Shown here piece by piece: positions 1-64,000 of a stretch of DNA of 64,000 nucleotides (the first letter of the stretch is position 1; every line of letters starts with the position of its first letter). The notes beneath the pieces were generated by a model. That model was not told where the DNA came from, ran no database searches, and saw nothing but the letters and a program-made list of their open reading frames with translations. The position numbers and the translations under genes are program-made. Where the stretch lies: positions 32,001 through 96,000 of the IMG/VR virus record IMGVR_UViG_3300021387_000036; one strand, written 5' to 3'. Source of the DNA: a virus (taxonomy: Duplodnaviria > Caudoviricetes).

Positions 1-191
1 AGTTTTGCACAGAAATTTTCATTTCCATGCAGTTCTAACTCATTAACATTATAAATATTAATTAACTCCATAACTGCATTTGGAAAATCTTCTAACTTAA
101 CTAATCTTAACTCTTCTGTTTCAAATCTATCATTTAAGACGTATATCTTTTGATTTACATCAAAAGGTCTTATATAACTTGCAAGTTTCAT
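1..191 (-). CDS. Hypothetical protein, truncated by window edge (MKLASYIRPFDVNQKIY...)
   Basis: GGAGG RBS then ATG at 191; frame is open to position 1. Confidence 0.7.
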   Translation of the reverse strand, partial: MKLASYIRPFDVNQKIYVLNDRFETEELRLVKLEDFPNAVMELINIYNVNELELHGNENFCAK

Positions 192-202
192 AATTATCCT
201 CC

Positions 203-577
203 TTACTCACATTCAATTACCGCCTGATCATATGGGAATAAATAATAACAAAAAGCTTCTCCATCTATTTTTATCCAAATTTCAAAAGCTACTCCATCAT
301 CAGCTCTATCTATACTTAAAATTTCCCCTCTATTAACACAACATTGTAAAACTTCTTTTGAAGCTGTATGTGCGGCGGTAGATGTTTTATTTAAGTTAAA
401 TATTGTATAATCTCTTTGGTCATGACATAACATCATAGCATATTGAACTACATCATTTTCAAAAAAATCGAATAAATCTTCTTGTTTTCTAGCTAACTCA
501 AGATGATTTAAAGGTTTTTCTTCTTTTAATACCATTTCCTTATTTGCTTCATATAAAGTGCCAGCATTTAATTCCAT
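203..577 (-). CDS. Hypothetical phage protein
   Basis: 124-aa ORF with AGGAG RBS and upstream sigmaA-like promoter. Confidence 0.75.
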   Translation of the reverse strand: MELNAGTLYEANKEMVLKEEKPLNHLELARKQEDLFDFFENDVVQYAMMLCHDQRDYTIFNLNKTSTAAHTASKEVLQCCVNRGEILSIDRADDGVAFEIWIKIDGEAFCYYLFPYDQAVIECE

Positions 578-610
578 TTATTAATCTCCTTTTTTATCTT
601 ATATATAAAT

Positions 611-639
611 ATTATATAAAAATTTTCAAAAAAAATCAA
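611..639 (-). promoter_or_regulatory. SigmaA-like (class I) promoter; representative of about 15 similar promoters in the window
   Basis: TTGATT-N17-TATAAT. The same layout occurs at 7528-7556, 9223-9251, 12198-12226, 15655-15683, 18848-18876, 19298-19326, 22072-22100, 25609-25637, 30613-30641, 31195-31223, 34620-34648, 42202-42230, 43791-43819, 62245-62273. Confidence 0.8.
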
Positions 640-665
640 GGGGATTTCATACGAAATCCCCTATT
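634..665 (-). terminator. Intrinsic terminator after nrdD, overlapping the next -35 box
   Basis: GGGGATTTC/GAAATCCCC inverted repeat followed by a T-rich tract on the minus strand. Confidence 0.7.
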
Positions 666-669
666 TTAT

Positions 670-2907
670 TTATAGATATTTTGAATGCTTTACTCTCATT
701 TCAGTTTCTTGAATTTTACCTTTATTAAAAGCTGTTAAATAATCACCTGTTAGATACCCGGTAACACGTCTAAGTCTTTGTATATTGTCGCTGCCACATC
801 GAGGACATTTACAATTTAGTTCAACCTCTCCTTGGAATCCGCAATCTAAACATGTATCTGCTGGAACATTAATTGCAAAATATGGAATGTCATGATCCAT
901 AGCATAATTAATAATAGTTTCAAGTGCTTCTAAGTTATCTTTTGCGCTTGCATCTAATTCTACATAAGTAATGCATCCCGCAGAACTATATCCAGTTAAT
1001 TGAGATTCAATATCAATTTTTTCAAAGGGATTCATTTCTTTCCATACTGGAACGTGAATAGAATTAGTAAAAAATTCTTTATCTGATACATTAGGAATTT
1101 CTCCATATTTAGCTTTAAATTTTTGCATAGCTGTATAACACGTATTTTCGGCTGGAGTGTAATAAACACCAAAATTAAGTTTATATTTTTGTTTAAATTC
1201 CACACATCTCTTTTTAAATAGTGATTCAATCTTTTTTGCTAATTCCATACCTTCTTTTGTTGTATGGTCTTTACTTATTAAAATTTGTAAACATTCAGCT
1301 AATCCTAATTGTCCGAGTGCAAGAGTTCCATGTTTTAAAGCTGAATAAATACCTTCTTCAGGTTTATATCCTCTCATAACATTATTTTCATACATAAATT
1401 TTGCGGAATTAGGATCCTGATTGCATATATATTCAAATCTTTCAATTAGCATGTCTTTAGCTTCATGTATTTTTTTATCAAGTAATTCTAAAAATACATC
1501 TAATAAAGTGTCCCCACAATCCCAAAGACCATTTTTTTCATATAATTCCTTTGCTTCCATCGCTATTGTTGGAAGAATAATAGTTACTGGACATATATTA
1601 CCTCTGCCATCTTTTCTTTGAGGATTAACTCCAGGTTCTGCATTTATATCAGCTCCGTTCGCAGTTCTACAGCCCATAGTACTGAAGTATGTCTCTGGAT
1701 CATTACGGTCATAACCTGCGTTCCCGCTCCAATCAACATTAGCATAGTTTGGATAAAGTCTTCTAGCAGTGCTTTCAAGAGCGAGTCTGTATAAATCATA
1801 GTTAGGTGTTCCAGGTTTATCATTAACACCTTTCATATATTGAAAAATTCCACAAGGGAATATACTCGTTTTATGTAATTTACCAACGCCTTTAATACAT
1901 CCTTCAAGTAATGCTTTTGTTACCATTCGACCTTCAGGTAAAGTGCAAGTACCATAATTTATTGAAGTGAATGGAAGCTGATTTCCACTTCTTGACTGAA
2001 GAGTATTGAGGTTATGATACATACCTTCAACTGCTTGTTGAGTTTCTTTAATTGTCATGTCCATGGCATATTTATATGCCTTTTCAGATAATTTTTTTAA
2101 ATAATCCCATTCAATACTTTGTATTACTTCTATTCTCTCATCAGTATTTTCTAAATATTTTAAACCATTATTGTAATGTTTCTTAAAACTCTTCCTAACA
2201 TAAGGAACCATTGTCCAATCAAGGTGACTTGCGCTAACTCCACCAAATTGCTGAAGTGATTGTAACTGGAATATTACTGCTACAAGCTGGAAAGCGGTGC
2301 TGATAGAATTAGCTGGGCGGACATCAGTCTGCCGCGTGTTAAAACCATTTGCAAGTAAATCATCAAAAGGAATAGTTAAACAGTTGTGCATACCAACTGC
2401 ATATGAGTCTAAATCATGAATATAGATTTCATTATTTAGATGATTTTCTTTTGACTTTTTGCTCATACAATAGTTCAAAGCAAAGTCTTTCATTATAACA
2501 GAATCAGCCTCGCCTTTTCTGCCTCCGAAACTTCGCTCATCAACATTCGCATTTTGATTTACGACTTCCTCAGCCAAGAGTTTTCTCTGCATTTCTTGCA
2601 TAATAGGATTTCTAATATTTCTAATCTTATTTCTTTCATCCCTATATACAATATATGCTTTTGCAACGTCTTTCCTTTTAGTAGACATTAATCCTTTTTC
2701 TACCATATCTTGTATGGACTCTACAGTATATATTTCATCAGAATTAAAAATTTCTTTTTCTATATAATCTGCGATTTTTTCAGCTTTTTCTTCTGCGTAT
2801 TCATTAACATCTTTATCAATAGCTACAAAAGCTTTTAATACTGCTTCAATAATTTTCTGTTTATTAAAAACTACAAGTCGTCCATCTCTTTTTTTAATTT
2901 TTTTCAT
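670..2907 (-). CDS. nrdD: Anaerobic (class III) ribonucleoside-triphosphate reductase with N-terminal ATP cone
   Basis: ATP cone (IKKRDGR..F..KI), IYIHDLD, C-terminal CxxC..CxxC and glycyl-radical motif RRVTGYL; start placed at the ATG after GGAGG. Confidence 0.96.
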   Translation of the reverse strand: MKKIKKRDGRLVVFNKQKIIEAVLKAFVAIDKDVNEYAEEKAEKIADYIEKEIFNSDEIYTVESIQDMVEKGLMSTKRKDVAKAYIVYRDERNKIRNIRNPIMQEMQRKLLAEEVVNQNANVDERSFGGRKGEADSVIMKDFALNYCMSKKSKENHLNNEIYIHDLDSYAVGMHNCLTIPFDDLLANGFNTRQTDVRPANSISTAFQLVAVIFQLQSLQQFGGVSASHLDWTMVPYVRKSFKKHYNNGLKYLENTDERIEVIQSIEWDYLKKLSEKAYKYAMDMTIKETQQAVEGMYHNLNTLQSRSGNQLPFTSINYGTCTLPEGRMVTKALLEGCIKGVGKLHKTSIFPCGIFQYMKGVNDKPGTPNYDLYRLALESTARRLYPNYANVDWSGNAGYDRNDPETYFSTMGCRTANGADINAEPGVNPQRKDGRGNICPVTIILPTIAMEAKELYEKNGLWDCGDTLLDVFLELLDKKIHEAKDMLIERFEYICNQDPNSAKFMYENNVMRGYKPEEGIYSALKHGTLALGQLGLAECLQILISKDHTTKEGMELAKKIESLFKKRCVEFKQKYKLNFGVYYTPAENTCYTAMQKFKAKYGEIPNVSDKEFFTNSIHVPVWKEMNPFEKIDIESQLTGYSSAGCITYVELDASAKDNLEALETIINYAMDHDIPYFAINVPADTCLDCGFQGEVELNCKCPRCGSDNIQRLRRVTGYLTGDYLTAFNKGKIQETEMRVKHSKYL

Positions 2908-2940
2908 AATATTAACCTCCAAGCATTTGAATATTTTAGG

Positions 2941-2986
2941 ATAATTAATATGATTTTTAAAGCTATCTTATTAAGTATTTTTGTCC
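2941..2986 (-). promoter_or_regulatory. Class II promoter-like motif upstream of nrdD
   Basis: GGACAAA-N27-CATAT, same spacing as copies near 34100, 52563 and 55567. Confidence 0.55.
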
Positions 2987-3561
2987 GGATATACCATATC
3001 TCCTATGCGAACTATTTTTTTAAAAAAACTATCATCATAATAATTGGTTATATGCCATTCTGTAGCTTGATGCAATCTAGTATTAAAAATATAATCATCA
3101 ATATCAGTAAGAAAACGTCTAGCTATTTCTTGACAATCTGGATCTTCTTCTCTATTTAATATATGTATCAACCTATCTTTTGCATTTGTTTCTATATAAA
3201 TTATTTTTAAATCAATATTAGTTCTATTTTCTTCTAGCATTTGTTCTACCATAATATTATTCATAGGTAAAATATTGATTTTATCTTCCTTTAGACTTTT
3301 TATGCTTAATCCATAATACCACCCTCTAAACTCTTGTGCATTAAGCATATTTCCATTTAAAACTTGTGCTAAAAAATCTTCAGATGAAAGAAAATTGTAT
3401 CCATTATCCTCACTATTTCTTTGAGGTCTTGTTGTTGATAATATTACATAATGATATTTATTTGGTTCATATTCTGACAAGTAGCGGGCGGCGGTGTCTT
3501 TCCCGCACCCGCTTGGTCCTACAATACCTAATATTTTATACATCCTTTTTTCCTCTTTCAT
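2971..3561 (-). CDS. gmk: Guanylate kinase-like nucleotide kinase
   Basis: P-loop GPSGCGKD, STTRPQR..E..GY.F and EFRGWYYG motifs. Confidence 0.85.
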   Translation of the reverse strand: MKEEKRMYKILGIVGPSGCGKDTAARYLSEYEPNKYHYVILSTTRPQRNSEDNGYNFLSSEDFLAQVLNGNMLNAQEFRGWYYGLSIKSLKEDKINILPMNNIMVEQMLEENRTNIDLKIIYIETNAKDRLIHILNREEDPDCQEIARRFLTDIDDYIFNTRLHQATEWHITNYYDDSFFKKIVRIGDMVYPDKNT

Positions 3562-6500
3562 TTTCTAACAATAAATTTCCTTGTTCATCTATATCAGTTA
3601 TTTTATAAATTGTGTGCCCTTGAGTTGAAGCGTATTTCTTTACAACAAACATATCATCCCGTCTAAATCCATTTATAATAAGCATCGTTCCTCTAGTAAA
3701 CCATCCTTTTTCTACTATCTTTTTAGTACCGTCTGGTTGAGGTTCACTTAGCTGCCGCTTATACATAGCATACATATCTCTTGTAAATTTAACAGGTACA
3801 ACTCCTTCTGTTGTTAATAATGTAATACTATGTCTACTATCATTTTTACTAATAACTGTTCCCGCTATTCTAAATAATTGATAAATTGGTACAGTTTTTC
3901 TCCAAAATGCAATTACTATTGGTTCAGGATTATGGTCAAAGAAATTTTCAATTCCATATTTTTCCTTGTTTAAATTCACTAATTCATGGTCATGATAATA
4001 AAAACATAATGCATCCATTTCCCATGCAGATAAATTTGTTTTTTTATTATACTTTTTCCATTCTTCTTTAAATAATAGTAAATTATATTCTGCTAAAGCT
4101 TCATCGTGATGTTCTTTTAACCACTCTCTAACATTATTCATATAATAATCATATATTTCTTTTTTCCATATATCTTTTTTAATAATTGAAACTCCTTCAT
4201 TTGCTTCAATATAATCATAATTAAAAATAGGATGATCTTGCATATTTTTTAAATAAAAATTTACTACATTATCTGTCATCACATAATATTCGGTATTTGT
4301 TTCTCTATCTATCCATCTATTGTTTTTTAAATCTTTATTACAATAAAATATCTTTTTTTCAAAGTCAAGAGAATTTGGAATTATTCCTTTTTCAATTAAT
4401 CCATTAAGATTAGAAAGAGTTAATTTCTTTTTTGGTTCACAGGTATAAGAAAGATAGTATGTCATATTTACAAACCTAGGCTCTTTCTTTGTTTCAAAAT
4501 CTTCCATATAATTGTCAAAAGCTCCACCTTTTATTAAAGAAATCATAGCTGGTTTTTTTATTTTTACTCTATTCATAAAATCTTTAATATTTTTATAAGG
4601 TCTGCCTTTCTTAATTATATCTATCATTTCAGAATTAACACCACTTAAAGCTTTCATTCCAAAAAGAATTTGATTATTTTTTATATCAGGTTTAAAACCA
4701 TAATCAGATTTATTAATATCTACCAATGAAACTTTTATATTATGCGCTCTAATTTCTCCTAAAGCTTTAGCTATTTTTGCATAATCAGAATTTTTCTCTT
4801 TAGCTTCAATATCTTCATTATCTATATCATTATTTTCATCAAGACTTCCGCTATTTATCATTAAAACTGCAGTATCCCAATATATAGGGTTCCACTTTGT
4901 TGCTAAATATGCAGTTTGATAACCTATAAAACTATAAGCAAGAGCATGAATATCTGAAAATGAATATCCTAATTGCGGGCGGGCAACCGCATCCCAAACG
5001 TATCTACCTGCCGCCTCACTTTTAGCTTGTTCTTTTATTTTAACTCTTAATTCTGGAATTTTTGACATTTGCTTTTTACCAATTATTTTTCGTGCTGCAT
5101 TAGCATCTTTTAATGAAAAACCGCAAATATCTTCATCCATTAAACTTTTCATTAATTGCTCTTGGGATATACCTACTCCAAATGAAACTTCAAGATACTT
5201 TTTGAAAGCTTGTTTTTCTTTATCGGATAATCCATAATGATTCATTTCAACTTCCCATGCATTTGAATCATTTTTAAAACGAACATATTTATCCATAGGA
5301 TTTTCTTCTCCATCTGGAGCCATAAGTCTAATTAAACCATTTGTATTACTAAGCTCTTGTATATCATGAGGTTGAACCTTTTTAATCCCCTGACTACCTA
5401 TATCGCTATCAAACTGAAAACAAGCCAATATCTTATTTTCATCTATATTTTTCCACACTTCTTCATTATTTATATCTATAACTTGAGGATGTAAATATTT
5501 ATTATATATTTCTCTAATTGTTAAATCTTGTTCAATTACTCCATCTTCTTTTAAGAAATATATAGTTTGTAATATCATATCTTGAACAGAAGTTAACAAG
5601 AAATCATATTTCGTCATTCCCGCAGCTTCACAATCATGTAGATCATACTGAGTTACAATCTCACCATTTGGTGCTTTCATAAAACATCCAAATTCATATG
5701 GATTACTATCAAATAAAATAACTCCTGAAGCATGAATACTTCTTGCTTTTATTAATCCTTCAATTCCTTTTATTATATCTAATAATCCTGGGTACTTTGA
5801 TACTTCTTGAATGAATAATGCAACTGGCATCCGCCCTTTATCAGGATTACCATTAACCATTTCATCTATTGTCCAGTTAAATCCTCTTTCAATAGGAACT
5901 AAACTCGCTAAATAATTTGAAGTATCTGAATCAATACCATCAAGATAATCTTCACTTCTATACCCGCGGCAAGCGGTAATTATTGCTGACTTAGCTGTTT
6001 CTGTTGAAAAAGTTACAATATGAGTTGCTCCTAAGTTAGTTCTTGATAATTCATCTATATCTTCATTGAAGTTACGTCCTCTTTCTTCTTTAATCTTTTT
6101 CATAATTAAAGGTCTTTTACTTGGACATAAGTCTAAGTCAATATCAGGAAGTTCTATTCTATCTTCATTTAAGTATCTAAAGAATGGGAGATTCCATTCT
6201 ATTGGGTCTAGCTGAGTAACTCCTAGAAGATAATGATTTAATCCTGCACATGAGCTACCTCTTCCCGCGCCAACAAGACTTCCGCAATCCCACATCATGT
6301 CAATATAATGCTGTAAAGTAATAGGATACTTAAAAATATTTGTACCAAGTTTTTCTCCTATTGTTTTCTTTACTTTTGCTTCATGCTCAAGTTCATCAAG
6401 ATAAGTTTGATTATACTTGCCTAATTCTTCTAATTTATTAACGCACTGATTTACCCAATATCTATCATACTTATTATCAGAGCGATACATTTCTGTTAAA

Positions 6501-7513
6501 ATAGGGAAGTTCTCTTTAAAATCATATTTTCTTTCTTGTTTAGGATATTCTGGAACATCAACAGATGGGATTGTCTGATTATGTCTTAAATCATATATTT
6601 CAATTTTATTAAATACTTCCATACTATTTGCACAAAATTCTTGATAGTACGTTTGTATAAATTCACCAAAAGAAGGAGTTAAATCTTCTATACAGTCATT
6701 CTCATCATGTAAGAAAGCATACTGATAAAAAGCATCTACCTCTCTATCCCCTTCGCTTGAATTAAGATATGATTTATGAACATATCTATCATTACGAGAT
6801 AAGAAATGTGAATCATCTCCTATTACAACTTTTCTTTTAAATAAATTTGCAATCTCTATAAGTTTTTGATTTGCGACAATCTGTTCTTTACTTGCGCCAG
6901 GTGCTATTTCAATATAAAAATCATCACCGAATAAATCTATATTAAAATTCATATAATTAATAATATTATTATATGAAGTTATTTCCTGTTCTTTATTTCC
7001 AGTTTTTCTTGCCTCTAACATAGCAAGAATATTTATTCCTAATTCTGAACCAATACATGCGGAAGTCGCTATTAAGTGTCCTGGATTAGACTTTATAACA
7101 TTAGAAAGCTCACTCTTTAAAGTTGGAACTCTCTCTAATCCTCTATCATAATATGAGTTCATCCATGCCACTGAACTAAGTCTCCGCAGCTGTTCATGTC
7201 CTTCTTTATCTTTTGCAATTAAAATAAAATGAGGATATTTTTGATTCTTATTTCTTTCGTCACATAAATATATCTCATTTCCTATTGCTATTTTAAAATC
7301 TTCATATTCATCTTGTAATTTACACACACGAATAGATTGGGCTAGTGTCTCATGGTCTGTAATCGCCATTCCCGCAAGCCCAATCTCTTTTCCTCTTTTT
7401 ACTAATCTATCTAATTGATTAATACTATCAACCAAACGAAAGTTTGAAGCATCTGTATGATTATGCACACTAAAACGTGGAATAATATTCATAGCTCTTT
7501 GTCTCCATTTCAT
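3536..7513 (-). CDS. dnaE: DNA polymerase III alpha subunit (family C)
   Basis: PHP domain (HNHT, AITDHE), GAGRGSS, catalytic PDIDLD, KYDFL, C-terminal OB fold; no intein visible. Confidence 0.95.
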   Translation of the reverse strand: MKWRQRAMNIIPRFSVHNHTDASNFRLVDSINQLDRLVKRGKEIGLAGMAITDHETLAQSIRVCKLQDEYEDFKIAIGNEIYLCDERNKNQKYPHFILIAKDKEGHEQLRRLSSVAWMNSYYDRGLERVPTLKSELSNVIKSNPGHLIATSACIGSELGINILAMLEARKTGNKEQEITSYNNIINYMNFNIDLFGDDFYIEIAPGASKEQIVANQKLIEIANLFKRKVVIGDDSHFLSRNDRYVHKSYLNSSEGDREVDAFYQYAFLHDENDCIEDLTPSFGEFIQTYYQEFCANSMEVFNKIEIYDLRHNQTIPSVDVPEYPKQERKYDFKENFPILTEMYRSDNKYDRYWVNQCVNKLEELGKYNQTYLDELEHEAKVKKTIGEKLGTNIFKYPITLQHYIDMMWDCGSLVGAGRGSSCAGLNHYLLGVTQLDPIEWNLPFFRYLNEDRIELPDIDLDLCPSKRPLIMKKIKEERGRNFNEDIDELSRTNLGATHIVTFSTETAKSAIITACRGYRSEDYLDGIDSDTSNYLASLVPIERGFNWTIDEMVNGNPDKGRMPVALFIQEVSKYPGLLDIIKGIEGLIKARSIHASGVILFDSNPYEFGCFMKAPNGEIVTQYDLHDCEAAGMTKYDFLLTSVQDMILQTIYFLKEDGVIEQDLTIREIYNKYLHPQVIDINNEEVWKNIDENKILACFQFDSDIGSQGIKKVQPHDIQELSNTNGLIRLMAPDGEENPMDKYVRFKNDSNAWEVEMNHYGLSDKEKQAFKKYLEVSFGVGISQEQLMKSLMDEDICGFSLKDANAARKIIGKKQMSKIPELRVKIKEQAKSEAAGRYVWDAVARPQLGYSFSDIHALAYSFIGYQTAYLATKWNPIYWDTAVLMINSGSLDENNDIDNEDIEAKEKNSDYAKIAKALGEIRAHNIKVSLVDINKSDYGFKPDIKNNQILFGMKALSGVNSEMIDIIKKGRPYKNIKDFMNRVKIKKPAMISLIKGGAFDNYMEDFETKKEPRFVNMTYYLSYTCEPKKKLTLSNLNGLIEKGIIPNSLDFEKKIFYCNKDLKNNRWIDRETNTEYYVMTDNVVNFYLKNMQDHPIFNYDYIEANEGVSIIKKDIWKKEIYDYYMNNVREWLKEHHDEALAEYNLLLFKEEWKKYNKKTNLSAWEMDALCFYYHDHELVNLNKEKYGIENFFDHNPEPIVIAFWRKTVPIYQLFRIAGTVISKNDSRHSITLLTTEGVVPVKFTRDMYAMYKRQLSEPQPDGTKKIVEKGWFTRGTMLIINGFRRDDMFVVKKYASTQGHTIYKITDIDEQGNLLLENERGKKDV

Positions 7514-7552
7514 ATTTTTCTATAAATATTATACTATATTTTTTTATAAAAA

Positions 7553-7738
7553 TCAAAGATCTTTTTGTCTATTATCAAGTTCTTGTATTAAACATTTATA
7601 ATAATCCCATTCAGGATAAGACTGTGGAGGTTGATTATGATTATATATTTTATTTTTAATATTATTGATTGCAGATAGTAATTCACCATAAGTTAGCTGT
7701 TGTAAATTTTCATATACTTGTGGAGTTATTATCATCAC
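7553..7738 (-). CDS. Small hypothetical protein
   Basis: 61-aa ORF with AGGAG RBS, in operon context. Confidence 0.6.
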   Translation of the reverse strand: MMIITPQVYENLQQLTYGELLSAINNIKNKIYNHNQPPQSYPEWDYYKCLIQELDNRQKDL

Positions 7739-7748
7739 TCTCCTTTTC

Positions 7749-8942
7749 CTACCTCACAATAACAACTTTATTTTCGGCTCTGGTTATAGCGGTATATAAC
7801 CATTTTTTATGTTCATCTTCTTTATAAGGGAATTTTTCTTCTATTACTAATACGTTTTTCCATGAACTACCCTGTGCTTTATGACAAGTTATTGCATATG
7901 CAAAAGTAAAACTATAAGGAATTAAATTTGCATATTTAGGATTTTTACCTAATATAAATCTCTGCTTAGGTGTTAAGTAATTTTCTCCTTTAGTGATTAA
8001 TTTTTTATCTATATTTAAAGTTCCAAAGTTATCACCAGTTTCAGAAATAAATTCTCCCATATAAATAGGAATTTCATTAAATGGAACTTTAGCAAACGGA
8101 GGGGTGTATACAAAAGATTCAAAAGGATTATGAAAATATCCTATAACACCATTCGTTAAAGCATTACCATTTTCTGAAAAGGTTTCCCATGAGTTATTTA
8201 AATTGATTACTTTGTCACCATCACATAGCTCTCCTTCATGTCCTAAAAGCTGTCTCATTTGATTATTGATATTTATCCTCGTTGCATTAGTTGCGCAAAG
8301 AATAATATCTGCCCATTGTAACATACCTGTATTTAATTCTGTTTTAGGAAGAACAATAGCATCATCTGATTTAAAGTTATCTATAGGCTCACCATTTCTT
8401 ACTTTCATACTAAGCTGAATAATACCGCTATCCGCTTCTTGTCTCATAATTTCACTAAGGAAAATATGAGGATTATCTAGTAAGTGATTATCGTCATCTT
8501 TATTTATTGGCGGCAACTGCCCTGGATCCCCACAGAATACAATATATACATCTTTATATTTTAATAGCCTTTCTGCCATTTTTGCAGGCAGCATACTACA
8601 TTCATCAACTATAATAATTTTATATTCAAGTTCAGTTTTAGGTTTAAAAATAAAAGTTCCATCAGACTTTGGAATAGCTTCGTACATAAGTCTATGTGCT
8701 GTCATAGCATTTTTATTACCTTTATCAATAAGAACTTGAGCTGCTTTTCCAGTGTATGCGCAAAAACATACATCTTCCTCTTCTTCTATCCCCTGTGCGG
8801 AAAGCGCGTCTATGATAAATCGGACTAGAGTACTTTTACCTGTACCGGCATACCCGCTGATTACAGTATAATGCTCATGATTTTTGTATCTATTTAATAC
8901 TATTTCTAAACCTTTCTGTTGATCTTTAGTAAGTTCCATCAA
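7749..8942 (-). CDS. RecD/Dda-like superfamily 1B DNA helicase
   Basis: Walker A GYAGTGKS, IVDECSM, GDPGQLPP, YAITCHKAQGS, LYTAITRA. Confidence 0.92.
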   Translation of the reverse strand: MMELTKDQQKGLEIVLNRYKNHEHYTVISGYAGTGKSTLVRFIIDALSAQGIEEEEDVCFCAYTGKAAQVLIDKGNKNAMTAHRLMYEAIPKSDGTFIFKPKTELEYKIIIVDECSMLPAKMAERLLKYKDVYIVFCGDPGQLPPINKDDDNHLLDNPHIFLSEIMRQEADSGIIQLSMKVRNGEPIDNFKSDDAIVLPKTELNTGMLQWADIILCATNATRININNQMRQLLGHEGELCDGDKVINLNNSWETFSENGNALTNGVIGYFHNPFESFVYTPPFAKVPFNEIPIYMGEFISETGDNFGTLNIDKKLITKGENYLTPKQRFILGKNPKYANLIPYSFTFAYAITCHKAQGSSWKNVLVIEEKFPYKEDEHKKWLYTAITRAENKVVIVR

Positions 8943-9193
8943 TCATGTTCTCCCATTGCTTCATCTAAAATTTCACCAAATTTTAAAATATCTCTTTGCA
9001 TTACATGGAAAGCTGAATCTGGAGAAATTTGTTTTTCTCTTATCTCCAACCTAGCCATAGCTTCTCTAGCTCTTATATATCTATACATTAATGAATCATA
9101 CATATATCCCTTACAATGGGGATTATTTTTAACTATTTCATTAACCGTATCTTCATTTAAAGTTAAAGTTATTGTTTTATTTGTAGTTAGCAT
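8939..9193 (-). CDS. Hypothetical protein
   Basis: 84-aa ORF with RBS and class I promoter; stop overlaps the helicase start. Confidence 0.7.
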   Translation of the reverse strand: MLTTNKTITLTLNEDTVNEIVKNNPHCKGYMYDSLMYRYIRAREAMARLEIREKQISPDSAFHVMQRDILKFGEILDEAMGEHD

Positions 9194-9262
9194 AATATTA
9201 CTCCTTTTATTTTTATATAAATATTATAACATATTTTTTTATAAAAATAAAAAAGTGGAGTG

Positions 9263-9311
9263 AAAAAGTTGAAAACCACTTTTTATCTGGATTGCGACCA
9301 TTTTCACTCCA
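9263..9311. repeat. Dispersed ~50-bp intergenic repeat, copy 1
   Basis: Aligns with 61160-61209 (TGGAGTG.AA..GG.CGC.A.C..CA.ATAAAAA.TGG.TTTCAACTTTTT on the minus strand). Confidence 0.7.
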
Positions 9312-9406
9312 ATCAATTAATATGTAATTACCCCACTCCATTACATTGCACTCCTCGCCCAAAATTATCACTACCTAATAGATAGGGGAGTGTCTCCCTA
9401 TTAGTA

Positions 9407-9931
9407 TTAAAGAGATTCAAAAATCAATTTCTCAGGTAATATATCTTTACAAATATAAATACTTGCAAAAGATACTCCTTTTTGAACAATCTTCATATCT
9501 TTATCTCGATAATAATTAATACGTTTATCAAAAATTAATGCTTGACAATCTTTTAAATATTCAAACCTTTTTTGCCCTTGGAGTGTTGGTAGCGGCAGTA
9601 GCATAGCAAAAGGCTTATTTAATTCATACAGCCTTTTTAATATCATATCTTTTATACTGAAAGGTGGATTTGAAATAATATAATCATAATGCTCACTTGG
9701 TTCATATTCAAAAAAATTCTGTCCAGTATCAATATGACTTGGTATGACTTTAATACCATTCTTTTCAAAAACTTCTATATATTTACTTTGTCCTTTAATA
9801 TCAAAAGGACACCAAATAGTTTTATTTTTATCAATATATTTTAATATTGGTTTAACTGCTATTTCAGGAGTAAAAGTTTCATCTGATTCTTTATTTGTTT
9901 TTGCAGTTAAATAACCTATATTTAAAGCCAT
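9407..9931 (-). CDS. Small N6-adenine methyltransferase-like protein
   Basis: DETFTP, IWCPFD and catalytic motif IISNPPF. Confidence 0.8.
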   Translation of the reverse strand: MALNIGYLTAKTNKESDETFTPEIAVKPILKYIDKNKTIWCPFDIKGQSKYIEVFEKNGIKVIPSHIDTGQNFFEYEPSEHYDYIISNPPFSIKDMILKRLYELNKPFAMLLPLPTLQGQKRFEYLKDCQALIFDKRINYYRDKDMKIVQKGVSFASIYICKDILPEKLIFESL

Positions 9932-9941
9932 TCTTTATCTC

Positions 9942-11735
9942 CTAAAAATAATATTTATTGCTATCTATAATATTATAATCTTCAATAAAAATTTGTGGAG
10001 TAATAATTCCATTCCACTCGTTTTTATGGCACTTACCTACAATATCTAGCTCTATATATCCTGTGTTATTGTCTTTTATTTTATTGCATAGTTCTTCATC
10101 AGCATTAAATTTCATTAAGCTAATTCCATTGTTTAAACTAATTTTAATTGTATTTGTAGTTTTCCTATATATATCAACCATATTTGTAGTAATTTTTAAA
10201 TTTTTAACTACTACAAATGGTTCATTTAATTCACTTCCCCAATAAGAACTCATTTCTGCAATATCTAAAATAATTTGACTATCTACATTTTGACCTTTAA
10301 AAATATAATCAACATAATAAATTGCTTCATCTGACATATTTGATAACTTGTCATTCATATAATCTATAAAACGTGGAAGGTCTCGTTCATAAATTTTTAA
10401 ACCAAAAGCATTAGGGTGCCCAATTGCATAATCAATACATCCAGAATCTAAACACATCTGTTTGAAGTCATCTATTCCAGCAAGCGAGCATCCACGGGCG
10501 CTTCCCGCATAAGAAGTTTCATATCTATATCCATCCATAGTCTGCCCGCTATATTCTTCACTCTTGGTTAATAAACAACATGGTCTTTGATATTTTGCCA
10601 TAAATTTATTAGCTATTAATCCACGTACTTCCGCAGGTATATCACTATTTTCATCCAATAATAAAATAAGAACTTTACATTTATCTAATAAATGCTCTGA
10701 TATTATTTGATCTTCTAGCTGTTCTATTGCAGCGTCTTGAACTCTTGTTTGCCTGTTTTTAACATTAGTACAAACTCTTACTGCTTGAGTAACTAATGTT
10801 TCAGTTTCACCTAATTTATGACCTCTTTTTGTTGAAGGAATCTCTTGAAAAGCATAATATTTAAGCATACTTTTAAACACTAATTCTTTTTCTTCTTGAG
10901 TTCCACTTCTTTGTATTGCATTTAATAATGGTACTATATAAAAAGCTGCTCCTATTGGAGTGATTTCTTCTCCTAATTTGAACGCATTTTTTTGAGCCAT
11001 TGAATAGATGAAAGGATTTTTAATTTGTTTTAATCCTTCAAAAATGAGACTCTTGGTTTCCAAAGAACGAATATCCATCATATCCCCAATGAGGCCTATA
11101 GCTACTAAATCTAAATATTGATAACTGTTTACTTTTTGCATTATATCATCAATATGTCTACAAAATTGCCAAACTACTCCCACTCCGCTTAAAGCCTTGT
11201 TTGAATAGTTACTATATCCATTTTGATTATTTATAATAATCGCATAAGGATTTTCTTTATCAAAATCGTGGTGGTCTAGGATTAATACATCAATCCCATT
11301 TTCTTGTAATTGTTTACATTCATCTGTGTCATTACTTCCCGCATCTGGACATAATACAAAATTATAATGATTATCTATAATATACTTATAACAATCATTA
11401 AGTCCATGTTGCTTTCCAGCATGAAAATAAAAATCAATAGATTCAGTCCAATTAGGGAATAAATCATATAAATAATTTAATAATAAAGCAGAAGAGGTAT
11501 TACCATCAACATCACAATCAATAATAATAATCGTTTTATCATTATTATTTATATGTTTTACAAGCATTTTTGTAGCTTCATCTATTTTTAATTTACCAAA
11601 ATCAATAGGGGAATTACAAAAACTTAAATTTGGATGTTGATAGAAAAACAATTCTTCTTTTTTTAATCCTCTATTAAGTAGCACCTGCTCAAAAGCAGAT
11701 TGCTCTTTTACAGGTGCTATTAATTGATACTTCAT
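9942..11735 (-). CDS. recJ: ssDNA-specific exonuclease RecJ (DHH family)
   Basis: DCDVDG, LDHH, LSGVGV, GSARG, GHPNAFG motifs. Confidence 0.93.
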   Translation of the reverse strand: MKYQLIAPVKEQSAFEQVLLNRGLKKEELFFYQHPNLSFCNSPIDFGKLKIDEATKMLVKHINNNDKTIIIIDCDVDGNTSSALLLNYLYDLFPNWTESIDFYFHAGKQHGLNDCYKYIIDNHYNFVLCPDAGSNDTDECKQLQENGIDVLILDHHDFDKENPYAIIINNQNGYSNYSNKALSGVGVVWQFCRHIDDIMQKVNSYQYLDLVAIGLIGDMMDIRSLETKSLIFEGLKQIKNPFIYSMAQKNAFKLGEEITPIGAAFYIVPLLNAIQRSGTQEEKELVFKSMLKYYAFQEIPSTKRGHKLGETETLVTQAVRVCTNVKNRQTRVQDAAIEQLEDQIISEHLLDKCKVLILLLDENSDIPAEVRGLIANKFMAKYQRPCCLLTKSEEYSGQTMDGYRYETSYAGSARGCSLAGIDDFKQMCLDSGCIDYAIGHPNAFGLKIYERDLPRFIDYMNDKLSNMSDEAIYYVDYIFKGQNVDSQIILDIAEMSSYWGSELNEPFVVVKNLKITTNMVDIYRKTTNTIKISLNNGISLMKFNADEELCNKIKDNNTGYIELDIVGKCHKNEWNGIITPQIFIEDYNIIDSNKYYF

Positions 11736-11747
11736 AAAATATCTCCT

Positions 11748-12161
11748 TTAAGAAAGCCATTTTTCAAATATACTATTAAAATATGCACTATCATTAAAGA
11801 GTCTTTTAATAATACACATAGCCAAGCCCTTTTCTCTATCGTAAGTATCTCCTGGCTGACATTTTACTACAGTTTTAGTACCATCTTTCCAAAGCACAAT
11901 CGTTGCTGGCTTATTATAAATAACATTTTTAATAGAGTTTTTAAAGTTGTCAATCTTTATTTTATTTTTTCTATTAATTTCTGCTTGAAGTTCCTTTTCT
12001 GCATCCTTTGCTTTTTCTTTAATAATATCTTTTAATAGATAATCAAGCATATCGTTATCATAAAAACCTTTATCAGAAGAAGATGTTGCTATAATAGGTC
12101 GTGTATAAATACTTCCATGTAAAGTATCAGTTATGTCATAAAAATTACTTTTAATTGTCAT
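11748..12161 (-). CDS. Conserved phage hypothetical protein
   Basis: C-terminal IKNVIYNKPATIVLWKDGTKTVVKC..D.YD.EKGLAM signature common in phages. Confidence 0.7.
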   Translation of the reverse strand: MTIKSNFYDITDTLHGSIYTRPIIATSSSDKGFYDNDMLDYLLKDIIKEKAKDAEKELQAEINRKNKIKIDNFKNSIKNVIYNKPATIVLWKDGTKTVVKCQPGDTYDREKGLAMCIIKRLFNDSAYFNSIFEKWLS

Positions 12162-12222
12162 TGTCTTTACCTCTCTTTTTTATTTTATTTTAATTATATT
12201 ATATTATATTTTTTTATAAAAG

Positions 12223-13332
12223 TCAATCTAATGTGAATCTATGGTTAAATAAATCTAAAAATATTTCTTTTCCATTATCAGTAGGACTTTGTTTATATCC
12301 TAATTTATTTTCTTTATCAAACATAAAACTAATTTTAATATATGGATTAAATTTATTATATATACTTGTTAATTTCTTAATCCACTTAGTCCATTCTTTA
12401 TCTCCAGGTTCCTGAAACTGTTTATCAAACCCTATAACAATTTCTTCAACTTCAAGAGATTGGAGCAATTTAAATTGTTGAGTAGTTAAATTGCTACCGC
12501 AACATGCGACCGATATATCATTTTCTATTCCAAAGAATGAAGCATAACTTAAACAAAATTTTTCTCCTTCTCCTAGAATAGCTATTTTTAAAGCTTTTAT
12601 ATTATCTTTGCTATTATTTAAATTATATAAATTAAATCCTAGCGGATGATTATACATTTTGCCATTTAAAATAGCTGGCATATACTTACCTTTATCTTCA
12701 TTTTCTTTAATTAAAGTTCTTTCTCTAATTCCTATTAATTGATTATCAATATTATAATGAGGAATTACAATACCATAAGAGTAAGGATCAAATTTAATAT
12801 TTCTAGCTTTCATAACATCTTCATTGATTCCCTCTTTTAACCAAGGAGTAATCTTCTTATAAGGGAGATTATCCATGACATGTGAATCAAAGATTTTCAA
12901 ACTTGATTTCTTTTTATCTTCAGATTTGACTTTATTTCTTTCGTATTTATCAAAAATCATAAAATCTGAAGAAGTTTGAGAAGTGTTTGAAAAAACGTTA
13001 ACTACATCAAGAGAGAAAAAATTTATTATATATAATTCTGCGTCATATAGACTCCAGTCAATGCCTGATTGAATTTTCATTATCTTTCTAGTTAAATCAA
13101 AAATGTCAAAACCCGTTGTTTCAGAACACTCTGTATAACATTTAAACAATCTTGTATTTTCATAATAATATAACTTATGAGACGCATCTGAATTTGCGGG
13201 ATTGTGGCAAATGGTGCGGGAAACCAGACATCCGATTCTTTTAATGGGGTCGCCGCCATGTTCTGCTAAAAACTGTTCTATTTGTTCTATTGTTAAAGCT
13301 TCTTTAATTGAATCTTTATCAAAATTAATCAT
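12223..13332 (-). CDS. DNA primase (DnaG-like; Zn finger plus TOPRIM)
   Basis: CHN...CYTEC Zn-binding region, IVIPHY..GIRER, EGEK and IGFD TOPRIM motifs; adjacent to helicase. Confidence 0.82.
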   Translation of the reverse strand: MINFDKDSIKEALTIEQIEQFLAEHGGDPIKRIGCLVSRTICHNPANSDASHKLYYYENTRLFKCYTECSETTGFDIFDLTRKIMKIQSGIDWSLYDAELYIINFFSLDVVNVFSNTSQTSSDFMIFDKYERNKVKSEDKKKSSLKIFDSHVMDNLPYKKITPWLKEGINEDVMKARNIKFDPYSYGIVIPHYNIDNQLIGIRERTLIKENEDKGKYMPAILNGKMYNHPLGFNLYNLNNSKDNIKALKIAILGEGEKFCLSYASFFGIENDISVACCGSNLTTQQFKLLQSLEVEEIVIGFDKQFQEPGDKEWTKWIKKLTSIYNKFNPYIKISFMFDKENKLGYKQSPTDNGKEIFLDLFNHRFTLD

Positions 13333-13565
13333 CTTATATTATCCCAATTATTTTCTATTATAATAAATGAATAATCTCCATCTTCATCTTTTGAGTTCAT
13401 TTCATTAATATCATAAAAGCCTGGTTTAATTGGATATAATCTATCTTTAACCTTGACACATCTTTCAACTGTACCTTCATCTTCATTCCAATCTTGTCCA
13501 GTTAAAATAATTCTTACAATAACACCATCTGATAAATCTTTAAATTGTTCAGCTGTTAGATTCAT
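13329..13565 (-). CDS. Hypothetical protein
   Basis: Translationally coupled ORF between helicase and primase. Confidence 0.65.
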   Translation of the reverse strand: MNLTAEQFKDLSDGVIVRIILTGQDWNEDEGTVERCVKVKDRLYPIKPGFYDINEMNSKDEDGDYSFIIIENNWDNIR

Positions 13566-15106
13566 TAAAATGCACTCTCCCATTCTACTGTTTTAGGTTT
13601 TATATTAATTACTAAATCTTCTATTTCAATAGGTTCATAAAGATATGTTGTTGCAAATATTGGATTAACTCTACATGTTCCCAAATCTGTATTACACCAA
13701 AGGAACATATGATTATATCTACCCCTTCTGTTTTTATAAATAGATAGTTTTAATCCAGGCATTTCAAAACCATTTTTATCACAAAATACCTTTAAGCTCT
13801 CTCTATCTTGGTCTGTAACAGGAAGCATCAACATACCTGCATCAGCCTTATCAGCGATAGCTTTTGCACCTCTTAAAGCATTTTGGTCATAGACTCCATT
13901 CTGATATTCTGAGTTCAACTGAGTTGAAGTTAGTATAAAAACTTTATACTGCTTTGCTAAATCTTTTAATCTTACACTTATCATAAAAAGGACATTATCT
14001 TCTCTTAATCCTTTAACATTAGCTTTGCTACTAATTTCGCTTAATATTTTAATACTTGAATGAATATAATCAAAACAAATATATCTAATATTATATTTTC
14101 TGATACCTAATCTAATTGTAGATTCAATATCTTGTAAACTAAAATCAGGAAGTTCTTTTATAAAGAGCGGACTCCGCTTAATAATTTCTTTAGCCTTAAT
14201 TATCCTATCTATTTCTCCAGCTTCATATTTATTTTCTAGTACATGGTCTTCTTGAACGCCTGCTACAAAAGCCCACATCATTGTTTGAATTTCATCTCTT
14301 GATTGTTCTGTCGCTATATAAATAGTTGGTTCTGCAGTTCCATTTCGTTCCCATTTCTGGGTTAAAGGATTATATAGTTCGTCACAAGCAAAATTACAAG
14401 CATCTGCAATCATCATACGAGATTTACCGAAGTTAGTTGGAGCAGACCTTAGAAATACACATCCAAATCTTGCGCCTCTAAATATTTTATTGATATATTT
14501 ACCATACATAGGATATCCTACATTTGGAGTAGTTTGTAACTCGTCAAAAAGTTCGTCTTGTCCTTCTGCGGCAGCGCATATATCATCTGTTGCATTTTCT
14601 GCAAATCTTGATTTTATATCTTCAATAACATCATTAATTTCATTAGCAATTTCTTCAAGAGAATGATTATCTAACCAATCTTCTTGTTGCTGTTTCTTTT
14701 TTATATCTAAAACATTATTAACATCATAAATCCTAGAAACATTAACTCCTATAGATTCATACATTCTTAATAATGTAAATTTTTTCATTCTATTATAATA
14801 ATAATCAAAAGTAGCTAAACTAATATTTTCAGTACATTTATTTAACCACTCCGCGCCATTGTATGCTTTATAAATTGCATACTTTTTTTCACGTTGTTCA
14901 AGATAATCTTCTACTGTATTAACATTTATATTTTTTGCTCCTAAAGCATGAAGATTATAAATTGTTCCAAATATAGTTCTATGAAATTCTTGTGGAAAAT
15001 CTTCTTCATTAAATTTATACTGACTATCATCTAACAAATTTGGATTCTGATAAATACTTCCTATTACTTGTATAATTGCTTTTGAGTCAATATAGTTACT
15101 ATTCAT
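13565..15106 (-). CDS. dnaB: Replicative DNA helicase, DnaB-like
   Basis: N-terminal DF..EFHR.IF domain, Walker A APTNFGKS, FDYI, STQLN, KNRRG. Confidence 0.88.
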   Translation of the reverse strand: MNSNYIDSKAIIQVIGSIYQNPNLLDDSQYKFNEEDFPQEFHRTIFGTIYNLHALGAKNINVNTVEDYLEQREKKYAIYKAYNGAEWLNKCTENISLATFDYYYNRMKKFTLLRMYESIGVNVSRIYDVNNVLDIKKKQQQEDWLDNHSLEEIANEINDVIEDIKSRFAENATDDICAAAEGQDELFDELQTTPNVGYPMYGKYINKIFRGARFGCVFLRSAPTNFGKSRMMIADACNFACDELYNPLTQKWERNGTAEPTIYIATEQSRDEIQTMMWAFVAGVQEDHVLENKYEAGEIDRIIKAKEIIKRSPLFIKELPDFSLQDIESTIRLGIRKYNIRYICFDYIHSSIKILSEISSKANVKGLREDNVLFMISVRLKDLAKQYKVFILTSTQLNSEYQNGVYDQNALRGAKAIADKADAGMLMLPVTDQDRESLKVFCDKNGFEMPGLKLSIYKNRRGRYNHMFLWCNTDLGTCRVNPIFATTYLYEPIEIEDLVINIKPKTVEWESAF

Positions 15107-15108
15107 CT

Positions 15109-15624
15109 TTAATCCTCCATGTTAAATAGTTTGGGCGGTAGCTCTTTTTGTTTAGGAGCATCAATTTCAATAATTCGCTGTTTATTGCTATTATAATTGC
15201 CCGTTCCCGCAACTTGATTTGCGAGATATATATTATAATAATAATTATATGCTTGAGTATAGCAAAATGGCACAATTCCTAAAGAACCTTCTTTAAGCTT
15301 ATCTTTTGAATTTCCTTTAACTTCATAAAAATATAATAAACTTTTTAAAATACCACTATAACTATATTGATAATCTCTTACCCAAGCTTCAACTATTTTC
15401 TTAAATTGTATAAAATTAAAATTTTGACCTTGTTCTTTTTTTACATATCTATACAATTCATCAAAGTCTTTTTCTTCTTGAGTTAATTCAGCTTCTTTCT
15501 TTTCTTTGCAAGCAATGTGTGCATATCTGTTTGTTCTTGGTTTAAACCAAACGATATCCATTTCTTCAGGCTTAGCATCAAATTGTTGCTTACAATATAA
15601 ACATTTTACTATATGTGAAGCCAT
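15109..15624 (-). CDS. Zn-finger-containing replication-module protein
   Basis: CLYC...HIAC motif; lies immediately upstream of dnaB. Confidence 0.6.
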   Translation of the reverse strand: MASHIVKCLYCKQQFDAKPEEMDIVWFKPRTNRYAHIACKEKKEAELTQEEKDFDELYRYVKKEQGQNFNFIQFKKIVEAWVRDYQYSYSGILKSLLYFYEVKGNSKDKLKEGSLGIVPFCYTQAYNYYYNIYLANQVAGTGNYNSNKQRIIEIDAPKQKELPPKLFNMED

Positions 15625-15723
15625 TCTTTAACCATCCTTTTTTCTTATATATAAATTATATCATATTTTTTAAGAAAAATAAAGAAAAGAGCAATAAATC
15701 TTGCTCTTTTCTTTGTTATTAAT

Positions 15724-16583
15724 TTAGAGAGTTTTTAAATCATCAACAATGAGAGCTAACTGTTCAACCTGATCTCTATTCATATCTCCAACCTTTTTAC
15801 CTTTACCGATATACTTTTCAGTAATTTGCACAATACGAGGAGCATAATAATCAGCCATTGTTTTTTCTTCTGTTGATTTTTCATCTATAGCCTTAATAAG
15901 ATTAGTAAATTCTTCCATAAGTGCATCAAAATCAAGACTAGAGCTTGTATCTCTATAAGCATTTTCTCTTTCATCTGTGAAAAACTCTACACCATCTTCT
16001 TCAGCTTGCTTATCTATTGCTTCTGCGATAGCGTCTACAAGGTTTTTATATGTAAATTCTATATAATCAGGAGTATATTTAAAGCGGGAACCAGCTTCAT
16101 AGCGCTGTGTACCTCGCATAAAGAGGATCGTTTTATTAGACCCATCATCTCCTGTTACCGCCCGTGAATAACCAATTATATCAGCCATTCGCGCAACAAT
16201 ATTATTTGCTCTCTTATCTAAGGTCGGTACAATTTTATTATATTCATTTCCACTTTCATCTTTAAAAGTCTTATCAGTTGCATGTGAAATAAGTACAATA
16301 CCATATCCCATTTGAACTATTGAACGAAGTTTTTCATCAAACTCTGTACCTACAAGACCGTAGCCTTTGCCATAAGGAATATCTGCAACTGTATCTACAC
16401 TATTGTTAGAACAAATATATTTTTCACAATAGTTATAAGCTATATCTGCGGTGTCTATGATAACCGTTTCATACATCTCTTTAACTCGTTCATCTTTCAA
16501 CTGACGAATAACTTTAAGAAATTCTGCCCAACTATTAATAGGCTGTGCTTTGACACCTGCTAAAGCGTTGTAACCTTTTTCGA
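15724..16583 (-). CDS. Sak4-like/AAA_24 ATPase (recombinase), exon 2
   Basis: Splicing gives ...LLA-F-EKGYNAL...; Walker B TVIIDT, VLISH and EAGSR; spliced product is 333 aa. Confidence 0.85.
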
Positions 16584-17688
16584 CATTTATAATGTTTATA
16601 AACTGACTATATCACGAACATTTTTATAAAATGTTCCGCCACCACTTCGGAATAAGGATTTACACCTTAAACCTACTTCTCAAAGAGAATAGTCGATTGA
16701 CTTTCTATCTTTATAAAGATAGCTTAGCACAGGATTCTTCTAATATCCAAAGTTTAACAATATTAGACATTCCCCGTTAGCAAATAAGTAAATACTTATT
16801 CACACCCTATATTTATAGGTTCAATGGCGATGCGCCCATTCTAAGCAGTCTAAATATTTCTGATATTTTCTATCTAAACGATTGTTTTCTTTTGAATTAT
16901 AATATAAATAATTTAATATCCTTTCAACTTGTTTTCTACCGGCTATTTGCAAGACAAATGCTTTGTCTGCAATATTAGCTTGTAAGCTTACATTAGTTTG
17001 AAGTTCTTTTTGAATATCAGTTAAAAATTCTTTTGTACCAATAAAAGAAATTCTATAATTATTAGTGCCTTGTAAATAATGCAAACTTCCATCTCCATCA
17101 AAATATCCTCTTATGAAATGAGATATATAATCTCTTGGAATATTTGGAATTTTTTCTATTTTTAAACTTTTTTGAGGAACACATCCCCATTTAATTAAAT
17201 CTTGATGAAGCTGTTTATCTTTAATTGAAAATTGATATAGAGTCTTTGCATTTTCAAATCTTTTATCATAAGTTTCGGTTATTTTATGATTAAATGCTCC
17301 AATAGCCGTTTTAAATTTTTCAACTTGTTCTTTATCCGTAATATTCATTGAAATTTCATTATTATTTGTATGAACACAACCATCTGCATATAAAAAACCT
17401 AACCAATACGCTTTTTCCTCTGTATCAATTTTATTGAAATAAAATTCATTTCTTGGGAATCCTTGTTTATTTCCTCTTGATTGAATATTATGCTTATTTA
17501 ATAAATTTCTAATTGTTCCATAAGCACAATTAAACTCTTTTCCAAGTTGCTTTAAGGTATATTGTTCGTTTAGATATTTGTCTATAATGTAGGCTACTTG
17601 TTCATCAGTCCAAGCAATTACTCCGCCTTTTCCACGAGTAATAGTGTATAAATCAGACATACTTATTCTCCTTATTTTTATTTTCTTG
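16584..17688 (-). mobile_element. Group I intron (1105 nt) carrying a homing endonuclease
   Basis: 5' exon ends in U and intron ends in G. Core elements P (AACGGGGAA), Q (AATCCTGTGCTAAG), R (TCAATCGACTA) and S (GATATAGTCAG) lie at 16600-16785. Removal restores the frame (T+TC = Phe). Confidence 0.92.
16821..17660 (-). CDS. Intron-encoded LAGLIDADG homing endonuclease with N-terminal HTH
   Basis: Two motifs YWLGFLYADG and HFIRGYFDGDG; own AAGGAG RBS inside the intron. Confidence 0.92.
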   Translation of the reverse strand: MSDLYTITRGKGGVIAWTDEQVAYIIDKYLNEQYTLKQLGKEFNCAYGTIRNLLNKHNIQSRGNKQGFPRNEFYFNKIDTEEKAYWLGFLYADGCVHTNNNEISMNITDKEQVEKFKTAIGAFNHKITETYDKRFENAKTLYQFSIKDKQLHQDLIKWGCVPQKSLKIEKIPNIPRDYISHFIRGYFDGDGSLHYLQGTNNYRISFIGTKEFLTDIQKELQTNVSLQANIADKAFVLQIAGRKQVERILNYLYYNSKENNRLDRKYQKYLDCLEWAHRH

Positions 17689-17830
17689 ACGCTAATAGAA
17701 GACTTCTGGGAAACTTACTCGCGATAGTAGTTTTTCCAGATTTGGGCTCTCCGAAGAAGAATACTGAATACCCTCGCATATCACGACTAACCTTATGAGG
17801 CTCCAAACTTAATAAATCAATATCTGACAT
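17689..17830 (-). CDS. Sak4-like/AAA_24 ATPase, exon 1 (absent from the ORF track)
   Basis: AGGAGG RBS then MSDIDLLSLEPHKVSRDMRGYSVFFFGEPKSGKTTIASKFPRSLLLA, containing Walker A. Confidence 0.88.
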
Positions 17831-17870
17831 TTTTCTATTCCTCCTGTTTAAGAATTAGATAGGTTCAAGT

Positions 17871-18812
17871 TTAAAACTTGAACCCACCCTGAGGTACTGT
17901 GGACTGAGCTGCTGGAGTTGCATTTCCGCCACTCTTATTATTTGCACGCCACTCTTCTGACCTTTTCTTATTTTCTGCAAGTGCTACTTCTCTATCCTGA
18001 AGAGCTTTCTTGAGTTCCTGAGCTGTTATAGTTTCATCTGTATCAAACTCATAAGGAGTTGGATTTGCACCTGTTATAACATATTCTCTAGTTCTACGTG
18101 TAACTGTATCTACTGTAGCCTCACCAAATGCAGACTCTGTTGTTTTTTCAACTTTTGTAAATACATTTACAATCTTTCCCCAAACCTTTGTATAAACTGG
18201 ATTATCATTACTAGCATCAAGTCCAAGGAAATATTTTCCTGCATCCGCATTTCTAGCAGTAAGAGTTATTGGAAGAAGTTCGTTTCTAAAGTTAAAAGTC
18301 ATACCTTTTACAGCTACATAACTATCTCCTTCTTCAGGAACAACTTCTGAAACATTATTAATGATAATATCAAGTTCAAACTTATTCCTTCCTATATCTC
18401 CTTCTGGATGAAGTGTGTTTTCAGCTACGATTGTAACAAAACCACCTTCGTTTCTTGGCTGTGTTACCACTGTATCCTGTCCCTCTGGGAAGAATTCATT
18501 TACTCCATATGAAGGATTAAGTCTAACTACTGTTGCAGCATCATAGCCATCTGTCATGACTGTCTTTCCAGATGTTATAATCTGCTTTAATGTATTATAA
18601 GTATTATTAGTCTTACCTGAATTATATACTGGTGGAACCCATGTATAATGAACCTGAACGATATTCTCCTGAGTTGAATCTACTGCAACATCAATTGTAC
18701 CTGCAATATATGGAGAACCAGGATTCTTTGAATTTTCACCAGATATCTTTTCACTTAAATCAAACTGATAAATCTTACCTTCAATATTCATTCTATTCTC
18801 ATTCTTACGCAT
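17871..18812 (-). CDS. Probable phage single-stranded DNA-binding protein
   Basis: Beta-rich OB-like pattern, flexible tail ending GGFKF, next to the Sak4-like recombinase. Confidence 0.6.
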   Translation of the reverse strand: MRKNENRMNIEGKIYQFDLSEKISGENSKNPGSPYIAGTIDVAVDSTQENIVQVHYTWVPPVYNSGKTNNTYNTLKQIITSGKTVMTDGYDAATVVRLNPSYGVNEFFPEGQDTVVTQPRNEGGFVTIVAENTLHPEGDIGRNKFELDIIINNVSEVVPEEGDSYVAVKGMTFNFRNELLPITLTARNADAGKYFLGLDASNDNPVYTKVWGKIVNVFTKVEKTTESAFGEATVDTVTRRTREYVITGANPTPYEFDTDETITAQELKKALQDREVALAENKKRSEEWRANNKSGGNATPAAQSTVPQGGFKF

Positions 18813-18862
18813 ATCTTTTTTCTCCTTTTTATTTTTCATATATTTATATTATATCAAAAATT

Positions 18863-19252
18863 TTAATCATTGTCAAATTCTGCTTCTATAGGCTGAAAAT
18901 TTATACCTTTTTCTGTTATTTTATATGATGCGGGATTGCCTGCCTTTTTCTCCACAAAGCCATCTTCAACGAGCTTTTTCATTGAACCTGATACAGAACG
19001 ACCTGACGTATCAATTCGTTCACCGAGTCCTTTCGCAGTAATCCAGTCATTAACTTCTTTTAAAGCATTAAGTATAACTTTTCCTTTTTCTGTAATTTCT
19101 TTCTTATTGGAACTAGCACCTTTCTTATAGTCTTCAAAGAATTCGATTGCTTCCATTGGAATAAATATACCCAAATGGAAATCAATATTATCTTTGTCAT
19201 TAAATAAAGCTTCTACTGTTTTAATAAAAATATCTTTTCTTTCATCTGTCAT
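18863..19252 (-). CDS. Winged-helix DNA-binding protein
   Basis: ITAKGLGE..SGRSVSGSMKKLVEDGFVEK..YKITEKG (MarR-like wHTH). Confidence 0.7.
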   Translation of the reverse strand: MTDERKDIFIKTVEALFNDKDNIDFHLGIFIPMEAIEFFEDYKKGASSNKKEITEKGKVILNALKEVNDWITAKGLGERIDTSGRSVSGSMKKLVEDGFVEKKAGNPASYKITEKGINFQPIEAEFDND

Positions 19253-19335
19253 AGTTATTTTCCTCTTTTTTTATTATTTTCATTATTTTATATAATAATT
19301 ATAACAAAATTTTTATTAAAAAGCAATATTTATTA

Positions 19336-19989
19336 CTAATAGTCTAAAAATATCAATTCTTTTGCAAATGGAAGAGTTTTTGCCCAATTTATAAATTGGT
19401 TCCACTCCGTGAGTCTATGACCCTTGCGCTGCCGCACAATAGAATAAAGATTTTCATAATTCATAGTTACTGTACGAGTCTGTAACCATGACTCAGGTAA
19501 CCATCTTATAAGTTCTTTCCAATATCTTTTATCTTTTGTTTCAAGATATTTTTTTCTACATATTTCTAAATCTTCAATTAGACAAGCTGCTGCACCTACA
19601 AGAGGAATAGAGTCATCTAGATCATCTATTTCAAAACAGTCAATAGTTATTGGGGTTGTGGCAAGTTTGTGCATTGTGCTTGTACTATTAGCGGTTGTAC
19701 CTATTTTGTAAGTATCGAATTCTTTCCACCAATATAAAGGCGCTGTAATATCAACAGATACTATAATTTGGCGCATAAACTTACGATGCTCTGGACCAGC
19801 TTTAATAAGTTTCTGGAGTAAAGCTAGATCATTTTTTCCAATAATAATTTCTTCTGGAGGTAATTCATAAACACCATATTTTGTTTTTTCAGTAAAAATA
19901 CTATCACTTCTATCCCAGCTATTCATAGGGTTACGAGCACCACGAATAGCATGCTTAAAACCCCATGTCTCTGTTTCTGTAAATTTCAT
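19336..19989 (-). CDS. ThyX-fold (flavin-dependent thymidylate synthase-like) protein
   Basis: EHRKFMR, APLYWWKEFDTY, LPESWLQTRTVTMNY..L...RKGHRLTEW; lacks the canonical RHRxxS motif. Confidence 0.65.
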   Translation of the reverse strand: MKFTETETWGFKHAIRGARNPMNSWDRSDSIFTEKTKYGVYELPPEEIIIGKNDLALLQKLIKAGPEHRKFMRQIIVSVDITAPLYWWKEFDTYKIGTTANSTSTMHKLATTPITIDCFEIDDLDDSIPLVGAAACLIEDLEICRKKYLETKDKRYWKELIRWLPESWLQTRTVTMNYENLYSIVRQRKGHRLTEWNQFINWAKTLPFAKELIFLDY

Positions 19990-19990
19990 A

Positions 19991-20650
19991 TTATATAAAC
20001 TCCTCTAATATCTCGTCTGCAAAACCTAATTCAATAGCTTCTTCTGCAAAGAACCAAAAATCATCATTTTTCTTTTCTTTATACATTTCTTCTGTCATAT
20101 CAGTACATTCAAGAATATATTTCTTCATTCTTAATATAAGCTGGTCATAAAACTGTGAATAGTTCCTAAATTTACCAGCATCTACGAATCCATCTGTGGA
20201 AGTTGCGCCTTCATGGAACATAAAGCTCGCAGACGGATAACAAAATCTTCGATGACCTGTAATAAAAACGAGAAGTCCGCCACTATACGCACTGCCCATA
20301 TTAACTGTATAAACAGGAGTTTTTGACATTTTAATAGCATCTGCAATACTTAATGCGCCTACTAATGAACCACCTGGAGAATCTATTAAAAGTTTAATAG
20401 GTTTTCTTTCTTCTATTGGAATATCTTTATCTGCGAAATTCCAAAATCTTATTAAATGACATACTGCTTCACTTGACATATCATTAATTTCACCTAATAT
20501 TAAAACTCTATCAATAGCATCTTTGACTGCGGAAACCGCTTCTAAATCTATTAATTCTTTTGTGTTATTAAGCATTTCTATTAGAAGGTCATTTACTGTA
20601 ACATCTGCGATTGTTTTTCCTTCCATAAATTTCTTTTCATTCTCTGTCAT
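19991..20650 (-). CDS. clpP: ClpP-family serine protease subunit
   Basis: IDSPGG, catalytic Ser in AYSGG, His in FMFHE, Asp in DDFWF.AEEAIELG. Confidence 0.85.
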   Translation of the reverse strand: MTENEKKFMEGKTIADVTVNDLLIEMLNNTKELIDLEAVSAVKDAIDRVLILGEINDMSSEAVCHLIRFWNFADKDIPIEERKPIKLLIDSPGGSLVGALSIADAIKMSKTPVYTVNMGSAYSGGLLVFITGHRRFCYPSASFMFHEGATSTDGFVDAGKFRNYSQFYDQLILRMKKYILECTDMTEEMYKEKKNDDFWFFAEEAIELGFADEILEEFI

Positions 20651-21555
20651 TATTTAACTCCTTTGTTTCCATTATAACCAAAAGTATTAGCTTGATATAA
20701 TTCTATAAAATATCTTTCTTTTTCATTTAATTCAGCTTGACTACATTCTTCAATTAATTCAAAAGTGAAGTTATTTAAACCATATTCTTGCATAGCTTTA
20801 TATAGTTTGTTTCCTGGAGGAGTATCAATACCAAGCCCGCATTTACAGTGCTGGTTCCATCTAGTATAAATGTCGACTGCTTGACCAATATAACATTCAT
20901 CTGTAATTAAATTTGTTATTTTATAGATACCTGTTTTTGTTTTATCTTGAAGTATTTGCGGAAACTGCTTTTTAGCAAGAGGCTGCCAGTATGTCTTCCA
21001 GACTAACATACTTAATATACGAGGTTTATTTAATTCTCGTTTTACAATTTCAAGTCTGCGGGAATCCGCTAAATCTGCTTCAGACGGGATTAATCTATAA
21101 TTATCCTTGTTCTCTTTTACCTCTTGCTCTTTCAGCATGGCTTTATGAGCTGCCGCCTTTGTTGCTTTTAAGGTATCTAAATCTTTTTGAATCTCTTCTT
21201 TTTCTGCATACAGTTTATTAATTTGTATATCAAATTCTTCTTCTGTTTGAGCATATTTATCTTCAAGAATTTCAACATATTTCTGATAAGCATTTTCTGC
21301 AAGCTGTTCATTAGATAATGATAGATTCATTAATATATCATTATTTTTAACAATATCATTATTTAATTGGTTTTTTGTATCTTGTGCTTTTTCTATTTCA
21401 TTTAAAATGTATTTATGAGCTAAATCTAGCTTTTGATTATCATTCTTTAAATAATTATTATACTGTAAAGTCTTTTTATCTATTTCTACTTTTTTAGAAA
21501 GTAGAATCCCTAAAATGATACATATAATTATTAAAATAATAACTAAAAATATCAT
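20650..21555 (-). CDS. Membrane-anchored coiled-coil protein with C-terminal GIY-YIG nuclease domain
   Basis: N-terminal hydrophobic helix, central coiled coil, GIYKITN..CYIGQ..RW..H, LNEKE, GYN. Confidence 0.8.
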   Translation of the reverse strand: MIFLVIILIIICIILGILLSKKVEIDKKTLQYNNYLKNDNQKLDLAHKYILNEIEKAQDTKNQLNNDIVKNNDILMNLSLSNEQLAENAYQKYVEILEDKYAQTEEEFDIQINKLYAEKEEIQKDLDTLKATKAAAHKAMLKEQEVKENKDNYRLIPSEADLADSRRLEIVKRELNKPRILSMLVWKTYWQPLAKKQFPQILQDKTKTGIYKITNLITDECYIGQAVDIYTRWNQHCKCGLGIDTPPGNKLYKAMQEYGLNNFTFELIEECSQAELNEKERYFIELYQANTFGYNGNKGVK

Positions 21556-21652
21556 ATAATCTCCTTTTTAAAAAGGCTAGGCATTTTTGCCTAGCCTTGA
21601 AATGATAACAATTTTGTTGATGGCGGGTACTTAATTGTTATATTATATTTAA

Positions 21653-21994
21653 TTACTCTGCCTGCTTAGCAGCAAGTTTTTCCTGAGCAATTCTAAGCTC
21701 TTCAGCCTCGATAGACTCAACTGTTGAGTTACGTCCCTTCTCAGTACACTTAATGAACTTAACCTGCTTATGTGTTACATTTCCATCTTCATCTGTTACT
21801 TCAATCTCGCCAGGGATTCTCTCTACATAATCCTTGTTAGCCTTGTTCTTGCCTGTACCAACAAGTGCTGAAGTAATTATACCATTAACTTTCTGAATAC
21901 CAAGACCTGTTGCCTCAGCGATGTCAGGTGCTGTAATGTTCTCTCCCTCATGTTCCTTAATGTAATTAAATACTGTCTTTGAATCTGCCTTCAT
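21653..21994 (-). CDS. Winged-helix-like DNA-binding protein
   Basis: ITAPDIAEATGL...VNGIIT...KCTEKG; codon usage suggests high expression. Confidence 0.55.
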   Translation of the reverse strand: MKADSKTVFNYIKEHEGENITAPDIAEATGLGIQKVNGIITSALVGTGKNKANKDYVERIPGEIEVTDEDGNVTHKQVKFIKCTEKGRNSTVESIEAEELRIAQEKLAAKQAE

Positions 21995-22096
21995 GTTTCT
22001 TTTCTCCTTATATATATTATTTTATTTAAATAAGATGCTGGATGTTTTTTGCACCTTTATTTTATATAAATATTATACTAAAAATTTTTCTAAAAA

Positions 22097-22312
22097 TCAA
22101 TTAGCGTTGCCATACTTCTCAGTTATATACACATCTATTAAGAGTAGTTCTTCAGGATCAAGCGCCTGGGATAGTTTTATAAGTTCTTTCATAGAATCTT
22201 TATCTTCAGGGTTTTGTTCTAAAGCTTTTTCTAATTTCCATATTTTTTCAGCTTTTTTCTGTACTTTTCTACGAACTTCCCTATTTAATTTAGGCATGTC
22301 TTCGTTCATCAT
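22097..22312 (-). CDS. Hypothetical protein
   Basis: 71-aa ORF with GGAGG RBS. Confidence 0.65.
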   Translation of the reverse strand: MMNEDMPKLNREVRRKVQKKAEKIWKLEKALEQNPEDKDSMKELIKLSQALDPEELLLIDVYITEKYGNAN

Positions 22313-22616
22313 TATCCTCCCCTGATATAGTATACTCTGCGTCTCCTACAATCATAAGAGGACCGTTAAAAGATACTGCATTAGAAAATGCTTCAAACTC
22401 TGCATCTGTCATATAAAATTTCCATCCAACTAATTCTCCATTATAAAATACTTTTTCCATTCCATCAAGACACTCGCCCCTTATGACACCACCAGTATAC
22501 ATATTGGTTGTTAAAGTCCCTATACATTCATATGTTTTTCCATTATAGTTTACTAGAAAATGTACTCTTTTATTAAGAGGGCAATTAAATAAATTTGGTT
22601 CCCATACTTGTATCAT
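22290..22616 (-). CDS. Hypothetical protein
   Basis: 108-aa ORF coupled to the ligA stop. Confidence 0.65.
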   Translation of the reverse strand: MIQVWEPNLFNCPLNKRVHFLVNYNGKTYECIGTLTTNMYTGGVIRGECLDGMEKVFYNGELVGWKFYMTDAEFEAFSNAVSFNGPLMIVGDAEYTISGEDNDERRHA

Positions 22617-24571
22617 TTTATCATCTCCATTAAATCTGATTCTGTAATAATAGGAATATTTAGTTCTTTAGCTTTTTTATTTTTTGCGGAAGTGCTATTT
22701 ATATCATTATTTATTAAATAATTAGTTTTTGTAGAAATTGATGACAAAACTTTTCCGCCATTAGATTCTATTAAGTCTATTAATTCTTGTCTATTCTTAA
22801 AATTTTGAAGTTTTCCTGTTATTACAAAATTCTGAGTTTCTAATTTAACAGTTTTGTCCAAATGCTCTTCAGGTTTAAATGTCATATAATTTACAATAGC
22901 ATCAGCCTCTGTATAATCAAATTTATGAAGTGCGGAATCCATTTCATATCCAAAACCATTCCATCGTGTAAAATCAAAATTAGTATCTATTAAATCTCTA
23001 AATTCTTTCCAAGTTTCTACTTTTTCACAAATTTGTTTTGATACACGGGAACCGATTAAAGGTATCCCTAATCCAGATATAAATGCGTGAAGCGGGGCTT
23101 CCGCAAGTCTATCATCAATAGCTTTAAGTATTTTATCTACTGATGCCTGACCAAAACCTGGTTTACTAATCCATTCTGCACGATGTTCTTTTAACTTAGG
23201 AATATCTGTTATATTATCAACCCATCCCCAATCTATAAGTTTTTCAAGAGTTTTTTCTGAAAGTCCTTTAATATCGAGACCTTTCTTTCCGCAGAAATGG
23301 TTAAGTCTCTGAATTAATTTACCCGCACATTGAGGATTATCACATCTTAATTCTTCAACACCTGTTTCAGATTTCCATATATCACAAATACTTCCGCAAG
23401 CTGGACATACAAAATATCCATCTATACCATTGCGGTCACAGGTTGCACCACCCGCCGCAACTATTTCTCCATAATCTCTTTTATCTGCCCATGTAATTTG
23501 TGGAATTATCATGTTCATTTTTGCAACCTTAATGCGTTCACCATAATATGGGTCACGTCCAAGAGTATCATACATAACACTCATATTATGAAGTGAAGCT
23601 CTTTCAACCGTAGAGCCATCTATATCAATAGGTTCAAATACAGCCACAGGTGTTAAAACACCATTTCTTGATACATCGTAGTCAATATCTATTAATCTTG
23701 TTTCATATTCTTCATCATAAAATTTATAAGCAAGCCCGCCTTTGAAGTGATGGTCTGTTTTTCCAGCTGCATTATATTCGATAGCTTTATTATATTTAAA
23801 TACTACTCCGTCGATTGGATATGAAAGTGCTTCACATCTATTTTTAATCCATGTTATAGAATTTTCTTCGTCATATATATTATAAGTATATGGAACGATA
23901 ATAAATCTATGATGAAAAAGAAAATCCAATTTTTCATTCATATCAAAACCTGGAGTTATTATATCCCATGCTACAAAAGTAAGGTTTCTATTATGACACT
24001 CTTTATTATTAAGAAGTCTAATACTGCCTGCTGCATAGTTACGAGGATTTTTATATCCTTCACCAACTTCTTCAAAATCTTTGTAAGTACAAATTATTTC
24101 TCCATCAACAGTAAGAGGTTTTTTATATCTAATTTTTTTAGGTATAGAAGGAATAACAAGAGCATTGTGAGTTATATCTTCTCCAACCTCACCATTCCCT
24201 CTTGTTTCTGCAGAAATCAGCTTTCCGCCCTCATAATGTAAAGAACAAGTTAAACCATCCATTTTAGCCATAACAATGTATTCTTTATTACCAATAAAAG
24301 ATTTAACTTCTTCTATATTTTTTGTTTTATTAAGAGATAACATCGGATGATTATGCTTAACTTTTTTAAGTTCACTTACTTCTTCAAAATGAATAACTTG
24401 AGTAGGTGAATCTGGCTGAATACAATTAGGATATTCCTTTTCATATTCTACAACTTCAAAATACCAATCATCCCACTGTTTATCTGAAACTATTGGATGA
24501 CCTTCATCATATGCTTTTGTCCATGCGTTAAGACATTTTATATGGTTAATATAAGTTTCATAGCTAATCAT
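22613..24571 (-). CDS. ligA: NAD-dependent DNA ligase
   Basis: HPMLSL, KMDG adenylation motif, TRGNG, DGVV, Zn finger, HhH and BRCT (VITG...SISTKT). Confidence 0.95.
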   Translation of the reverse strand: MISYETYINHIKCLNAWTKAYDEGHPIVSDKQWDDWYFEVVEYEKEYPNCIQPDSPTQVIHFEEVSELKKVKHNHPMLSLNKTKNIEEVKSFIGNKEYIVMAKMDGLTCSLHYEGGKLISAETRGNGEVGEDITHNALVIPSIPKKIRYKKPLTVDGEIICTYKDFEEVGEGYKNPRNYAAGSIRLLNNKECHNRNLTFVAWDIITPGFDMNEKLDFLFHHRFIIVPYTYNIYDEENSITWIKNRCEALSYPIDGVVFKYNKAIEYNAAGKTDHHFKGGLAYKFYDEEYETRLIDIDYDVSRNGVLTPVAVFEPIDIDGSTVERASLHNMSVMYDTLGRDPYYGERIKVAKMNMIIPQITWADKRDYGEIVAAGGATCDRNGIDGYFVCPACGSICDIWKSETGVEELRCDNPQCAGKLIQRLNHFCGKKGLDIKGLSEKTLEKLIDWGWVDNITDIPKLKEHRAEWISKPGFGQASVDKILKAIDDRLAEAPLHAFISGLGIPLIGSRVSKQICEKVETWKEFRDLIDTNFDFTRWNGFGYEMDSALHKFDYTEADAIVNYMTFKPEEHLDKTVKLETQNFVITGKLQNFKNRQELIDLIESNGGKVLSSISTKTNYLINNDINSTSAKNKKAKELNIPIITESDLMEMIK

Positions 24572-24574
24572 ATT

Positions 24575-24749
24575 TATTACCTCAATTTCCTCAATAAAGA
24601 CTTAAAATATTCTAATTCTTCTTTATCTTCTTTATCTCTATCTTCATCCTCACTAATACAACAACATTCAGATTTCCATATGCTAGTAGCTTCTTCAACT
24701 TTTTCTTTATATAGTTCATAAAGTTCATCTATTACCTCATTCATATTCA
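24575..24749 (-). CDS. Small acidic hypothetical protein (below ORF-track cutoff)
   Basis: GAGGTG RBS; MNMNEVIDELYELYKEK... fills the gap between radical SAM gene and ligA. Confidence 0.5.
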
Positions 24750-24758
24750 TCACCTCTT

Positions 24759-25298
24759 TTATATTTTTCTAAATATACTATCTGGATTTGGTTTAAAATC
24801 TTTTTGCCATTTTCTTTCTTTAAAAATAAAATTTTTATCATATACAATTTTATCTTTGAATTGAGGAAAAACATATATAAGTATATTTTTATTAAGAGAA
24901 CGAATTATAGGACGCTTTCTAATATAGTTATTAAAAATGAATGCATCTACTGTACTTTTAATCGAAATTGTTAATCCATCTATATAAGATAACTTACCAT
25001 TATCCATTAAATAAGAACCTAACTCCGCAGCATTTGTATAAACAATAACTTTCTTAATATTTTTATATAGATGTTTATATTTTTTAGCAATATTATAAGG
25101 GTTACTATAAATAAAAGGTTCTCCTCCAGTTATATATATTTCTTCAGCATTTTGTAATTCTTCATGTATAACATATGGAATAGTATTTAAGTCATACTGA
25201 TTATTACAACAATCAGGACACGTTCTATCACATAATGAAGTAACCATTAAATGAATCTTTTTTTGAGTGATTTCTGTTTTCTCATTTAAACTTGCCAT
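24759..25298 (-). CDS. Small radical SAM protein (activase-like)
   Basis: CDRTCPDCC (CxxxCxxC), ITGGEP, VYTN. Confidence 0.85.
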   Translation of the reverse strand: MASLNEKTEITQKKIHLMVTSLCDRTCPDCCNNQYDLNTIPYVIHEELQNAEEIYITGGEPFIYSNPYNIAKKYKHLYKNIKKVIVYTNAAELGSYLMDNGKLSYIDGLTISIKSTVDAFIFNNYIRKRPIIRSLNKNILIYVFPQFKDKIVYDKNFIFKERKWQKDFKPNPDSIFRKI

Positions 25299-25300
25299 AG

Positions 25301-25576
25301 TTATTTATCACCCCACTGAATTAAATGATATATATTTAAAATATCATTATTATTTTTTTCTACAATATTTTCATTATCTATATTAATAACAACATATCCT
25401 TCTGTTTTTAGTATTTCACAAACAGTAGGCATTAAATGTATATTAACATAACACTGTCTTAGCCCTTTATTAGCAGCTTCTTTAATTAATACATTTACTA
25501 TTGCTATTTCATCATTTATTTCACCTTTGTTTAATTCCGAAATTCTTTTTGCTTCATCTATTTTTATTAATCCCAT
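25301..25576 (-). CDS. Hypothetical protein
   Basis: ORF with GGAG RBS downstream of class I promoter. Confidence 0.6.
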   Translation of the reverse strand: MGLIKIDEAKRISELNKGEINDEIAIVNVLIKEAANKGLRQCYVNIHLMPTVCEILKTEGYVVINIDNENIVEKNNNDILNIYHLIQWGDK

Positions 25577-25646
25577 ATTTTTATCTCCCATTTCTTTTAT
25601 CTATAATAATTATATCAAAAATTTTAATAAAATGCAAAAAGAGGAG

Positions 25647-25904
25647 CTAATGCTCCTCTTTAATCTCTATACTATTTTCAATCATTATATCTATTTTTTT
25701 ACCACGCATAAAAATACAGGTATACGGTTTATGATGCAAATTAAATTGTTTAACTATTTCATCTACATAATATCCATGTATCTCTATATGACAATTATTG
25801 CAATGTAAATGTAATACACCTGGCCCACTCATATCAAAATTCCACCATGTTTGAGTATTACAATTTGGACATATAGGAGGATTATCTAATAATTGCTTTG
25901 TCAT
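25647..25904 (-). CDS. Zn-ribbon hypothetical protein
   Basis: CPNC...CNNC motifs; coupled to gyrA stop. Confidence 0.6.
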   Translation of the reverse strand: MTKQLLDNPPICPNCNTQTWWNFDMSGPGVLHLHCNNCHIEIHGYYVDEIVKQFNLHHKPYTCIFMRGKKIDIMIENSIEIKEEH

Positions 25905-28228
25905 AACTTAATTACTCTTTCAATTTTACTACCATTCACTATCTGAACACCTGCGGCGGTGCGTCCTAAGACAGGTATACTCTTGGCCTCTATACAGATG
26001 GAATTTGGTCTTCCGATGATAAGTAAGCTATCGCTGTCGTCGACAAGGGCTCCGCCAGATACTTTATTTTCTGAAATAATAACTCCGACTCCGCCTCTTC
26101 CTTGCAATGGAATGTCAGAGGTTTTAACTCGTTTCCCAAGCCCAGATATTGTAAATATACTAGCGTCATTATTTTGTGATACAGGTAATCCGACAAGAAC
26201 TTCATCTCCTTCTTTAAGTTTAATAGCTTTGACTCCTGATGCAATTCTACCAATAGGAGCTATGTCTTTAGTTCCAAATTTAATTGACATACCATTTTTA
26301 GTAATTACTATTACATCTTCATCATTAAGAAGGGTTACATTCGCAAGAGAATCACCATCTTTAAACTTAATAGCCTGAATTCCAGTTGTTTTCTTTGTGC
26401 TTTTAAATTCTTCAAGTTTAGTCTTTTTAATAAGACCATTTTTTGTGAAGAACACTACATATTTTGCGTTAGTATCTTTAAATTGTGAAGTTACATACAT
26501 AACTTTTTCATTTAAATTCATTTTTAATATAGTTGCAAGATTAACTCCCTTTGAAGCATTAGTTCCTTCTGGAATGTTATCTACTAATAATCTAAACATT
26601 CTACCTTCAGAAGTAAAGATAAGGAGTGTATCAACAGTATTAGTTGAGATAGATGATAATATTACATCATCTTTAGTTTTAACTCCCTTACCATTTCTTT
26701 TCTGTGTTTTAAATGATACTTTAGGAATTCGTTTAATATCTCCTGACTGAGTACATATTACTACTACATCTTGCGGTTCTACTAAAACAGTTTCTTTTTC
26801 TTCTCTAGGTACTTCGATTTGCGCGAGCTCTGTCCTACGCGCGTCACCATACTTGCTAACTATATTATTTAATCTAGCTTTAAGTTCTTTAATCTGACAT
26901 GGGCGGTCACTTATTAATTCTTCAAGTTCTGCAATCTTCTTCTTTAAATCTTCTTTTTCATTTTCAAGTTTAACACCTTCCAATTTAGCAAGAGAAGAAA
27001 GTTTCATATTTAAGATTGCGGTAACCTGATTCTCCGTGAATCCATACTTCTCGATTAAGGCAACTTTAGCGGCAGCCGCGCTTTCAGATTTCTTAATCAT
27101 AGCTATAATATTATCAATATCTGCTAAAGCTATAAGTAAACCTTCAACTATTTCTAATCTAGCAAGTGCTTTATCTCTATCAAAAAGTGCTTCCCGCACA
27201 ATACAATCTAAATTATGGTCAACATAAATCTTAATACAATCTTTAAGATTTAATTCAGTTGGAGTTTTACCAACAAGACCTACCATATTATAAGAGAATG
27301 AACTTTGCATATTTGTATGAGCAAAAATCTTATTAGCTATAATATCAGGATTTGCGCCACGCGCACACTCTACTACTATTCTAATTCCTTTTTTATTTGT
27401 TTCATCTCTTATATCATTAATATTATCAAGTTTACCATCTTCAGCTGCCTGACCAATTTCTGCAACTAACCCTTCTATTGTCTGACCATACGGAATTTCA
27501 TAAAATACAATATTATTCTTTTCTACTTTATATTTACCCCTAATTTTAACTGAACCATGACCAGTTTTCATTATATTAGGGATGTCATTTTTATTTATTA
27601 CAACCCCACCTGTTGGGAAATCAGGACCTGGCAACATAGGTTCCTTACCTTCAAGGTAATCTAATATTGCGGCAGCTACTTCATTAAGATTATGTGGTGC
27701 CCATTTACAAGCCATAGCCACGCCTATACCTTCATTTGGATTACAAAGAAGGTTAGGGAAGATGGCTGGAAGTGTTATTGGTTCTTCACCTGTTTCATCA
27801 TAAGTTGGGATAAAATCTACATTACCTTTCTTTAATCCCTGAAGCAAACCATCTTCCGCAATTTTACTCAAACGGGCTTCGGTGTAACGCATATGAGCTG
27901 GACCATCTCCAGTAACATTACCATTATTACCATGAAAGTCAATTAATGGATACCTCATAACCCAATCTTGAGATAGTCTAACTAATGCTCCATATATTGA
28001 ACTGTCACCATGTGGATGTAATGAACCCATTACATCACCGACAATACGAGCTGCTTTAACGTGAGCTTTATTTGAAGTTCTACCTGTATCATACGCGCCA
28101 TAAAGAATCCTTCGTGCAACAGGTTTAAGACCTGACTTACTATCAGGAATACTTCGGTCTGTGTTGACGGCAACCGCATATTCTATGAAATTAGTACCTA
28201 ATTCTTTTATTACATCATTGTTCTGCAT
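25901..28228 (-). CDS. gyrA: DNA gyrase subunit A
   Basis: SGLKPVARR, HPHGD, catalytic AHMRYTE, GyrA-box QKRNGKG, beta-pinwheel repeats. Confidence 0.93.
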   Translation of the reverse strand: MQNNDVIKELGTNFIEYAVAVNTDRSIPDSKSGLKPVARRILYGAYDTGRTSNKAHVKAARIVGDVMGSLHPHGDSSIYGALVRLSQDWVMRYPLIDFHGNNGNVTGDGPAHMRYTEARLSKIAEDGLLQGLKKGNVDFIPTYDETGEEPITLPAIFPNLLCNPNEGIGVAMACKWAPHNLNEVAAAILDYLEGKEPMLPGPDFPTGGVVINKNDIPNIMKTGHGSVKIRGKYKVEKNNIVFYEIPYGQTIEGLVAEIGQAAEDGKLDNINDIRDETNKKGIRIVVECARGANPDIIANKIFAHTNMQSSFSYNMVGLVGKTPTELNLKDCIKIYVDHNLDCIVREALFDRDKALARLEIVEGLLIALADIDNIIAMIKKSESAAAAKVALIEKYGFTENQVTAILNMKLSSLAKLEGVKLENEKEDLKKKIAELEELISDRPCQIKELKARLNNIVSKYGDARRTELAQIEVPREEKETVLVEPQDVVVICTQSGDIKRIPKVSFKTQKRNGKGVKTKDDVILSSISTNTVDTLLIFTSEGRMFRLLVDNIPEGTNASKGVNLATILKMNLNEKVMYVTSQFKDTNAKYVVFFTKNGLIKKTKLEEFKSTKKTTGIQAIKFKDGDSLANVTLLNDEDVIVITKNGMSIKFGTKDIAPIGRIASGVKAIKLKEGDEVLVGLPVSQNNDASIFTISGLGKRVKTSDIPLQGRGGVGVIISENKVSGGALVDDSDSLLIIGRPNSICIEAKSIPVLGRTAAGVQIVNGSKIERVIKL

Positions 28229-28230
28229 AA

Positions 28231-28458
28231 TTACACATCCTCCTCCGTAAATCCTGCTTCCCAAAGTACTTTAGAAGGAGCCATCCACTCTATCTTATTA
28301 TGAGGTATAATAATATGCCCGCCGCATCCATTAAGTTTAAAACAAATATTTGTTGAAGATATATTTTCTATTGAGCCACAAAATTCTCGTTTAATAGTTG
28401 TTTTAGGCATATAAAAATCATCTTTTAAATGTACTATGTATCTAATTTTATTTTTCAT
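28231..28458 (-). CDS. Small hypothetical protein between gyrB and gyrA
   Basis: AGGAG RBS, MKNKIRYIVHLK...; fills the gyrB-gyrA gap exactly. Confidence 0.6.
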   Translation of the reverse strand: MKNKIRYIVHLKDDFYMPKTTIKREFCGSIENISSTNICFKLNGCGGHIIIPHNKIEWMAPSKVLWEAGFTEEDV

Positions 28459-28462
28459 ATTT

Positions 28463-30376
28463 TTACTCCTGATTATATGTGGCTTCTTCTGAATGAGCCT
28501 TGATATATTCTTTTCTTCCAATTACACCAGTTCCCATAAGTTTATCAAAAAGTGCGTCCGCAGCTTTTATATCACTTACCGAGATCTGTTTTATAATTCT
28601 TTCATCTGGATTTGTAAGAGTTTTTTCTGTCTCCTCAACATCCATCTCACCGAGACCTTTCATACGTCCAACCTGATATTTCTTACCAGCATGAGATTTT
28701 CTATATTCTTCAAGAGCCTCGTCATTTTTAAGATAAATATATTTATCTTTACCTTCAGTTATTTTATAAAGCGGCGGCACTCCCGCATAAACATAACCAT
28801 CTTCTATAAGTTGTGGACAGAAGTTCCATATGAATGTATAGAATAGATTCTTAATATGCGCGCCATCAACATCGGCATCAGACATTATAATTATCTTACC
28901 ATATCTTAAATCATCTTCATCATATGTTAATTTCATTGTTTTTGGGTCAACTTTAAGTCCAAAAGCGTCAATCATTGTCATAATCTCTGCATTTTTTCTT
29001 ATTTTATCTAAAGTAGCTTTCTGGGTATTCAAAATTTTACCTCTGACTGGCATGACTGCTTGGAACTCGTTATTACGCGCCATTTTGAGATTGCCTGATG
29101 CAGAATCACCCTCTGTTATATATATTTCACACTTCATTCTATCTTTACTATAACAGTCAGCTAACTTCTTATCAAATTTAAGTGCTTTTTCTTTTTTCTT
29201 GTTCATTCCGCGGGCTGTCTCTCTAGCTTTTTTAGCAGCTTCCCGCGCCTTCTTAGCATTTATAGCTTTATCTGCTATTGCTTTTATTTCTTTTTCATTT
29301 GTTTCTAACCAAATTCTTAAATTTTCTGCAATGACCTGTGTGAATATTGTGGTTTCGATTTTGTTTACATGGGACTTCACCTGTGCGTCGTATCCAACAT
29401 TCGGGGCTGTCATATTGAATACAATATACATACCCTCTTGAATATCGTCACCAGATAAGTTCTCATCTTTATCTTTTAACCATTTCTTATCTCTAAAGAA
29501 TTTATTAAATTCTCTTGTAAGTAAAGTTTTAATTTGTGTAATATGTGGACCAGATTCTGTTAAACCTGTGTTTACATATGGGACAATAGTAGATGAATAA
29601 TTTGAAGTATATGTTAATACCATATCCATCTTATATTTACCTTCAGTAAATTGCATATTAAATCTATTTTTTATAATTTCATTATCTTTAACAGCATCAT
29701 CTACTAAATCATTAAGTCCATGCTCTGAATAGAAATTAGTTACTGTTCCATTGTCATTCAGCTCTATTGTTAAACCAGGGCATAGACAAGCAATAGTTTT
29801 AAATAAAGATTTAATTTTATTTATCTCTACTTCTGTATGAGTAAAAAATTCTTCAGATGGCTGCCAACATACTGTTGTTCCATGTAAATCTTTTGAAACA
29901 ACATTTATTTTTCTATTATCAAAAATACCTTCTTTAAAAGTTATTTGTTCCTCTTTTCCATCTCTAAAAGTACAAACTCTTAATTCATGTGAAAGAAAAG
30001 TAGTAATTTTACTACCTATACCAAACGAACCTAAAGAAGTTCCTTCATAGGTTCCGTCTTCTCTATATTTTCCCGATGTATTAAGAACACTAAATGCAGC
30101 TTCAAGAATAGTTTTTCCATCTTCTCTTTTTTCATTTACAAGAAAGCCCTGTCCATAATCTTGAACAGTAACTATATCTTTATCAATACTTACCTCAATG
30201 CGATCGCCATGTCCAAGGCGGAATTCATCGACTGCATTAGATACTATTTCAACCAAAAGCTGTGTTGAATAAGTACAATCACCTGCATATATTTGAGGTC
30301 TGAGCCTAGTGAATTCAAGGGGCGAAAGTGATTCAATACTATCTTTCGTATAAAGTTTCTTATCTACTCCTCCCAT
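28463..30376 (-). CDS. gyrB: DNA gyrase subunit B
   Basis: EIVSNAVDE, D.G.G GHKL motifs, EGDSA, PVRGKILN, DADVDG, KGLGEM. Confidence 0.94.
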   Translation of the reverse strand: MGGVDKKLYTKDSIESLSPLEFTRLRPQIYAGDCTYSTQLLVEIVSNAVDEFRLGHGDRIEVSIDKDIVTVQDYGQGFLVNEKREDGKTILEAAFSVLNTSGKYREDGTYEGTSLGSFGIGSKITTFLSHELRVCTFRDGKEEQITFKEGIFDNRKINVVSKDLHGTTVCWQPSEEFFTHTEVEINKIKSLFKTIACLCPGLTIELNDNGTVTNFYSEHGLNDLVDDAVKDNEIIKNRFNMQFTEGKYKMDMVLTYTSNYSSTIVPYVNTGLTESGPHITQIKTLLTREFNKFFRDKKWLKDKDENLSGDDIQEGMYIVFNMTAPNVGYDAQVKSHVNKIETTIFTQVIAENLRIWLETNEKEIKAIADKAINAKKAREAAKKARETARGMNKKKEKALKFDKKLADCYSKDRMKCEIYITEGDSASGNLKMARNNEFQAVMPVRGKILNTQKATLDKIRKNAEIMTMIDAFGLKVDPKTMKLTYDEDDLRYGKIIIMSDADVDGAHIKNLFYTFIWNFCPQLIEDGYVYAGVPPLYKITEGKDKYIYLKNDEALEEYRKSHAGKKYQVGRMKGLGEMDVEETEKTLTNPDERIIKQISVSDIKAADALFDKLMGTGVIGRKEYIKAHSEEATYNQE

Positions 30377-30579
30377 GTTTCAACCTCTTTTCTTAAATTA
30401 TCAATTAACATTAAAGCTTCCTTTTTACCAACCCATTCTTGCTTCATAGATTTTGGAAGTAAAAGAAACTTCTGATTAATTCTCTTATGAAAATTCTCAA
30501 TCTCTTGTGCTAAATCTACAATAGCTTGTGAGTTAGAATCTTCTAAATCGTAATAAATTACTGAATATTTATTTTCCAT
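30364..30579 (-). CDS. Hypothetical protein
   Basis: 71-aa ORF with RBS and class I promoter. Confidence 0.65.
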   Translation of the reverse strand: MENKYSVIYYDLEDSNSQAIVDLAQEIENFHKRINQKFLLLPKSMKQEWVGKKEALMLIDNLRKEVETWEE

Positions 30580-30677
30580 TCAAAATCTCCTTCGATTTTT
30601 TCTTATAAGAAAATTATATCAAAAATTCTCAAAAAAGTCAAAAGAGAAGCAATTAAGCTTCTCTAGTTATTGTGAAA

Positions 30678-31166
30678 TTAGAAATCTTCAATATTATATT
30701 TTCGACATAGTGTTATATATTTTTGTTTATTTGCGGAAGCTATTGCATCTGCAAGTTCATTACCAAGATGTCCACTATGTCCAGATACTTTGATTATTGT
30801 AAATTTATTTTTATATTTTGTTAAATAATCATAAGCTATTTTTACTAAATCTAAATTTTCTACTTCATGTCCTTTGCTATTTTTCCAATCGTTTCCCGCC
30901 CATTTCCATATCCAACTATTTAGCATATTAACACAATAAGCGGAATCTGAATATATATTTATATTATCTTCTATATCATTAAAGCGTTCAAATATATGAA
31001 TAATAGCTTTTAATTCTTCTCTATTATTAGTTGTATTATCACAATCTTGATATTTATAATAATTAACATAGTTTTTATTATCTTTATTTTCTATCTCTAT
31101 TACCGCAAAACCACCAGGTCCTCCAGGGTTGTGCGAACATGAACCATCAGTAAAAAAATATCTCAT
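30678..31166 (-). CDS. rnhA: Ribonuclease HI
   Basis: FTDGSC, TTNNREEL, YSDSAY, V.NLDL, GHSG..GNELAD. Confidence 0.93.
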   Translation of the reverse strand: MRYFFTDGSCSHNPGGPGGFAVIEIENKDNKNYVNYYKYQDCDNTTNNREELKAIIHIFERFNDIEDNINIYSDSAYCVNMLNSWIWKWAGNDWKNSKGHEVENLDLVKIAYDYLTKYKNKFTIIKVSGHSGHLGNELADAIASANKQKYITLCRKYNIEDF

Positions 31167-31278
31167 ATTTTGATTTTCCTTTTCCTTTTTTTATATTATA
31201 AAAAAATTTTTAATAAAAATCAAATAGACAAAAAAATAAGGAGACTTATTATATTAATATAATAAGTCTCCTTAATAA

Positions 31279-32445
31279 TTAATTAACTTTTTTTGTATAA
31301 TCTAAGCAGATCCAGCCTTGGCCTGACTTAAGTTTACCCCAATTTCCTTTAGTTTCTACTATTGTAAAAATTTCATTCATTCTAACGTATCCAGTAATTG
31401 CATAATTTGTTCCTGCGCCTTTTCTAATTCTTAAAGATTTTGTATTTACTCTAACTTTATATGATGATGCGGCAGCCGGTGTAGTAGAGCTTGAAGCTGG
31501 TTTTGAAGTGCTACTAGATGAGGTTACAATCATAGAAGGTGTGATTGTACCTGTAATAGCTCCAGTCTTTTGAGTGCTAAAAATAACATTATTTCCTGAT
31601 TTACCTCTATAATATAAAGTTGATTTTATTACCCAATCAGGAATTTTCTTACCTGAAGCATATGTTGCACCACTTTTCAATTTAATTATATCTCCATTTT
31701 TATATGTTGTTGAAGTAGATGGAGTTGCGGGAGCCGGTGTAGGAGTAGGAGTAACTGGAGTATGTGTTGCACTAGACGAGCTCCCGCCCTTTAATAATGC
31801 AGCAACTTCTGTTCTAACATTACTCATATTCTTACCTAATATTTTAGGGAACCAATGGTTTATATCCGCATGCCCGCTTCCATATCCTAATTTCCAAGAG
31901 TCTTGATGACAAGTAATCGTAGGCACTTTAGTACCATTTACATTCACTGTTCCTGTTGGATTAATATTAAATTTATCACATAAATAAGCAGTTAATCTTA
32001 AAGCTTCATCATAAACTTTTTGAGCATAATTCTTGTCTTTTAATCCATCTTCACAAATTTCAAATTGAATCCATGAATAAGATTTTCCATTAATACGAAC
32101 TCTATTTAAAGAACCTTTACTTCCTTTTCCGCATCCCCAAGGCATATAGTTCCATGGCATTGTTTGCACGGTTCCAACGCTACCATCTGCGAATTTACCT
32201 ATCCAAGCATTTAATCCTGCACCTCTATAAATATGATTCCAGTCATTTCCTGCAGTATTCTTACCTAATTTTGCTATATCTTTTGCATAATTTGCAGAGC
32301 CATTAGTTGGTTGAACATATCTCTTTAAATTTGGGTTATTAACGCCTGTGCTATGCCATAAAATACCAATAGGTGTTGTTGTTACGGTTCCTTTATAGCA
32401 TGTACTATTTGTTTGCATACATGTATAAAAATCAAAATTAAACAT
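31279..32445 (-). CDS. Endolysin: N-acetylmuramoyl-L-alanine amidase with C-terminal SH3b domain
   Basis: ILWHST, IQFEICED, H...GHAD Zn ligands, P/T/S linkers, LRIRKGAGTNY...WGKLKSGQGWICL. Confidence 0.88.
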   Translation of the reverse strand: MFNFDFYTCMQTNSTCYKGTVTTTPIGILWHSTGVNNPNLKRYVQPTNGSANYAKDIAKLGKNTAGNDWNHIYRGAGLNAWIGKFADGSVGTVQTMPWNYMPWGCGKGSKGSLNRVRINGKSYSWIQFEICEDGLKDKNYAQKVYDEALRLTAYLCDKFNINPTGTVNVNGTKVPTITCHQDSWKLGYGSGHADINHWFPKILGKNMSNVRTEVAALLKGGSSSSATHTPVTPTPTPAPATPSTSTTYKNGDIIKLKSGATYASGKKIPDWVIKSTLYYRGKSGNNVIFSTQKTGAITGTITPSMIVTSSSSTSKPASSSTTPAAASSYKVRVNTKSLRIRKGAGTNYAITGYVRMNEIFTIVETKGNWGKLKSGQGWICLDYTKKVN

Positions 32446-32446
32446 T

Positions 32447-32818
32447 TTATTCATCTCCTTCATTAATATATAATGCTCCAATTTTTTCATTTTTTTCAAG
32501 CATTTCTTTAAATTCAGCTAAAGCTTCTTCTACCATTTGACAAAATTGTTCATAAGAGATAAATAGTCCAATAGCTGGGAATTTTGTAAGGAACATATCA
32601 TAAACATATTTTAATTTTAATTGACCTGTTCCAGAACCTAAAACTTCTTCAGCTTTTGCTACTGCAAACACAAGCCATTGACGAACTTTTTCAAGTTGTT
32701 CAGCTGTTGGCTTTTTAAACCAATTATATAAATTAATTGAAACAATAGATACAACAGCAATAGCTATTAAAACTAAAAACCAATAATCTTTCATAAAAGT
32801 TACTAAATCAATAAACAT
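32447..32818 (-). CDS. Holin (LL-H-like, single N-terminal TM helix)
   Basis: Hydrophobic N-terminus, AVAKAE..GSGTGQLKL motif, directly upstream of lysin. Confidence 0.75.
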   Translation of the reverse strand: MFIDLVTFMKDYWFLVLIAIAVVSIVSINLYNWFKKPTAEQLEKVRQWLVFAVAKAEEVLGSGTGQLKLKYVYDMFLTKFPAIGLFISYEQFCQMVEEALAEFKEMLEKNEKIGALYINEGDE

Positions 32819-32833
32819 TTTAAATCACCCTTT

Positions 32834-34069
32834 CTACATTTTTTCTGCTATTTTAGCAATTTCTGACCTATGACAAATAGGGAGCGTAACCTCTCCATAA
32901 AAAGGTTGCCCTTTAAAAACTTCAGAAACTCTTCTCATACCGTTATTTAAACCAGCATATATTCCTACATCAACCTGAGTTTCACTATCTCCATCAAGGA
33001 TACAAAATGAATCTTCTCCAATTCTTTGTAATGCAAGTTTCATTAGGTCTATATTTAAGTTCTGAGCTTCTGTTATATATATACCAGCATGCATACCAGT
33101 AGTATCAAAACCTCTAATATCTGACATAGGTAAAAGTAATAAAGTTCCTTCATTTATCATTCTTTCTACTTGAACCCTATCTCCTATTTTAGAGATTAAA
33201 AAGTTACCAATTTGACTATCTAATAATTTTTCGGTGCGGGAGCCAGGGTAATACCCAAGTTTAGCTGAACCCAATGTAGCCACAGTATTACAGAAAATTA
33301 TTATTTTATCAATTCTTTGAGATTCTAGCGCATCAAATAAACAACCTAGACCAAGGTAACTTTTACCGGTGCCCGCCGCACCTCTTAACATAGTTATTGT
33401 ATTATTTTTTAAGCTATCTATTGCAAGTCTTTGATATGTATCTAAAGGTTTAATTTCACCTAAGATCCTTGAATTAAAAGATGCAAAAGTAATAGGCTTT
33501 AATTTTCCTTCTCTTAAAACGTAGGCATCTAATATTTCATCATTTAATTTTATAACTAAATATTGATTTTCTAATAAATCAAAATTGTGTTTCATATATA
33601 TTTTATTATATACATGGCTTACTTCATCTTCATTATAACATATTATTTCTTTATATCCATGATATTCTTTTTCATATTTCTGATAGGATACAACCGTATT
33701 TAAACCTAAGCTTCTTGCAATATTTTGACAACTAATATCATCAGTTACAAATATTAAATCTGGATTCTCTTCTGAATAATGCATCGCACTAACAATAATA
33801 CGAGTATCATTATCAGGCATTAAAATAGGATTGGGATCTATATATATACTATCCCAATCCTTTTGATAATTAATTACTATATAATTATCTTGATATAAAT
33901 TTAATAACTTAGTTACTTTATTAGCTTTAAATTTAATTTCTTCATCTTTATTTTTAGAAACTTTAATATTTTCTAATTCTCTTAATGTTATATTACTAAT
34001 TACAAAAGGTTCATTATTAAAAGCCTTTTTATAATTATTTAATAAACTGCAAGTATCATAAAAAAGCAT
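32834..34069 (-). CDS. phoH: PhoH-family protein (PIN plus PhoH ATPase)
   Basis: PIN (YDTCSLL, ELE, DTRI, VTDD) plus GAAGTGKS, LGYYPG, IRG, EAQN, GD..Q.D. Confidence 0.9.
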   Translation of the reverse strand: MLFYDTCSLLNNYKKAFNNEPFVISNITLRELENIKVSKNKDEEIKFKANKVTKLLNLYQDNYIVINYQKDWDSIYIDPNPILMPDNDTRIIVSAMHYSEENPDLIFVTDDISCQNIARSLGLNTVVSYQKYEKEYHGYKEIICYNEDEVSHVYNKIYMKHNFDLLENQYLVIKLNDEILDAYVLREGKLKPITFASFNSRILGEIKPLDTYQRLAIDSLKNNTITMLRGAAGTGKSYLGLGCLFDALESQRIDKIIIFCNTVATLGSAKLGYYPGSRTEKLLDSQIGNFLISKIGDRVQVERMINEGTLLLLPMSDIRGFDTTGMHAGIYITEAQNLNIDLMKLALQRIGEDSFCILDGDSETQVDVGIYAGLNNGMRRVSEVFKGQPFYGEVTLPICHRSEIAKIAEKM

Positions 34070-34094
34070 ATAATCTCTCCAATCTTTTTGATTT

Positions 34095-34138
34095 ATATTA
34101 TATGCTTTTTCTTATTATTTTTTTTAACTTTTTTGTCC
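34095..34138 (-). promoter_or_regulatory. Class II promoter-like motif upstream of phoH-holin-lysin
   Basis: GGACAAA-N4-TTAA...N27 total-CATAT. Confidence 0.55.
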
Positions 34139-34585
34139 AAGAGCTTTTATAGCTGCTTTTAAATCTTTTAAGTATTTTTCTTTTTCTTTTTTATCTGTTG
34201 TGCGGGAACGTACAAAAATAGCTCGCCCCTCAATTATATTATTTATATTACCTAACTCTTCATTATATTTTTTATCAAGGTCTAAATATTCCTGCAATAC
34301 AATATTATATAAATTTTTTACATACTTACTACCTTCTTTTGTAGGTGGCATAGCTGTAATTAATCTTTTTAATCCTTTTAATTCGCAACTTTTCCTTTTA
34401 ATTAACTCTTTATAGTATTTTAGATATGCACGACTTTCAGCTAGCTGTCCGCCCATAAGTCGAGATGGAGGCAAAGGGTCTTTATCAGATTTTTTTGATT
34501 CTCCAATAAAATTTCCAATAGATGTAGCTAGTACAACTTTAGTATAACCATCATTGTATTCAGTTTCAACAATTTTCGTTTTCAT
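34124..34585 (-). CDS. Hypothetical protein
   Basis: 153-aa ORF with RBS and class I promoter. Confidence 0.7.
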   Translation of the reverse strand: MKTKIVETEYNDGYTKVVLATSIGNFIGESKKSDKDPLPPSRLMGGQLAESRAYLKYYKELIKRKSCELKGLKRLITAMPPTKEGSKYVKNLYNIVLQEYLDLDKKYNEELGNINNIIEGRAIFVRSRTTDKKEKEKYLKDLKAAIKALGQKS

Positions 34586-34644
34586 TTACAACTCCTATGA
34601 TTTTTATTTATATATAATAATTATACAAAAATTTTTCATAAAAG

Positions 34645-35061
34645 TCAATACTGAATTAGGTATGAGGTATCTAAATATTTACTTTTCCAATATTTTTCAA
34701 CTACTTTTATTTTTACGCTATCACCTATTTTATGATGCTCATAAAAGCTTAGTTGGTTTATTTTAGCAGTCCCTTCTGTATCAGGAACAGTAGCAACAAT
34801 CCAATAGTCATGATGATGTATTGTTTCAAGTCTTTGAAATCTACCATTAGAATTGAGGATGACACGATGAGTATCATATTCATCTTCATACTTTTCAGTT
34901 ACGATACCTGTTGTATAATAAGTTTCATAATTAAGATTTATTGTTGTATAGATTATAACACTAACAATTATAATCAATCCAATAAAAACCACTATAACAG
35001 GTAATAAATCCCATTTTTCATTCTCTTGTATATCTTCTATTATATCTTTAAGTTTACGCAT
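34645..35061 (-). CDS. Membrane-anchored hypothetical protein
   Basis: Single TM helix (LLPVIVVFIGLIIIVSVIIY) followed by a beta-rich domain. Confidence 0.65.
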   Translation of the reverse strand: MRKLKDIIEDIQENEKWDLLPVIVVFIGLIIIVSVIIYTTINLNYETYYTTGIVTEKYEDEYDTHRVILNSNGRFQRLETIHHHDYWIVATVPDTEGTAKINQLSFYEHHKIGDSVKIKVVEKYWKSKYLDTSYLIQY

Positions 35062-35605
35062 TTTTTATATATCCTTGTATATCATTAATAATTGTTTCAA
35101 ATTCTACTGGATAATTGTTATGAGCATCTAATTCTACATGGTAAATGAGCCCCTTATCCATATCTTTAAATTTGTATGGAGTATGCACATGCCCGCATAA
35201 ACATATTGTTCTTCTTTTTAAAGGCTTGTCATCATCATAATTTGAGGCTAATGTTGGATAATGACTAAGATATATACTATATCCATTTAAACGCATTTGA
35301 TGAGCATAACCAAGGCAATCAAAATTTTCTAACTGCATTAACTCCTGGCGGGCTGCTGTATCGTGATTACCCCAAATTATATGTTTGATGCCAGGGAGGC
35401 GCCGCATATAAGACATGCCTTCTTCATTATCATTAAGAAAACAATCTCCTAATATATATAAATGGTCTGTCCAATCCATTACTTCATTAAAATTTTTAAT
35501 TATCTGTTCATTCATTTCATGCACTGAGTTGAATCCTCGTGGCTTATAAATAAAGTCCCTGTCATGACATAGATGCAAGTCTGAACAAAAATATATTTTA
35601 TTCAT
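35054..35605 (-). CDS. Calcineurin-like metallophosphoesterase
   Basis: SDLH, LGD, GNHD, SHYP, GHVH. Confidence 0.9.
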   Translation of the reverse strand: MNKIYFCSDLHLCHDRDFIYKPRGFNSVHEMNEQIIKNFNEVMDWTDHLYILGDCFLNDNEEGMSYMRRLPGIKHIIWGNHDTAARQELMQLENFDCLGYAHQMRLNGYSIYLSHYPTLASNYDDDKPLKRRTICLCGHVHTPYKFKDMDKGLIYHVELDAHNNYPVEFETIINDIQGYIKNA

Positions 35606-35964
35606 ATTTTTATCTCCTTGATCGTGGCTAATTTTTTATAAAATCTTTCCTTTACGAATAAATTAAAAATTTCTTTATCTATTTCTCCTTCTATTTCTTT
35701 AAATAATTTAAAGCGATTTGGAAGATAAACATATTTATAATTCCATTTATTTATAATTGGATAATTATTTGGATTAGGTTTTAAGTTTTGTTTTACAAAT
35801 TCTATAATCATTATATTTTTATCTCTGTTCCATATTTGCCTATTTATATAAAACTCATTATTAAAAGTAAAACTAAATTGCAGTTTAATGTAAGGCGATG
35901 ATATTATTCTCTTTTTCTTTTTATTTTCTATAATTATTGTATCAAAAAAATTTTTAAATTGCAA
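35602..35964 (-). CDS. Hypothetical protein
   Basis: 120-aa ORF in frame-coupled run; start uncertain. Confidence 0.5.
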   Translation of the reverse strand: MQFKNFFDTIIIENKKKKRIISSPYIKLQFSFTFNNEFYINRQIWNRDKNIMIIEFVKQNLKPNPNNYPIINKWNYKYVYLPNRFKLFKEIEGEIDKEIFNLFVKERFYKKLATIKEIKI

Positions 35965-35966
35965 AC

Positions 35967-36347
35967 TTATTCTGTTATTTTTGCAAAATCATCCGCATAA
36001 ACAAATTTATCTTTCATAAAATGACCAAATCCAATTACCTTACTACCCCATCCACCAGAGTCTTCAGTAATAATTCTGCACGGAATATTTTTAAATTTAC
36101 TAAAAAGAAAACCATCTTCTTCAGTTAAATCGAATAGTTCTACTAATGCTTTTATCTGCCAGCCAATATTATTAGTATTATTATACGCATGAAATAAGCT
36201 GCAATTATAAGTCCAAATATTTAAACTAACTACGTTCCCAAAATGACCAATGCAATTAATATCACTACCGATAATAATATTATTCTCTATGGAATTTCCG
36301 TCAGCTATAATTTCTTTTTCTGTTTTTATAATATCTTCAAACTTCAT
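35967..36347 (-). CDS. Hypothetical protein
   Basis: 126-aa ORF with GAGGTG RBS. Confidence 0.7.
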   Translation of the reverse strand: MKFEDIIKTEKEIIADGNSIENNIIIGSDINCIGHFGNVVSLNIWTYNCSLFHAYNNTNNIGWQIKALVELFDLTEEDGFLFSKFKNIPCRIITEDSGGWGSKVIGFGHFMKDKFVYADDFAKITE

Positions 36348-36356
36348 ATATTCACC

Positions 36357-36926
36357 TCATAAAATTATACTTTTATTTTCTGTTGCTCTATCAATAGTCT
36401 GCCTATGAATAGAATCAATACCACTCAGTACACCATCATTTATTATTTTTCCCAAACTAATTGGTGTATATCCACACACATTTGCTGCAAGATTGATATG
36501 TTTACAACCCTCTCTATATGGCTCAACACCATTATGGTCGTGTCCATGAATATTCAAGCACCAGGGCAGTCCATATACAGGTTCATGTGACAGGAGTATT
36601 TTATCTGAAATAAACAAACAACCGCTATATACTTCATCAAAATATGGTTTAAATTTTTGTATGGACTGGTCGTGGTTTCCCATTATCAGCACTTTATGCC
36701 CAGCTTTTAATTTACTTATCCATTCAGGGTTACCAACATCACCAAGATGTATTAAAGTATCATTCTTATGTGCAATAGAATTTATTATTTTTATTTGCTC
36801 TTCTGGTGTTATCCAATTAGGATCTATCAGCTTACAATCAGAATCTTCAAAATGGGTATCTGATATAATATATACAGAACCTTTTTCTGACCAATGCTGA
36901 AAGATTGGATATAAAGAATTAATCAT
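36357..36926 (-). CDS. Calcineurin-like metallophosphoesterase (second copy)
   Basis: SDTH, LGDVG, GNHD, SHEP, HGHDH. Confidence 0.9.
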   Translation of the reverse strand: MINSLYPIFQHWSEKGSVYIISDTHFEDSDCKLIDPNWITPEEQIKIINSIAHKNDTLIHLGDVGNPEWISKLKAGHKVLIMGNHDQSIQKFKPYFDEVYSGCLFISDKILLSHEPVYGLPWCLNIHGHDHNGVEPYREGCKHINLAANVCGYTPISLGKIINDGVLSGIDSIHRQTIDRATENKSIIL

Positions 36927-36934
36927 TTATTCAT

Positions 36935-37207
36935 CTACCTCTCTTCTGCTTCTATGATTGTCGGTGCATCAAGTATAGTATTAAATACTGATTCAGCATT
37001 TATAAACCAATGTATTCCTGCATTTGGTAACTTTCTGATTTTTTCTATTATTTCACCTGTGTCTTTCAAGTTTCCATGATGTTCTGGCAACGGTATGCCG
37101 TTTGCTATTGCTTCACTTATTGCGACAGCATCTCTATCCTCTACAACCAATCCCAAAGTTTTTATTGTTTTATAAAGGTATTCATCTATATTAATTACTA
37201 TCTGCAT
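36935..37207 (-). CDS. Small phage protein, paralog of 38184-38519
   Basis: Shared IVI.I.E...NG.PLP..HG.L.D..E...APT.IEA. Confidence 0.7.
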   Translation of the reverse strand: MQIVINIDEYLYKTIKTLGLVVEDRDAVAISEAIANGIPLPEHHGNLKDTGEIIEKIRKLPNAGIHWFINAESVFNTILDAPTIIEAEER

Positions 37208-37352
37208 CAGTGTTCACCTCTTCCATATTTGTATATCAAAGAAAAGTCCATCATCTTCATACTCACAAACTTCAAGTCCAAATTTTTCAAGCACCTCATT
37301 CATTGCATTAAGTACATCTGCCCTTTCATCTGCAGTTAATAGTTCTTTTTCA

Positions 37353-37679
37353 TCATTCATCAGCGTTTACCTCCCTTGTTTCATCATACTCATAATAATC
37401 AGCATAGCGATGTGAACATTTCACACAAGGATATTTGTCTGGATATGCACTTGTGAATAGGCAAGTATCGCAGTCGTTAAATATCTTTTCGACATTTTTC
37501 CTTAATGCCTTTAATTCTTTCAGCCAGTCTGCAAGCTGTCGATTCTCTTGTGCGTTCCTTTTCATTCTTTCAATATCGTTTACAGATAGCTTCATAATAT
37601 TGAGTTGATGCATATCAAGGTTAAATTCATAATCACTTGCTAATTTTTCAAATTGCTTTATTGCTTCATTAAGTGTCAT
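37353..37679 (-). CDS. Small phage protein with C-terminal Cys cluster
   Basis: MTLNEAI..., RQLADWLKELK, CDTC...PCVKC. Confidence 0.7.
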   Translation of the reverse strand: MTLNEAIKQFEKLASDYEFNLDMHQLNIMKLSVNDIERMKRNAQENRQLADWLKELKALRKNVEKIFNDCDTCLFTSAYPDKYPCVKCSHRYADYYEYDETREVNADE

Positions 37680-37712
37680 TCTTTAACCTCCATTATTCCT
37701 CACTTTCTGCTA

Positions 37713-37838
37713 CTAACCAATTAAGAATTGCTTAATAATGTCTTGCAAATCTGTTTTATCTATCTGATATTCAATCGATATATCATCAAGCCATTTATTT
37801 AACTTCTCGGCTATCTCTATTAGCTGTTCTCTAGTCAT
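37713..37838 (-). CDS. Very small hypothetical protein (41 aa)
   Basis: MTREQLIEIAEKLNKWLDD... after AAGGA. Confidence 0.45.
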   Translation of the reverse strand: MTREQLIEIAEKLNKWLDDISIEYQIDKTDLQDIIKQFLIG

Positions 37839-37862
37839 TCCTTATACTCGCTTTCCTGTGGT

Positions 37863-38177
37863 TCAACCCTCGCAAATATAGGATATTCCGTATTCTTTTG
37901 CACATTTGAACTCTATCTGACATCCTCTTGCATTTCTCCAACCTTTAGCAAATACCGCTATGTCTGCATCTGCCAACATTTCAATAGATTTCCCTAGATA
38001 CCACAATCCGCTGTTTACATTATCGGGAGCATTTTCTTCAATGATCGTATCAATAACCATTATTTCATCGGGTTTATATCCTGCGTTATATAGACCTTCA
38101 ATAACCCTTGCTCTATCTTTGCTTATCTGTAAATCAGACAAGCCATTCATAGGTTGACTTATAAATACTTTTTTCAT
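37863..38177 (-). CDS. DUF4406-like / nucleoside deoxyribosyltransferase-fold protein
   Basis: KVFISQPMNG...LADAD....GWRNARGCQIE..CA..YG. Confidence 0.7.
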   Translation of the reverse strand: MKKVFISQPMNGLSDLQISKDRARVIEGLYNAGYKPDEIMVIDTIIEENAPDNVNSGLWYLGKSIEMLADADIAVFAKGWRNARGCQIEFKCAKEYGISYICEG

Positions 38178-38183
38178 TCCTTA

Positions 38184-38519
38184 TCACTCATTTTCTGCCT
38201 TATCTGCTTCTATGACGGTTGGTGCGAATTTTACACATTCTACACAATCATCCATATTATTGATATGTCCGTATTGTTCATACCCTTCTTCGTAATTTCC
38301 TGACCGAATACCATTGATTATATCTTTTTCAAGTTCATCTAAATCACCCAATCTTCCGTGTCCTTTTGGAAGTGGTGTGCCATTTGTAATATACTTTTTT
38401 AAAGTATAATTAGAACTCTCATAATATATTCCTTCTTGTTCTATCATCTTTACTTGCATTATACATTCGTCGTATTCTTCCTCTGGTATCTTAATTACTA
38501 ATTCTATTATTTGTCCCAT
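38184..38519 (-). CDS. Small phage protein, paralog of 36935-37207
   Basis: ELVIKIPEE...NGTPLPKGHGRLGDLDEL...APTVIEA. Confidence 0.7.
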   Translation of the reverse strand: MGQIIELVIKIPEEEYDECIMQVKMIEQEGIYYESSNYTLKKYITNGTPLPKGHGRLGDLDELEKDIINGIRSGNYEEGYEQYGHINNMDDCVECVKFAPTVIEADKAENE

Positions 38520-38676
38520 CGTTTATCTCCTCCATTTTAAACCAAGAATAAAGTTCGTTATAGCATGAATCACATAAATCATACTCACCCCCACGAGTTG
38601 ATAAGTATAGTTCTCTTTTAACAGGATAAGTTACTTCTTTTCCGCATCTATCACAATATGTTCTAGTTATATTCAT
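38491..38676 (-). CDS. Small Zn-finger protein
   Basis: CDRCGKE...DLCDSC. Confidence 0.65.
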   Translation of the reverse strand: MNITRTYCDRCGKEVTYPVKRELYLSTRGGEYDLCDSCYNELYSWFKMEEINDGTNNRISN

Positions 38677-38677
38677 T

Positions 38678-38947
38678 TTATTCCTCCTCTTCATATACCA
38701 TTGGTGTTCCGTCAGGGTTTACAAGCACGGTAAATGTTCCAACATTGTATCCGCCATTAGATACTGCGTACATTACTTTTGTATCTTTATGATAAACAAT
38801 ATAATAACCAGGACTGTATCGCTTTTCGATTATAACAAACATGCTCTTTTGTTCATTTTGCTCTTCTGGATATGTATTTACATTTTCGCATCCGCCTAGT
38901 AAAAATACACAAGCAATAGCTATAATAATTATTTTTAGTTTATTCAT
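38678..38947 (-). CDS. Small lipoprotein (DUF6440-like)
   Basis: Signal peptide with lipobox LLGGC; VYHKDTKVMY...VLVNPDGTP. Confidence 0.7.
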   Translation of the reverse strand: MNKLKIIIIAIACVFLLGGCENVNTYPEEQNEQKSMFVIIEKRYSPGYYIVYHKDTKVMYAVSNGGYNVGTFTVLVNPDGTPMVYEEEE

Positions 38948-39126
38948 TCTTCACTTTTCCTCCAATACTTACAATTAAATCCATGCAGTTTTGGTTTATT
39001 CATGTAATTTTTACTATCTTTACCTACGAATAATAAGTGCTTGCCCATTTTGCATTTATAGATATATTTTGAATTAAATGCTATTCTGCACCAAAAACAG
39101 TTGCTACAATTCTGCATCAGTTTCAC
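38944..39126 (-). CDS. Small Cys-rich hypothetical protein
   Basis: CSNCFWC...C...C. Confidence 0.5.
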   Translation of the reverse strand: MKLMQNCSNCFWCRIAFNSKYIYKCKMGKHLLFVGKDSKNYMNKPKLHGFNCKYWRKSEE

Positions 39127-39304
39127 CCTCAGTTTCTACCTTAACAATCACATTCTGTCCTATTAATTCCTTGAAAAGATTTTCGGCTTTTTTGCCCGTA
39201 AACATCTTTAAGACTGTTAAAGATAAAAAATTATTCTCTGCTACACACATTACAGGCACATCTTCATTTGACTTATCATAAGTTATCGTTAATGTTCTAT
39301 TCAT
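39104..39304 (-). CDS. Hypothetical protein
   Basis: MNRTLTITYDKS... after junction motif/RBS. Confidence 0.55.
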   Translation of the reverse strand: MNRTLTITYDKSNEDVPVMCVAENNFLSLTVLKMFTGKKAENLFKELIGQNVIVKVETEGETDAEL

Positions 39305-39330
39305 TCCTTTCCTCACTTTCTGCCTGTGAT

Positions 39331-39573
39331 TTATTCCCACGGAAAACTATTAATCTTTTTGACAGCTTTTGTGTATCTAGTTTTTCTACTGCCACACCAA
39401 GGGCAATATTTATATAATTTCTCAGGAGCTGGTTTTATAGGAAATGGCTGTTCAATAGAATGATTTTTATAACAACCATAATGAAAGCCACAACTGCATC
39501 TTGCATAAATTGCAATATCACCATTATATTTTACGAATTGCCATAAATGATCCTTTCTTCTACCTTTCTTCAT
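39331..39573 (-). CDS. Small Zn-binding hypothetical protein
   Basis: CSCG...YKYCPWCG. Confidence 0.6.
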   Translation of the reverse strand: MKKGRRKDHLWQFVKYNGDIAIYARCSCGFHYGCYKNHSIEQPFPIKPAPEKLYKYCPWCGSRKTRYTKAVKKINSFPWE

Positions 39574-39576
39574 GTT

Positions 39577-40140
39577 TTATATTATTCTCCTTACATAATT
39601 ACCATTTACTTCCTCTGTTACTCTTAAAGCCAATTCTCCGAACCTAGCCTCTACCAATTTCGGCACACACCCTTGTCCTACCCCATACGGATTGACAAGT
39701 TTGTGCATGGTAATAATTATAGCATCATCGGGTGCATTGTCGTAATTTCCATTTGGATTCCAAAGTAATTGTTTGTATCCATACTTCTTAACTATGTCAG
39801 CACAGAGTTTAATTAATGAATCAAATACTGTTTCCGTCATATAATTTGTACTTATGTCATAATAATCATTAGGCAGTGCTTCACAATGAAGTGAACACAT
39901 TATATTTATAGCTGCATTATCGTTCTCTGGAGATCCTGTACTCCATGCTCCGTATTGTTCAGATATGATTTCATTAACTTTTCCATCTTTATCAATAAAA
40001 TAATTGTAAGAGGTATTATCAAAATATTTCAACACCCTTATCATTCTTTCGCTACTAAGTTGTGGAGAACAATGAATAGTGATACGAGATATTTTTGCAT
40101 TACGTTCTCTACAACGTTGTGATAATGAATTCTTTTTCAT
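39577..40140 (-). CDS. Stand-alone amidase_2-fold protein, possibly catalytically altered
   Basis: ITIHC, YNYFIDKDG, GAWSTGS..ND..AINI, MHK...CVP; no cell-wall-binding domain. Confidence 0.7.
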   Translation of the reverse strand: MKKNSLSQRCRERNAKISRITIHCSPQLSSERMIRVLKYFDNTSYNYFIDKDGKVNEIISEQYGAWSTGSPENDNAAINIMCSLHCEALPNDYYDISTNYMTETVFDSLIKLCADIVKKYGYKQLLWNPNGNYDNAPDDAIIITMHKLVNPYGVGQGCVPKLVEARFGELALRVTEEVNGNYVRRII

Positions 40141-40150
40141 TTACTCTCCC

Positions 40151-40540
40151 TCACTTTCTGCCTTTACGTTCATCCAATGCCTCCTTTAAAGTTTCAATAC
40201 AATACTTAAAAGCCCTTTCTTGCCCTTCTAATAAGTCATGATTGTTTTCACAATGAACCATATTAAAACAACTTTGCAGTCCTCTTTCCATTTTCTCAAG
40301 GGCTTCTTTAATCTTTTCTCTTTCTCTGCTTGTATAATCCTCGAAAGGCTGTTGCTCTAATACTCTTTTTATTTCATTTTCAAAATCTATGTCCGACGGA
40401 TATGAATGTATACAGATCCTGCACTCTTTTGGCTGTTGCTCTAGTGCTTTGATTATTTCATCAATTTCATCTGCACAATCTAATGGAAGATAATCAGTTA
40501 AATATCCTTTTACTTTTATCAATGCTTTTTCATTCGTCAT
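40151..40540 (-). CDS. Hypothetical protein with internal LEQQP duplication
   Basis: KALEQQP / RVLEQQP. Confidence 0.65.
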   Translation of the reverse strand: MTNEKALIKVKGYLTDYLPLDCADEIDEIIKALEQQPKECRICIHSYPSDIDFENEIKRVLEQQPFEDYTSREREKIKEALEKMERGLQSCFNMVHCENNHDLLEGQERAFKYCIETLKEALDERKGRK

Positions 40541-40752
40541 CCTAACACAACTCCTTCCTCAAAACCTTTTATATATCCATCTTTATACCCTTGTTCATAT
40601 CCTTTATCTTCTAATGCTTTTATAGCCATAGAGTTTGCCTCGATAATTTTCCTTAGTTCTTCATCAGGATTTTCCCAGTCTGCTTTATTGATACAATTTT
40701 TAAATATTTCAAACTCTTCCTTTAATTCTTCACTTGCTTCTTGTGGTGTCAT
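40537..40752 (-). CDS. Hypothetical protein
   Basis: MTPQEA...MAIKALE...GYEQGYKDG. Confidence 0.65.
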   Translation of the reverse strand: MTPQEASEELKEEFEIFKNCINKADWENPDEELRKIIEANSMAIKALEDKGYEQGYKDGYIKGFEEGVVLG

Positions 40753-41072
40753 TCTTTAACCTCCTTAACCCATAAATCTAAATCTGCCCTATACACGTTG
40801 AATTTTTCGTCATAGCTTGTTTTAATCGGCAATCTAGAAATATAATCTGCAAATATATTTGTCATTCTCTGTATGAGTAAATCTGAAATTTCATCTTTTT
40901 TCATCGTAAATACTTCAAATGGTAAAAACATAGTCTGTAATTTCAAATGTTTTAACGGTGTTGTTTCTTCAATAAAACTGATACAATGATTAAAAGGAGA
41001 TAGTTGTTTTTTATAGTAATTTATTTCCCTTTTAAGGGCTTTGATTGTATTTACTTTTCTAGGTTTTGTCAT
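40749..41072 (-). CDS. Hypothetical protein
   Basis: 107-aa coupled ORF. Confidence 0.6.
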   Translation of the reverse strand: MTKPRKVNTIKALKREINYYKKQLSPFNHCISFIEETTPLKHLKLQTMFLPFEVFTMKKDEISDLLIQRMTNIFADYISRLPIKTSYDEKFNVYRADLDLWVKEVKE

Positions 41073-41404
41073 ATATTAATCACACTCCCATGTTTACCTG
41101 TTTGTCTATATACCATAATAAATCTTTTAATTATTTGTGAATTATCATTCATAAATATAATATAATCTGCGGAGGCGCTCATCCCATGCATTAATGAGTC
41201 TAGGTCTTTATATTGCTGAGTGTAATATGGCAAACCTCTATATTGCGCCCATGTCTGTCCTAAAGTGAGGTCTCCGCAATATTCACCTACGTACCCGCCG
41301 ATTATATTAAATAAATACCTACCGCTTTCTTCAATTAAGTTCATTAATTCTTTATCTAAAATCTGTAAATGTTGCGGGTTGCCGCCAATTATAGCTACAT
41401 TCAT
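41069..41404 (-). CDS. SLOG/YpsA-like Rossmannoid protein
   Basis: VAIIGG...IIGG...TLGQTWA..RGLP...ADYIIF. Confidence 0.45.
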   Translation of the reverse strand: MNVAIIGGNPQHLQILDKELMNLIEESGRYLFNIIGGYVGEYCGDLTLGQTWAQYRGLPYYTQQYKDLDSLMHGMSASADYIIFMNDNSQIIKRFIMVYRQTGKHGSVINI

Positions 41405-41874
41405 ACTCCGCTTACCCAAACTAATTTATCAATATTTTCAGATACCAGATTTGGAACCTGAAAACTATTCTTCATGCGATACATATGGCTATCTGGAACT
41501 CTAATTATTCCTTCTCTTGCACTATTACGCTCCATACATATTTCAAAAGGAGTCTTGCATACTACCGCAATAATTTCATCTGGTTTTACAGTTAAAGAAT
41601 GAATTAGTTTATCTCTGCTCCTTCTATTTAAATGAGTAGCATCCGCAATAACAGTATCCCCATTAATTAAATGCATATCTATTCTATTACAAAATTCTTT
41701 ATATACTTCTTTTTCATGGTCAAAATAATGGTTTTTATCAGATACATATTCATATCTTACTTCATCTCTTGATACATATTTCCAAGTTGGATTTGCCTGT
41801 AATAAGGTTTCTTTTGCATAAGTGCTCTTCCCGCTACCTGGTATTCCGACCATAATTATTAATTTTCCAGCCAT
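41401..41874 (-). CDS. Polynucleotide kinase-like P-loop kinase (AAA_33)
   Basis: GIPGSGKST, VSRDEVR, DATHL...R, C.ERN..R...VP. Confidence 0.85.
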   Translation of the reverse strand: MAGKLIIMVGIPGSGKSTYAKETLLQANPTWKYVSRDEVRYEYVSDKNHYFDHEKEVYKEFCNRIDMHLINGDTVIADATHLNRRSRDKLIHSLTVKPDEIIAVVCKTPFEICMERNSAREGIIRVPDSHMYRMKNSFQVPNLVSENIDKLVWVSGV

Positions 41875-42173
41875 TCTTCATCACCTTCTATTTTATTCAT
41901 TTTAGCTTTAAAATCTCCTAATGTTAATATTCTATTCCCACTAGAATTAAAATTATTAAAATTAAATTCATTATAAAAATCTTCTAAAGTATATTCGCTA
42001 CCTTTTTCTTTTATTTCTACCATATTGGTCTCTTTATTACAATGCATACACCACATTCTTTTAAGATGACCAGGTTCTCGTTCCTGTCCCATTTTTCTCT
42101 GCACTGGGATATTTTTTCTCCCGCATTGTGTGCAATACATATCACTAATTGTCATTTTCATAGATACTATCAC
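41859..42173 (-). CDS. Zn-ribbon protein resembling ribosomal protein bL33 fold
   Basis: CTQCG.KN....HLKRMWCMHCNKETNMVE.K. Confidence 0.5.
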   Translation of the reverse strand: MIVSMKMTISDMYCTQCGRKNIPVQRKMGQEREPGHLKRMWCMHCNKETNMVEIKEKGSEYTLEDFYNEFNFNNFNSSGNRILTLGDFKAKMNKIEGDEEWLEN

Positions 42174-42274
42174 AACCTTTCTTCATATTTTTTCTATAAT
42201 TATTATAACAAAAAATTTAAAAATTTTCAATAAAAAAAAGTCACGATTATTATATAATAATCGTGACAAAAAAT

Positions 42275-43531
42275 TTACTGATGATAACGAATTAAAAAAC
42301 TATTTGATACTGCTTTAAAAGAACGTTCTCCATGGATATCTCTAAATACAATTCCTTCTCTTGGAAGTCCGTCTATTACAGATTTACCTTCTGCCATTTG
42401 AAGTAATTCATCACAAGTTTCAGGTAATTTAAAATTATATGATATAATAGGCACACATGGAATATTATATTTATCTAATATAACATTCATCATTGATGGA
42501 TTGTATCTAAAAGGAGCCCCTACTTTCGGTCCATATATTAAATTAAATGCCATAAACTTATGTTCTCCTTCTTGTAAAGAATATTCTCTTTTTTGAATAC
42601 CAGAACCATAAGTTTCACCTTGAATTGTAATAAATTCTAAATCTGGATGGTCTATAAGCATTTGAGCAAGTGTTTCTTTTATATTATATTTATGAGCCAT
42701 TTCTAAGTAAACATTAGTATTATAAAAACATCTATCTTCTTTTTCAGGTGTGTCAAAACATACATTCCTTGAACATACATAAAATTCAGGCTTGCCAAAT
42801 TTGTTTCTTTTCATAGTAAATGTAGTGCTAGTTCCATCTATTTTTTCAGTTGCCATCCATACTGCATCATGCCAATCTTCTGATGTAAATAACCAAGGCA
42901 TGTTCTGACATCTTTCCTCATCTGTTTTTGACACCCACTGCGGCCACCCGCCTTTCTTATCTTTAGCCTTGCCGAAGAATATGAAGAGAAGTTTCTTACC
43001 CCATTTCCGCTTCATTAACCAACGGAAGGGTTTCTTTTTAAATAAGTTAGGATGACGCTGTGCCATCTTCTTATATTTGTCTGCGGAAGGTGCTTTACGT
43101 TTATTATCATCAGCAACAGCATAAGTAATTCCAAGCTGTTTTGTAAGGAACATAGATTCCTCACCTGGTATATGCTGAACTCCATCTTTATCTACTACAT
43201 AATCAAAGCCACCTGCAAACTGGGCAGATTCAACTTTCCATCCAAAATCAGATGGGTGCATAAGCAGACCTTGAGAATAAAAAGTTTTAAACTTCTGTGT
43301 TTTAACCTTATAATGATACTTCTCAAGAAACTCGAATGGCGGGAGCTCAGGTGTTTTTGCATCAACCTCGATATATATACCCAGGTCGCCAGGTTTAAAC
43401 ACACCTTTACGAACCATCGTACGCCATCCACCGACGACCGCCGCCTCCACTCTATCTTTTCCTTCTATTGGTTCTATTGCGTCTACATATGTTACAAAAG
43501 CTAATTCTCTTTCTTTCTTGCTATTTAACAT
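42275..43531 (-). CDS. RNA ligase (Rnl2/DRB0094-type) with N-terminal OB-like domain
   Basis: KTDEER, motif I TEKIDGTS, VCSRN, QGE.YG.GIQ, REGIV, SFKAVS. Confidence 0.88.
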   Translation of the reverse strand: MLNSKKERELAFVTYVDAIEPIEGKDRVEAAVVGGWRTMVRKGVFKPGDLGIYIEVDAKTPELPPFEFLEKYHYKVKTQKFKTFYSQGLLMHPSDFGWKVESAQFAGGFDYVVDKDGVQHIPGEESMFLTKQLGITYAVADDNKRKAPSADKYKKMAQRHPNLFKKKPFRWLMKRKWGKKLLFIFFGKAKDKKGGWPQWVSKTDEERCQNMPWLFTSEDWHDAVWMATEKIDGTSTTFTMKRNKFGKPEFYVCSRNVCFDTPEKEDRCFYNTNVYLEMAHKYNIKETLAQMLIDHPDLEFITIQGETYGSGIQKREYSLQEGEHKFMAFNLIYGPKVGAPFRYNPSMMNVILDKYNIPCVPIISYNFKLPETCDELLQMAEGKSVIDGLPREGIVFRDIHGERSFKAVSNSFLIRYHQ

Positions 43532-43552
43532 ATTTTTATCACTTCCTTTATA

Positions 43553-43756
43553 TTATTTTAAATTATAAACATAAACTCCATATCTATAAATATAATAATT
43601 TATCCACATAAACATTAAAAAAATTAAGCTCAAATCAGAATATCTCTTATATTCTTTTTCATCTTTTGCGGTTATTCCTTTATACATAGTAAAAATCCAT
43701 ATAACAAGAGAAATAAACCACAAAAATATGGGAGTCATTACTTCAATTCTTGTCAT
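43553..43756 (-). CDS. Small two-TM membrane protein
   Basis: Two hydrophobic segments; first gene after class I promoter. Confidence 0.6.
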   Translation of the reverse strand: MTRIEVMTPIFLWFISLVIWIFTMYKGITAKDEKEYKRYSDLSLIFLMFMWINYYIYRYGVYVYNLK

Positions 43757-43844
43757 CTTTATAATCTCCTTTCATTTTTTTCTTTATTATATTATAAAAT
43801 ATTTTTTGAAAAAAATCAAAAAAAAATAAAGAGTAGCTAAAAAG

Positions 43845-44813
43845 CTACTCTTCATAATCTAAAATTTCAGAAATTACATCAACATTTTCCCAGTATGACT
43901 GATCAAATACACTTGGAGTATCAACTTCTTGAATACATTTCCATAATAAATCATTATATATACAATAGTCTCCTACTTTATATATTTTAGTTGACTCATA
44001 TTTACGAGTTAAACTACTGTCATTAATCGTTCGTGCGGGAGTCGCTAATTTAAAAACTGGACATCTATATACTGTATTATCAGTAAATGCTATAAAATTA
44101 TATCCATGTATTGTAAAAGTTGCGCCTGGCGCAGACATTATTCCACTCACAAATAAATAAATATATTTACTTAATGTATTAGTATCATTAAATGCCATTT
44201 TAACCAAACTAACTCCAAAATGATTTTCAATAATTTTAGCTTCAGAATTAGCTTCGCTTCCATATGATATATTTCCAGTTTTAATATTTAATGTATTCCA
44301 TTGAAAATGGGTAGGGTCTTCACCCTCTCCTTTTTGCTCATCCCGCCACCCTGCTCGCCAATCATAATCATCTTCCGCAGGAGTTAACACAAGCAACCCA
44401 TTATTCATTATTTTACCTTTGGGAACTAATTCAGAGGTTCCTGCTTCCTCGTCTGTTTCTCTTGTGTAGTTATTTTCACAACAGAAATAAATTTTATCTT
44501 GATGTACACCATTAGCAATTTGAGATATACATATCGCAATCCCGCCATCTAATAGCTTAACTGCTAAACACCCTATTGAACTTTGAGTTACATCAAAAGG
44601 TTCTAATTTTTGTTCATTTTGAATAATTAAAGAGGATGCGCTATTTTCATTTATTTCATAATAAGGAATATTATCAATAACTGCATCTTGTTTATTTTCA
44701 TATAAAGGAGTGTAATAATATTTATTATTATCTATCACTGTTGTAAAATTACAATCAGTTAAAAAACTAATTAATTCATTATAATTAGTGCATATTTTTT
44801 TAATAATATCCAT
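43845..44813 (-). CDS. Virion-accessory protein with C-terminal CBM5/12-like module
   Basis: YKVGDYCIYNDLLWKC...YW; last gene of tail-fibre block. Confidence 0.55.
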   Translation of the reverse strand: MDIIKKICTNYNELISFLTDCNFTTVIDNNKYYYTPLYENKQDAVIDNIPYYEINENSASSLIIQNEQKLEPFDVTQSSIGCLAVKLLDGGIAICISQIANGVHQDKIYFCCENNYTRETDEEAGTSELVPKGKIMNNGLLVLTPAEDDYDWRAGWRDEQKGEGEDPTHFQWNTLNIKTGNISYGSEANSEAKIIENHFGVSLVKMAFNDTNTLSKYIYLFVSGIMSAPGATFTIHGYNFIAFTDNTVYRCPVFKLATPARTINDSSLTRKYESTKIYKVGDYCIYNDLLWKCIQEVDTPSVFDQSYWENVDVISEILDYEE

Positions 44814-44826
44814 TTATTAACCTCCT

Positions 44827-45714
44827 TTAATTTATTGGTAATTCTGCAACAAAAGGCATTTCATAGCATATAAATTGTCTATTGCCTATTGAAAAAATAC
44901 TTCTATTTTTAATTTGTGTGGGTTTATTTATAAAACAATATAATCCATTAACTGGAGTTCCATTGTTTAAATAAACTTGCATAAGGGTGCAATCAGTTTC
45001 ATTTGTTTGTATGTAATTTTCTGGATTGCTTATATAATCTCCAGAAAGTGCTAAATCTGTTATAAGATTATTATATCCATCAGAAGCTAAAAAATTATAA
45101 ACCTGTTTTTCACCTAAATCTAATTTTATATCAGAAAAATAGCCGCCACCTGAAGACCAATATCGTTCAAAAGCTATATGAGTTCCTGCCTTATGATAAA
45201 TATAACTAAATTTATTTTTATCTTTAGTTGGTAAGCATATTAAATCAAATCCATCAACTGCACGAACATAATTACTATCTATGAAATCAAAATTTAATTG
45301 AATAGTATTATAATTTACCCAATCTCTCCTACCATACCAATGACCCACCCCATTAAAAAAGAATCCATAACCTTTAAGTGGAATAATAATTATTTTAGGA
45401 GAAGGAATAGTAGAATCGTCTCCATAATTCCAACTAGATCCAGCCATATAGTTGGGTCCTGTTGTGTTATTTGAATAGGTTGGAATAAATATAGTTGAAT
45501 TTTGTCCAATAGCATTGCTACACCTCATAGAAATATAAAAATCATTTATTCTATCTTTGCCCCATTTAAAATTAAAATCTGTTTCATCTTTAGGTTTAAT
45601 AATTGGATTAAAATCTAAATCTGTAAAACCTAATGATGTTAAATCTTGAGTAATTTCACCATAAGGCCACTTATTCGCGCTATAATTTCGTTTAAATATT
45701 TGCATTTTAATCAC
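44827..45714 (-). CDS. Putative tail/receptor-binding accessory protein (paralog family)
   Basis: Shares LGF.D, FKW..D..N.FY, PLK..GFF, LY....P....FSI.N..F with 45711-46571. Confidence 0.55.
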   Translation of the reverse strand: MIKMQIFKRNYSANKWPYGEITQDLTSLGFTDLDFNPIIKPKDETDFNFKWGKDRINDFYISMRCSNAIGQNSTIFIPTYSNNTTGPNYMAGSSWNYGDDSTIPSPKIIIIPLKGYGFFFNGVGHWYGRRDWVNYNTIQLNFDFIDSNYVRAVDGFDLICLPTKDKNKFSYIYHKAGTHIAFERYWSSGGGYFSDIKLDLGEKQVYNFLASDGYNNLITDLALSGDYISNPENYIQTNETDCTLMQVYLNNGTPVNGLYCFINKPTQIKNRSIFSIGNRQFICYEMPFVAELPIN

Positions 45715-46571
45715 TCTCCTTCTTTTAGTTGAATAACTAAATTGTCAAATATTAATAAATAATTTTTATTATCAATACTAAAAAACGAACCTGGTAATAT
45801 ATTATTTGGAACTTGAGTAGCTATATATAAATTATCCATAAAACTATTTTGTAAAGGTATTTTACTAAAAATAAAATTACTATTATCATTTAATATTGTT
45901 CGTTTATTAGTAGCAGTATCTGAAAAAGATTGAAAATCATTATAACGATTACTACTTAAAAATATATCATGATAATAGCTAGTATAATCATTATAATGTC
46001 CACTTCCACCATAATGATATAGTCCCCAATGTAAATATATTAATCCTCCTTGATTTTCTCCTTGAGTGATGGGAATCCCAACCACACTGAAAACTTTATC
46101 TCCTCTATGATCCCATGAATTAAATTCATCATATGTGTAATTAAGTAAATAAGTTAATGGATAAATTTGAGAATCATCTCCAAAACTAACTGGTCCAGAA
46201 CAAGTAGTTAAAAAGAATCCGTTATCTTTTAAAGGTAGAAAATATAAACACATTGATCCAGGTCCTACATAATATTCACCTTGAGACCAAAATTCTATGT
46301 TATTCGCAGTAGGAGTATATAATGAAAATCCTGAACCTGTATTAAAGTAAGGTCTAAAATAAAAGTTGTTAAAATTATCTGTTTTCCATTTTATTTCTCT
46401 TGAGTATTTATTTTCATATGTTCCTTTTTTTTCACTTGGCATTATAGATTGAATATAATTTCCAGTGTATCTATCAACAAAACCAAAATCTCTAAAAGTT
46501 TTAATAACAGTCCCATCTTCCCATTCACTTCCAGTTACTCTATAAGGATACCATTTAGCAAAATAATTCAT
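45711..46571 (-). CDS. Putative tail/receptor-binding accessory protein (paralog family)
   Basis: Paralog of 44827-45714; start at MNYFAKW after GGAGAGTGAG. Confidence 0.55.
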   Translation of the reverse strand: MNYFAKWYPYRVTGSEWEDGTVIKTFRDFGFVDRYTGNYIQSIMPSEKKGTYENKYSREIKWKTDNFNNFYFRPYFNTGSGFSLYTPTANNIEFWSQGEYYVGPGSMCLYFLPLKDNGFFLTTCSGPVSFGDDSQIYPLTYLLNYTYDEFNSWDHRGDKVFSVVGIPITQGENQGGLIYLHWGLYHYGGSGHYNDYTSYYHDIFLSSNRYNDFQSFSDTATNKRTILNDNSNFIFSKIPLQNSFMDNLYIATQVPNNILPGSFFSIDNKNYLLIFDNLVIQLKEGE

Positions 46572-46572
46572 A

Positions 46573-47958
46573 CTACTCACTCTCCTTTGGAGATAAGGAA
46601 ATTTCATTAACTGTTATAGTTGCTTGACTATAATTATAATAAATACAAAAATAGAATTTTTCATTAGGATTTAAATTTATTGAAATGGTATTATCTCCAT
46701 TATATATTCTTTGATTTATACTTTGTATTCTATATTCTCCAGTAGAATATAAATCTGGTAATTTTGCATTGTTATTAATAAAAGTTCCATATTGAATATC
46801 TTTATATGAATCACTATAAAGTTTTATTGTTAATATACCACCTAAACTATCAAATTGATCTGCATTAATCCAAAAACCAACACATCCGCCTTCTGGTTCT
46901 GGTATCCAAGTAGGAGATCCAACTATTAAAGTACCATTCTCTCTATCATATTCTACAGTTGAATAAGTTTGTAAATTAAAATTTTCATCATCTATAAATT
47001 TACCATCTTTTAAAAAGTAAACAGTTCCATCATCAAGCGGAGCTGTTTCTATCCCAAAAGAAGTTAATAGCGGAGATGCTTTGCTAGAAGTAGCTAAAGT
47101 GTTAGTGGCTAAATTAGTTACAATATTAGTTTCATCTGTATTATTAAAAGGAATAATTCTACTTGTGCCTTGTTCAAAGTATCCTTGTTTTCCTTCTGAT
47201 GTGATACCATATTTGAATTGATATTCATTTCCACTATAAACATATTTTAATCTATTTTCTAAATCAGTAATATGGTTTTCAAATTGCCTAATTAAAGTGT
47301 CTATTTTATTACGATATATATTAAAGGCTTGCGCGATTGCTCTATTTTCAATTCCATTAGTTGATTCTGTATCCAATTTATTATCAAGAGTAATAACACC
47401 TGCGCGCAGCCACGCTAAAAAATCAGCTTCCGTTCCAGTATGTCCTTGGTCTAACCAAATTTGATAGGTTGATTTACCTTCATCACCTTTCAATACTTCA
47501 ACTTGTTCATCTGTTAAAGTAACTTCTCCTACTGGACCTTGAGGACCTGGGATTCCCTGAGGACCTTGTGGACCTATTTGTCCTTGAAACCCACGTATTT
47601 GTTCTTTTTGTTCAGGTGTCAAATCATCAAATGAGACAGTTATATCTCCATCTTTACCTTTAACATTAATACCTGTATTCTCGTTATTAACATACACCCA
47701 ACCATTTACGTCTATATATATCTGGTCTCTTTCCCAAAAATTGGCGTCCCCGCTATAATCGCCATGTTCCATTACTGTCATATCTTTTAAATATATGTCA
47801 ATAGGAGTCCAATAGTCAGGATTAAATACAGGGTTTTTATTAATTGATGGTTGACTACTTCGATAAATTACTCCAAGATAACTTACATAGACTCCATTAT
47901 CATATGAGATACTTGAGTCCCATTGTTTAGGAAGAGTATTATTTTCTGTTATAGCCAT
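46573..47958 (-). CDS. Collagen-repeat tail fibre protein with N-terminal CBM-like module
   Basis: (GXX)n GPQGPQGIPGPQGP, GKSTYQIWL..G..GTEADFL. Confidence 0.7.
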   Translation of the reverse strand: MAITENNTLPKQWDSSISYDNGVYVSYLGVIYRSSQPSINKNPVFNPDYWTPIDIYLKDMTVMEHGDYSGDANFWERDQIYIDVNGWVYVNNENTGINVKGKDGDITVSFDDLTPEQKEQIRGFQGQIGPQGPQGIPGPQGPVGEVTLTDEQVEVLKGDEGKSTYQIWLDQGHTGTEADFLAWLRAGVITLDNKLDTESTNGIENRAIAQAFNIYRNKIDTLIRQFENHITDLENRLKYVYSGNEYQFKYGITSEGKQGYFEQGTSRIIPFNNTDETNIVTNLATNTLATSSKASPLLTSFGIETAPLDDGTVYFLKDGKFIDDENFNLQTYSTVEYDRENGTLIVGSPTWIPEPEGGCVGFWINADQFDSLGGILTIKLYSDSYKDIQYGTFINNNAKLPDLYSTGEYRIQSINQRIYNGDNTISINLNPNEKFYFCIYYNYSQATITVNEISLSPKESE

Positions 47959-47961
47959 TTA

Positions 47962-49677
47962 TTATTCTCCCCCTTCCTCTTCTTCAGTTTCTGTATCTTT
48001 TAATTTAATATAGAATTGATCTGCATCAATTCCATAAGTATATACATTTTCAGTATATGTATCATCTATTAATTCATGAGTATTTCGTAACTCATTTATT
48101 TCTGCTTGTAAATTAGTTATTTGTGTTTGCATTGCTGCAACGGTTTGTTTTAATCTAGTATATTCATTATAATCAACAAAACCATAAGTAGGATTCATTC
48201 CTTTAGATACTAAATATTGATATATATTTCCAGAATTTACAAAATTTGCACTATTAGGAGTTGGTGCGGTATCTAATACTAATGTATCTTGTTTATTTGA
48301 TAAAGTATTACCTGCCCCATCTGTTACATTACCCAATACTTCAAAATCACCATTATTGGTTAAAAATAAAAGATTAGACCTATTATCTGTAGAAGTTCCA
48401 TTACCAATTTCAAAAGCATGAGTTAAATTAGATTCATTATATTTACCAAATATTATTTGATTACTATTACTAGCAACTAACCCTCTACCAAGAGCAATAA
48501 CATTTTGATTTAGTGCGGTTTCCGCATTTGTTTTTAATACTGTCCTAATTGGATTCCAGGTTAAACTGTTGGTATAATATGCAGAATCCATAATTCCATC
48601 TGTTGCGGTAACTGGATGGAAAAAGTTTAAGTCACTGTTATCATCATATAATACTTGAGTAGGTTTACCTGCACCTACTGTAATAGATTCTAATGCTGCG
48701 GCAATAGCTGAATTAGTTACTGGATTTGTTGATTGACTATTGATTTCTGTATCAATTTGGTAATTATCTATAAAGTTTTTATAAGTATTATTAAAATCAT
48801 TAGCAGACAACCCTTTTCCTTGCTCTTTTGTTACTTTGTCTGATAATTTATTTCCTTTACCATCGTAAACTTCATTTGAAGCTTTCGCATCTCCAGATTT
48901 AGTAACTACAAAAGCATTTGAAGGAACTAATTCTCCACCATTTCCAAGTTCAAAAAGATTATCTGCTTCATTTTTATTATATGAGCCAAGAGCAATTTGA
49001 TGTGTAGTAGATGTTTTTGTTCCTTGTCCAGCTGTAAAACTATAATCACCATTCGCTTTAGTATCACATCCTGCGGCAAGCGCTCCTTGCCCAGTCGCCG
49101 TGTTGCGGAGACCTTTATAATTAACTAATAAAGACCCCGTTCCCGCACCTTCTTTAACTAAATCTTCTCTGATGTTGGCAAGCATATCATAAAATTCAGA
49201 AAGCGGATGTTCTTCTGGGTGGTCTAACCATCCATTGTCTTGCAACCAAACCTCATATGCACTAAGTCCATCTGTACCATCTATTCCATCTCGTCCGTTA
49301 GTACCATTAATACCGTCCGCGCCCTTATCACCTTTTAATGTTGCCTTTTGTTCTTCTGTTAATTCGTCAAAGTTAATATTAGTTAAACCTGCGGGTCCCC
49401 GCACATTGATACCAGTATTCTCACCTCGATAGAATAAATACCCATTTATATCAATAATAATCGGGTAGTCTGTCCAAAAGTCTGTAGTTGGTCCAGTATT
49501 ATTTTCATCTTGATCCATAGTTGATTGAGATATTGTAGACATAGGAAAGAAGCTTCTATCATATACAAAGCTACCATCTTCTTTTTCTTTTGGAGTACCT
49601 GGTAATGGAGATACTGTATCATTTCCCTGATTATATATATCATAATCATCTGTTGTGACGTTCCAATTATTAGCCAT
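47962..49677 (-). CDS. Tail fibre protein (collagen-like plus YadA-like head repeats)
   Basis: GDKGADGINGTNGRDG, GLSAYEVWL, GKGLSANDF, G.YN...FE.GNG repeats, coiled coil. Confidence 0.7.
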   Translation of the reverse strand: MANNWNVTTDDYDIYNQGNDTVSPLPGTPKEKEDGSFVYDRSFFPMSTISQSTMDQDENNTGPTTDFWTDYPIIIDINGYLFYRGENTGINVRGPAGLTNINFDELTEEQKATLKGDKGADGINGTNGRDGIDGTDGLSAYEVWLQDNGWLDHPEEHPLSEFYDMLANIREDLVKEGAGTGSLLVNYKGLRNTATGQGALAAGCDTKANGDYSFTAGQGTKTSTTHQIALGSYNKNEADNLFELGNGGELVPSNAFVVTKSGDAKASNEVYDGKGNKLSDKVTKEQGKGLSANDFNNTYKNFIDNYQIDTEINSQSTNPVTNSAIAAALESITVGAGKPTQVLYDDNSDLNFFHPVTATDGIMDSAYYTNSLTWNPIRTVLKTNAETALNQNVIALGRGLVASNSNQIIFGKYNESNLTHAFEIGNGTSTDNRSNLLFLTNNGDFEVLGNVTDGAGNTLSNKQDTLVLDTAPTPNSANFVNSGNIYQYLVSKGMNPTYGFVDYNEYTRLKQTVAAMQTQITNLQAEINELRNTHELIDDTYTENVYTYGIDADQFYIKLKDTETEEEEGGE

Positions 49678-49797
49678 ATTTTAGAATCTCCTTTCTTATA
49701 AAATATATTCATAATATATCTCATTTTATTGTTTTTTAATTTAAACAAAAAAGCCCAATAAAAAAATGGGAGTAGTTAAAAAACTACTCCCATAATT

Positions 49798-50013
49798 TTA
49801 CTCATTTTCTACTTCTTCAACAGTAATACTAGAAGTAATAATACAATTTTTAACAACTTTAATGTTGCTTAAAAAGTTGTCTTGCATAAGTTCTGCAACT
49901 TTAGTTTGAACATTTTCAAGACTATCTTCAGTATAAACTGTTCCGTCTGAATTTTGTAAATACTTCCATCTTTCTGCGGTTGATGTAGAAACTTTTAATA
50001 GGATAGAATACAT
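49798..50013 (-). CDS. Hypothetical protein
   Basis: 71-aa ORF with AGGAGG RBS; followed by GGGAGTAGTT hairpin terminator. Confidence 0.65.
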   Translation of the reverse strand: MYSILLKVSTSTAERWKYLQNSDGTVYTEDSLENVQTKVAELMQDNFLSNIKVVKNCIITSSITVEEVENE

Positions 50014-50034
50014 TTGAATATCCTCCTTTGTATA

Positions 50035-50598
50035 TTAATGAACCTCTTTCATCATTAATTCTTTGTATTTATGATGAAAAGGTTTTTGTTCATCAATAAT
50101 TACATTTATATCATAATCTGAAGCCATTTTATAAAGTTGATATTTTTCAGCGGTTTGAAGCTCTTTTTCAACTTCACATAGAATTTTCTTTAATTTACAA
50201 CTCGCGCCAACTTCTCCTAAACTATCTAACTCTTGACATTTTTTCTGATAAAGTTTACAAGTGTCTTTCTCCCATTGCACCCATGAGTCTAATCCATCTT
50301 TTACAGCTGCGCGTTTGGTTTTAGAATCTACGTCTTGTCTACGGTATCCTAACCAACTTTGTGGAACTACATCTGGATTTTCAAATGGAAGAGGCGGTAA
50401 TAGCTGATTATATTTTTTTATATAATAATGATATAGTTTTCTATAACTATGGCTTTCATCAAAGAAATGATATTCATGACATCTTTTATATCCTTCTAAT
50501 CCTAAAAAATCATAATAATTTGCTGACTGTTCATGAAACATAAGTCCTTTTAACATATGTCCGAGAATTTCTTTAAAAATGTCTTCTACTGTTGCCAT
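50035..50598 (-). CDS. Ferritin-like four-helix-bundle protein (putative)
   Basis: H/E-rich helices (MFHEQ, CHEYHFFDE, WEKDT, EVEKEL). Confidence 0.5.
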   Translation of the reverse strand: MATVEDIFKEILGHMLKGLMFHEQSANYYDFLGLEGYKRCHEYHFFDESHSYRKLYHYYIKKYNQLLPPLPFENPDVVPQSWLGYRRQDVDSKTKRAAVKDGLDSWVQWEKDTCKLYQKKCQELDSLGEVGASCKLKKILCEVEKELQTAEKYQLYKMASDYDINVIIDEQKPFHHKYKELMMKEVH

Positions 50599-50609
50599 AA
50601 TTATCTCCT

Positions 50610-51017
50610 TTAACAAACTTTAGTCACTACTATATGAGCTATTGAATAATTGCCTGCTTCACCGGTGTTTATAATTTGAATAGTTGTAGGACTTGAGCAG
50701 CAACATGGAGTATTGTTTTGAGGTACTTGAACTAAAGTTTCAAAACAGAGTGATGAACTATCTCCTGCTGCGCCGGTTTCGATTGATTGAGCTTGTGGCT
50801 GAACTACTCCATTTTTACTAAGCTGGATTGAGACATCTCCAACCGCGGTTGGCGCAATAGAACCATCTACATGAATCATATATACTCCAGCTTTGTTTAA
50901 TTGAATAGTTGCGGGAGCTGATAAAGTAGCTGTGCAACCTTTGCGAATTGTTACGTTATTAAAAGGAATTGCTGCGCCTTCTGCAACATCTATATCTGTA
51001 CTATAAGCTTCTAACAT
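50610..51017 (-). CDS. BclA-C-terminal/C1q-like beta-sandwich protein
   Basis: AIPF....TIQLNKAGVYMI...IQL..NG...PQA; ends VVTKV. Confidence 0.55.
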   Translation of the reverse strand: MLEAYSTDIDVAEGAAIPFNNVTIRKGCTATLSAPATIQLNKAGVYMIHVDGSIAPTAVGDVSIQLSKNGVVQPQAQSIETGAAGDSSSLCFETLVQVPQNNTPCCCSSPTTIQIINTGEAGNYSIAHIVVTKVC

Positions 51018-51107
51018 TTTTTTTACCCTCCTATATATTAAAAAAATGGGTGTACTTATTGAATAAGTACACCCATAAAATTAGACGTACTAAATACGTT
51101 CAGTTAA

Positions 51108-51779
51108 TTACATTCCTGCATAACCGCAGTTACATCCGCAGAATGGACTCATACCTGCATTGTATGTCCATGCGTTTGGATATCTTACAACTCCAGCCAT
51201 AGCGTTTTGAAGTTGAAGATCATTGATTTGGTTCTGCATATCAGCCATTCTGTTGCCCGCGATCATATCTTTAACGCTCTGAATCTGTTCAGTTACGTTA
51301 GCATTAATAGCGGCAGTGTTAAGTGCTGCGTCATATCTGTTCTGAGCCGCAGTTTCTTGAATTAACATTTTTGTACCGCAGCAGCAGTCATTCTGTGCAG
51401 CTAAAAGATTTGCCTGACCTACAGCAAGTCCAGCTATATCGCGCTGAAGTTCGCCATATTTATCCTGGATTGCGCCAAGAGTGTCATGGAAAGTTTGATT
51501 AGTTGCTGCAACTGATTGAGCAGTTCCGCTTGTTACTGCACTGAGGATTTCTCTCTGATTTGCCATTGTGTTTTGGTTGTCAAATCCTCTCTGAACCTCG
51601 TTAGAAGTTGAAAGGTTTTCATAACCTATTGCATTAGCGAAACCATTGTTTCCCCATCCGCCAAATCCGCCGCCCATAAGAGCGAGAATTGCGAAAAGCC
51701 AGATAAATGAATTATTACCTAATCCACCATCATTTAATAAAGCTACATCGGAAGCTGATAATCCTGTTCCATTATCCAT
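51108..51779 (-). CDS. Conserved Clostridia phage protein (Gly-rich hydrophobic N-terminus, coiled coil, CCC motif)
   Basis: LSASDVA...WLFAILALMGGGFGGWG, VQRGFD, DCCCGT, Cys-rich tail. Confidence 0.7.
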   Translation of the reverse strand: MDNGTGLSASDVALLNDGGLGNNSFIWLFAILALMGGGFGGWGNNGFANAIGYENLSTSNEVQRGFDNQNTMANQREILSAVTSGTAQSVAATNQTFHDTLGAIQDKYGELQRDIAGLAVGQANLLAAQNDCCCGTKMLIQETAAQNRYDAALNTAAINANVTEQIQSVKDMIAGNRMADMQNQINDLQLQNAMAGVVRYPNAWTYNAGMSPFCGCNCGYAGM

Positions 51780-51818
51780 AAGCTTGCCCTCCTTTAAATA
51801 AAATAATATATTAACCTA

Positions 51819-52043
51819 TTAAATAGGTCTATTTATCATATTTAATACTTCTTGTGGATTAATGCCTTTTTGTTTTGCTAATTGATAAAATACTTGTTCA
51901 GCGTTCCCTCCATTTTGTTTAACTAAATCAATAGCTTCTTTCAAACGAGGATTGTTTAAAACCTGAGATTGAAGTCTATCATTTAGTTGCTGTAACGGTT
52001 TTCCGAATAATTGGTTGCTGAACCGCTGGTAAATTTTGTTCAT
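51819..52043 (-). CDS. Small Q/N-rich protein of the same cassette
   Basis: GGNAEQVFYQLAKQKGINP. Confidence 0.65.
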   Translation of the reverse strand: MNKIYQRFSNQLFGKPLQQLNDRLQSQVLNNPRLKEAIDLVKQNGGNAEQVFYQLAKQKGINPQEVLNMINRPI

Positions 52044-52416
52044 TAGGCACGCCCTCCTTTTGTGGTATTAACTCTAAAAGTAATGCTTGTAATTCATCTT
52101 TTTTAACATAGGCAGATAAGTCTAATTCTTTACTCGGTTCATTATCAAATTCTTCAATAAATCTAAATTTTCTTAAAAAAGGTCTGCCTGTGTTATCAGT
52201 TGTTTTGATATACATTTTATCATCACTTTCACTATCAAAAAGAGCAACCGCAGAATTATAACCTTGCACTAAATATGCGGAAGCTCCTATATCACCATTT
52301 ACCCATTCCATATTAGTAATTTGCTTTAATGGTTGTTGAGCAGGTTGTAATTGATTATAATTGTTATAACCCATCATCATATTTGGGTTATTATTATATA
52401 AATTATTCATCATCAT
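51979..52416 (-). CDS. M/N/Q-rich N-terminus protein of the same cassette
   Basis: WVNG..GA.AY.V......LFDSE...YIK.TD..G.P...YVKKDE. Confidence 0.7.
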   Translation of the reverse strand: MMMNNLYNNNPNMMMGYNNYNQLQPAQQPLKQITNMEWVNGDIGASAYLVQGYNSAVALFDSESDDKMYIKTTDNTGRPFLRKFRFIEEFDNEPSKELDLSAYVKKDELQALLLELIPQKEGVPNEQNLPAVQQPIIRKTVTATK

Positions 52417-52435
52417 TGTTTATCGCCCTCCAAAT

Positions 52436-52547
52436 AAAAAAATTGCCCTCGAAATTAATCGAGGGCATAATAAAAACCTAATAAAAAAAATGCCCTTAGT
52501 TATAAATAAACTAAGGGCATATATTTATTAAAAATAAGCTTGCCCTC
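52436..52547 (-). promoter_or_regulatory. Attenuator-like leader with two tandem terminators and an upstream antiterminator motif
   Basis: GAGGGCAAG at 52539-52547; T1 ATGCCCTTAGTT/AACTAAGGGCAT plus T-tract; T2 TGCCCTCGA/TCGAGGGCA plus T-tract. Confidence 0.7.
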
Positions 52548-52556
52548 TTATCTTTC

Positions 52557-52601
52557 TATTGTATATGATTTTTGGAACTTTGCGATTTAAAGCGTTTGTC
52601 C
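52557..52601 (-). promoter_or_regulatory. Class II promoter-like motif
   Basis: GGACAAA-CGCT-TTAA...N27-CATATACAAT. Confidence 0.55.
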
Positions 52602-52611
52602 AAAAAATTTT

Positions 52612-53412
52612 TTACGCTATCGTTTCAAAAACCCATGAAGTAGCAGATGGAAGATAGCTTGAACTCATTCCATAAAATCTACTTAAATAATAATATGGTT
52701 TATTATCAATAGTAATTTTCTCTACATAATTTTGTAATGCAGGGTTAGGTCCAACTGTAACTATGTTAATCATATCTATAAAATGATTTAGTCCATATAA
52801 TTTATTAAATTGAATAACATCAGAAGCAGTTTTATATCTCCAAGGATTATATACAGTAAATATTTTATCTTTATTTGTTCCATCATTTAATACATAATAA
52901 TGATTATTACTATCTCCTTCATAAGATAAAGTTATACAATTATCTTCATCATCAAAAGTTATAATTTCATGAATTGTATAACCATGTGCTTTAATATCTT
53001 CAGTTGTAGAAGTGCTTGCATACACTCCTAACATAATACCACCATTTTTTAGTGGTAAAATATCTAAAGATACAAGATAATTAAGACCTATCATTGTATA
53101 GGTATTATAATTAATATCAATAGGTAAGTTATAATAGTCATTGTTATTATCTGTAAGCATAGAAGTTGCACTGATATAAGTATTACTATTTAAATAAATA
53201 CTATATATAGTTTCTCCTTGTCTGTTACCTTTATTTATTTTTATATTACAACATATAGTTCCTCCTAAGGCAGTAGATGAAGTACTATCAATTTCAGCCA
53301 ATAGTAATTCAGAGTATTGAGTATTTATTATTTGTGTAATTTTTGTCATTATAACTTGTGCTTGTTTCTCTGAACTATCGCCAGAGTCAGCTCTAACATC
53401 ATAGTGTGCCAT
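52612..53412 (-). CDS. Hypothetical virion-accessory protein, distantly like 43.8-46.6 kb paralogs
   Basis: LPLKNGG motif, ITIDNKPYY near the C-terminus. Confidence 0.55.
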   Translation of the reverse strand: MAHYDVRADSGDSSEKQAQVIMTKITQIINTQYSELLLAEIDSTSSTALGGTICCNIKINKGNRQGETIYSIYLNSNTYISATSMLTDNNNDYYNLPIDINYNTYTMIGLNYLVSLDILPLKNGGIMLGVYASTSTTEDIKAHGYTIHEIITFDDEDNCITLSYEGDSNNHYYVLNDGTNKDKIFTVYNPWRYKTASDVIQFNKLYGLNHFIDMINIVTVGPNPALQNYVEKITIDNKPYYYLSRFYGMSSSYLPSATSWVFETIA

Positions 53413-53768
53413 TATTCTACCTCCTCAAAAGTAATACTATCTTGGATAGATGTATTGTTAAAGAGTGGATTTACCATTTCAAAAAAACCTATATATTCTC
53501 TTATCCCACCGCCGCCACCTTTAGGAAAAACCACCCAATCTTCACCTATTTTAATATAAACATTCACGATTGAATTATCAATATCGTCTATTTGTATATA
53601 AAATTTACCTTCTGTTGTTGCATCAGGCTCATTGGTTCCAATTATATAAAAAGCATTTAATAAAGTAGATACAGGAGTTCTTCCTGTGGAACCATTAAAA
53701 TTACCTAATACTTCATCTGAAGATAGAACTTCTGATACAGAAGGTAAAGAATCTGTTCTTACTCCCAT
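53412..53768 (-). CDS. Short tail-fibre-like adaptor protein
   Basis: GTNEP...G.FYIQ...VY.K....W..GGGGG module also seen twice in 54046-55473. Confidence 0.55.
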   Translation of the reverse strand: MGVRTDSLPSVSEVLSSDEVLGNFNGSTGRTPVSTLLNAFYIIGTNEPDATTEGKFYIQIDDIDNSIVNVYIKIGEDWVVFPKGGGGGIREYIGFFEMVNPLFNNTSIQDSITFEEVE

Positions 53769-53781
53769 TTTATTTCTCCTT

Positions 53782-53997
53782 TATATAATATTTTAAATCT
53801 TTAATTGCATTAAAGTTACCAACCTCTACCCCTTTTAATGCCCTCGCTTTATATCAATTACAATTATATCTGGGCGGCAGCCCAATTAGTTTAGTAATTT
53901 TGCCCTCCTAAAATATTAATACTTAAAGTTCCTACAACGCATATTAAAGAATAAACGTTGGTAACTTTAACACAATTAAAGATTTAGATATTATATA
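53782..53997 (-). promoter_or_regulatory. Structured 5' leader bounded by a ~41-bp inverted repeat, with an alternative internal hairpin
   Basis: Arms 53782-53823 and 53957-53997; two internal mismatches are G-U pairs on the minus-strand RNA; competing partner at 53923-53939; two GAGGGCA motifs inside. Confidence 0.65.
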
Positions 53998-54045
53998 TAT
54001 TTTTTTTATTTTATAAATTAAACATTCTTACCCATGATTAAATAT

Positions 54046-55473
54046 TTAGTTTTTTGTATATCTAAGCGTTAAATAATTTACAGTTCTTGTAACGTTTTGA
54101 CCATGTGTACCTGAAACTCCAATATTATTAGAACTTGATAGTTTTGTAGTTGAGCATAAAACATATACATCATTACAAACAGCTTCAGCAGAAAAAACTT
54201 TGTCATATGAAGAAAATGATATACCCGTATCACTCCAGGCTCCACCTGCTTGTAAAGTAAAAGATACCGCATAAGTACATTCATAAATTGTACTTCCATC
54301 TATCCATGTTCCTATAACTTGTTCATTAGTAGAATAGTGATGTGTAGGAGTAATTGATACAGTGGATCCTCCACCGCCGCCTCCGCCGTTTATATTATAA
54401 TTATTTTCACCAATCTGTAAACTAGATAAACTTCTAGTTGTTGGTTTTGTAGAGTTTGGAATTAAATACTCTTTTAATATTCCATATATATCATTTTTAG
54501 GTACTGTTTCAAGAGATTCATCACTTGTTGTTTCAAGTTCTTCTCTTTCAGAGGTCAGTAATGAAGTACCTATACGGACTGCGGTTTCATCTAATTCTTG
54601 AACTTTATTTTCAATCTCTGGATCTACGCTTCCTCCACCAAAAGGATACCATGTATCATTAACTTTTCCATATACTTGCGTAATTCCTTGATTATTATAT
54701 TGCATGTATATAGAACCATTATCTCCTTGAGATGCTGCGGGAGGGTCAGTCCCAAACAGATTGACACTACCTTCAGGAAACTCATACCAGGTTCCCGCAA
54801 TATTACCAAATACGCTTGTAATATCTCTGATATATACAGGCTCACTTCCGCTTTTATCTATCTCTTGAGTATATTTTAAATAAAGCATACCAGTTGTTCC
54901 AATACCATCAACTGGGTCTTCAATACCTACCATATTAGCAACTTCAGATAATGTTGCAGATATTACATCATTTTCTATTGTTATATTTTCACCAGCGGTC
55001 AATCGATTTTGTTTAGAGCTGGCTAATGCTTGGCTTGCAGCTAGGGTTGTACTATTTCCATTTATACTTGTGATACCTGATATTAGAGTATCATTAATTT
55101 CAACCCCGTTCCCGCTAATTATAATCACTGGGTCTAATCTATCTGTATCATATAATAATATCTGCTTATTAGTTGCATCTATCATAAATTTAAAGTAATC
55201 TGCTTCGGTTTCCGCCTCCACATCTTCTTCAATTATCTTTTCTACTTTAAGGTTATCAGGTTGAATAGTGACTGTTTTAGTACCATCAGCGCTAATGAGG
55301 TTCAAATTATCTTTACTCAATCCGCTGATACTAATAACTGTACCACCTTCAGTTCTTTCTGCTAAACTAATAGTAGCATCTGGTATGTGGAGGATATTAT
55401 TTTTATCAAGTTTAAGACCATCAAATGTAGGTAAGTCTTTAACTTTAACTAAAAAATCTTTACTATTTGGCAT
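54046..55473 (-). CDS. Tail fibre / receptor-binding protein
   Basis: KQNRLTAGENITIEN, duplicated G..DP....G..G..Y module, C-terminal HYSTNEQVIGTWIDG...Y domain. Confidence 0.7.
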   Translation of the reverse strand: MPNSKDFLVKVKDLPTFDGLKLDKNNILHIPDATISLAERTEGGTVISISGLSKDNLNLISADGTKTVTIQPDNLKVEKIIEEDVEAETEADYFKFMIDATNKQILLYDTDRLDPVIIISGNGVEINDTLISGITSINGNSTTLAASQALASSKQNRLTAGENITIENDVISATLSEVANMVGIEDPVDGIGTTGMLYLKYTQEIDKSGSEPVYIRDITSVFGNIAGTWYEFPEGSVNLFGTDPPAASQGDNGSIYMQYNNQGITQVYGKVNDTWYPFGGGSVDPEIENKVQELDETAVRIGTSLLTSEREELETTSDESLETVPKNDIYGILKEYLIPNSTKPTTRSLSSLQIGENNYNINGGGGGGGSTVSITPTHHYSTNEQVIGTWIDGSTIYECTYAVSFTLQAGGAWSDTGISFSSYDKVFSAEAVCNDVYVLCSTTKLSSSNNIGVSGTHGQNVTRTVNYLTLRYTKN

Positions 55474-55496
55474 AGTTTTTAATACCTCCTAACGAA

Positions 55497-55559
55497 AATA
55501 AAAGCCCTTGAACTAAATGAATAGAACAAGGGCATATTTTTTTATTTTTCTCTTGCCCT
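55497..55559 (-). promoter_or_regulatory. Attenuator-like leader (AGGGCAAG followed by terminator)
   Basis: AGGGCAAG at 55552-55559 precedes GCCCTTG/CAAGGGC hairpin plus T-rich tract, just before the RBS. Confidence 0.6.
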
Positions 55560-55560
55560 G

Positions 55561-55606
55561 ATAATATATATCATTTTTATAGAATCTAATTTTAATAGGT
55601 TTGTCC
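55561..55606 (-). promoter_or_regulatory. Class II promoter-like motif
   Basis: GGACAAA-CCTA-TTAA...N27-GATATATATTAT. Confidence 0.55.
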
Positions 55607-55613
55607 TAAAAAT

Positions 55614-58163
55614 TTAATCAATTTTAGCTTCTAAAGTAGCTATTCGCGCGGATAGATTTTCTATTTGTTCTTGTTGAATTTGACACATTTTTATTAAATA
55701 TGGCACAAATTTTGAATAATCAATACATGGTACCTTCCATGGTTCTTCAGGGTTGAATTCTGTGTAATCATTTGGAATATCTACCATTTCTGGATATATT
55801 TCAAGAACCTCTTCTGCGATTAATCCTCTATGATTTTCTCTATCAGACCTATCTTTATCACTATAATCAAAAGAGACAGGACGTAACTGCAATAACTTAC
55901 TTGCTTCTTCATCTGTAATATCTTCTACATTTTCTTTTACATGAATTGAAGATTCAACAATAAATTTAGCAGCTCTTAGTTTTCCCCAAGTTGAACTGTT
56001 ACGCCCAATAAAATCTAATGTATCATCAGCTCTTTGGGTTATCCTACATGTAAAATCATTGCTACTATATAATCGATGGAAATCTATAAATGCTTCATTT
56101 CCACCAAATAAGTCTATTCCACCTCCATTTGTTGTAGTTCCCGAAGAATATGTTTTATTTACATCAATACCGTATTTAAATGTAGTATAACCTGTTACAG
56201 TTCCTCCACTAATAGGTAAATAATCACCAGTTGCTTTAGTGACAATTGTTCCGAATCTACCTCTATCGCAATATTGAAGATTAGAACCAGTACCACTATA
56301 ACACCCATTCCAAAATGCTATTGCGGATGCTTCTACTACTTTTGTTCGATTTGCAGTAGTGCCCCATCCTATATCACCAACTGAAGACCTTGTAAATACA
56401 TCTTTATATGCTGCAGCAGCAAGCCCTTTAACACTTACATTAGTTCCCGCTATCTTAACTTGTCCATTAGAATCACCAGTTCCAACGTTTCCACTATGAG
56501 CAATGGTATATGCAGTTCCTGGATTTCCATTAATAAGATTGAAAATACTTACTTGATTATTGCTAGCATCTCTATTAGTTTTAGTACCAAATACAAATTG
56601 AAGATTATCATTATTATAGTTACCAATCTGCCAATGCCCACCAGATTTTGTATCCATGCAAACCACAGGATACCATTCGTCAACATTTAAATCTTTCTTT
56701 GCATATATACCCGCATTACCCGACGGATTAATATAACTAAGCGATCTAGCAGGAACTTGAATATTCGCAATATTGATATTACTAAAATTTAACTGCCCAC
56801 TCATCGTATCGCCACGTTTATTAACTTTACCATCTAATAAACCGAATAATCCTTCAGTTATATCATATGGTAATGATATATTCCCAGATTCGTCTTCACC
56901 ATTAACAGTACTCCAGCGATGTCTATATACATCTTCAGAATTAATTATTATCTCTTGCCCAGTTCCTTCACCATCGTCATAAGTGGCAATAAATCTATGC
57001 TGACCAGTAGTATCTTGTCCCATTTCAATATAACCATCATGTTCAAATGGGATATGCTCCATAATCAAATCCCCAGTCATAGTATCGCCAGTTTTAGATA
57101 CTTTATTACTAGTATCCATATTTGCTAAAGTATCTAATAATGATGTATGAGTTCCATCCCAAGTGCCACTTGTTTTTTCAATATCGCCTTTTAGTTCTAT
57201 ATCGCCTGTCCATTTAACTGCGAAAGCGTTAGAACGTGAGTAGTTATCAGTTCCGTTACCTATTATATGAGCATATATATTATCTGAATCTTCAATATTA
57301 TATCTTCCTGCGACATGCTGATTTTTTGAAGAAGCTTTTGTTCCTTCTCCTTCAGTATGTGATGCCCTTCCGCTTGCTTGAGTATTTATACCTTCAGCAT
57401 GGCTACTTTGACCAGATGCAGTGTTAGAATAGCTTACAGATTCACTACTTAAATTGCCGCCACCTTCAGCATGGGAGTAATTTCCACTTGCAGTTGTTTG
57501 ACCTTCAGCATGAGAGTATTTACCACTTGCGGTAGCTTTTCCCTCTGCGTGTGCGCCCTCTTCTGAAGCAGTTGAACCAGAACCTTCTGCATGAGCTGTG
57601 AAACCTGAAGCGGTTGTGCTTTGACCTTCCGCATGACTTGATTGACCTGTTGCTTTAGTATTATTACCTTCTGCATGGGCGCTAATTCGTTTCGTTGTAC
57701 TTGATGCACTTTCCGCACCTGCATAAGTTTGATATCCTTCTGCATGGTTATAATCTCCATAAGCAAAAGTAGCATAACCTTCTGAATGACTATAATTACC
57801 ACTTGCATTAGTACTTTTCCCTTCAGTATGTGAGCAATCTCCATTAGCCCTTGTACCAGCTCCCTCAGCATGACTATATTCGCCACTAGCTGTATTGCTA
57901 GAACCATGACTAAATGAGTAGTCACCTATGGTACTATCAGGAAATCTTGTACCTATAGTTAAAGCCTTGTGGTTTGCATTATAAGTCATGCCTTCGCTCT
58001 TTCCTGCGCCCTCGGTTCTTGTGATGTTATCAGCTGTGCCAGAAAAAAGAATCTCATACTCGGCATCCGTTGTAGTCTCAGTCTGTATTACTTTTCCAAT
58101 ATTAGCTTGGTCTTGCTCAGATAATCCTCCTATTTGTCTACCCTGGTTTATTAAAATACCCAT
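55614..58163 (-). CDS. Long tail fibre with SHAEG (YadA-like head) repeats and C-terminal peptidase S74 chaperone domain
   Basis: About 14-aa (T.ASG..SHAEG) repeats; SS..KENV....L.LRPV.F.Y...GLIAEEV....PEMV...IDY.K..PYLIK..Q. Confidence 0.85.
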   Translation of the reverse strand: MGILINQGRQIGGLSEQDQANIGKVIQTETTTDAEYEILFSGTADNITRTEGAGKSEGMTYNANHKALTIGTRFPDSTIGDYSFSHGSSNTASGEYSHAEGAGTRANGDCSHTEGKSTNASGNYSHSEGYATFAYGDYNHAEGYQTYAGAESASSTTKRISAHAEGNNTKATGQSSHAEGQSTTASGFTAHAEGSGSTASEEGAHAEGKATASGKYSHAEGQTTASGNYSHAEGGGNLSSESVSYSNTASGQSSHAEGINTQASGRASHTEGEGTKASSKNQHVAGRYNIEDSDNIYAHIIGNGTDNYSRSNAFAVKWTGDIELKGDIEKTSGTWDGTHTSLLDTLANMDTSNKVSKTGDTMTGDLIMEHIPFEHDGYIEMGQDTTGQHRFIATYDDGEGTGQEIIINSEDVYRHRWSTVNGEDESGNISLPYDITEGLFGLLDGKVNKRGDTMSGQLNFSNINIANIQVPARSLSYINPSGNAGIYAKKDLNVDEWYPVVCMDTKSGGHWQIGNYNNDNLQFVFGTKTNRDASNNQVSIFNLINGNPGTAYTIAHSGNVGTGDSNGQVKIAGTNVSVKGLAAAAYKDVFTRSSVGDIGWGTTANRTKVVEASAIAFWNGCYSGTGSNLQYCDRGRFGTIVTKATGDYLPISGGTVTGYTTFKYGIDVNKTYSSGTTTNGGGIDLFGGNEAFIDFHRLYSSNDFTCRITQRADDTLDFIGRNSSTWGKLRAAKFIVESSIHVKENVEDITDEEASKLLQLRPVSFDYSDKDRSDRENHRGLIAEEVLEIYPEMVDIPNDYTEFNPEEPWKVPCIDYSKFVPYLIKMCQIQQEQIENLSARIATLEAKID

Positions 58164-58207
58164 AGGTATATTCCTCCTTATTTTATTTCTCTAAATAGAT
58201 GTATAGT

Positions 58208-58636
58208 TTAATTAGTGTCAAGAATGATTGTACTTGTTCCCCACATCTTTGAACTTGATGTGATGGTAAATACAGAGCCACTTCCAGAGACTGTAAATGT
58301 ACGTGAACCATGTATTACTGTGGCTGTTGGAGCGGTATCTAAACGTAGTAAAACAAAGTGTGCTTGGTTTGCATTAAAAAATATAGCATTTCCAGCTTTT
58401 GTTCCATCTGGAGTGAATCCTAAATCCACAGTAAATGTATCGGTATTAAAAAATGTATATATTTTGGCGTTGCCTAGTTTTGACTGCATAGTAGTTAAAT
58501 TAGAATTTAGTTCATTTATTGCTCCAGTTACAGTAGTCGCTTCTGTATCAAGAGTCTCGCTTCCTAATAAATCGCGGGCTTCCGCATCTTTTAACTCTAA
58601 GACGTCTCCGCCTACGACCATTTCTTTTGCATCCAT
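58208..58636 (-). CDS. Short fibre-like protein
   Basis: LKDAEAR, L.T.A.TVTGAINELNS motif typical of fibre stems. Confidence 0.6.
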   Translation of the reverse strand: MDAKEMVVGGDVLELKDAEARDLLGSETLDTEATTVTGAINELNSNLTTMQSKLGNAKIYTFFNTDTFTVDLGFTPDGTKAGNAIFFNANQAHFVLLRLDTAPTATVIHGSRTFTVSGSGSVFTITSSSKMWGTSTIILDTN

Positions 58637-58652
58637 TTTATTATTCCTCCTT

Positions 58653-59798
58653 TTAACTCAATATAATTCTTTCATTTGTAGAATCATAGCTTGCGCCATA
58701 GTTAAATATAATTCTTTCATTAGTTGAATCATAATAACATTGCGCGTTATGTATATCACTATCTATAATATGGTAAGTTACACCGTTCATTTTTTCAGCT
58801 TCAGTTAAAGCATTATATTCGGCGGTGGTCAGGTGTCTAAGACTCTGGACCCCATGCTTATCAGTCAGCATTCCCGCCAACACTTCATTTCCATCCCAGT
58901 CTATGGTCTGTGCGTTGGAACGCGCGCTTGAGGTACCATTACCTATAATATGGGCATATATATTATTACTATCTATAATATTGTATTTGCCTTGAACATG
59001 TTGATTTTTTGAAGAAGCTTTTGTTCCTTCTCCTTCAGTATGTGAGCAATCTCCATTAGCTGTTGTCCCAGCTCCTTCAGCGTGAGATGCCCCGCCATTA
59101 GCTGTTGCACCATTACCTTCTGCATGAGAAGAGCCACCATTAGCAGTTGTGCCATACCCTTCTGCGTGAGAATATGATGCAGTTGCATTAGTACTACTTC
59201 CCTCAGCATGAGAATAAGCTCCTGAGGCGATAGAACCCATTCCTTCAGAATGTGAAGCAGCACCTGTTGCACGTGTGCCACTTCCTTCTGCATGAGCATA
59301 ATCTACATTGGTATCTCCTGCAATAGTACCTCCTCCTTCGGCATGAGAACCTTGTCCTTGAGCAGAAGTGGAACTACCTTCGGCATGAGAAGAAGAGCCA
59401 GTCGCACGTGATCCATTACCTTCTGCGTGGGCTCCCGTATTTGTTGCAGAAGTGCCTATTCCTTCTGCATGACTTGCCTCTCCTGATGCAGTTACCCCCT
59501 CTCCCGCAGCTATTGAATATGAACCAGTATTACCTACTCTTGGTCCAAATGAAGCTGCTTTCTTATAAGGGTTATATGTGAATAAAGGCCCTTTTAATGA
59601 TTCAGAAGTGCTAGTTGTTGTACTATTACTATCTGATACTAAAATTGGATAATTAGAATCTTTTGTTGAATCATCATAAGTTAATGTTTGTTTTACTTTA
59701 GTATCATTATCATCTATATAACCTTTTATTTTTTGGAAGATTCTAGTAATCATCGCACTGAATCCACCATTTTCTAAACTTTCATATTTTGTTGCCAT
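58653..59798 (-). CDS. Fibre protein with SHAEG repeats
   Basis: About 12 SHAEG repeats, AHIIGNG...RSNA, LT.AEY.AL. Confidence 0.75.
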   Translation of the reverse strand: MATKYESLENGGFSAMITRIFQKIKGYIDDNDTKVKQTLTYDDSTKDSNYPILVSDSNSTTTSTSESLKGPLFTYNPYKKAASFGPRVGNTGSYSIAAGEGVTASGEASHAEGIGTSATNTGAHAEGNGSRATGSSSHAEGSSTSAQGQGSHAEGGGTIAGDTNVDYAHAEGSGTRATGAASHSEGMGSIASGAYSHAEGSSTNATASYSHAEGYGTTANGGSSHAEGNGATANGGASHAEGAGTTANGDCSHTEGEGTKASSKNQHVQGKYNIIDSNNIYAHIIGNGTSSARSNAQTIDWDGNEVLAGMLTDKHGVQSLRHLTTAEYNALTEAEKMNGVTYHIIDSDIHNAQCYYDSTNERIIFNYGASYDSTNERIILS

Positions 59799-59813
59799 AT
59801 AAGACACCTCCTA

Positions 59814-60455
59814 TTAAGGTGTTGGATTAAATACTGCATCATAAGCATCATCAACAATATCAGTAATTTCTGTATTTGTAATTAAGGATATATCAGTATA
59901 TTTAACATATCCGCTTAAATCAATAGCAGTTGTACCAATTTTTTCATATCCGCTCGTTGCGGGAGTTGTTGATGAATCGGTATACCAAACATATTCATCA
60001 TATATATTTGGAGCTGCTCCTCCGCTTGGAACTAAATAAATAACTCCATTAGTTCCTGTTGCGGGCAAGTCTTCATAGCTATTTACTTTATCAAAACTGA
60101 TTCTTTCAAAACCAGCTAATGCAGTTTGAATTAATGTATTAATTTCAGTATTACTAACTACACCTTTAGTAGTAGCTCCCGCAACTGGAATTTGAATCTT
60201 TTTATTTGTAATAGTTAAATCAGTACCATCAATTTGCGCACCTTCTACTACATTTTGTTCACCAAAATCTGAATAACTAACATGAGAAATCCCGCCCTTA
60301 TCATCAGTTAATACTATCCATTCATTAGTAGTATCTAATGAAATACTATATGTAGTATTAACATTAAGAGGACTTGTTTTTAATTTTGTAAAGATGTACT
60401 GAACTGCATATAACAGTCCATCATCATCTAATAAATTATATTGCATATTAGGCAT
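59814..60455 (-). CDS. Virion fibre/accessory protein
   Basis: LPATG..GVIYLVP.....N.YDEYVW...YEKIG...DLSGY motif. Confidence 0.65.
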   Translation of the reverse strand: MPNMQYNLLDDDGLLYAVQYIFTKLKTSPLNVNTTYSISLDTTNEWIVLTDDKGGISHVSYSDFGEQNVVEGAQIDGTDLTITNKKIQIPVAGATTKGVVSNTEINTLIQTALAGFERISFDKVNSYEDLPATGTNGVIYLVPSGGAAPNIYDEYVWYTDSSTTPATSGYEKIGTTAIDLSGYVKYTDISLITNTEITDIVDDAYDAVFNPTP

Positions 60456-60456
60456 T

Positions 60457-60864
60457 TTAATTTCCTCCTCCAAAAATAGCATCGTATTGTTCATCTATAA
60501 TTTGTTTTATGCGAGCATTTTTAATATCATCTCGACCTAATTCTTCAAAACTCTTATCTTGTGTTAATTCAACCCCGTTAATAGATGGTTTATTTATCAA
60601 TAGTTCATAATCTCCACTTTCTGCGGCAACCAGTTCTTGCCAGGATGTACCGTTAAAAAAGAATTCTACGTCTGGATTATTATATACAATAGTCCAGTCT
60701 CCCACCTTGGCAGTAACATATTGATTATCTATTACAATAGGATTAGTTGTATCATTATCTTGAAGTTCTGTTGTGGTTATTCCCAAAAATCTTGCTCTTG
60801 CTTTAAGTTCTTCTTCTATTTTTTTAATTTTTTTATGTAAAAGACCATATGTAATAATATCCAT
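60457..60864 (-). CDS. Virion accessory protein
   Basis: GD.......EF.FNG..W, DY..L.NKPSINGVEL...KS.EELG. Confidence 0.6.
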   Translation of the reverse strand: MDIITYGLLHKKIKKIEEELKARARFLGITTTELQDNDTTNPIVIDNQYVTAKVGDWTIVYNNPDVEFFFNGTSWQELVAAESGDYELLINKPSINGVELTQDKSFEELGRDDIKNARIKQIIDEQYDAIFGGGN

Positions 60865-61052
60865 TAAATCATCACCCACTCTCCGGCGGTAGTGAGCATA
60901 TACACTTCACTATTTTCAATACATATCGCTACGCTACCAGAGCTTACATCAGGTTGAATAGGCAAATTTTGAATATCATTAACTGTATCAACAGAAAACT
61001 CTGTATAATAAGTATTATTATGGTCTTGTTGTTTAATTCTTACAAAACCCAT
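60864..61052 (-). CDS. Small hypothetical protein
   Basis: EF..DT..DI..LP.....GS.A.......VY.L...GEW; AGGAGG RBS. Confidence 0.65.
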   Translation of the reverse strand: MGFVRIKQQDHNNTYYTEFSVDTVNDIQNLPIQPDVSSGSVAICIENSEVYMLTTAGEWVMI

Positions 61053-61159
61053 TCATTCAACCTCCTTTTAAATTATTTTTTAAACTTACGAATTTTCTAT
61101 AATTTATTTCAATTTTCTCAAAAAAAGATTAAATAGAATTGATTAAGAAAAGCGATTTA

Positions 61160-61209
61160 AAAAAGTTGAAATCCATTTTTTATTTGCGGTGGCGCCCGCT
61201 TCCACTCCA
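61160..61209. repeat. Dispersed ~50-bp intergenic repeat, copy 2
   Basis: Aligns with 9263-9311. Confidence 0.7.
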
Positions 61210-61222
61210 GCCAAATAAGCAT

Positions 61223-61255
61223 AAAAAAAGAGGGAATAGTATAAAACTATTCCCT
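61223..61255 (-). terminator. Intrinsic terminator ending the ncRNA transcription unit
   Basis: AGGGAATAGT/ACTATTCCCT 10-bp stem followed by CTTTTTTT. Confidence 0.85.
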
Positions 61256-61259
61256 AGTT

Positions 61260-61300
61260 GTAACTCCTAAACTGGAGGGCAAGGTAGAAGTAGGAGTTAC
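61260..61300 (-). ncRNA. Putative trans-acting hairpin sRNA with CU-rich loop
   Basis: Perfect 10-bp stem GTAACTCCTA/TAGGAGTTAC, 21-nt loop CTTCTACCTTGCCCTCCAGTT. Confidence 0.55.
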
Positions 61301-61304
61301 GAAA

Positions 61305-61348
61305 TGTGTCAATTCGGAGTTGAACCGAATCTAGTCCCTAGCTGACAC
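61305..61348 (-). ncRNA. tRNA-like minihelix (acceptor stem plus T arm, no D or anticodon arm)
   Basis: GTGTCAG/TTGACAC 7-bp stem, TTCGG-TTCAACT-CCGAA T arm, discriminator A. Confidence 0.6.
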
Positions 61349-61552
61349 CTGCTTATTAATGAGCATTTCCGCATGTTTAATAAGCTTTTTACTTTTCAAT
61401 TTTTTATTAGTATAAGCTTCAATAAGCTGTTTTTCATTTAATTCTTTTTCTTCAAATGCTTTATCATTAGTTTTCTTCATATCTTCTATTGAAGGTGAAC
61501 TACAATTTTTAGCCATAAAACTTTTCATTTTTGCAAATTCTGTTTTACTCAT
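61331..61552 (-). CDS. Small basic hypothetical protein
   Basis: GGAGG RBS, MSKTEFAKMK...; last codons overlap the tRNA-like element. Confidence 0.6.
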   Translation of the reverse strand: MSKTEFAKMKSFMAKNCSSPSIEDMKKTNDKAFEEKELNEKQLIEAYTNKKLKSKKLIKHAEMLINKQVSARD

Positions 61553-61565
61553 ATTAACCTCCACT

Positions 61566-62216
61566 CTTGATAACTTAATTATAATAATAAATATTAGACC
61601 TTCGTCTTACTCTGATTACCTTCTGTTTTATTAGACTAATAAGGAGATAAGTCTGAGCTTAAAGGAGCTACCTTTAAACTTCTTATCCCATTCCGTTTTC
61701 CACGGAACTCAGGTTTTGCACCTTTTATCTTATATAGGATTGATTACCTATAACTTTCACGCACCATTCAGAGTTGTTCTTCCTATTAAAGTTTTTCAAA
61801 ACTTTCAAATACTTTTTTATTTGATAATTCATAGCAGATTTGCGCTACTCGTACCCTGACCTTCTCTTATAGATTATTTCTAATCTTCAACTGCTAAACT
61901 TCCTTATTTTGGTATTACTTAGGTTTGCAGCGGGGACCACCCAACATACCACCTAACTAAGCTTCTTCCTCGCAGAGGCTGCCTATTACGGAAGCAAGAA
62001 GACAGTGTCTTAAACAGCGATAACCTCGAGCACGTACTACCAAAGAGCTTGTATTTTCTTTATACAAGTGGATATTTCTATCACTAGATAAATCCGTTCT
62101 TTCTTTCAAAGTATCCTTATCCAAAAACTTATTCTAATGGTTAGGCAGTACTCTCAGCATCATGGCATTGACTCTTCACTGAGTTAATACATTATTATTA
62201 TAATTAAATTATCAAG
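61566..62216 (-). ncRNA. Large structured ncRNA, GOLLD/ROOL-class candidate
   Basis: No ORF over ~650 nt, own promoter, 25-bp terminal stem with one U-G pair, many internal hairpins, adjacent to phage tRNAs. Confidence 0.7.
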
Positions 62217-62303
62217 GTTCTATTTTGTTTTATTTTCTATATATATTATATAAAAAATTTTTATAAATTTCAAATCATGTTGTCATAACTTTCAATTTAT
62301 GAG

Positions 62304-62374
62304 CTGGGGTAGCTGGACTCGAACCAGCCCACTGTGGGTCAAAGCCACATATCCTACCTCTAGATTATACCCCA
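62304..62374 (-). tRNA. tRNA-Gln(TTG)
   Basis: TGGGGTA/TACCCCA acceptor, TGTGG-CTTTGAC-CCACA anticodon arm, GGTTCGAGTCC. Confidence 0.9.
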
Positions 62375-62482
62375 TTGAGACTGTTTGCCTTTACAGACTC
62401 GTCTGTGTTTGCTGACTACCAACAGCTTGGCGGAAGTAGTTTTCATCCTTCGATATGTCCTAAGACATAACCTGCTATTGAA

Positions 62483-62564
62483 TGAGCGAGGAGGGGATCG
62501 AACCCTCAATCCTTGCGGCACGAGGGCTTAAACCTCGTGTGTATTCCAGTTCCACCACTCGCCC
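62483..62564 (-). tRNA. tRNA-Leu(TAA)
   Basis: GGGCGAG/CTCGCTC acceptor, CGAGG-TTTAAGC-CCTCG, long variable arm, GGTTCGATCCC. Confidence 0.9.
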
Positions 62565-62773
62565 AAAATGCGGGAAACTGCCTTTATGACTTTACAAGAC
62601 GAGGCTCCCGCCTCCTTTTATCTCTTTCTATTGGAACCCGTGTGCTGCTATGTTTACACCACGAACCTCGGGAGAAAGAAATGTATCGCTATTGTGGGAA
62701 GAATTTTGTTCCACGATACATTTGTTAAAAGCATATGAGTACTCACCCTCATTCTAGGGCATATGCTAGACCC

Positions 62774-63090
62774 TGTGCAATTTAGTAGGTTTGCCAACCT
62801 TTTAAACTTCGATAGCCTGCCGAAGATGGACATCAATCCCATCATTTCTAGGTCAGCGCTTTGCGTCGTCACGGAGCCACCGCCAAGCGAGTTTTAATTT
62901 GTTTTTACTCAATTCGGTTATCTACCCTCTGAAGTTTTATAATCCACCGTTTATGGCATAGGTCGTGGGACACCTATCGCACCCTCCTTGGATTTCTCCT
63001 CACACTTCGCCGCCACACTAAATGACTACTAAAGGCTCTCACTTTAATTTTAAGATGGACGAGATTTCCCATCAGTAGAGTTATTGCACA
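62774..63090 (-). ncRNA. Unassigned ~320-nt structured RNA between tRNA-Met and tRNA-Leu
   Basis: Terminal TGTGCAAT/ATTGCACA stem, nested helices, elevated GC, no credible ORF. Confidence 0.5.
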
Positions 63091-63144
63091 TTAAGGTAGC
63101 TTCGCTTACCTCGTTACTGTCGGTTAAGGGAGCCGACTCCTAAA

Positions 63145-63215
63145 TAGCAGGTGCCAGATTTGAACTGGCGTCTGGGCGGTATGAGCGCCCCAAGGTTCCA
63201 CTCCTCTAACCTGCG
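63145..63215 (-). tRNA. tRNA-Met(CAT), initiator-like
   Basis: Unpaired C1:U72, GGGCG-CTCATAC-CGCCC anticodon arm, GCCAG-TTCAAAT-CTGGC T arm. Confidence 0.82.
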
Positions 63216-63395
63216 ATATTAAACCTGTGATTTATCTCGTTAGCACAGGTACTCCGCATCCGAAATGAAACGGGGATGAATCCGTTCTATTCTATGTCAG
63301 GGATTGTTAGACGGGAATAGACAAGCCACTTATTTTAACCCAAATTTTTAAAATAAAATTATGACGAGTACTGGTGTATATCCTATAATTTTATT

Positions 63396-63599
63396 TCTTT
63401 TTTCATCTTACATATATATTGTATCAAAAATTTTTATAAATTTCAAATATATTTTATCTTAGGTAAAGTTCCGTTTCCTTATTTAATGCTAATTAACCAC
63501 TTCTGCTAAGGGGATTTCAAAATTTAGCTCCCTAAGAAATAATATGTCTTTTTTCATCTTACATATATATTATAGCAAAAAATTTTATAAATTTCAAAT
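63396..63599 (-). repeat. Duplicated 53-bp promoter unit (63396-63448 and 63547-63599)
   Basis: TTGAAA-N17-TA(C/T)AAT-ATATATGTAAGATGAAAAAAGA; 3 mismatches between copies. Confidence 0.8.
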
Positions 63600-63607
63600 T
63601 ATTTTAG

Positions 63608-63679
63608 TAGTCTGTACGGGAATTGAACCCGTGTCTTCTGGATGAAAACCAGATGTCTATACCACTTGACTAACAGACC
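63608..63679 (-). tRNA. tRNA-Glu(TTC)
   Basis: GGTCTGT/ACAGACT acceptor, TCTGG-TTTTCAT-CCAGA, GGTTCAATTCC. Confidence 0.9.
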
Positions 63680-63811
63680 AATAAGCAACTTTCTTTTGCA
63701 GAAGCTAGATGGGTTATGGTAAGTTGCCACCTTTGTAATCCTCCACATTCACCGCATCCCATCACGGATTCTGTTTCATAGGCATCTACCTTTAGGCGGT
63801 GAGCGCCATAA

Positions 63812-63883
63812 CGAGCTTACAGAGAATCGAACTCTGATTTTCGGAGAGACAATCCGATGTAATAGCCTTTATACTATAAGCCC
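63812..63883 (-). tRNA. tRNA-Asp(GTC)
   Basis: GGGCTTA/TAAGCTC acceptor, TCGGA-TTGTCTC-TCCGA, AGTTCGATTCT. Confidence 0.88.
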
Positions 63884-64000
63884 ATAATAGGAGTTGCACT
63901 CCCGCCCTTACTGGCGGAAGCCCATCCTATTTTATCTAATCTCAACGTTATGCAGCTCTTTACTTTACGAAGCAGCTGCCGCACCGTGTACTTCATTAGT

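Follow-up and report, generated by a model that had tools for sequence, protein, structure and literature searches.

An uncultured gut phage of 130 kb, probably a phage of Firmicutes, appears to encode a small RNA (sRNA) that acts in trans as a repressor. In the part of its genome analysed here (the window, 64,000 nucleotides), the loop of a hairpin RNA is complementary to a short tag that recurs in leaders and ribosome-binding sites (RBSs) of distant genes, and this complementarity is conserved in relatives. We consider it probable that an RNA of ~82 nt, released from the trailer of a tRNA or tRNA-like element, represses a late-promoter operon by attenuation together with RBS occlusion. A preliminary description of this DNA had proposed a trans-acting sRNA that pairs with distant leaders and RBSs, a proposal to which both motif enrichment and conservation across genomes lend support.

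The hairpin and its transcription unit

The sRNA unit and its upstream neighbours are arranged as follows:

62245-62273, minus strand: sigmaA-type promoter, 11 of 12 consensus positions, the nearest strong promoter upstream of the hairpin
61576-62207, minus strand: ROOL RNA, the upstream neighbour (Rfam RF03087, 287 bits; RNA contigs at 61578-62174)
61331-61552, minus strand: 73-aa ORF of a phage family, its final codons and stop within the tRNA-like element
61305-61348, minus strand: tRNA minihelix, recognised by its fold (7-bp acceptor, T arm, small D-like hairpin)
61260-61300, minus strand: sRNA hairpin with a perfect 10-bp stem and a 21-nt loop (61270-61290; seed 61273-61283)
61231-61255, minus strand: intrinsic terminator closing the sRNA unit
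61223-61304, minus strand: predicted ~82-nt sRNA (hairpin plus intrinsic terminator), with gap-free alignment to the relatives' unit and terminator covariation

The hairpin, leader motifs and RBS motifs reported in the preliminary description all read as claimed, and the hairpin indeed sits just after a tRNA-like element (44 nt, 61305-61348) and just before a terminator (61231-61255). The hairpin folds with a z of -3.6 by itself and -4.7 with its flanks, and the unpaired probability of its loop core exceeds 0.9. The minihelix has neither an anticodon arm nor a CCA; the start of its acceptor and its T loop resemble those of the tRNA-Cys of the same phage, and we propose it as a candidate processing handle for the sRNA. 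Rfam contains no match to the hairpin (E<=1 for the window; E<=0.5 for the relatives L435 and L436), searching viral contigs by pattern for the loop and for the minihelix gave nothing beyond chance matches, and the RNA region has no relative among annotated phage genomes.

The unit is nevertheless found in a sister lineage with ~70% protein identity to the window phage. Nine contigs of this lineage carry a tRNA-Cys, then the hairpin, then a terminator. The stem has been rebuilt in another register around the loop core UUGCCCUCCA, a 10-nt core that is identical in the window and the relatives. Because the stem register differs between lineages, column-wise covariation of the stem is not countable; the terminator, by comparison, shows three double (compensatory) changes between the window and the relatives. 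Across the nine contigs the hairpin is constant, while the tRNA, the terminator loop and the upstream RNAs vary. The hairpin lies 4-5 nt past the tRNA-Cys in the relatives and past the minihelix in the window, so that a tRNA or minihelix stands immediately upstream in every case. The conservation that the preliminary description had called for is thus present: tagged relatives possess the hairpin in the same setting of tRNA, hairpin and terminator.

That description had also assigned the sRNA a sigmaA-type promoter. A strong one does lie upstream, at 62245-62273, and likely drives the ROOL RNA, the 73-aa ORF and the sRNA precursor together; no strong promoter belonging to the sRNA itself was found, and the sRNA is therefore probably cut from the ROOL/ORF transcript. 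ROOL is not required for the unit, as neither L435 nor L436 has a ROOL match; it and the neighbouring skipping-rope and drum RNAs were weighed and judged to be separate elements. We envisage that transcription from a host-type promoter runs through a tRNA-Cys (in the relatives) or the tRNA minihelix (in the window) into the hairpin, which forms its 3' trailer, and that a cut behind the tRNA-like domain would yield an ~82-nt RNA ending in the intrinsic terminator. RNase Z is the probable cutter, because no CCA is encoded; no metatranscriptome reads mark the ends of such an RNA.

Several observations on the RNA itself count against the model: only two independent versions of the hairpin were found, the minihelix by itself folds weakly (z only -2.0), and no RNA contig of the metatranscriptome covers the hairpin. 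Such assemblies lose short RNAs; absent cover over the hairpin, or over the tail-fibre genes, which likewise have none, does not count as evidence.

One gene block with a private tag at its ribosome-binding sites

The predicted targets in the window are as follows:

49798-52416, minus strand: target gene block, genes A-F, transcribed in a metatranscriptome
52423-52432, minus strand: tagged RBS of gene A (145 aa, start 52416), kept in L119, L323, L325, L435 and L436
52050-52057, minus strand: tagged RBS of gene B (74 aa, start 52043)
51783-51792, minus strand: tagged RBS of gene C (223 aa, Gly-rich hydrophobic segment, start 51779), a perfect 10-bp match to the loop
51023-51031, minus strand: tagged RBS of gene D (135 aa, BclA_C-like, start 51017)

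Genes E (187 aa, ferritin-like fold) and F (71 aa) are untagged, and Pfam, PHROG and NCBIfam assigned no function to the target genes. When the loop core was compared with 148 RBSs, the four consecutive genes A-D ranked first to fourth, with one other site tied for third. Shuffled loops equalled the real pairing with these four RBSs in 0.08% of 5000 trials. Although GGAGG occurs in the RBS of 41 of the 148 called genes, GC or GT follows it in only five, four of which are genes A-D; GGAGGGT is also found at one gene beyond the window (start at window coordinate 69344). A motif count of the kind recommended in the preliminary description gave seven occurrences of GAGGGC on the minus strand of the target region, 51000-55600, against 0.27 expected (order-3 Markov; the region was picked post hoc). 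In an unbiased partner scan, the hairpin was the top RBS partner in L435 (z -5.3) and L436 (z -4.6) and the second-ranked one in the window phage's genome, where the top-scoring candidate, at window coordinate 75620, was rejected as base-paired inside its own hairpin.

The tag is equally restricted among relatives. All sister-lineage contigs that extend to the gene block carry GGAGGGC, and only five of 213 distinct RBS sets have the tag on at least three of genes A-D, all five from the window phage or the L119/L323/L325 lineage. Position 7 of the tag is C or U at every one of 19 sites, either of which pairs with G. The core-adjacent loop base is C in the window phage, with a target G at gene C and the leaders, and U in the relatives, with a target A at gene D. 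The earlier claim that RBS deviations give G-U pairs holds inside the 8-nt core. We suggest that the loop would bind GGAGGGC as a private extension of the Shine-Dalgarno (SD) sequence at genes A-D and so block ribosome loading.

The hairpin could instead be a generic anti-SD RNA directed against host mRNAs, with the phage matches secondary; SD binding by C-rich loops is known from Firmicutes sRNAs (PMC6158497). We regard this as extremely improbable, as the tag is maintained by the phage itself and ordinary phage RBSs pair poorly with the loop (mean -8.5 kcal/mol, against -16.7 to -20.7 for the four tagged RBSs).

One nested clade, which the protein tree places nearer to the window phage, has GAACGA as its tag at the same positions, and in two of its phages this tag is displayed in a hairpin loop at the 5' end of the leader. 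About 20 kb searched in this clade contained no accessible complementary RNA. Segments of tRNA-Met trailers in L237 (z -5.3) and L320 (z -4.9) were considered as partners of GAACGA and not accepted: they are mostly base-paired, and L433 and L438 have no counterpart. This differing tag without a convincing partner stands against our model. It would suit a scheme in which an RNA-binding protein, acting as a translational repressor, recognises the tag, and the loop matches it by coincidence or has a different role. Such a protein site is very unlikely, as it leaves unexplained both the G-U-type variation and the exactly complementary loop in two lineages with different stems. A tentative extension of the sRNA model, which we would not yet bet on, is an address-tag regulon: the guide hairpin comes at no cost as a tRNA trailer, the phage retains a vestigial tRNA solely to direct the cut, a private tag is present at each RBS and at the attenuator of a single operon, and the GGGC-to-GAACGA swap in one sub-lineage is a specificity switch like that between immunity groups.

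Leaders and the predicted direction of control

Three leaders in the window carry the tag:

55504-55563, minus strand: leader of gene 55473, tag at 55552-55559 and terminator-like hairpin at 55504-55533
53769-53997, minus strand: leader of gene 53768, a long inverted repeat with sites at 53900-53908 and 53823-53845
52417-52557, minus strand: gene-block leader, tag at 52539-52547, terminators T1 (52490-52520) and T2 (52444-52467)

The distance from the tag to the inferred start sites is about 20 nt at most, and a GGACAAA-type promoter at about 52601 precedes the gene-block leader. The site at 53823-53845 forms the best loop duplex of the genome (-24.7 kcal/mol), with 53823-53831 partly within a long hairpin arm. 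The leaders of 55473 and 53768 were not found in relatives, and the 475-aa gene has no relative among viral contigs. Of the regulon originally outlined, then, the block from 52416 is conserved and those two leaders belong to the window phage only; judged by sequence comparison, the conserved regulon is the gene block from 52416.

Folding suggests how the leaders might switch. In L435 and L436 the RNA forms a 14-bp duplex with the 5' strand of the leader antiterminator, in which two leader changes are tolerated through wobble; the RNA and leader cofold at -20.8 kcal/mol, against -7.6 separately. Blocking this 5' strand brought back the full terminator in L119, L435 and L436. We propose that the RNA would bind the first element of the leader, otherwise part of the antiterminator, whereupon the terminator would form and transcription would stop early. 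In the window, prefix folding allows the tag at 55552-55559 to pair with the 5' arm of the hairpin at 55504-55533. In the window leader an antiterminator that contains the tag is favoured over all other folds at lengths of 44 to 62 nt, which speaks for the model. Both window leaders adopt the terminator fold at equilibrium with the RNA present or absent, an observation that goes against the model; the switch is seen in silico in the relatives and is kinetic only in the window phage.

It is distinctly unlikely that the RNA acts on translation only and that the window leader matches arise as a side effect of terminator sequence being repeated. Terminators with GCCC/GGGC stems are frequent in these phages, the RBS tags are the best-conserved part and the leaders of 55473 and 53768 are not shared, all of which would fit; the wobble-maintained 14-bp antiterminator match in two relatives would not.

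The same RNA and pairing could also activate, by shielding 5' ends from a 5'-3' exonuclease or by binding a terminator 3' arm to allow read-through. RoxS protecting yflS is a precedent for the former (PMC5419742), and the nearness of the tag to the inferred starts agrees with it. In the window, the 3' arms of T1 and T2 contain the tag, and these terminators prevail at equilibrium. Block mRNA and ROOL RNA were moreover both present in a single metatranscriptome sample (runs X2-X4 have contig ends in common and are probably one sample), which favours activation and, as a point against our model, is unlike full shut-off. Activation is unlikely in our judgement, as the tag overlaps the SD sequence in four genes, and in the relatives the paired strand is that of the antiterminator while the terminator arms are untagged. 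The modelled direction leans to repression because in the relatives pairing of the RNA with the 5' strand of the antiterminator sets the terminator free. A late-promoter accessory operon would be kept down until its mRNA outnumbers the RNA.

Comparison with known regulatory RNAs

To our knowledge, few phage sRNAs have known targets, and among open papers we found no description of one that originates in the trailer of a tRNA and acts on both termination and translation of a distant phage operon. The model would give a concrete reason for the tRNA arrays and broken tRNAs of large gut phages, as processing handles for regulators, and would mark a widespread gene block as tightly timed. An 82-nt RNA with a 7-10-nt tag might also serve as a compact orthogonal switch.

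The c4 RNA of P1/P7 is located in the antirepressor operon, which it controls, unlike the hairpin RNA, and it has two target elements. This antisense RNA (Rfam RF01695) displays complementarity to a ribosome-binding region in a loop (PMC12197685) and is described as an RNase P substrate in the literature quoted by PMC4919922 (ref. 206). Our RNA shares the loop-exposed complementarity to a phage leader and RBS; a tRNA-maturation nuclease would process it according to our model, and lineage-specific sequences could confer specificity as in P1/P7 heteroimmunity. Unlike c4, it is one hairpin derived from the 3' trailer of a tRNA, and RF01695 had no match in the window or in L435/L436.

RsaE/RoxS, chromosomal metabolic regulators of Firmicutes with their own promoters, resemble the hairpin RNA in an unpaired C-rich motif complementary to the SD regions of several mRNAs (PMC6158497, PMC5419742). 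Here, by contrast, specificity would come from a private SD extension in the phage's own targets, and Rfam searches of the window and L435/L436 revealed no sequence and structure homology to this family. In E. coli, the 3' trailer of a tRNA transcript gives rise by excision to 3'ETS-leuZ, a functional RNA that sponges sRNAs with Hfq (PMC8166272). The hairpin is likewise situated in a tRNA 3' trailer, whereas its best computed partners, and thus its predicted ones, are mRNA leaders and RBSs.

P4 CI, as outlined in PMC4825925 (citing Sabbattini 1995 and Briani 2000), is a small processed phage RNA that pairs with leader sequences, so that transcription of genes of the phage itself ends prematurely; in the same account it is cut from the leader under its control, with seqA upstream and seqC downstream. 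Our RNA is similarly a small phage RNA, predicted to come from a precursor and to pair with leaders. Unlike P4 CI, it is encoded 5.7-13 kb from its targets behind a tRNA, its predicted targets include the RBSs of genes A-D, and there is no Rfam or sequence match. Unlike both c4 and CI, the targets lie outside the hairpin's own transcription unit: they are beyond the terminator, 5.7-10.2 kb away in the window phage and about 13 kb in the relatives, under a promoter type other than that of the hairpin. Our best model is an RNA that works like P4 CI and P1 c4 and is a member of neither family.

The hairpin RNA and its matches in the phage genome

The window covers bases 32001-96000 of a virus record that has 130,270 bases, 31.7% GC, 13 tRNAs and a tmRNA; its promoter and ribosome-binding site (RBS) style suggests a Firmicutes host. 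Related phages were found in metagenomes of the rumen and of other animal guts. On the minus strand, a tRNA array is followed, in this order, by the elements below and then by a terminator.

62273-62245, minus strand: sigmaA-type promoter, between the tRNA array and ROOL RNA
61576-62207, minus strand: full-length ROOL RNA (also present in the related phage L237)
between ROOL RNA and the minihelix, minus strand: 73-aa ORF
61305-61348, minus strand: 44-nt tRNA minihelix, overlapping the ORF's stop codon, 5' of the hairpin
61260-61300, minus strand: hairpin of the proposed sRNA

The minihelix may be a tRNA-Cys remnant retained as a processing handle, because it has the acceptor start and T loop of the phage's own tRNA-Cys and, like it, lies ahead of a similar small gene. 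RNase Z cleaves CCA-less tRNA precursors in B. subtilis. Between tRNAs, at 63681-63784 of the window (minus strand) and in the arrays of the related phages L239, L433 and L435, there are a Drum-like RNA and many more structured non-tRNA elements (skipping-rope-like units with ACAGCAAA), most of which have no Rfam match. The tRNA-Lys trailer at about 118350-118425 of the whole record (window about 86350-86425) contains a weak hairpin whose UCCUCC loop is anti-SD-like, with a terminator after it; this is possibly a second trailer RNA.

The preliminary description had matched the hairpin loop to a GGAGGGC-type tag in leaders and in the RBSs of four consecutive genes, A-D (starts 52416, 52043, 51779 and 51017, minus strand), and on re-reading the sequence all of its coordinates were correct. 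The hairpin folds with z -3.6 against shuffles (-4.7 with flanks), leaving the loop core open. GGAGG is found in the RBSs of 41 of the 148 called genes and is followed by GC or GT in five, four of them A-D. These four are the top RBSs for pairing with the loop core, with one other site tied, and shuffled loops equalled the real loop on them in 0.08% of trials. The sole other minus-strand GGAGGGC lies in the D arm of the phage's tRNA-Cys (whole record 98655-98724, window 66655-66724), which holds GGAGGGCA; it is probably paired there and incidental. Genome-wide, the best duplex of the loop is at 53823-53845. A very long inverted repeat (-70 kcal/mol) that has no second copy in the genome closes the leader at 53769-53997 (minus strand), which has about 230 nt and two sRNA sites; this leader could serve as a sponge or be a target of RNase III.

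A GGACAAA-type promoter, probably a late one, precedes the gene block; it is kept in relatives and also found before other phage genes. The gene D product resembles BclA_C, and that of gene E, in the same block, has a ferritin-like fold; the only matches of A and C are to phage families without a name. Immediately 5' of the gene D RBS is a strong terminator (51046-51076, minus strand), which relatives keep together with a small upstream hairpin. In a gut metatranscriptome, whose runs are probably one sample, ROOL is expressed as a separate contig (61578-62174), and contigs cover parts of 50000-52290; the block is transcribable while ROOL is abundant. The hairpin has no contig cover, which neither shows nor excludes the sRNA, as contigs cannot reveal short RNAs.

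Tag and RNA unit in related phages

Orthologs of the block, gathered from viral, metagenome and genome collections, mostly have ordinary RBSs. Only 5 of 213 distinct RBS sets carry GGAGGG(C/T) on at least three of A-D: two from this phage and those of L119, L323 and L325 (about 70% protein identity). L435-L437, retrieved later and additional to this count, are tagged as well. The base 3' of GGAGGG is C or T at all 19 sites, and the loop G pairs with either, as would be expected of RNA pairing. Inside the 8-nt core, the earlier claim that tag variants preserve pairing through G-U holds.

When the L323 lineage was extended upstream, a hairpin with the open loop UUUGCCCUCC appeared between the last array tRNA (tRNA-Cys) and a terminator, and seven further contigs have the same unit. 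The relatives' hairpin is invariant to the letter; tRNA acceptor, terminator loop and upstream RNAs vary. Their unit aligns with the window's without gaps. The loop conservation that the preliminary description had wanted checked is present, with a 10-nt core identical, the stem rebuilt in both sequence and register, and the RBS tag in place; the terminators differ by three double changes. A descriptor search found the tRNA-hairpin-terminator architecture in L435 and L436 only among the retrieved loci, and at least two matches in the window's genome, its own unit and one other trailer hairpin. In an unbiased scan for RBS partners, the hairpin came top in L435 and L436; in the window's genome it was second to a self-paired site. 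The hairpin RNA is real and conserved, is most likely a trans-acting repressor sRNA, and very probably pairs with the tag in vivo.

In ten phages (L237, L239, L241, L243, L244, L317, L319-L321 and L453), genes A, C and D instead have GAACGA between their SD and their start codon. The C and D proteins of these phages are nearer to the window's than are those of the L435 lineage, and a midpoint-rooted tree groups the window with them and makes L119/L323/L435 the sister group. Read most simply, GGGC would be ancestral and replaced once, if this midpoint root is right. No accessible partner RNA for GAACGA was established among the loci searched. A structured leader before gene A is conserved in L237, L241, L243 and L244. 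Other clades hint at RBS extensions of their own, shared by the same block genes: GGAGAAGA in L353, L360 and L326 and TTATAAC in L373 and L378. Reverse transcriptases adjoin long tail-like genes in three relatives (L323:1-3800, L435:6113-12049, L244:1-3848), and L323 and L435 have in addition an Avd-like gene (130 aa) and a template-like repeat; these loci look like diversity-generating retroelements. L435/L436 also have an RT-2 RNA match.

Leader folding and direction of control

In the operon leaders of L119, L435 and L436, the default predicted fold is an antiterminator occupying the base of the terminator 5' arm; when its 5' strand is blocked in silico, a complete terminator re-forms beside the U tract. 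This strand has 14-bp complementarity to the loop and 5' arm of the relatives' RNA, with two differences between the L435 and L436 leaders tolerated through wobble pairs, and cofolding RNA and leader gains about 13 kcal/mol. The matching first element of the window's block leader (52417-52557) is the GAGGGCAAG tag. In prefix folding it pairs with the 5' arm of the leader terminator (52490-52520) at 44-62 nt, after which the terminator wins, and the leader of gene 55473 (55504-55563) behaves alike. At equilibrium both terminators form regardless, so the window's switch would be kinetic.

The preliminary description had considered the direction of control unreadable from sequence. The relatives' leader folds now lean towards repression: RNA bound at the antiterminator strand would free the leader terminator, and the loop would occlude the SD sequences of four genes. 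The main rival is activation by the same RNA, for which RoxS-yflS is a precedent. Because blocking the antiterminator strand restores the terminator and four SD sequences would be covered, the models favour repression, and we consider the full repression model fairly probable.

Functionally, the hairpin RNA resembles P4 CI RNA and P1/P7 c4 RNA, but it has no covariance-model match to these families and, unlike their members by the family criterion, has its targets outside its own transcript. Its C-rich loop is similar to that of RsaE/RoxS, and its origin to that of 3'ETS-leuZ.

Follow-up and report, generated by a model that had tools for sequence, protein, structure and literature searches.

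A tRNA-like minihelix over the stop codon of a small phage gene is most likely an unusual variant of a decayed tRNA gene

The window analysed here, a stretch of 64,000 nucleotides, comes from a complete virus record of 130,270 bp that has direct terminal repeats. On its minus strand, a cluster of five tRNA genes (62303-63884) precedes a transcription unit in which a promoter, a ROOL RNA, a small open reading frame (ORF), a tRNA-like minihelix, a hairpin and a terminator follow one another. The promoter-like site (62245-62273, minus strand) matches the consensus at 11 of 12 positions and would serve ROOL, the ORF, the minihelix and the hairpin. A promoter-like repeat of about 50 nt is present in three near-identical copies on this strand (63569-63597, 63418-63446 and 62245-62273), each with TTGAAA, 17 nt, TATAAT and a common downstream sequence, and these copies split the tRNA/ROOL region into separate units. 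Between tRNA-Asp and tRNA-Glu (63681-63784, minus strand) lies a match to the drum RNA that is below threshold (36.1 bits against a cut-off of 43); the identical contig L087 shows the same sub-threshold match.

The ROOL RNA is full length (61576-62207, minus strand; Rfam RF03087, 287 bits). RNA contigs from four gut metatranscriptome runs belonging to two studies span 61578-62174, which corresponds to ROOL. The same four runs gave no RNA contigs over the ORF, the minihelix or the hairpin; these are contigs, hence silent on ends and expression there. The contigs of the two independent gut studies are bounded at about 62174 and 61578, which hints weakly at ROOL accumulating as an RNA of its own, separate from the downstream ORF. 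At its other extremity the unit is closed by a predicted intrinsic terminator (61222-61255, minus strand), which is kept with compensatory changes in the related contigs L101-L103 and L227. A GC-rich patch (61160-61205, minus strand) stands just past the terminator in an AT-rich spacer and has been retained in L101 and L227. Elsewhere the genome carries nine further tRNAs, including a 70-nt tRNA-Cys, and a tmRNA. This tRNA-Cys (L091 2655-2724, minus strand; genome 98655-98724) was called by ARAGORN and falls below the Rfam tRNA gathering score. The tmRNA (L091 3114-3390, minus strand; genome 99114-99390) lies in the larger tRNA cluster, scores 73.5 bits with Rfam and has the tag ANNYALAA.

The small ORF (61331-61552, minus strand) encodes 73 amino acids. 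We consider it a real gene because a GGAGG Shine-Dalgarno sequence is found 7 nt upstream of its ATG and because a profile search gathered a family of 123 cluster representatives. The family proteins combine a conserved KKLKS...LIK core with variable tails and have no Pfam match, and single-protein searches of viral contigs with the ORF and with its 140-aa neighbour returned no relatives. Members of this small, K/E-rich family were seen inside tRNA arrays in the window and in L085, L093, L095, L096, L098, L101, L223, L224 and L227, usually with a tRNA (Cys, Thr, Arg or Lys) soon downstream. In some other members a tRNA-Thr begins 10 nt past the stop codon, or a tRNA-Arg comes next.

The initial annotation had described a 44-nt tRNA minihelix overlapping the stop codon of this ORF, and both direct reading and minimum-energy folding bear it out at 61348-61305 of the minus strand. 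The 5' acceptor strand (61348-61342, 7 nt) consists of the Val and Ser codons of the small ORF plus the first base of its Ala codon, and pairs with 61312-61306 through six Watson-Crick pairs and one G-U pair. It is followed by an 11-nt mini-hairpin of 4 bp, CTAG-GGA-CTAG (61341-61331), the last three bases of which are the TAG stop codon of the ORF (61333-61331), and by a single A at 61330. The T arm (61329-61313) has a stem of five Watson-Crick pairs (61329-61325 with 61317-61313) and the 7-nt loop TTCAACT (61324-61318), with all tRNA T-loop invariants: G53, T54, T55, C56, A57, A58 and C61 are tRNA-like. The 3' acceptor strand and the discriminator A occupy 61312-61305; the discriminator itself, at 61305, is followed by TTTC, so that CCA is not encoded, as it is in none of the five window tRNAs. 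The acceptor and T-arm half of a tRNA is thus complete (7-bp stem, 5-bp stem, T54 T55 C56 R57 A58, G53-C61 and discriminator), with all 12 stem pairs and the T-loop invariants intact, and the gap from acceptor to T stem is only 12 nt.

The minimum-energy fold of the 44 nt is the proposed structure (-13.9 kcal/mol, z -2.3), and it persists within the fold of a 186-nt context (z -5.2). ARAGORN made no call here and Rfam RF00005 gave no match even at E up to 10, a silence that is expected because the D and anticodon arms are absent. Two other kinds of tRNA-derived structure were considered and rejected. A two-piece or permuted tRNA in the window would need a matching 5' half downstream, and none was found; as for the tRNA-like domain of a tmRNA, ARAGORN and Rfam put the phage tmRNA at L091 3114-3390 and none at the minihelix site.

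RNase P, tRNase Z and the CCA-adding enzyme accept half-tRNAs made of acceptor and T arm (PMC3714273; PMC4919913), and RNase P gauges the T-arm/acceptor stack as a ruler (PMC4919913). The minihelix retains all the features that these three enzymes read on a tRNA, and its cleavage is plausible. Like the CCA-less tRNAs of this phage, it would probably still be cut, chiefly after the discriminator (61305/61304). Such a cut after 61305 would part the ORF mRNA from the hairpin-terminator RNA, a separation without which the module would also work. If RNase P were to cut at 61348, it would strip the stop codon from the ORF, and a ribosome that ends translation at 61333-61331 would open up the helix.

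The hairpin downstream of the minihelix (61260-61300, minus strand) has 10 bp and a 21-nt C/U-rich loop that is conserved in L101, L227 and L098, where the hairpin lies at 991-1030, 388-429 and about 3592-3633, respectively. A stretch of 18 nt in the loop is invariant in the window, L101 and L227, and a 10-nt core of it is retained in L098; the stems of the four copies are four unrelated sequences. Because the loops are identical over 18 nt on unrelated stems and the terminators carry compensatory changes, we take the hairpin to be the conserved, structure-constrained element of this module. Its C/U-rich loop is complementary to the Shine-Dalgarno-like GGAGGGCAAGG, and we see in the hairpin a strong candidate for a phage small RNA or 3'-UTR regulator that has been conserved. 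Searches with parts of the loop found no occurrence of a 19-mer in viral contigs and only chance coding matches of an 18-mer in species genomes; among the matches listed for a 15-mer in metagenome contigs, only chance ones lay beyond the known lineages.

The initial annotation had allowed that relatives might carry a full tRNA at this place, leaving the minihelix as a deletion remnant, and such relatives exist. L085, L093/L094 and L098-L100 all have the ORF homologue followed by a spacer, a complete tRNA-Cys(GCA), a short hairpin, a terminator and a DUF2828 gene, that is, an intact tRNA at the orthologous position. The loop of the L098 hairpin, which lies past the tRNA-Cys, has the same 10-nt core (TTGCCCTCCA) as that of the window hairpin. 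This makes the two hairpins homologous and puts the minihelix where the tRNA would be. That tRNA processing should release the hairpin, as had been suggested for this element, is a reasonable ancestral logic, because the conserved hairpin is directly 3' and the full tRNA is in place in the distant relatives. The 12-mer CACATACAGCAA was noticed in 13 of the 92 fetched loci (including L085 4241-4252, L093 about 1420-1435, L006, L007 and L020), usually just past the small ORF or a tRNA and often between the arms of a short inverted repeat. The window lacks this 12-mer, which may be a phage promoter or processing signal.

The position of the minihelix bears on whether it resembles a tRNA only by chance, as nested palindromes at the end of an ORF, acting perhaps as a generic 3'-UTR stabiliser or ribosome-release context. 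By hand estimates of the analyst, from which all the chance figures given here come, a lone T-arm-like hairpin is expected about once in a genome of this size. The 5' strand is moreover ordinary coding sequence conserved at the protein level, and orphan T-arm-like hairpins are present elsewhere in these phages. However, the 7-bp acceptor stem exactly abuts the T stem, and compact acceptor/T-arm folds are expected, roughly, 0.01-0.1 times per 130-kb genome. The minihelix also lies on the tRNA strand, in the same slot as the tRNA of relatives, and an 11-mer across its T loop occurs at only two sites in the genome, the other being the phage's own tRNA-Cys. A chance minihelix on the tRNA strand and in the slot of about 50 nt that holds the tRNA of relatives would be far less likely, and we regard a chance origin as improbable. 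The orphan T-arm-like hairpins outside called tRNAs are located at L092 527-610 (minus strand; genome about 116527-116610), followed by GCCACC-CA, and at L224 2175-2192; they may be further degenerate tRNA-like genes.

The sister lineages were then decisive for the question of conservation. L101-L103 and L227 (the latter a cluster-mate of the P0125 contig, used in its stead), with ORFs 56% and 67% identical to that of the window, keep the window order of ROOL, small ORF, hairpin, terminator, GC-rich patch and 62-aa gene. In L101-L103 and L227 the T arm is absent, as is any counterpart of the 3' acceptor strand, and a covariance model of the minihelix finds nothing there even with filters off. 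The distance from ORF stop to hairpin is 0-10 nt, an interval about 21 nt shorter than that of the window. The mini-hairpin is absent from L101 and L227, and single folds show the ORF ending there without any significant structure. The fold is thus not conserved among the relatives with the same flanking genes (L101-L103 and L227), as it would be for an element of the t-element or mascRNA type. Since the nearest two lineages have the same hairpin loop and no minihelix, this element is not a conserved or required processing tag.

A covariance search in related phages had also been proposed. Run over 80 ROOL-bearing loci, the model returned the window minihelix as the sole full-length strong match in 819 kb. 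Apart from one match in L006, all the others were tRNAs with the middle skipped. The L006 match, a compact look-alike (17.5 bits, E 0.34), was rejected as a homologue, being part of an odd rearranged tRNA. In that structure (L006 5100-5290, minus strand), a 7-bp closing stem encloses, in this order, a T arm with its 3' acceptor strand, a gap of 6 nt and the matching 5' acceptor strand, which is joined to a D arm and an anticodon arm with a GAU loop; the order is that of a circularly permuted tRNA, and its first part is also able to form a 47-nt minihelix. Neither Megablast nor blastn matched the region to any GenBank phage. The carriers of the minihelix are three identical contigs, which offer no covariation and from which no rate of change can be inferred.

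These comparisons allow us to weigh the possibility that the minihelix is a maintained processing tag, a tRNA pared down to a minimal substrate of RNase P, RNase Z and the CCA-adding enzyme in a place where the cut is needed and decoding is not. RNase Z would free a hairpin RNA with a defined 5' end and give the ORF mRNA a tRNA-like 3' end, and an RNase P cut five codons ahead of the stop would produce a non-stop mRNA, with translation through the 5' strand competing with folding. The top half of the tRNA is perfectly preserved, complete in its T-loop invariants, and its 5' strand is made of synonymous or conservative codon choices. It lies directly 5' of the conserved hairpin, matching the place of the full tRNA in the distant relatives, and the second tRNA-Cys of the phage makes decoding here dispensable. 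The phage encodes its own tmRNA, and the enzymes do take minihelices (PMC3714273). Yet the two nearest lineages lack any tRNA-like element while keeping the hairpin loop and the terminator, and the minihelix is carried by a single lineage whose identical contigs cannot yield covariation. We therefore regard a maintained tag as possible and rather doubtful. We judge it unlikely, somewhat more so again, that a top-half tRNA placed over the stop codon makes folding with RNase P/Z cutting and translation mutually exclusive, such that cutting would free the Shine-Dalgarno-complementary hairpin RNA and leave either an mRNA whose 3' end is tRNA-like or a non-stop mRNA that the phage's own tmRNA could manage.

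To which tRNA the minihelix goes back was explored by comparison with the tRNAs of this and other phages. Among the tRNAs of the phage, its own tRNA-Cys is the best match to the minihelix model. Both start with GTGTC, and these first five nucleotides and the T-loop 11-mer are common to the two, with about 22 of the 31 comparable positions identical, a modest similarity. The discriminator is A in the minihelix versus U in the tRNA-Cys, and two tRNA-Lys of other phages outscore the tRNA-Cys of this phage against the model. A tRNA-Cys is most likely the source; the data agree with this and do not prove it, the tRNA-Lys of other phages scoring higher.

A separate recombinational origin was also considered. 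Phage attachment sites often include part of a host tRNA, namely its T arm and 3' acceptor strand, and the element could in principle be an attP-type fragment of a host tRNA 3' end. The complete 130-kb genome with its direct terminal repeats contains no tyrosine or serine recombinase, though, and the 24-nt T-arm/acceptor stretch has no exact match in 185,579 species genomes or in viral contigs. With neither an integrase nor identity to a host tRNA 3' end, this reading was rejected and is effectively refuted.

We lean, with a modest degree of confidence, towards the minihelix being a vestige specific to this lineage, neutral or nearly so, that consists of the acceptor stem and T arm left from a tRNA gene, which was most likely a tRNA-Cys. 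The vestige is placed above the maintained tag because the sister lineages manage without the minihelix. The ancestor of the ROOL-bearing clade would have lost the spacer together with the D and anticodon arms, the ORF thereby coming to end inside the remnant. The sister lineages would later have lost the remnant wholly and kept the hairpin. Two routes to the present structure can be envisaged. An ancestral deletion might have merged the end of the ORF with the 5' end of the tRNA, in which case V-S-A would be tRNA-derived and the sisters would later have lost the 3' half; or the 3' half alone might have survived, with ORF codons coming to pair with it.

The C-terminal codons of the ORF read V-S-A-R-D-stop in the window, V-T-A-D-N-stop in L101 and V-S-A with a longer tail in L227. 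Over the seven bases of the 5' strand, the window and L227 show two synonymous third-position differences, both of which complete the pairing of the helix. These differences would fit selection in the window or drift in L227, and they are compatible with either route. Counting against a vestige are the intact pairs and invariants, found despite sister ORFs that are just 56-67% identical, as well as the location of the 5' strand in V-S-A codons that are conserved in the sisters. The intact pairing could reflect selection rather than neutral survival.

With the intact tRNA present at the same position in relatives and the fold itself not conserved, we file the minihelix as a variant of the decayed tRNA genes of phage arrays. 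Like these, it belongs to a region rich in tRNA genes and shares their strand, its site being taken by an intact tRNA-Cys in relatives, and with no anticodon it would not decode. Unlike them, it is exactly the coaxial acceptor/T-arm half with perfect pairing, and it is superimposed on the final five codons and stop of a protein gene.

Plant mitochondrial t-elements, MALAT1/mascRNA and the tRNA-like/pre-miRNA units of gammaherpesviruses are tRNA-like folds inside longer transcripts, in which tRNA-processing enzymes set the ends of an adjacent mRNA or small RNA; they are conserved, and their cleavage has been mapped. These are the nearest functional analogues of the window element, also a tRNA-like fold in a longer transcript, but the minihelix is absent from its closest relatives. 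Small RNAs derived from tRNA 3' trailers also exist, such as the 3' external transcribed spacer of E. coli leuZ. The hairpin directly past the tRNA in the distant relatives could be such a trailer, the window having the minihelix instead, whereas in the sister lineages the hairpin is a plain 3' UTR element.

The synthetic half-tRNA minihelices used with the processing enzymes (PMC3714273, PMC4919913) resemble the window element in their 7-bp acceptor stem stacked on a 5-bp T stem, canonical T loop and discriminator. The window element differs in being natural, in its extra 11-nt junction hairpin and in the lack of a 3' CCA. It may itself be a natural minihelix substrate. Taken together, the minihelix is most likely an unusual variant of a decayed tRNA gene and not a conserved device.

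If it is a vestige, the locus would offer a clean snapshot of the decay of a tRNA array, from full tRNA to top half to nothing, around one conserved hairpin. It also indicates that tRNA-like folds in phage arrays need comparative support before a function is proposed for them. The more promising neighbours are the conserved Shine-Dalgarno-complementary hairpin and the family of small proteins travelling with phage tRNAs. Should the remnant still be cut, bacterial viruses would have in it a natural counterpart of the tRNA-like processing signals of organelles and eukaryotes.

Follow-up and report, generated by a model that had tools for sequence, protein, structure and literature searches.

Large structured RNAs of the ROOL family have been described in phages, where they lie near tRNA islands, are highly abundant, and form cages (PMC12286853, PMC5737381, PMC5643018, PMC9241854). 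ROOL-related RNAs were reported to be extremely abundant in two of these studies (PMC5643018, PMC9241854), and ROOL env-120 was demonstrated by cryo-EM to assemble into a homo-octameric cage free of protein (Kretsch et al. 2025, PMC12286853). The mature ROOL of L. salivarius was determined by circular RACE to be 520 nt long, and its promoter was placed 225-450 nt upstream (PMC5643018), so that this RNA must be cut from a longer transcript. A second point of reference is the leader of the rRNA operon. For the rrn antitermination complex of E. coli, boxA is both necessary and sufficient, and a further role proposed for it is to tether the leader strand to the polymerase until the trailer has been made, so that the two can pair as the leader-trailer helix (PMC10250234).

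Here, we analyzed a stretch of 64,000 nt (hereafter, the window), which corresponds to bases 32001-96000 of a viral record of 130,270 bp. The best explanation of the locus, in which we have high confidence, is that it contains a ROOL RNA gene, encoded on the minus strand by an uncultured phage with a complete genome of 130 kb, whose host is probably a low-G+C member of the Bacillota. The RNA itself is an ordinary full-length member of an already known family and is found in a typical setting.

The phage genome and the ROOL transcription unit

The viral record carries 107-bp direct terminal repeats and is rated complete. Its G+C content is approximately 30%, it has phage hallmark genes, and its large genes all lie on the minus strand. 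The gene products include an anaerobic ribonucleotide reductase, a PolC-like polymerase, NAD ligase, topoisomerase II, RecJ, DnaB, and RNA ligase, as well as an amidase-type endolysin and tail fibre proteins. The polymerase is closest to those of SPbeta-like Bacillus phages (37% identity); the phage is a distant, uncultured SPbeta-like relative, and its host is probably an anaerobic, low-G+C member of the Bacillota. The same region is 100% identical in an ENA assembly (a 137.9-kb contig) and in a JGI metagenome (L207 and L208; 2.8 kb and 2.1 kb compared), which indicates that the phage recurs across samples.

ARAGORN called 12 tRNAs and one tmRNA-like gene in a 5.5-kb island (genome 94303-99794), all on the minus strand, and the ROOL gene is the next element downstream of this island in the same orientation, that is, in the published textbook setting for ROOL. 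Five of the tRNAs lie upstream of the ROOL gene inside the window, and the last tRNA of the island, tRNA-Gln (62303..62374, minus strand), is situated 29 nt upstream of the ROOL -35 box with no terminator between. The island has other features of its own. The tmRNA-like gene (274 nt, tag ANNYALAA, genome 99117-99390, minus strand) falls within the island and outside the window. Between tRNA-Asp and tRNA-Glu, a sub-threshold match to the full model of the drum RNA (RF02958) is found at 63681-63784 on the minus strand (36.1 bits compared with a gathering score of 43, E 2e-4). The 578-nt spacer from tRNA-Met to tRNA-Leu (62566-63143, minus strand) has a G+C content above that of its surroundings, contains ORFs of at most 72 aa, and is without an Rfam match at E <= 1; it may host another uncatalogued structured RNA, and part of it (62774-63090) had been flagged separately by the sequence-only reading that preceded this analysis.

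The ROOL gene is preceded by a promoter of the sigma-A/sigma-70 type (62245..62273, minus strand), in which TTGAAA and TATAAT are separated by 17 nt with 11/12 matches, and we infer that transcription starts near 62238. This promoter is part of a 62-nt repeat family, D1, that has three copies in the tRNA island. Approximately 15 near-identical promoter modules were found in the 130-kb genome, all on the coding (minus) strand, each composed of TTGnnn, an A/T-rich spacer ending in TTTTT, TATAAT, and then ATATATAGAAAATAAA; examples in the window are those at 62245-62273, 63418-63446, 63569-63597, 35964, 25637, and 22100. The ROOL promoter is thus one of the standard host-type promoters of this phage, in agreement with the earlier claim that the region has a promoter of its own. 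Three of the modules lie within 1.4 kb of the tRNA island and divide it into short units.

Downstream of the promoter, the RNA is closed by helix P1, which consists of 25 bp formed by a 5' (leader) arm at 62192..62216 and a 3' (trailer) arm at 61566..61590, both on the minus strand. The two arms correspond to an inverted repeat (I1) of 25 nt with 96% complementarity, 601 nt apart, and the RNA measures 651 nt from foot to foot of P1. P1 is the closing helix in the Rfam alignment and was also recovered when the 657-nt RNA was folded, in the minimum-energy as well as the centroid structure; the fold has z = -5.5 (0/20 shuffles fold as well). The sequence-only reading had placed this stem correctly and had also assigned the correct strand, the motif that it quoted being the reverse complement of 62208-62220; its label of an rRNA-style processing stem is a reasonable analogy. 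It had further described the region as free of ORFs, and indeed no ORF of at least 60 aa occurs inside the ROOL region, the longest being 55 aa.

P1 is followed, after a gap of 3 nt, by a Shine-Dalgarno (SD) sequence, GGAGG (61562..61558), which belongs to a Lys/Glu-rich ORF of 73 aa (61331..61562, minus strand; ATG at 61552, stop codon 61333..61331). The stop codon overlaps a tRNA-like minihelix (61306..61348, minus strand) that comprises a 6-bp outer stem, a small hairpin, and a 6-bp stem with a T-arm-like, 7-nt T-loop-like loop; neither ARAGORN nor Rfam called a tRNA in this minihelix. A hairpin of 10 bp with a 21-nt loop is predicted by folding at 61260..61300 (minus strand), and the unit is closed by an intrinsic terminator (61222..61255, minus strand; 10-bp stem plus U-run), the first one downstream. 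The 131-nt tail of the unit folds with z = -4.7. Co-transcription of the ROOL RNA with the small ORF, the minihelix, and the hairpin, as suggested earlier, fits this layout, since P1 and the SD are only 3 nt apart, no promoter-like site was listed in the scan of the minus strand between 62245 and 61437 (the latter position being inside the 73-aa ORF), no terminator separates the ROOL RNA from the ORF, and the first terminator is met at 61255..61231; the arrangement is therefore consistent with a single unit as read from the sequence.

Identity of the RNA and its relatives

An Rfam scan of the whole window gave a single large match, that of the ROOL model (RF03087), at 62207..61576 on the minus strand. 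The match is not truncated and spans the full model (1-574 of 574), and its score of 287.1 bits (E 8e-65) is approximately three times the gathering score of 99.1. Around 38 positions of the Rfam model, that is, some 19 pairs, are non-canonical in the window, mostly in the variable P3 branches. A permissive scan (E <= 1) of 60800-64000 gave no other large-RNA match.

Searches by blastn found no DNA-level relatives of the locus in isolated phages or plasmids. Because ROOLs are too divergent for a DNA search, homologues were fetched with the most conserved ROOL block as a pattern, which matched more than 83 viral contigs. In these contigs, 80 ROOLs were then identified with a profile made from confirmed members, and they were clustered into 38 non-redundant lineages (L002-L084). 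Of 20 viral loci scanned with Rfam, 19 contained a full-length ROOL with scores of 221-359 bits, nearly all among tRNA genes, and the 287 bits of the window thus lie in the middle of the family range. None of the fetched ROOLs is close to that of the window, identity reaching at most ~81%, over parts only. tRNAs are present on the ROOL strand in 33 of the 38 lineages and on the opposite strand in none. Several ROOLs start 0-25 nt from the 3' end of a tRNA or have a tRNA 1-10 nt after them. Other structured RNAs were also observed within 1-3 kb of ROOLs elsewhere: a tmRNA (L006:3098-3399, 93 bits), a short match to the tmRNA model (L030:2471-2553, 51 bits), a group I intron (L053:1273-1520, 76 bits), and a 6A RNA (L038:3430-3480).

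We aligned the window with 18 Rfam-confirmed ROOLs by using MAFFT plus RNAalifold, an approach that recovers only 65 pairs; compensatory changes were found in 56 of these, including pairs of P1, P2, the long-range helices, and the 3' hairpins. P1 helices of approximately 20-35 bp are the rule across ROOLs, and the 25-bp stem is hence a family trait rather than a peculiarity of this phage. The 19-sequence alignment has 52 invariant columns, among them AAUAG, AGUAGC, and UCUGAAUG..GUGAAAGUU, and the window has all of them. The most conserved block, UCUGAAUG and GUGAAAGUU separated by 4 nt, consists of invariant columns at 61752..61772 (minus strand) and is the one that was found in the viral contigs mentioned above. 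Next to it, at approximately 61775..61838 (minus strand), lies an A+U-rich variable linker that is low-confidence and insertion-rich in the Rfam alignment and in which homologues are unalignable; the equivalent linker is disordered inside the cage in a solved ROOL (PMC12286853).

The three hairpins named by the sequence-only reading are all real. The hairpin UAUAGG..CCUAUA (61752..61733, minus strand) aligns to a conserved ROOL hairpin, and so does the 8-bp hairpin UUUAAAGG-UAGCU-CCUUUAAG (61658..61678, minus strand; columns 630-655), which shows compensatory changes; UUCCGU-GGAAA-ACGGAA (61707..61691, minus strand) is located in an insertion relative to the ROOL model. Judging from its position before the last hairpin and not from published numbering, the 61658..61678 hairpin is probably P18/L18, which forms the symmetric kissing loop B6; its loop, UAGCU, contains the self-complementary AGCU and is compatible with a symmetric kissing contact. 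The last hairpin, AGAC-GAAG-GUCU (61596..61607, minus strand; columns 707-722), is P19 and covaries.

The region had been read earlier as a large structured RNA that is a member or relative of GOLLD or ROOL, with no decision between the two, because their genomic habit is alike: both are large and ornate and are found beside phage tRNAs (PMC5737381, PMC12286853). This habit is also what would speak for a GOLLD RNA, or for a new family merely similar to both, an explanation to which we give almost no weight. GOLLD (RF01998) had no match at E <= 1 in 60800-64000, nor at the gathering score anywhere in the window, whereas the ROOL model matched from end to end at 287 bits and all invariant ROOL blocks are present, which settles the question in favor of ROOL. 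The comparison by cmsearch with the GOLLD and ROOL models, which the sequence-only reading had put forward, thus returned one full match and one absence, and its forecast that a strong Rfam match would confirm the identity yet lower the novelty turned out to be right. Another explanation is that the ROOL region is mainly a 5' UTR, long and structured, through which the 73-aa ORF is controlled, the two forming one functional pair. The SD that begins 3 nt past P1, and the stretch from the ROOL promoter to 61437 that has neither a promoter-like site nor, between ROOL and ORF, a terminator, would suit such a pair, and the ROOL of L030 likewise precedes a small Lys/Glu-rich ORF that abuts P1. The ORFs of the window and of L030 are unrelated, however, and none of the 80 other ROOLs lies beside a homologue of the 73-aa ORF, most ROOLs being followed by tRNAs instead. 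The only relative of the ORF, a weak one (43% identity over 53 aa), follows a 280-aa gene in a 133.7-kb contig with no ROOL within 4 kb. A 5' UTR role is accordingly improbable in our estimation, and the small ORF was rejected as a conserved partner of ROOL; it is probably a real small phage protein whose link to ROOL is local. The idea that it offers a handle on the function of ROOL is weakened for the same reason, that is, the ORF is not tied to ROOL in other phages.

The boxA-like motif at the foot of P1

In the ROOL RNA of the window, the outer (5') end of the P1 leader arm carries the boxA-like motif GAACCTTGATAAT (62208..62220, minus strand), which starts ~18 nt past the inferred transcription start, in the same place as in other ROOLs that carry it. 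This P1-foot motif is the single match in the window to the 11-nt pattern AACYTTGAHAA. Many divergent ROOLs have CTTGAAAAC, CCTTGATAA, or CTTTGAAAA at the outer end of the leader arm, and the core [CT]TTGA[ACT]A was found at the 5' foot of P1 in 19 of the 38 lineages (two of these may be promoter elements), compared with an expectation of 1.6 and a maximum of 7 in 2000 composition-preserving shuffles; equal-sized windows in the ROOL interior had 0-3 occurrences. Of 34 strict motif matches in 652 kb, 15 fall in the 2.3 kb of P1 feet, an enrichment of more than 100-fold. When the sequences were anchored on the core, which is 100% conserved in the P1-foot carriers, the preceding G-A-A-C was 63-84% conserved and the next A 84%, and the rest of P1 had a column identity of ~30-70%. 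The exact motif, read as the reverse complement, is kept in only 7/38 trailer arms; the leader strand is therefore the one held constant, and its partner drifts via wobbles and mismatches.

The motif consensus, GAAC(C/T)TTGA(A/T/C)AA, resembles the rRNA boxA of Bacillota and Mollicutes, GTTCTTTGAAAACT. With one genome per species, GTTCTTTGAAAACT was found at 27 sites located 45-217 nt before the 5' end of 16S and at 16 sites located 73-323 nt before the start of 23S (43 of 124 in total), and the string is also part of a published mycoplasma spacer primer. The motif of the window agrees with the Bacillota core CTTTGAAAACT at only 8/11 positions, and other ROOLs match this core at up to 11/11 positions (L048 exactly). 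The earlier designation as boxA-like is thus upheld both for a conserved motif and for a resemblance to the rrn boxA, but is not supported as a statement of function. The motif is absent in half of the ROOL lineages, including the largest clade, in which P1 starts right after the -10 box, and hence is no requirement of the family. The ROOL of L. salivarius pMP118 (130 bits) is also without it and so is of no use as an experimental stand-in when the boxA idea is considered. In the literature that we searched, no paper joined ROOL with boxA, nor ROOL or GOLLD with antitermination, NusB, or RNase III. The motif was also considered as the -35 box of an internal promoter and was rejected as such, with no acceptable -10 box at 16-18 nt and no minus-strand promoter in the scan.

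What the motif does may be viewed in several ways. We tentatively propose, as a possibility that we hold at well below even chances, that approximately half of the ROOL lineages, including that of the window, are miniature rRNA operons by analogy: a boxA-like leader signal would recruit the host Nus antitermination complex, which would protect the transcript, promote closure of P1, and hand the RNA over to the RNases of rRNA maturation, and the cut would here also free the mRNA of the ORF. An alternative that seems to us rather unlikely is that the motif is no site for Nus factors but directs recognition or cleavage by a double-strand RNase, or acts in processing in some other way. It would account for the location of the motif within a 25-bp duplex, the natural substrate of such enzymes, and for the maturation of the L. 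salivarius ROOL from a longer transcript, and the window and seven other lineages contain ACCU, which, within AACCUUGA, matches the sequence preferred by Bacillus Mini-III. ACCU occurs, however, in only 8 of the roughly 19 motif-bearing lineages, the common core being YTTGAHA, and the leader arm keeps the motif while the trailer arm often departs from exact complementarity, which suggests that a single strand, and not the duplex, is recognized. We also consider it unlikely, and give this only a small share of our belief, that the motif has no function and is shared by descent in one ROOL subclade or is a by-product of an A+T-rich stem. The P1 arms are A+T-rich, and the half of lineages that lack the motif would be consistent with such an origin, but the shuffles never approached the observed 19/38, the enrichment stands out against the surrounding 652 kb, and the core is invariant in carriers although the rest of P1 has diverged freely.

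A candidate route of biogenesis and comparison with known systems

A ROOL faces the same folding problem as rRNA: the two arms of its 25-bp helix are transcribed at a distance of 600 nt from each other, and the long transcript is untranslated and would be exposed to Rho. Because the boxA-like motif resembles the boxA of rRNA operons, Nus factors may load on nascent ROOL via this leader motif. The Nus complex would then shield the long untranslated transcript from termination and would retain the leader arm of P1 until its partner has been transcribed. Once formed, the long P1 duplex would be a likely target of a double-strand RNase, and cleavage there would also release the mRNA of the 73-aa ORF, only 3 nt beyond P1, with its SD close to the newly made 5' end. 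By homology with the solved ROOLs (PMC12286853), the RNA of the window is predicted to fold into a flat multi-helix monomer, of which eight copies would assemble, without protein, into a hollow cage of D4 symmetry ~28 nm across with the A+U-rich linker inside. The cage would most likely act as a compartment or scaffold, made of a very abundant RNA that the phage encodes and tied to the tRNAs of the phage and to its take-over of translation.

The ROOL of the window is one more ordinary example of a family that has been described, is in Rfam, and has been solved by cryo-EM. Its value is that of a clean specimen, since it lies in a complete genome, and its promoter, start, closing helix, and terminator can be read from the sequence. 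A useful by-product of the analysis is the quantified, family-wide boxA-like motif at the foot of P1. If this boxA-like foot had the same action as the boxA of rRNA operons, the ability of phages to make large amounts of an RNA that is long, untranslated, and precisely folded would have an explanation, and Nus factors, together with RNase III or Mini-III, would provide a simple experimental handle on the ROOL family.

Compared with the ROOL family as described (RF03087; Weinberg et al. 2017, PMC5737381; Cousin et al. 2017, PMC5643018; Kretsch et al. 2025, PMC12286853), the RNA of the window differs in nothing essential: it shares the match to the full model, the conserved blocks, the covarying helices, the variable linker, and the long closing P1, as well as the phage genome and the neighboring tRNA genes in the same orientation. 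Its length of 632-651 nt somewhat exceeds the family average of 581 nt, because of the extra hairpin (61707..61691) and an extended P1, and the small ORF that abuts P1 is no trait of the family. GOLLD RNA (RF01998) is likewise large, ornate, borne by phages or prophages, located beside tRNAs, and able to form RNA-only cages, but is unrelated to the RNA of the window in sequence and fold. The lncRNAs of the staphylococcal Kayvirus phage K, among which lnc001 received the most reads in the phage transcriptome (PMC9241854), were likened to GOLLD and ROOL in that study by position and abundance only. With the rrn leader boxA and leader-trailer helix (PMC10250234, PMC5725501), the ROOL RNA has in common a long helix that flanks a large structured RNA and a boxA-like motif on the leader side, shortly after a strong promoter; in contrast to the rrn operon, where boxA lies upstream of the helix, the ROOL motif is located inside the helix arm, and half of the ROOL lineages are without it.
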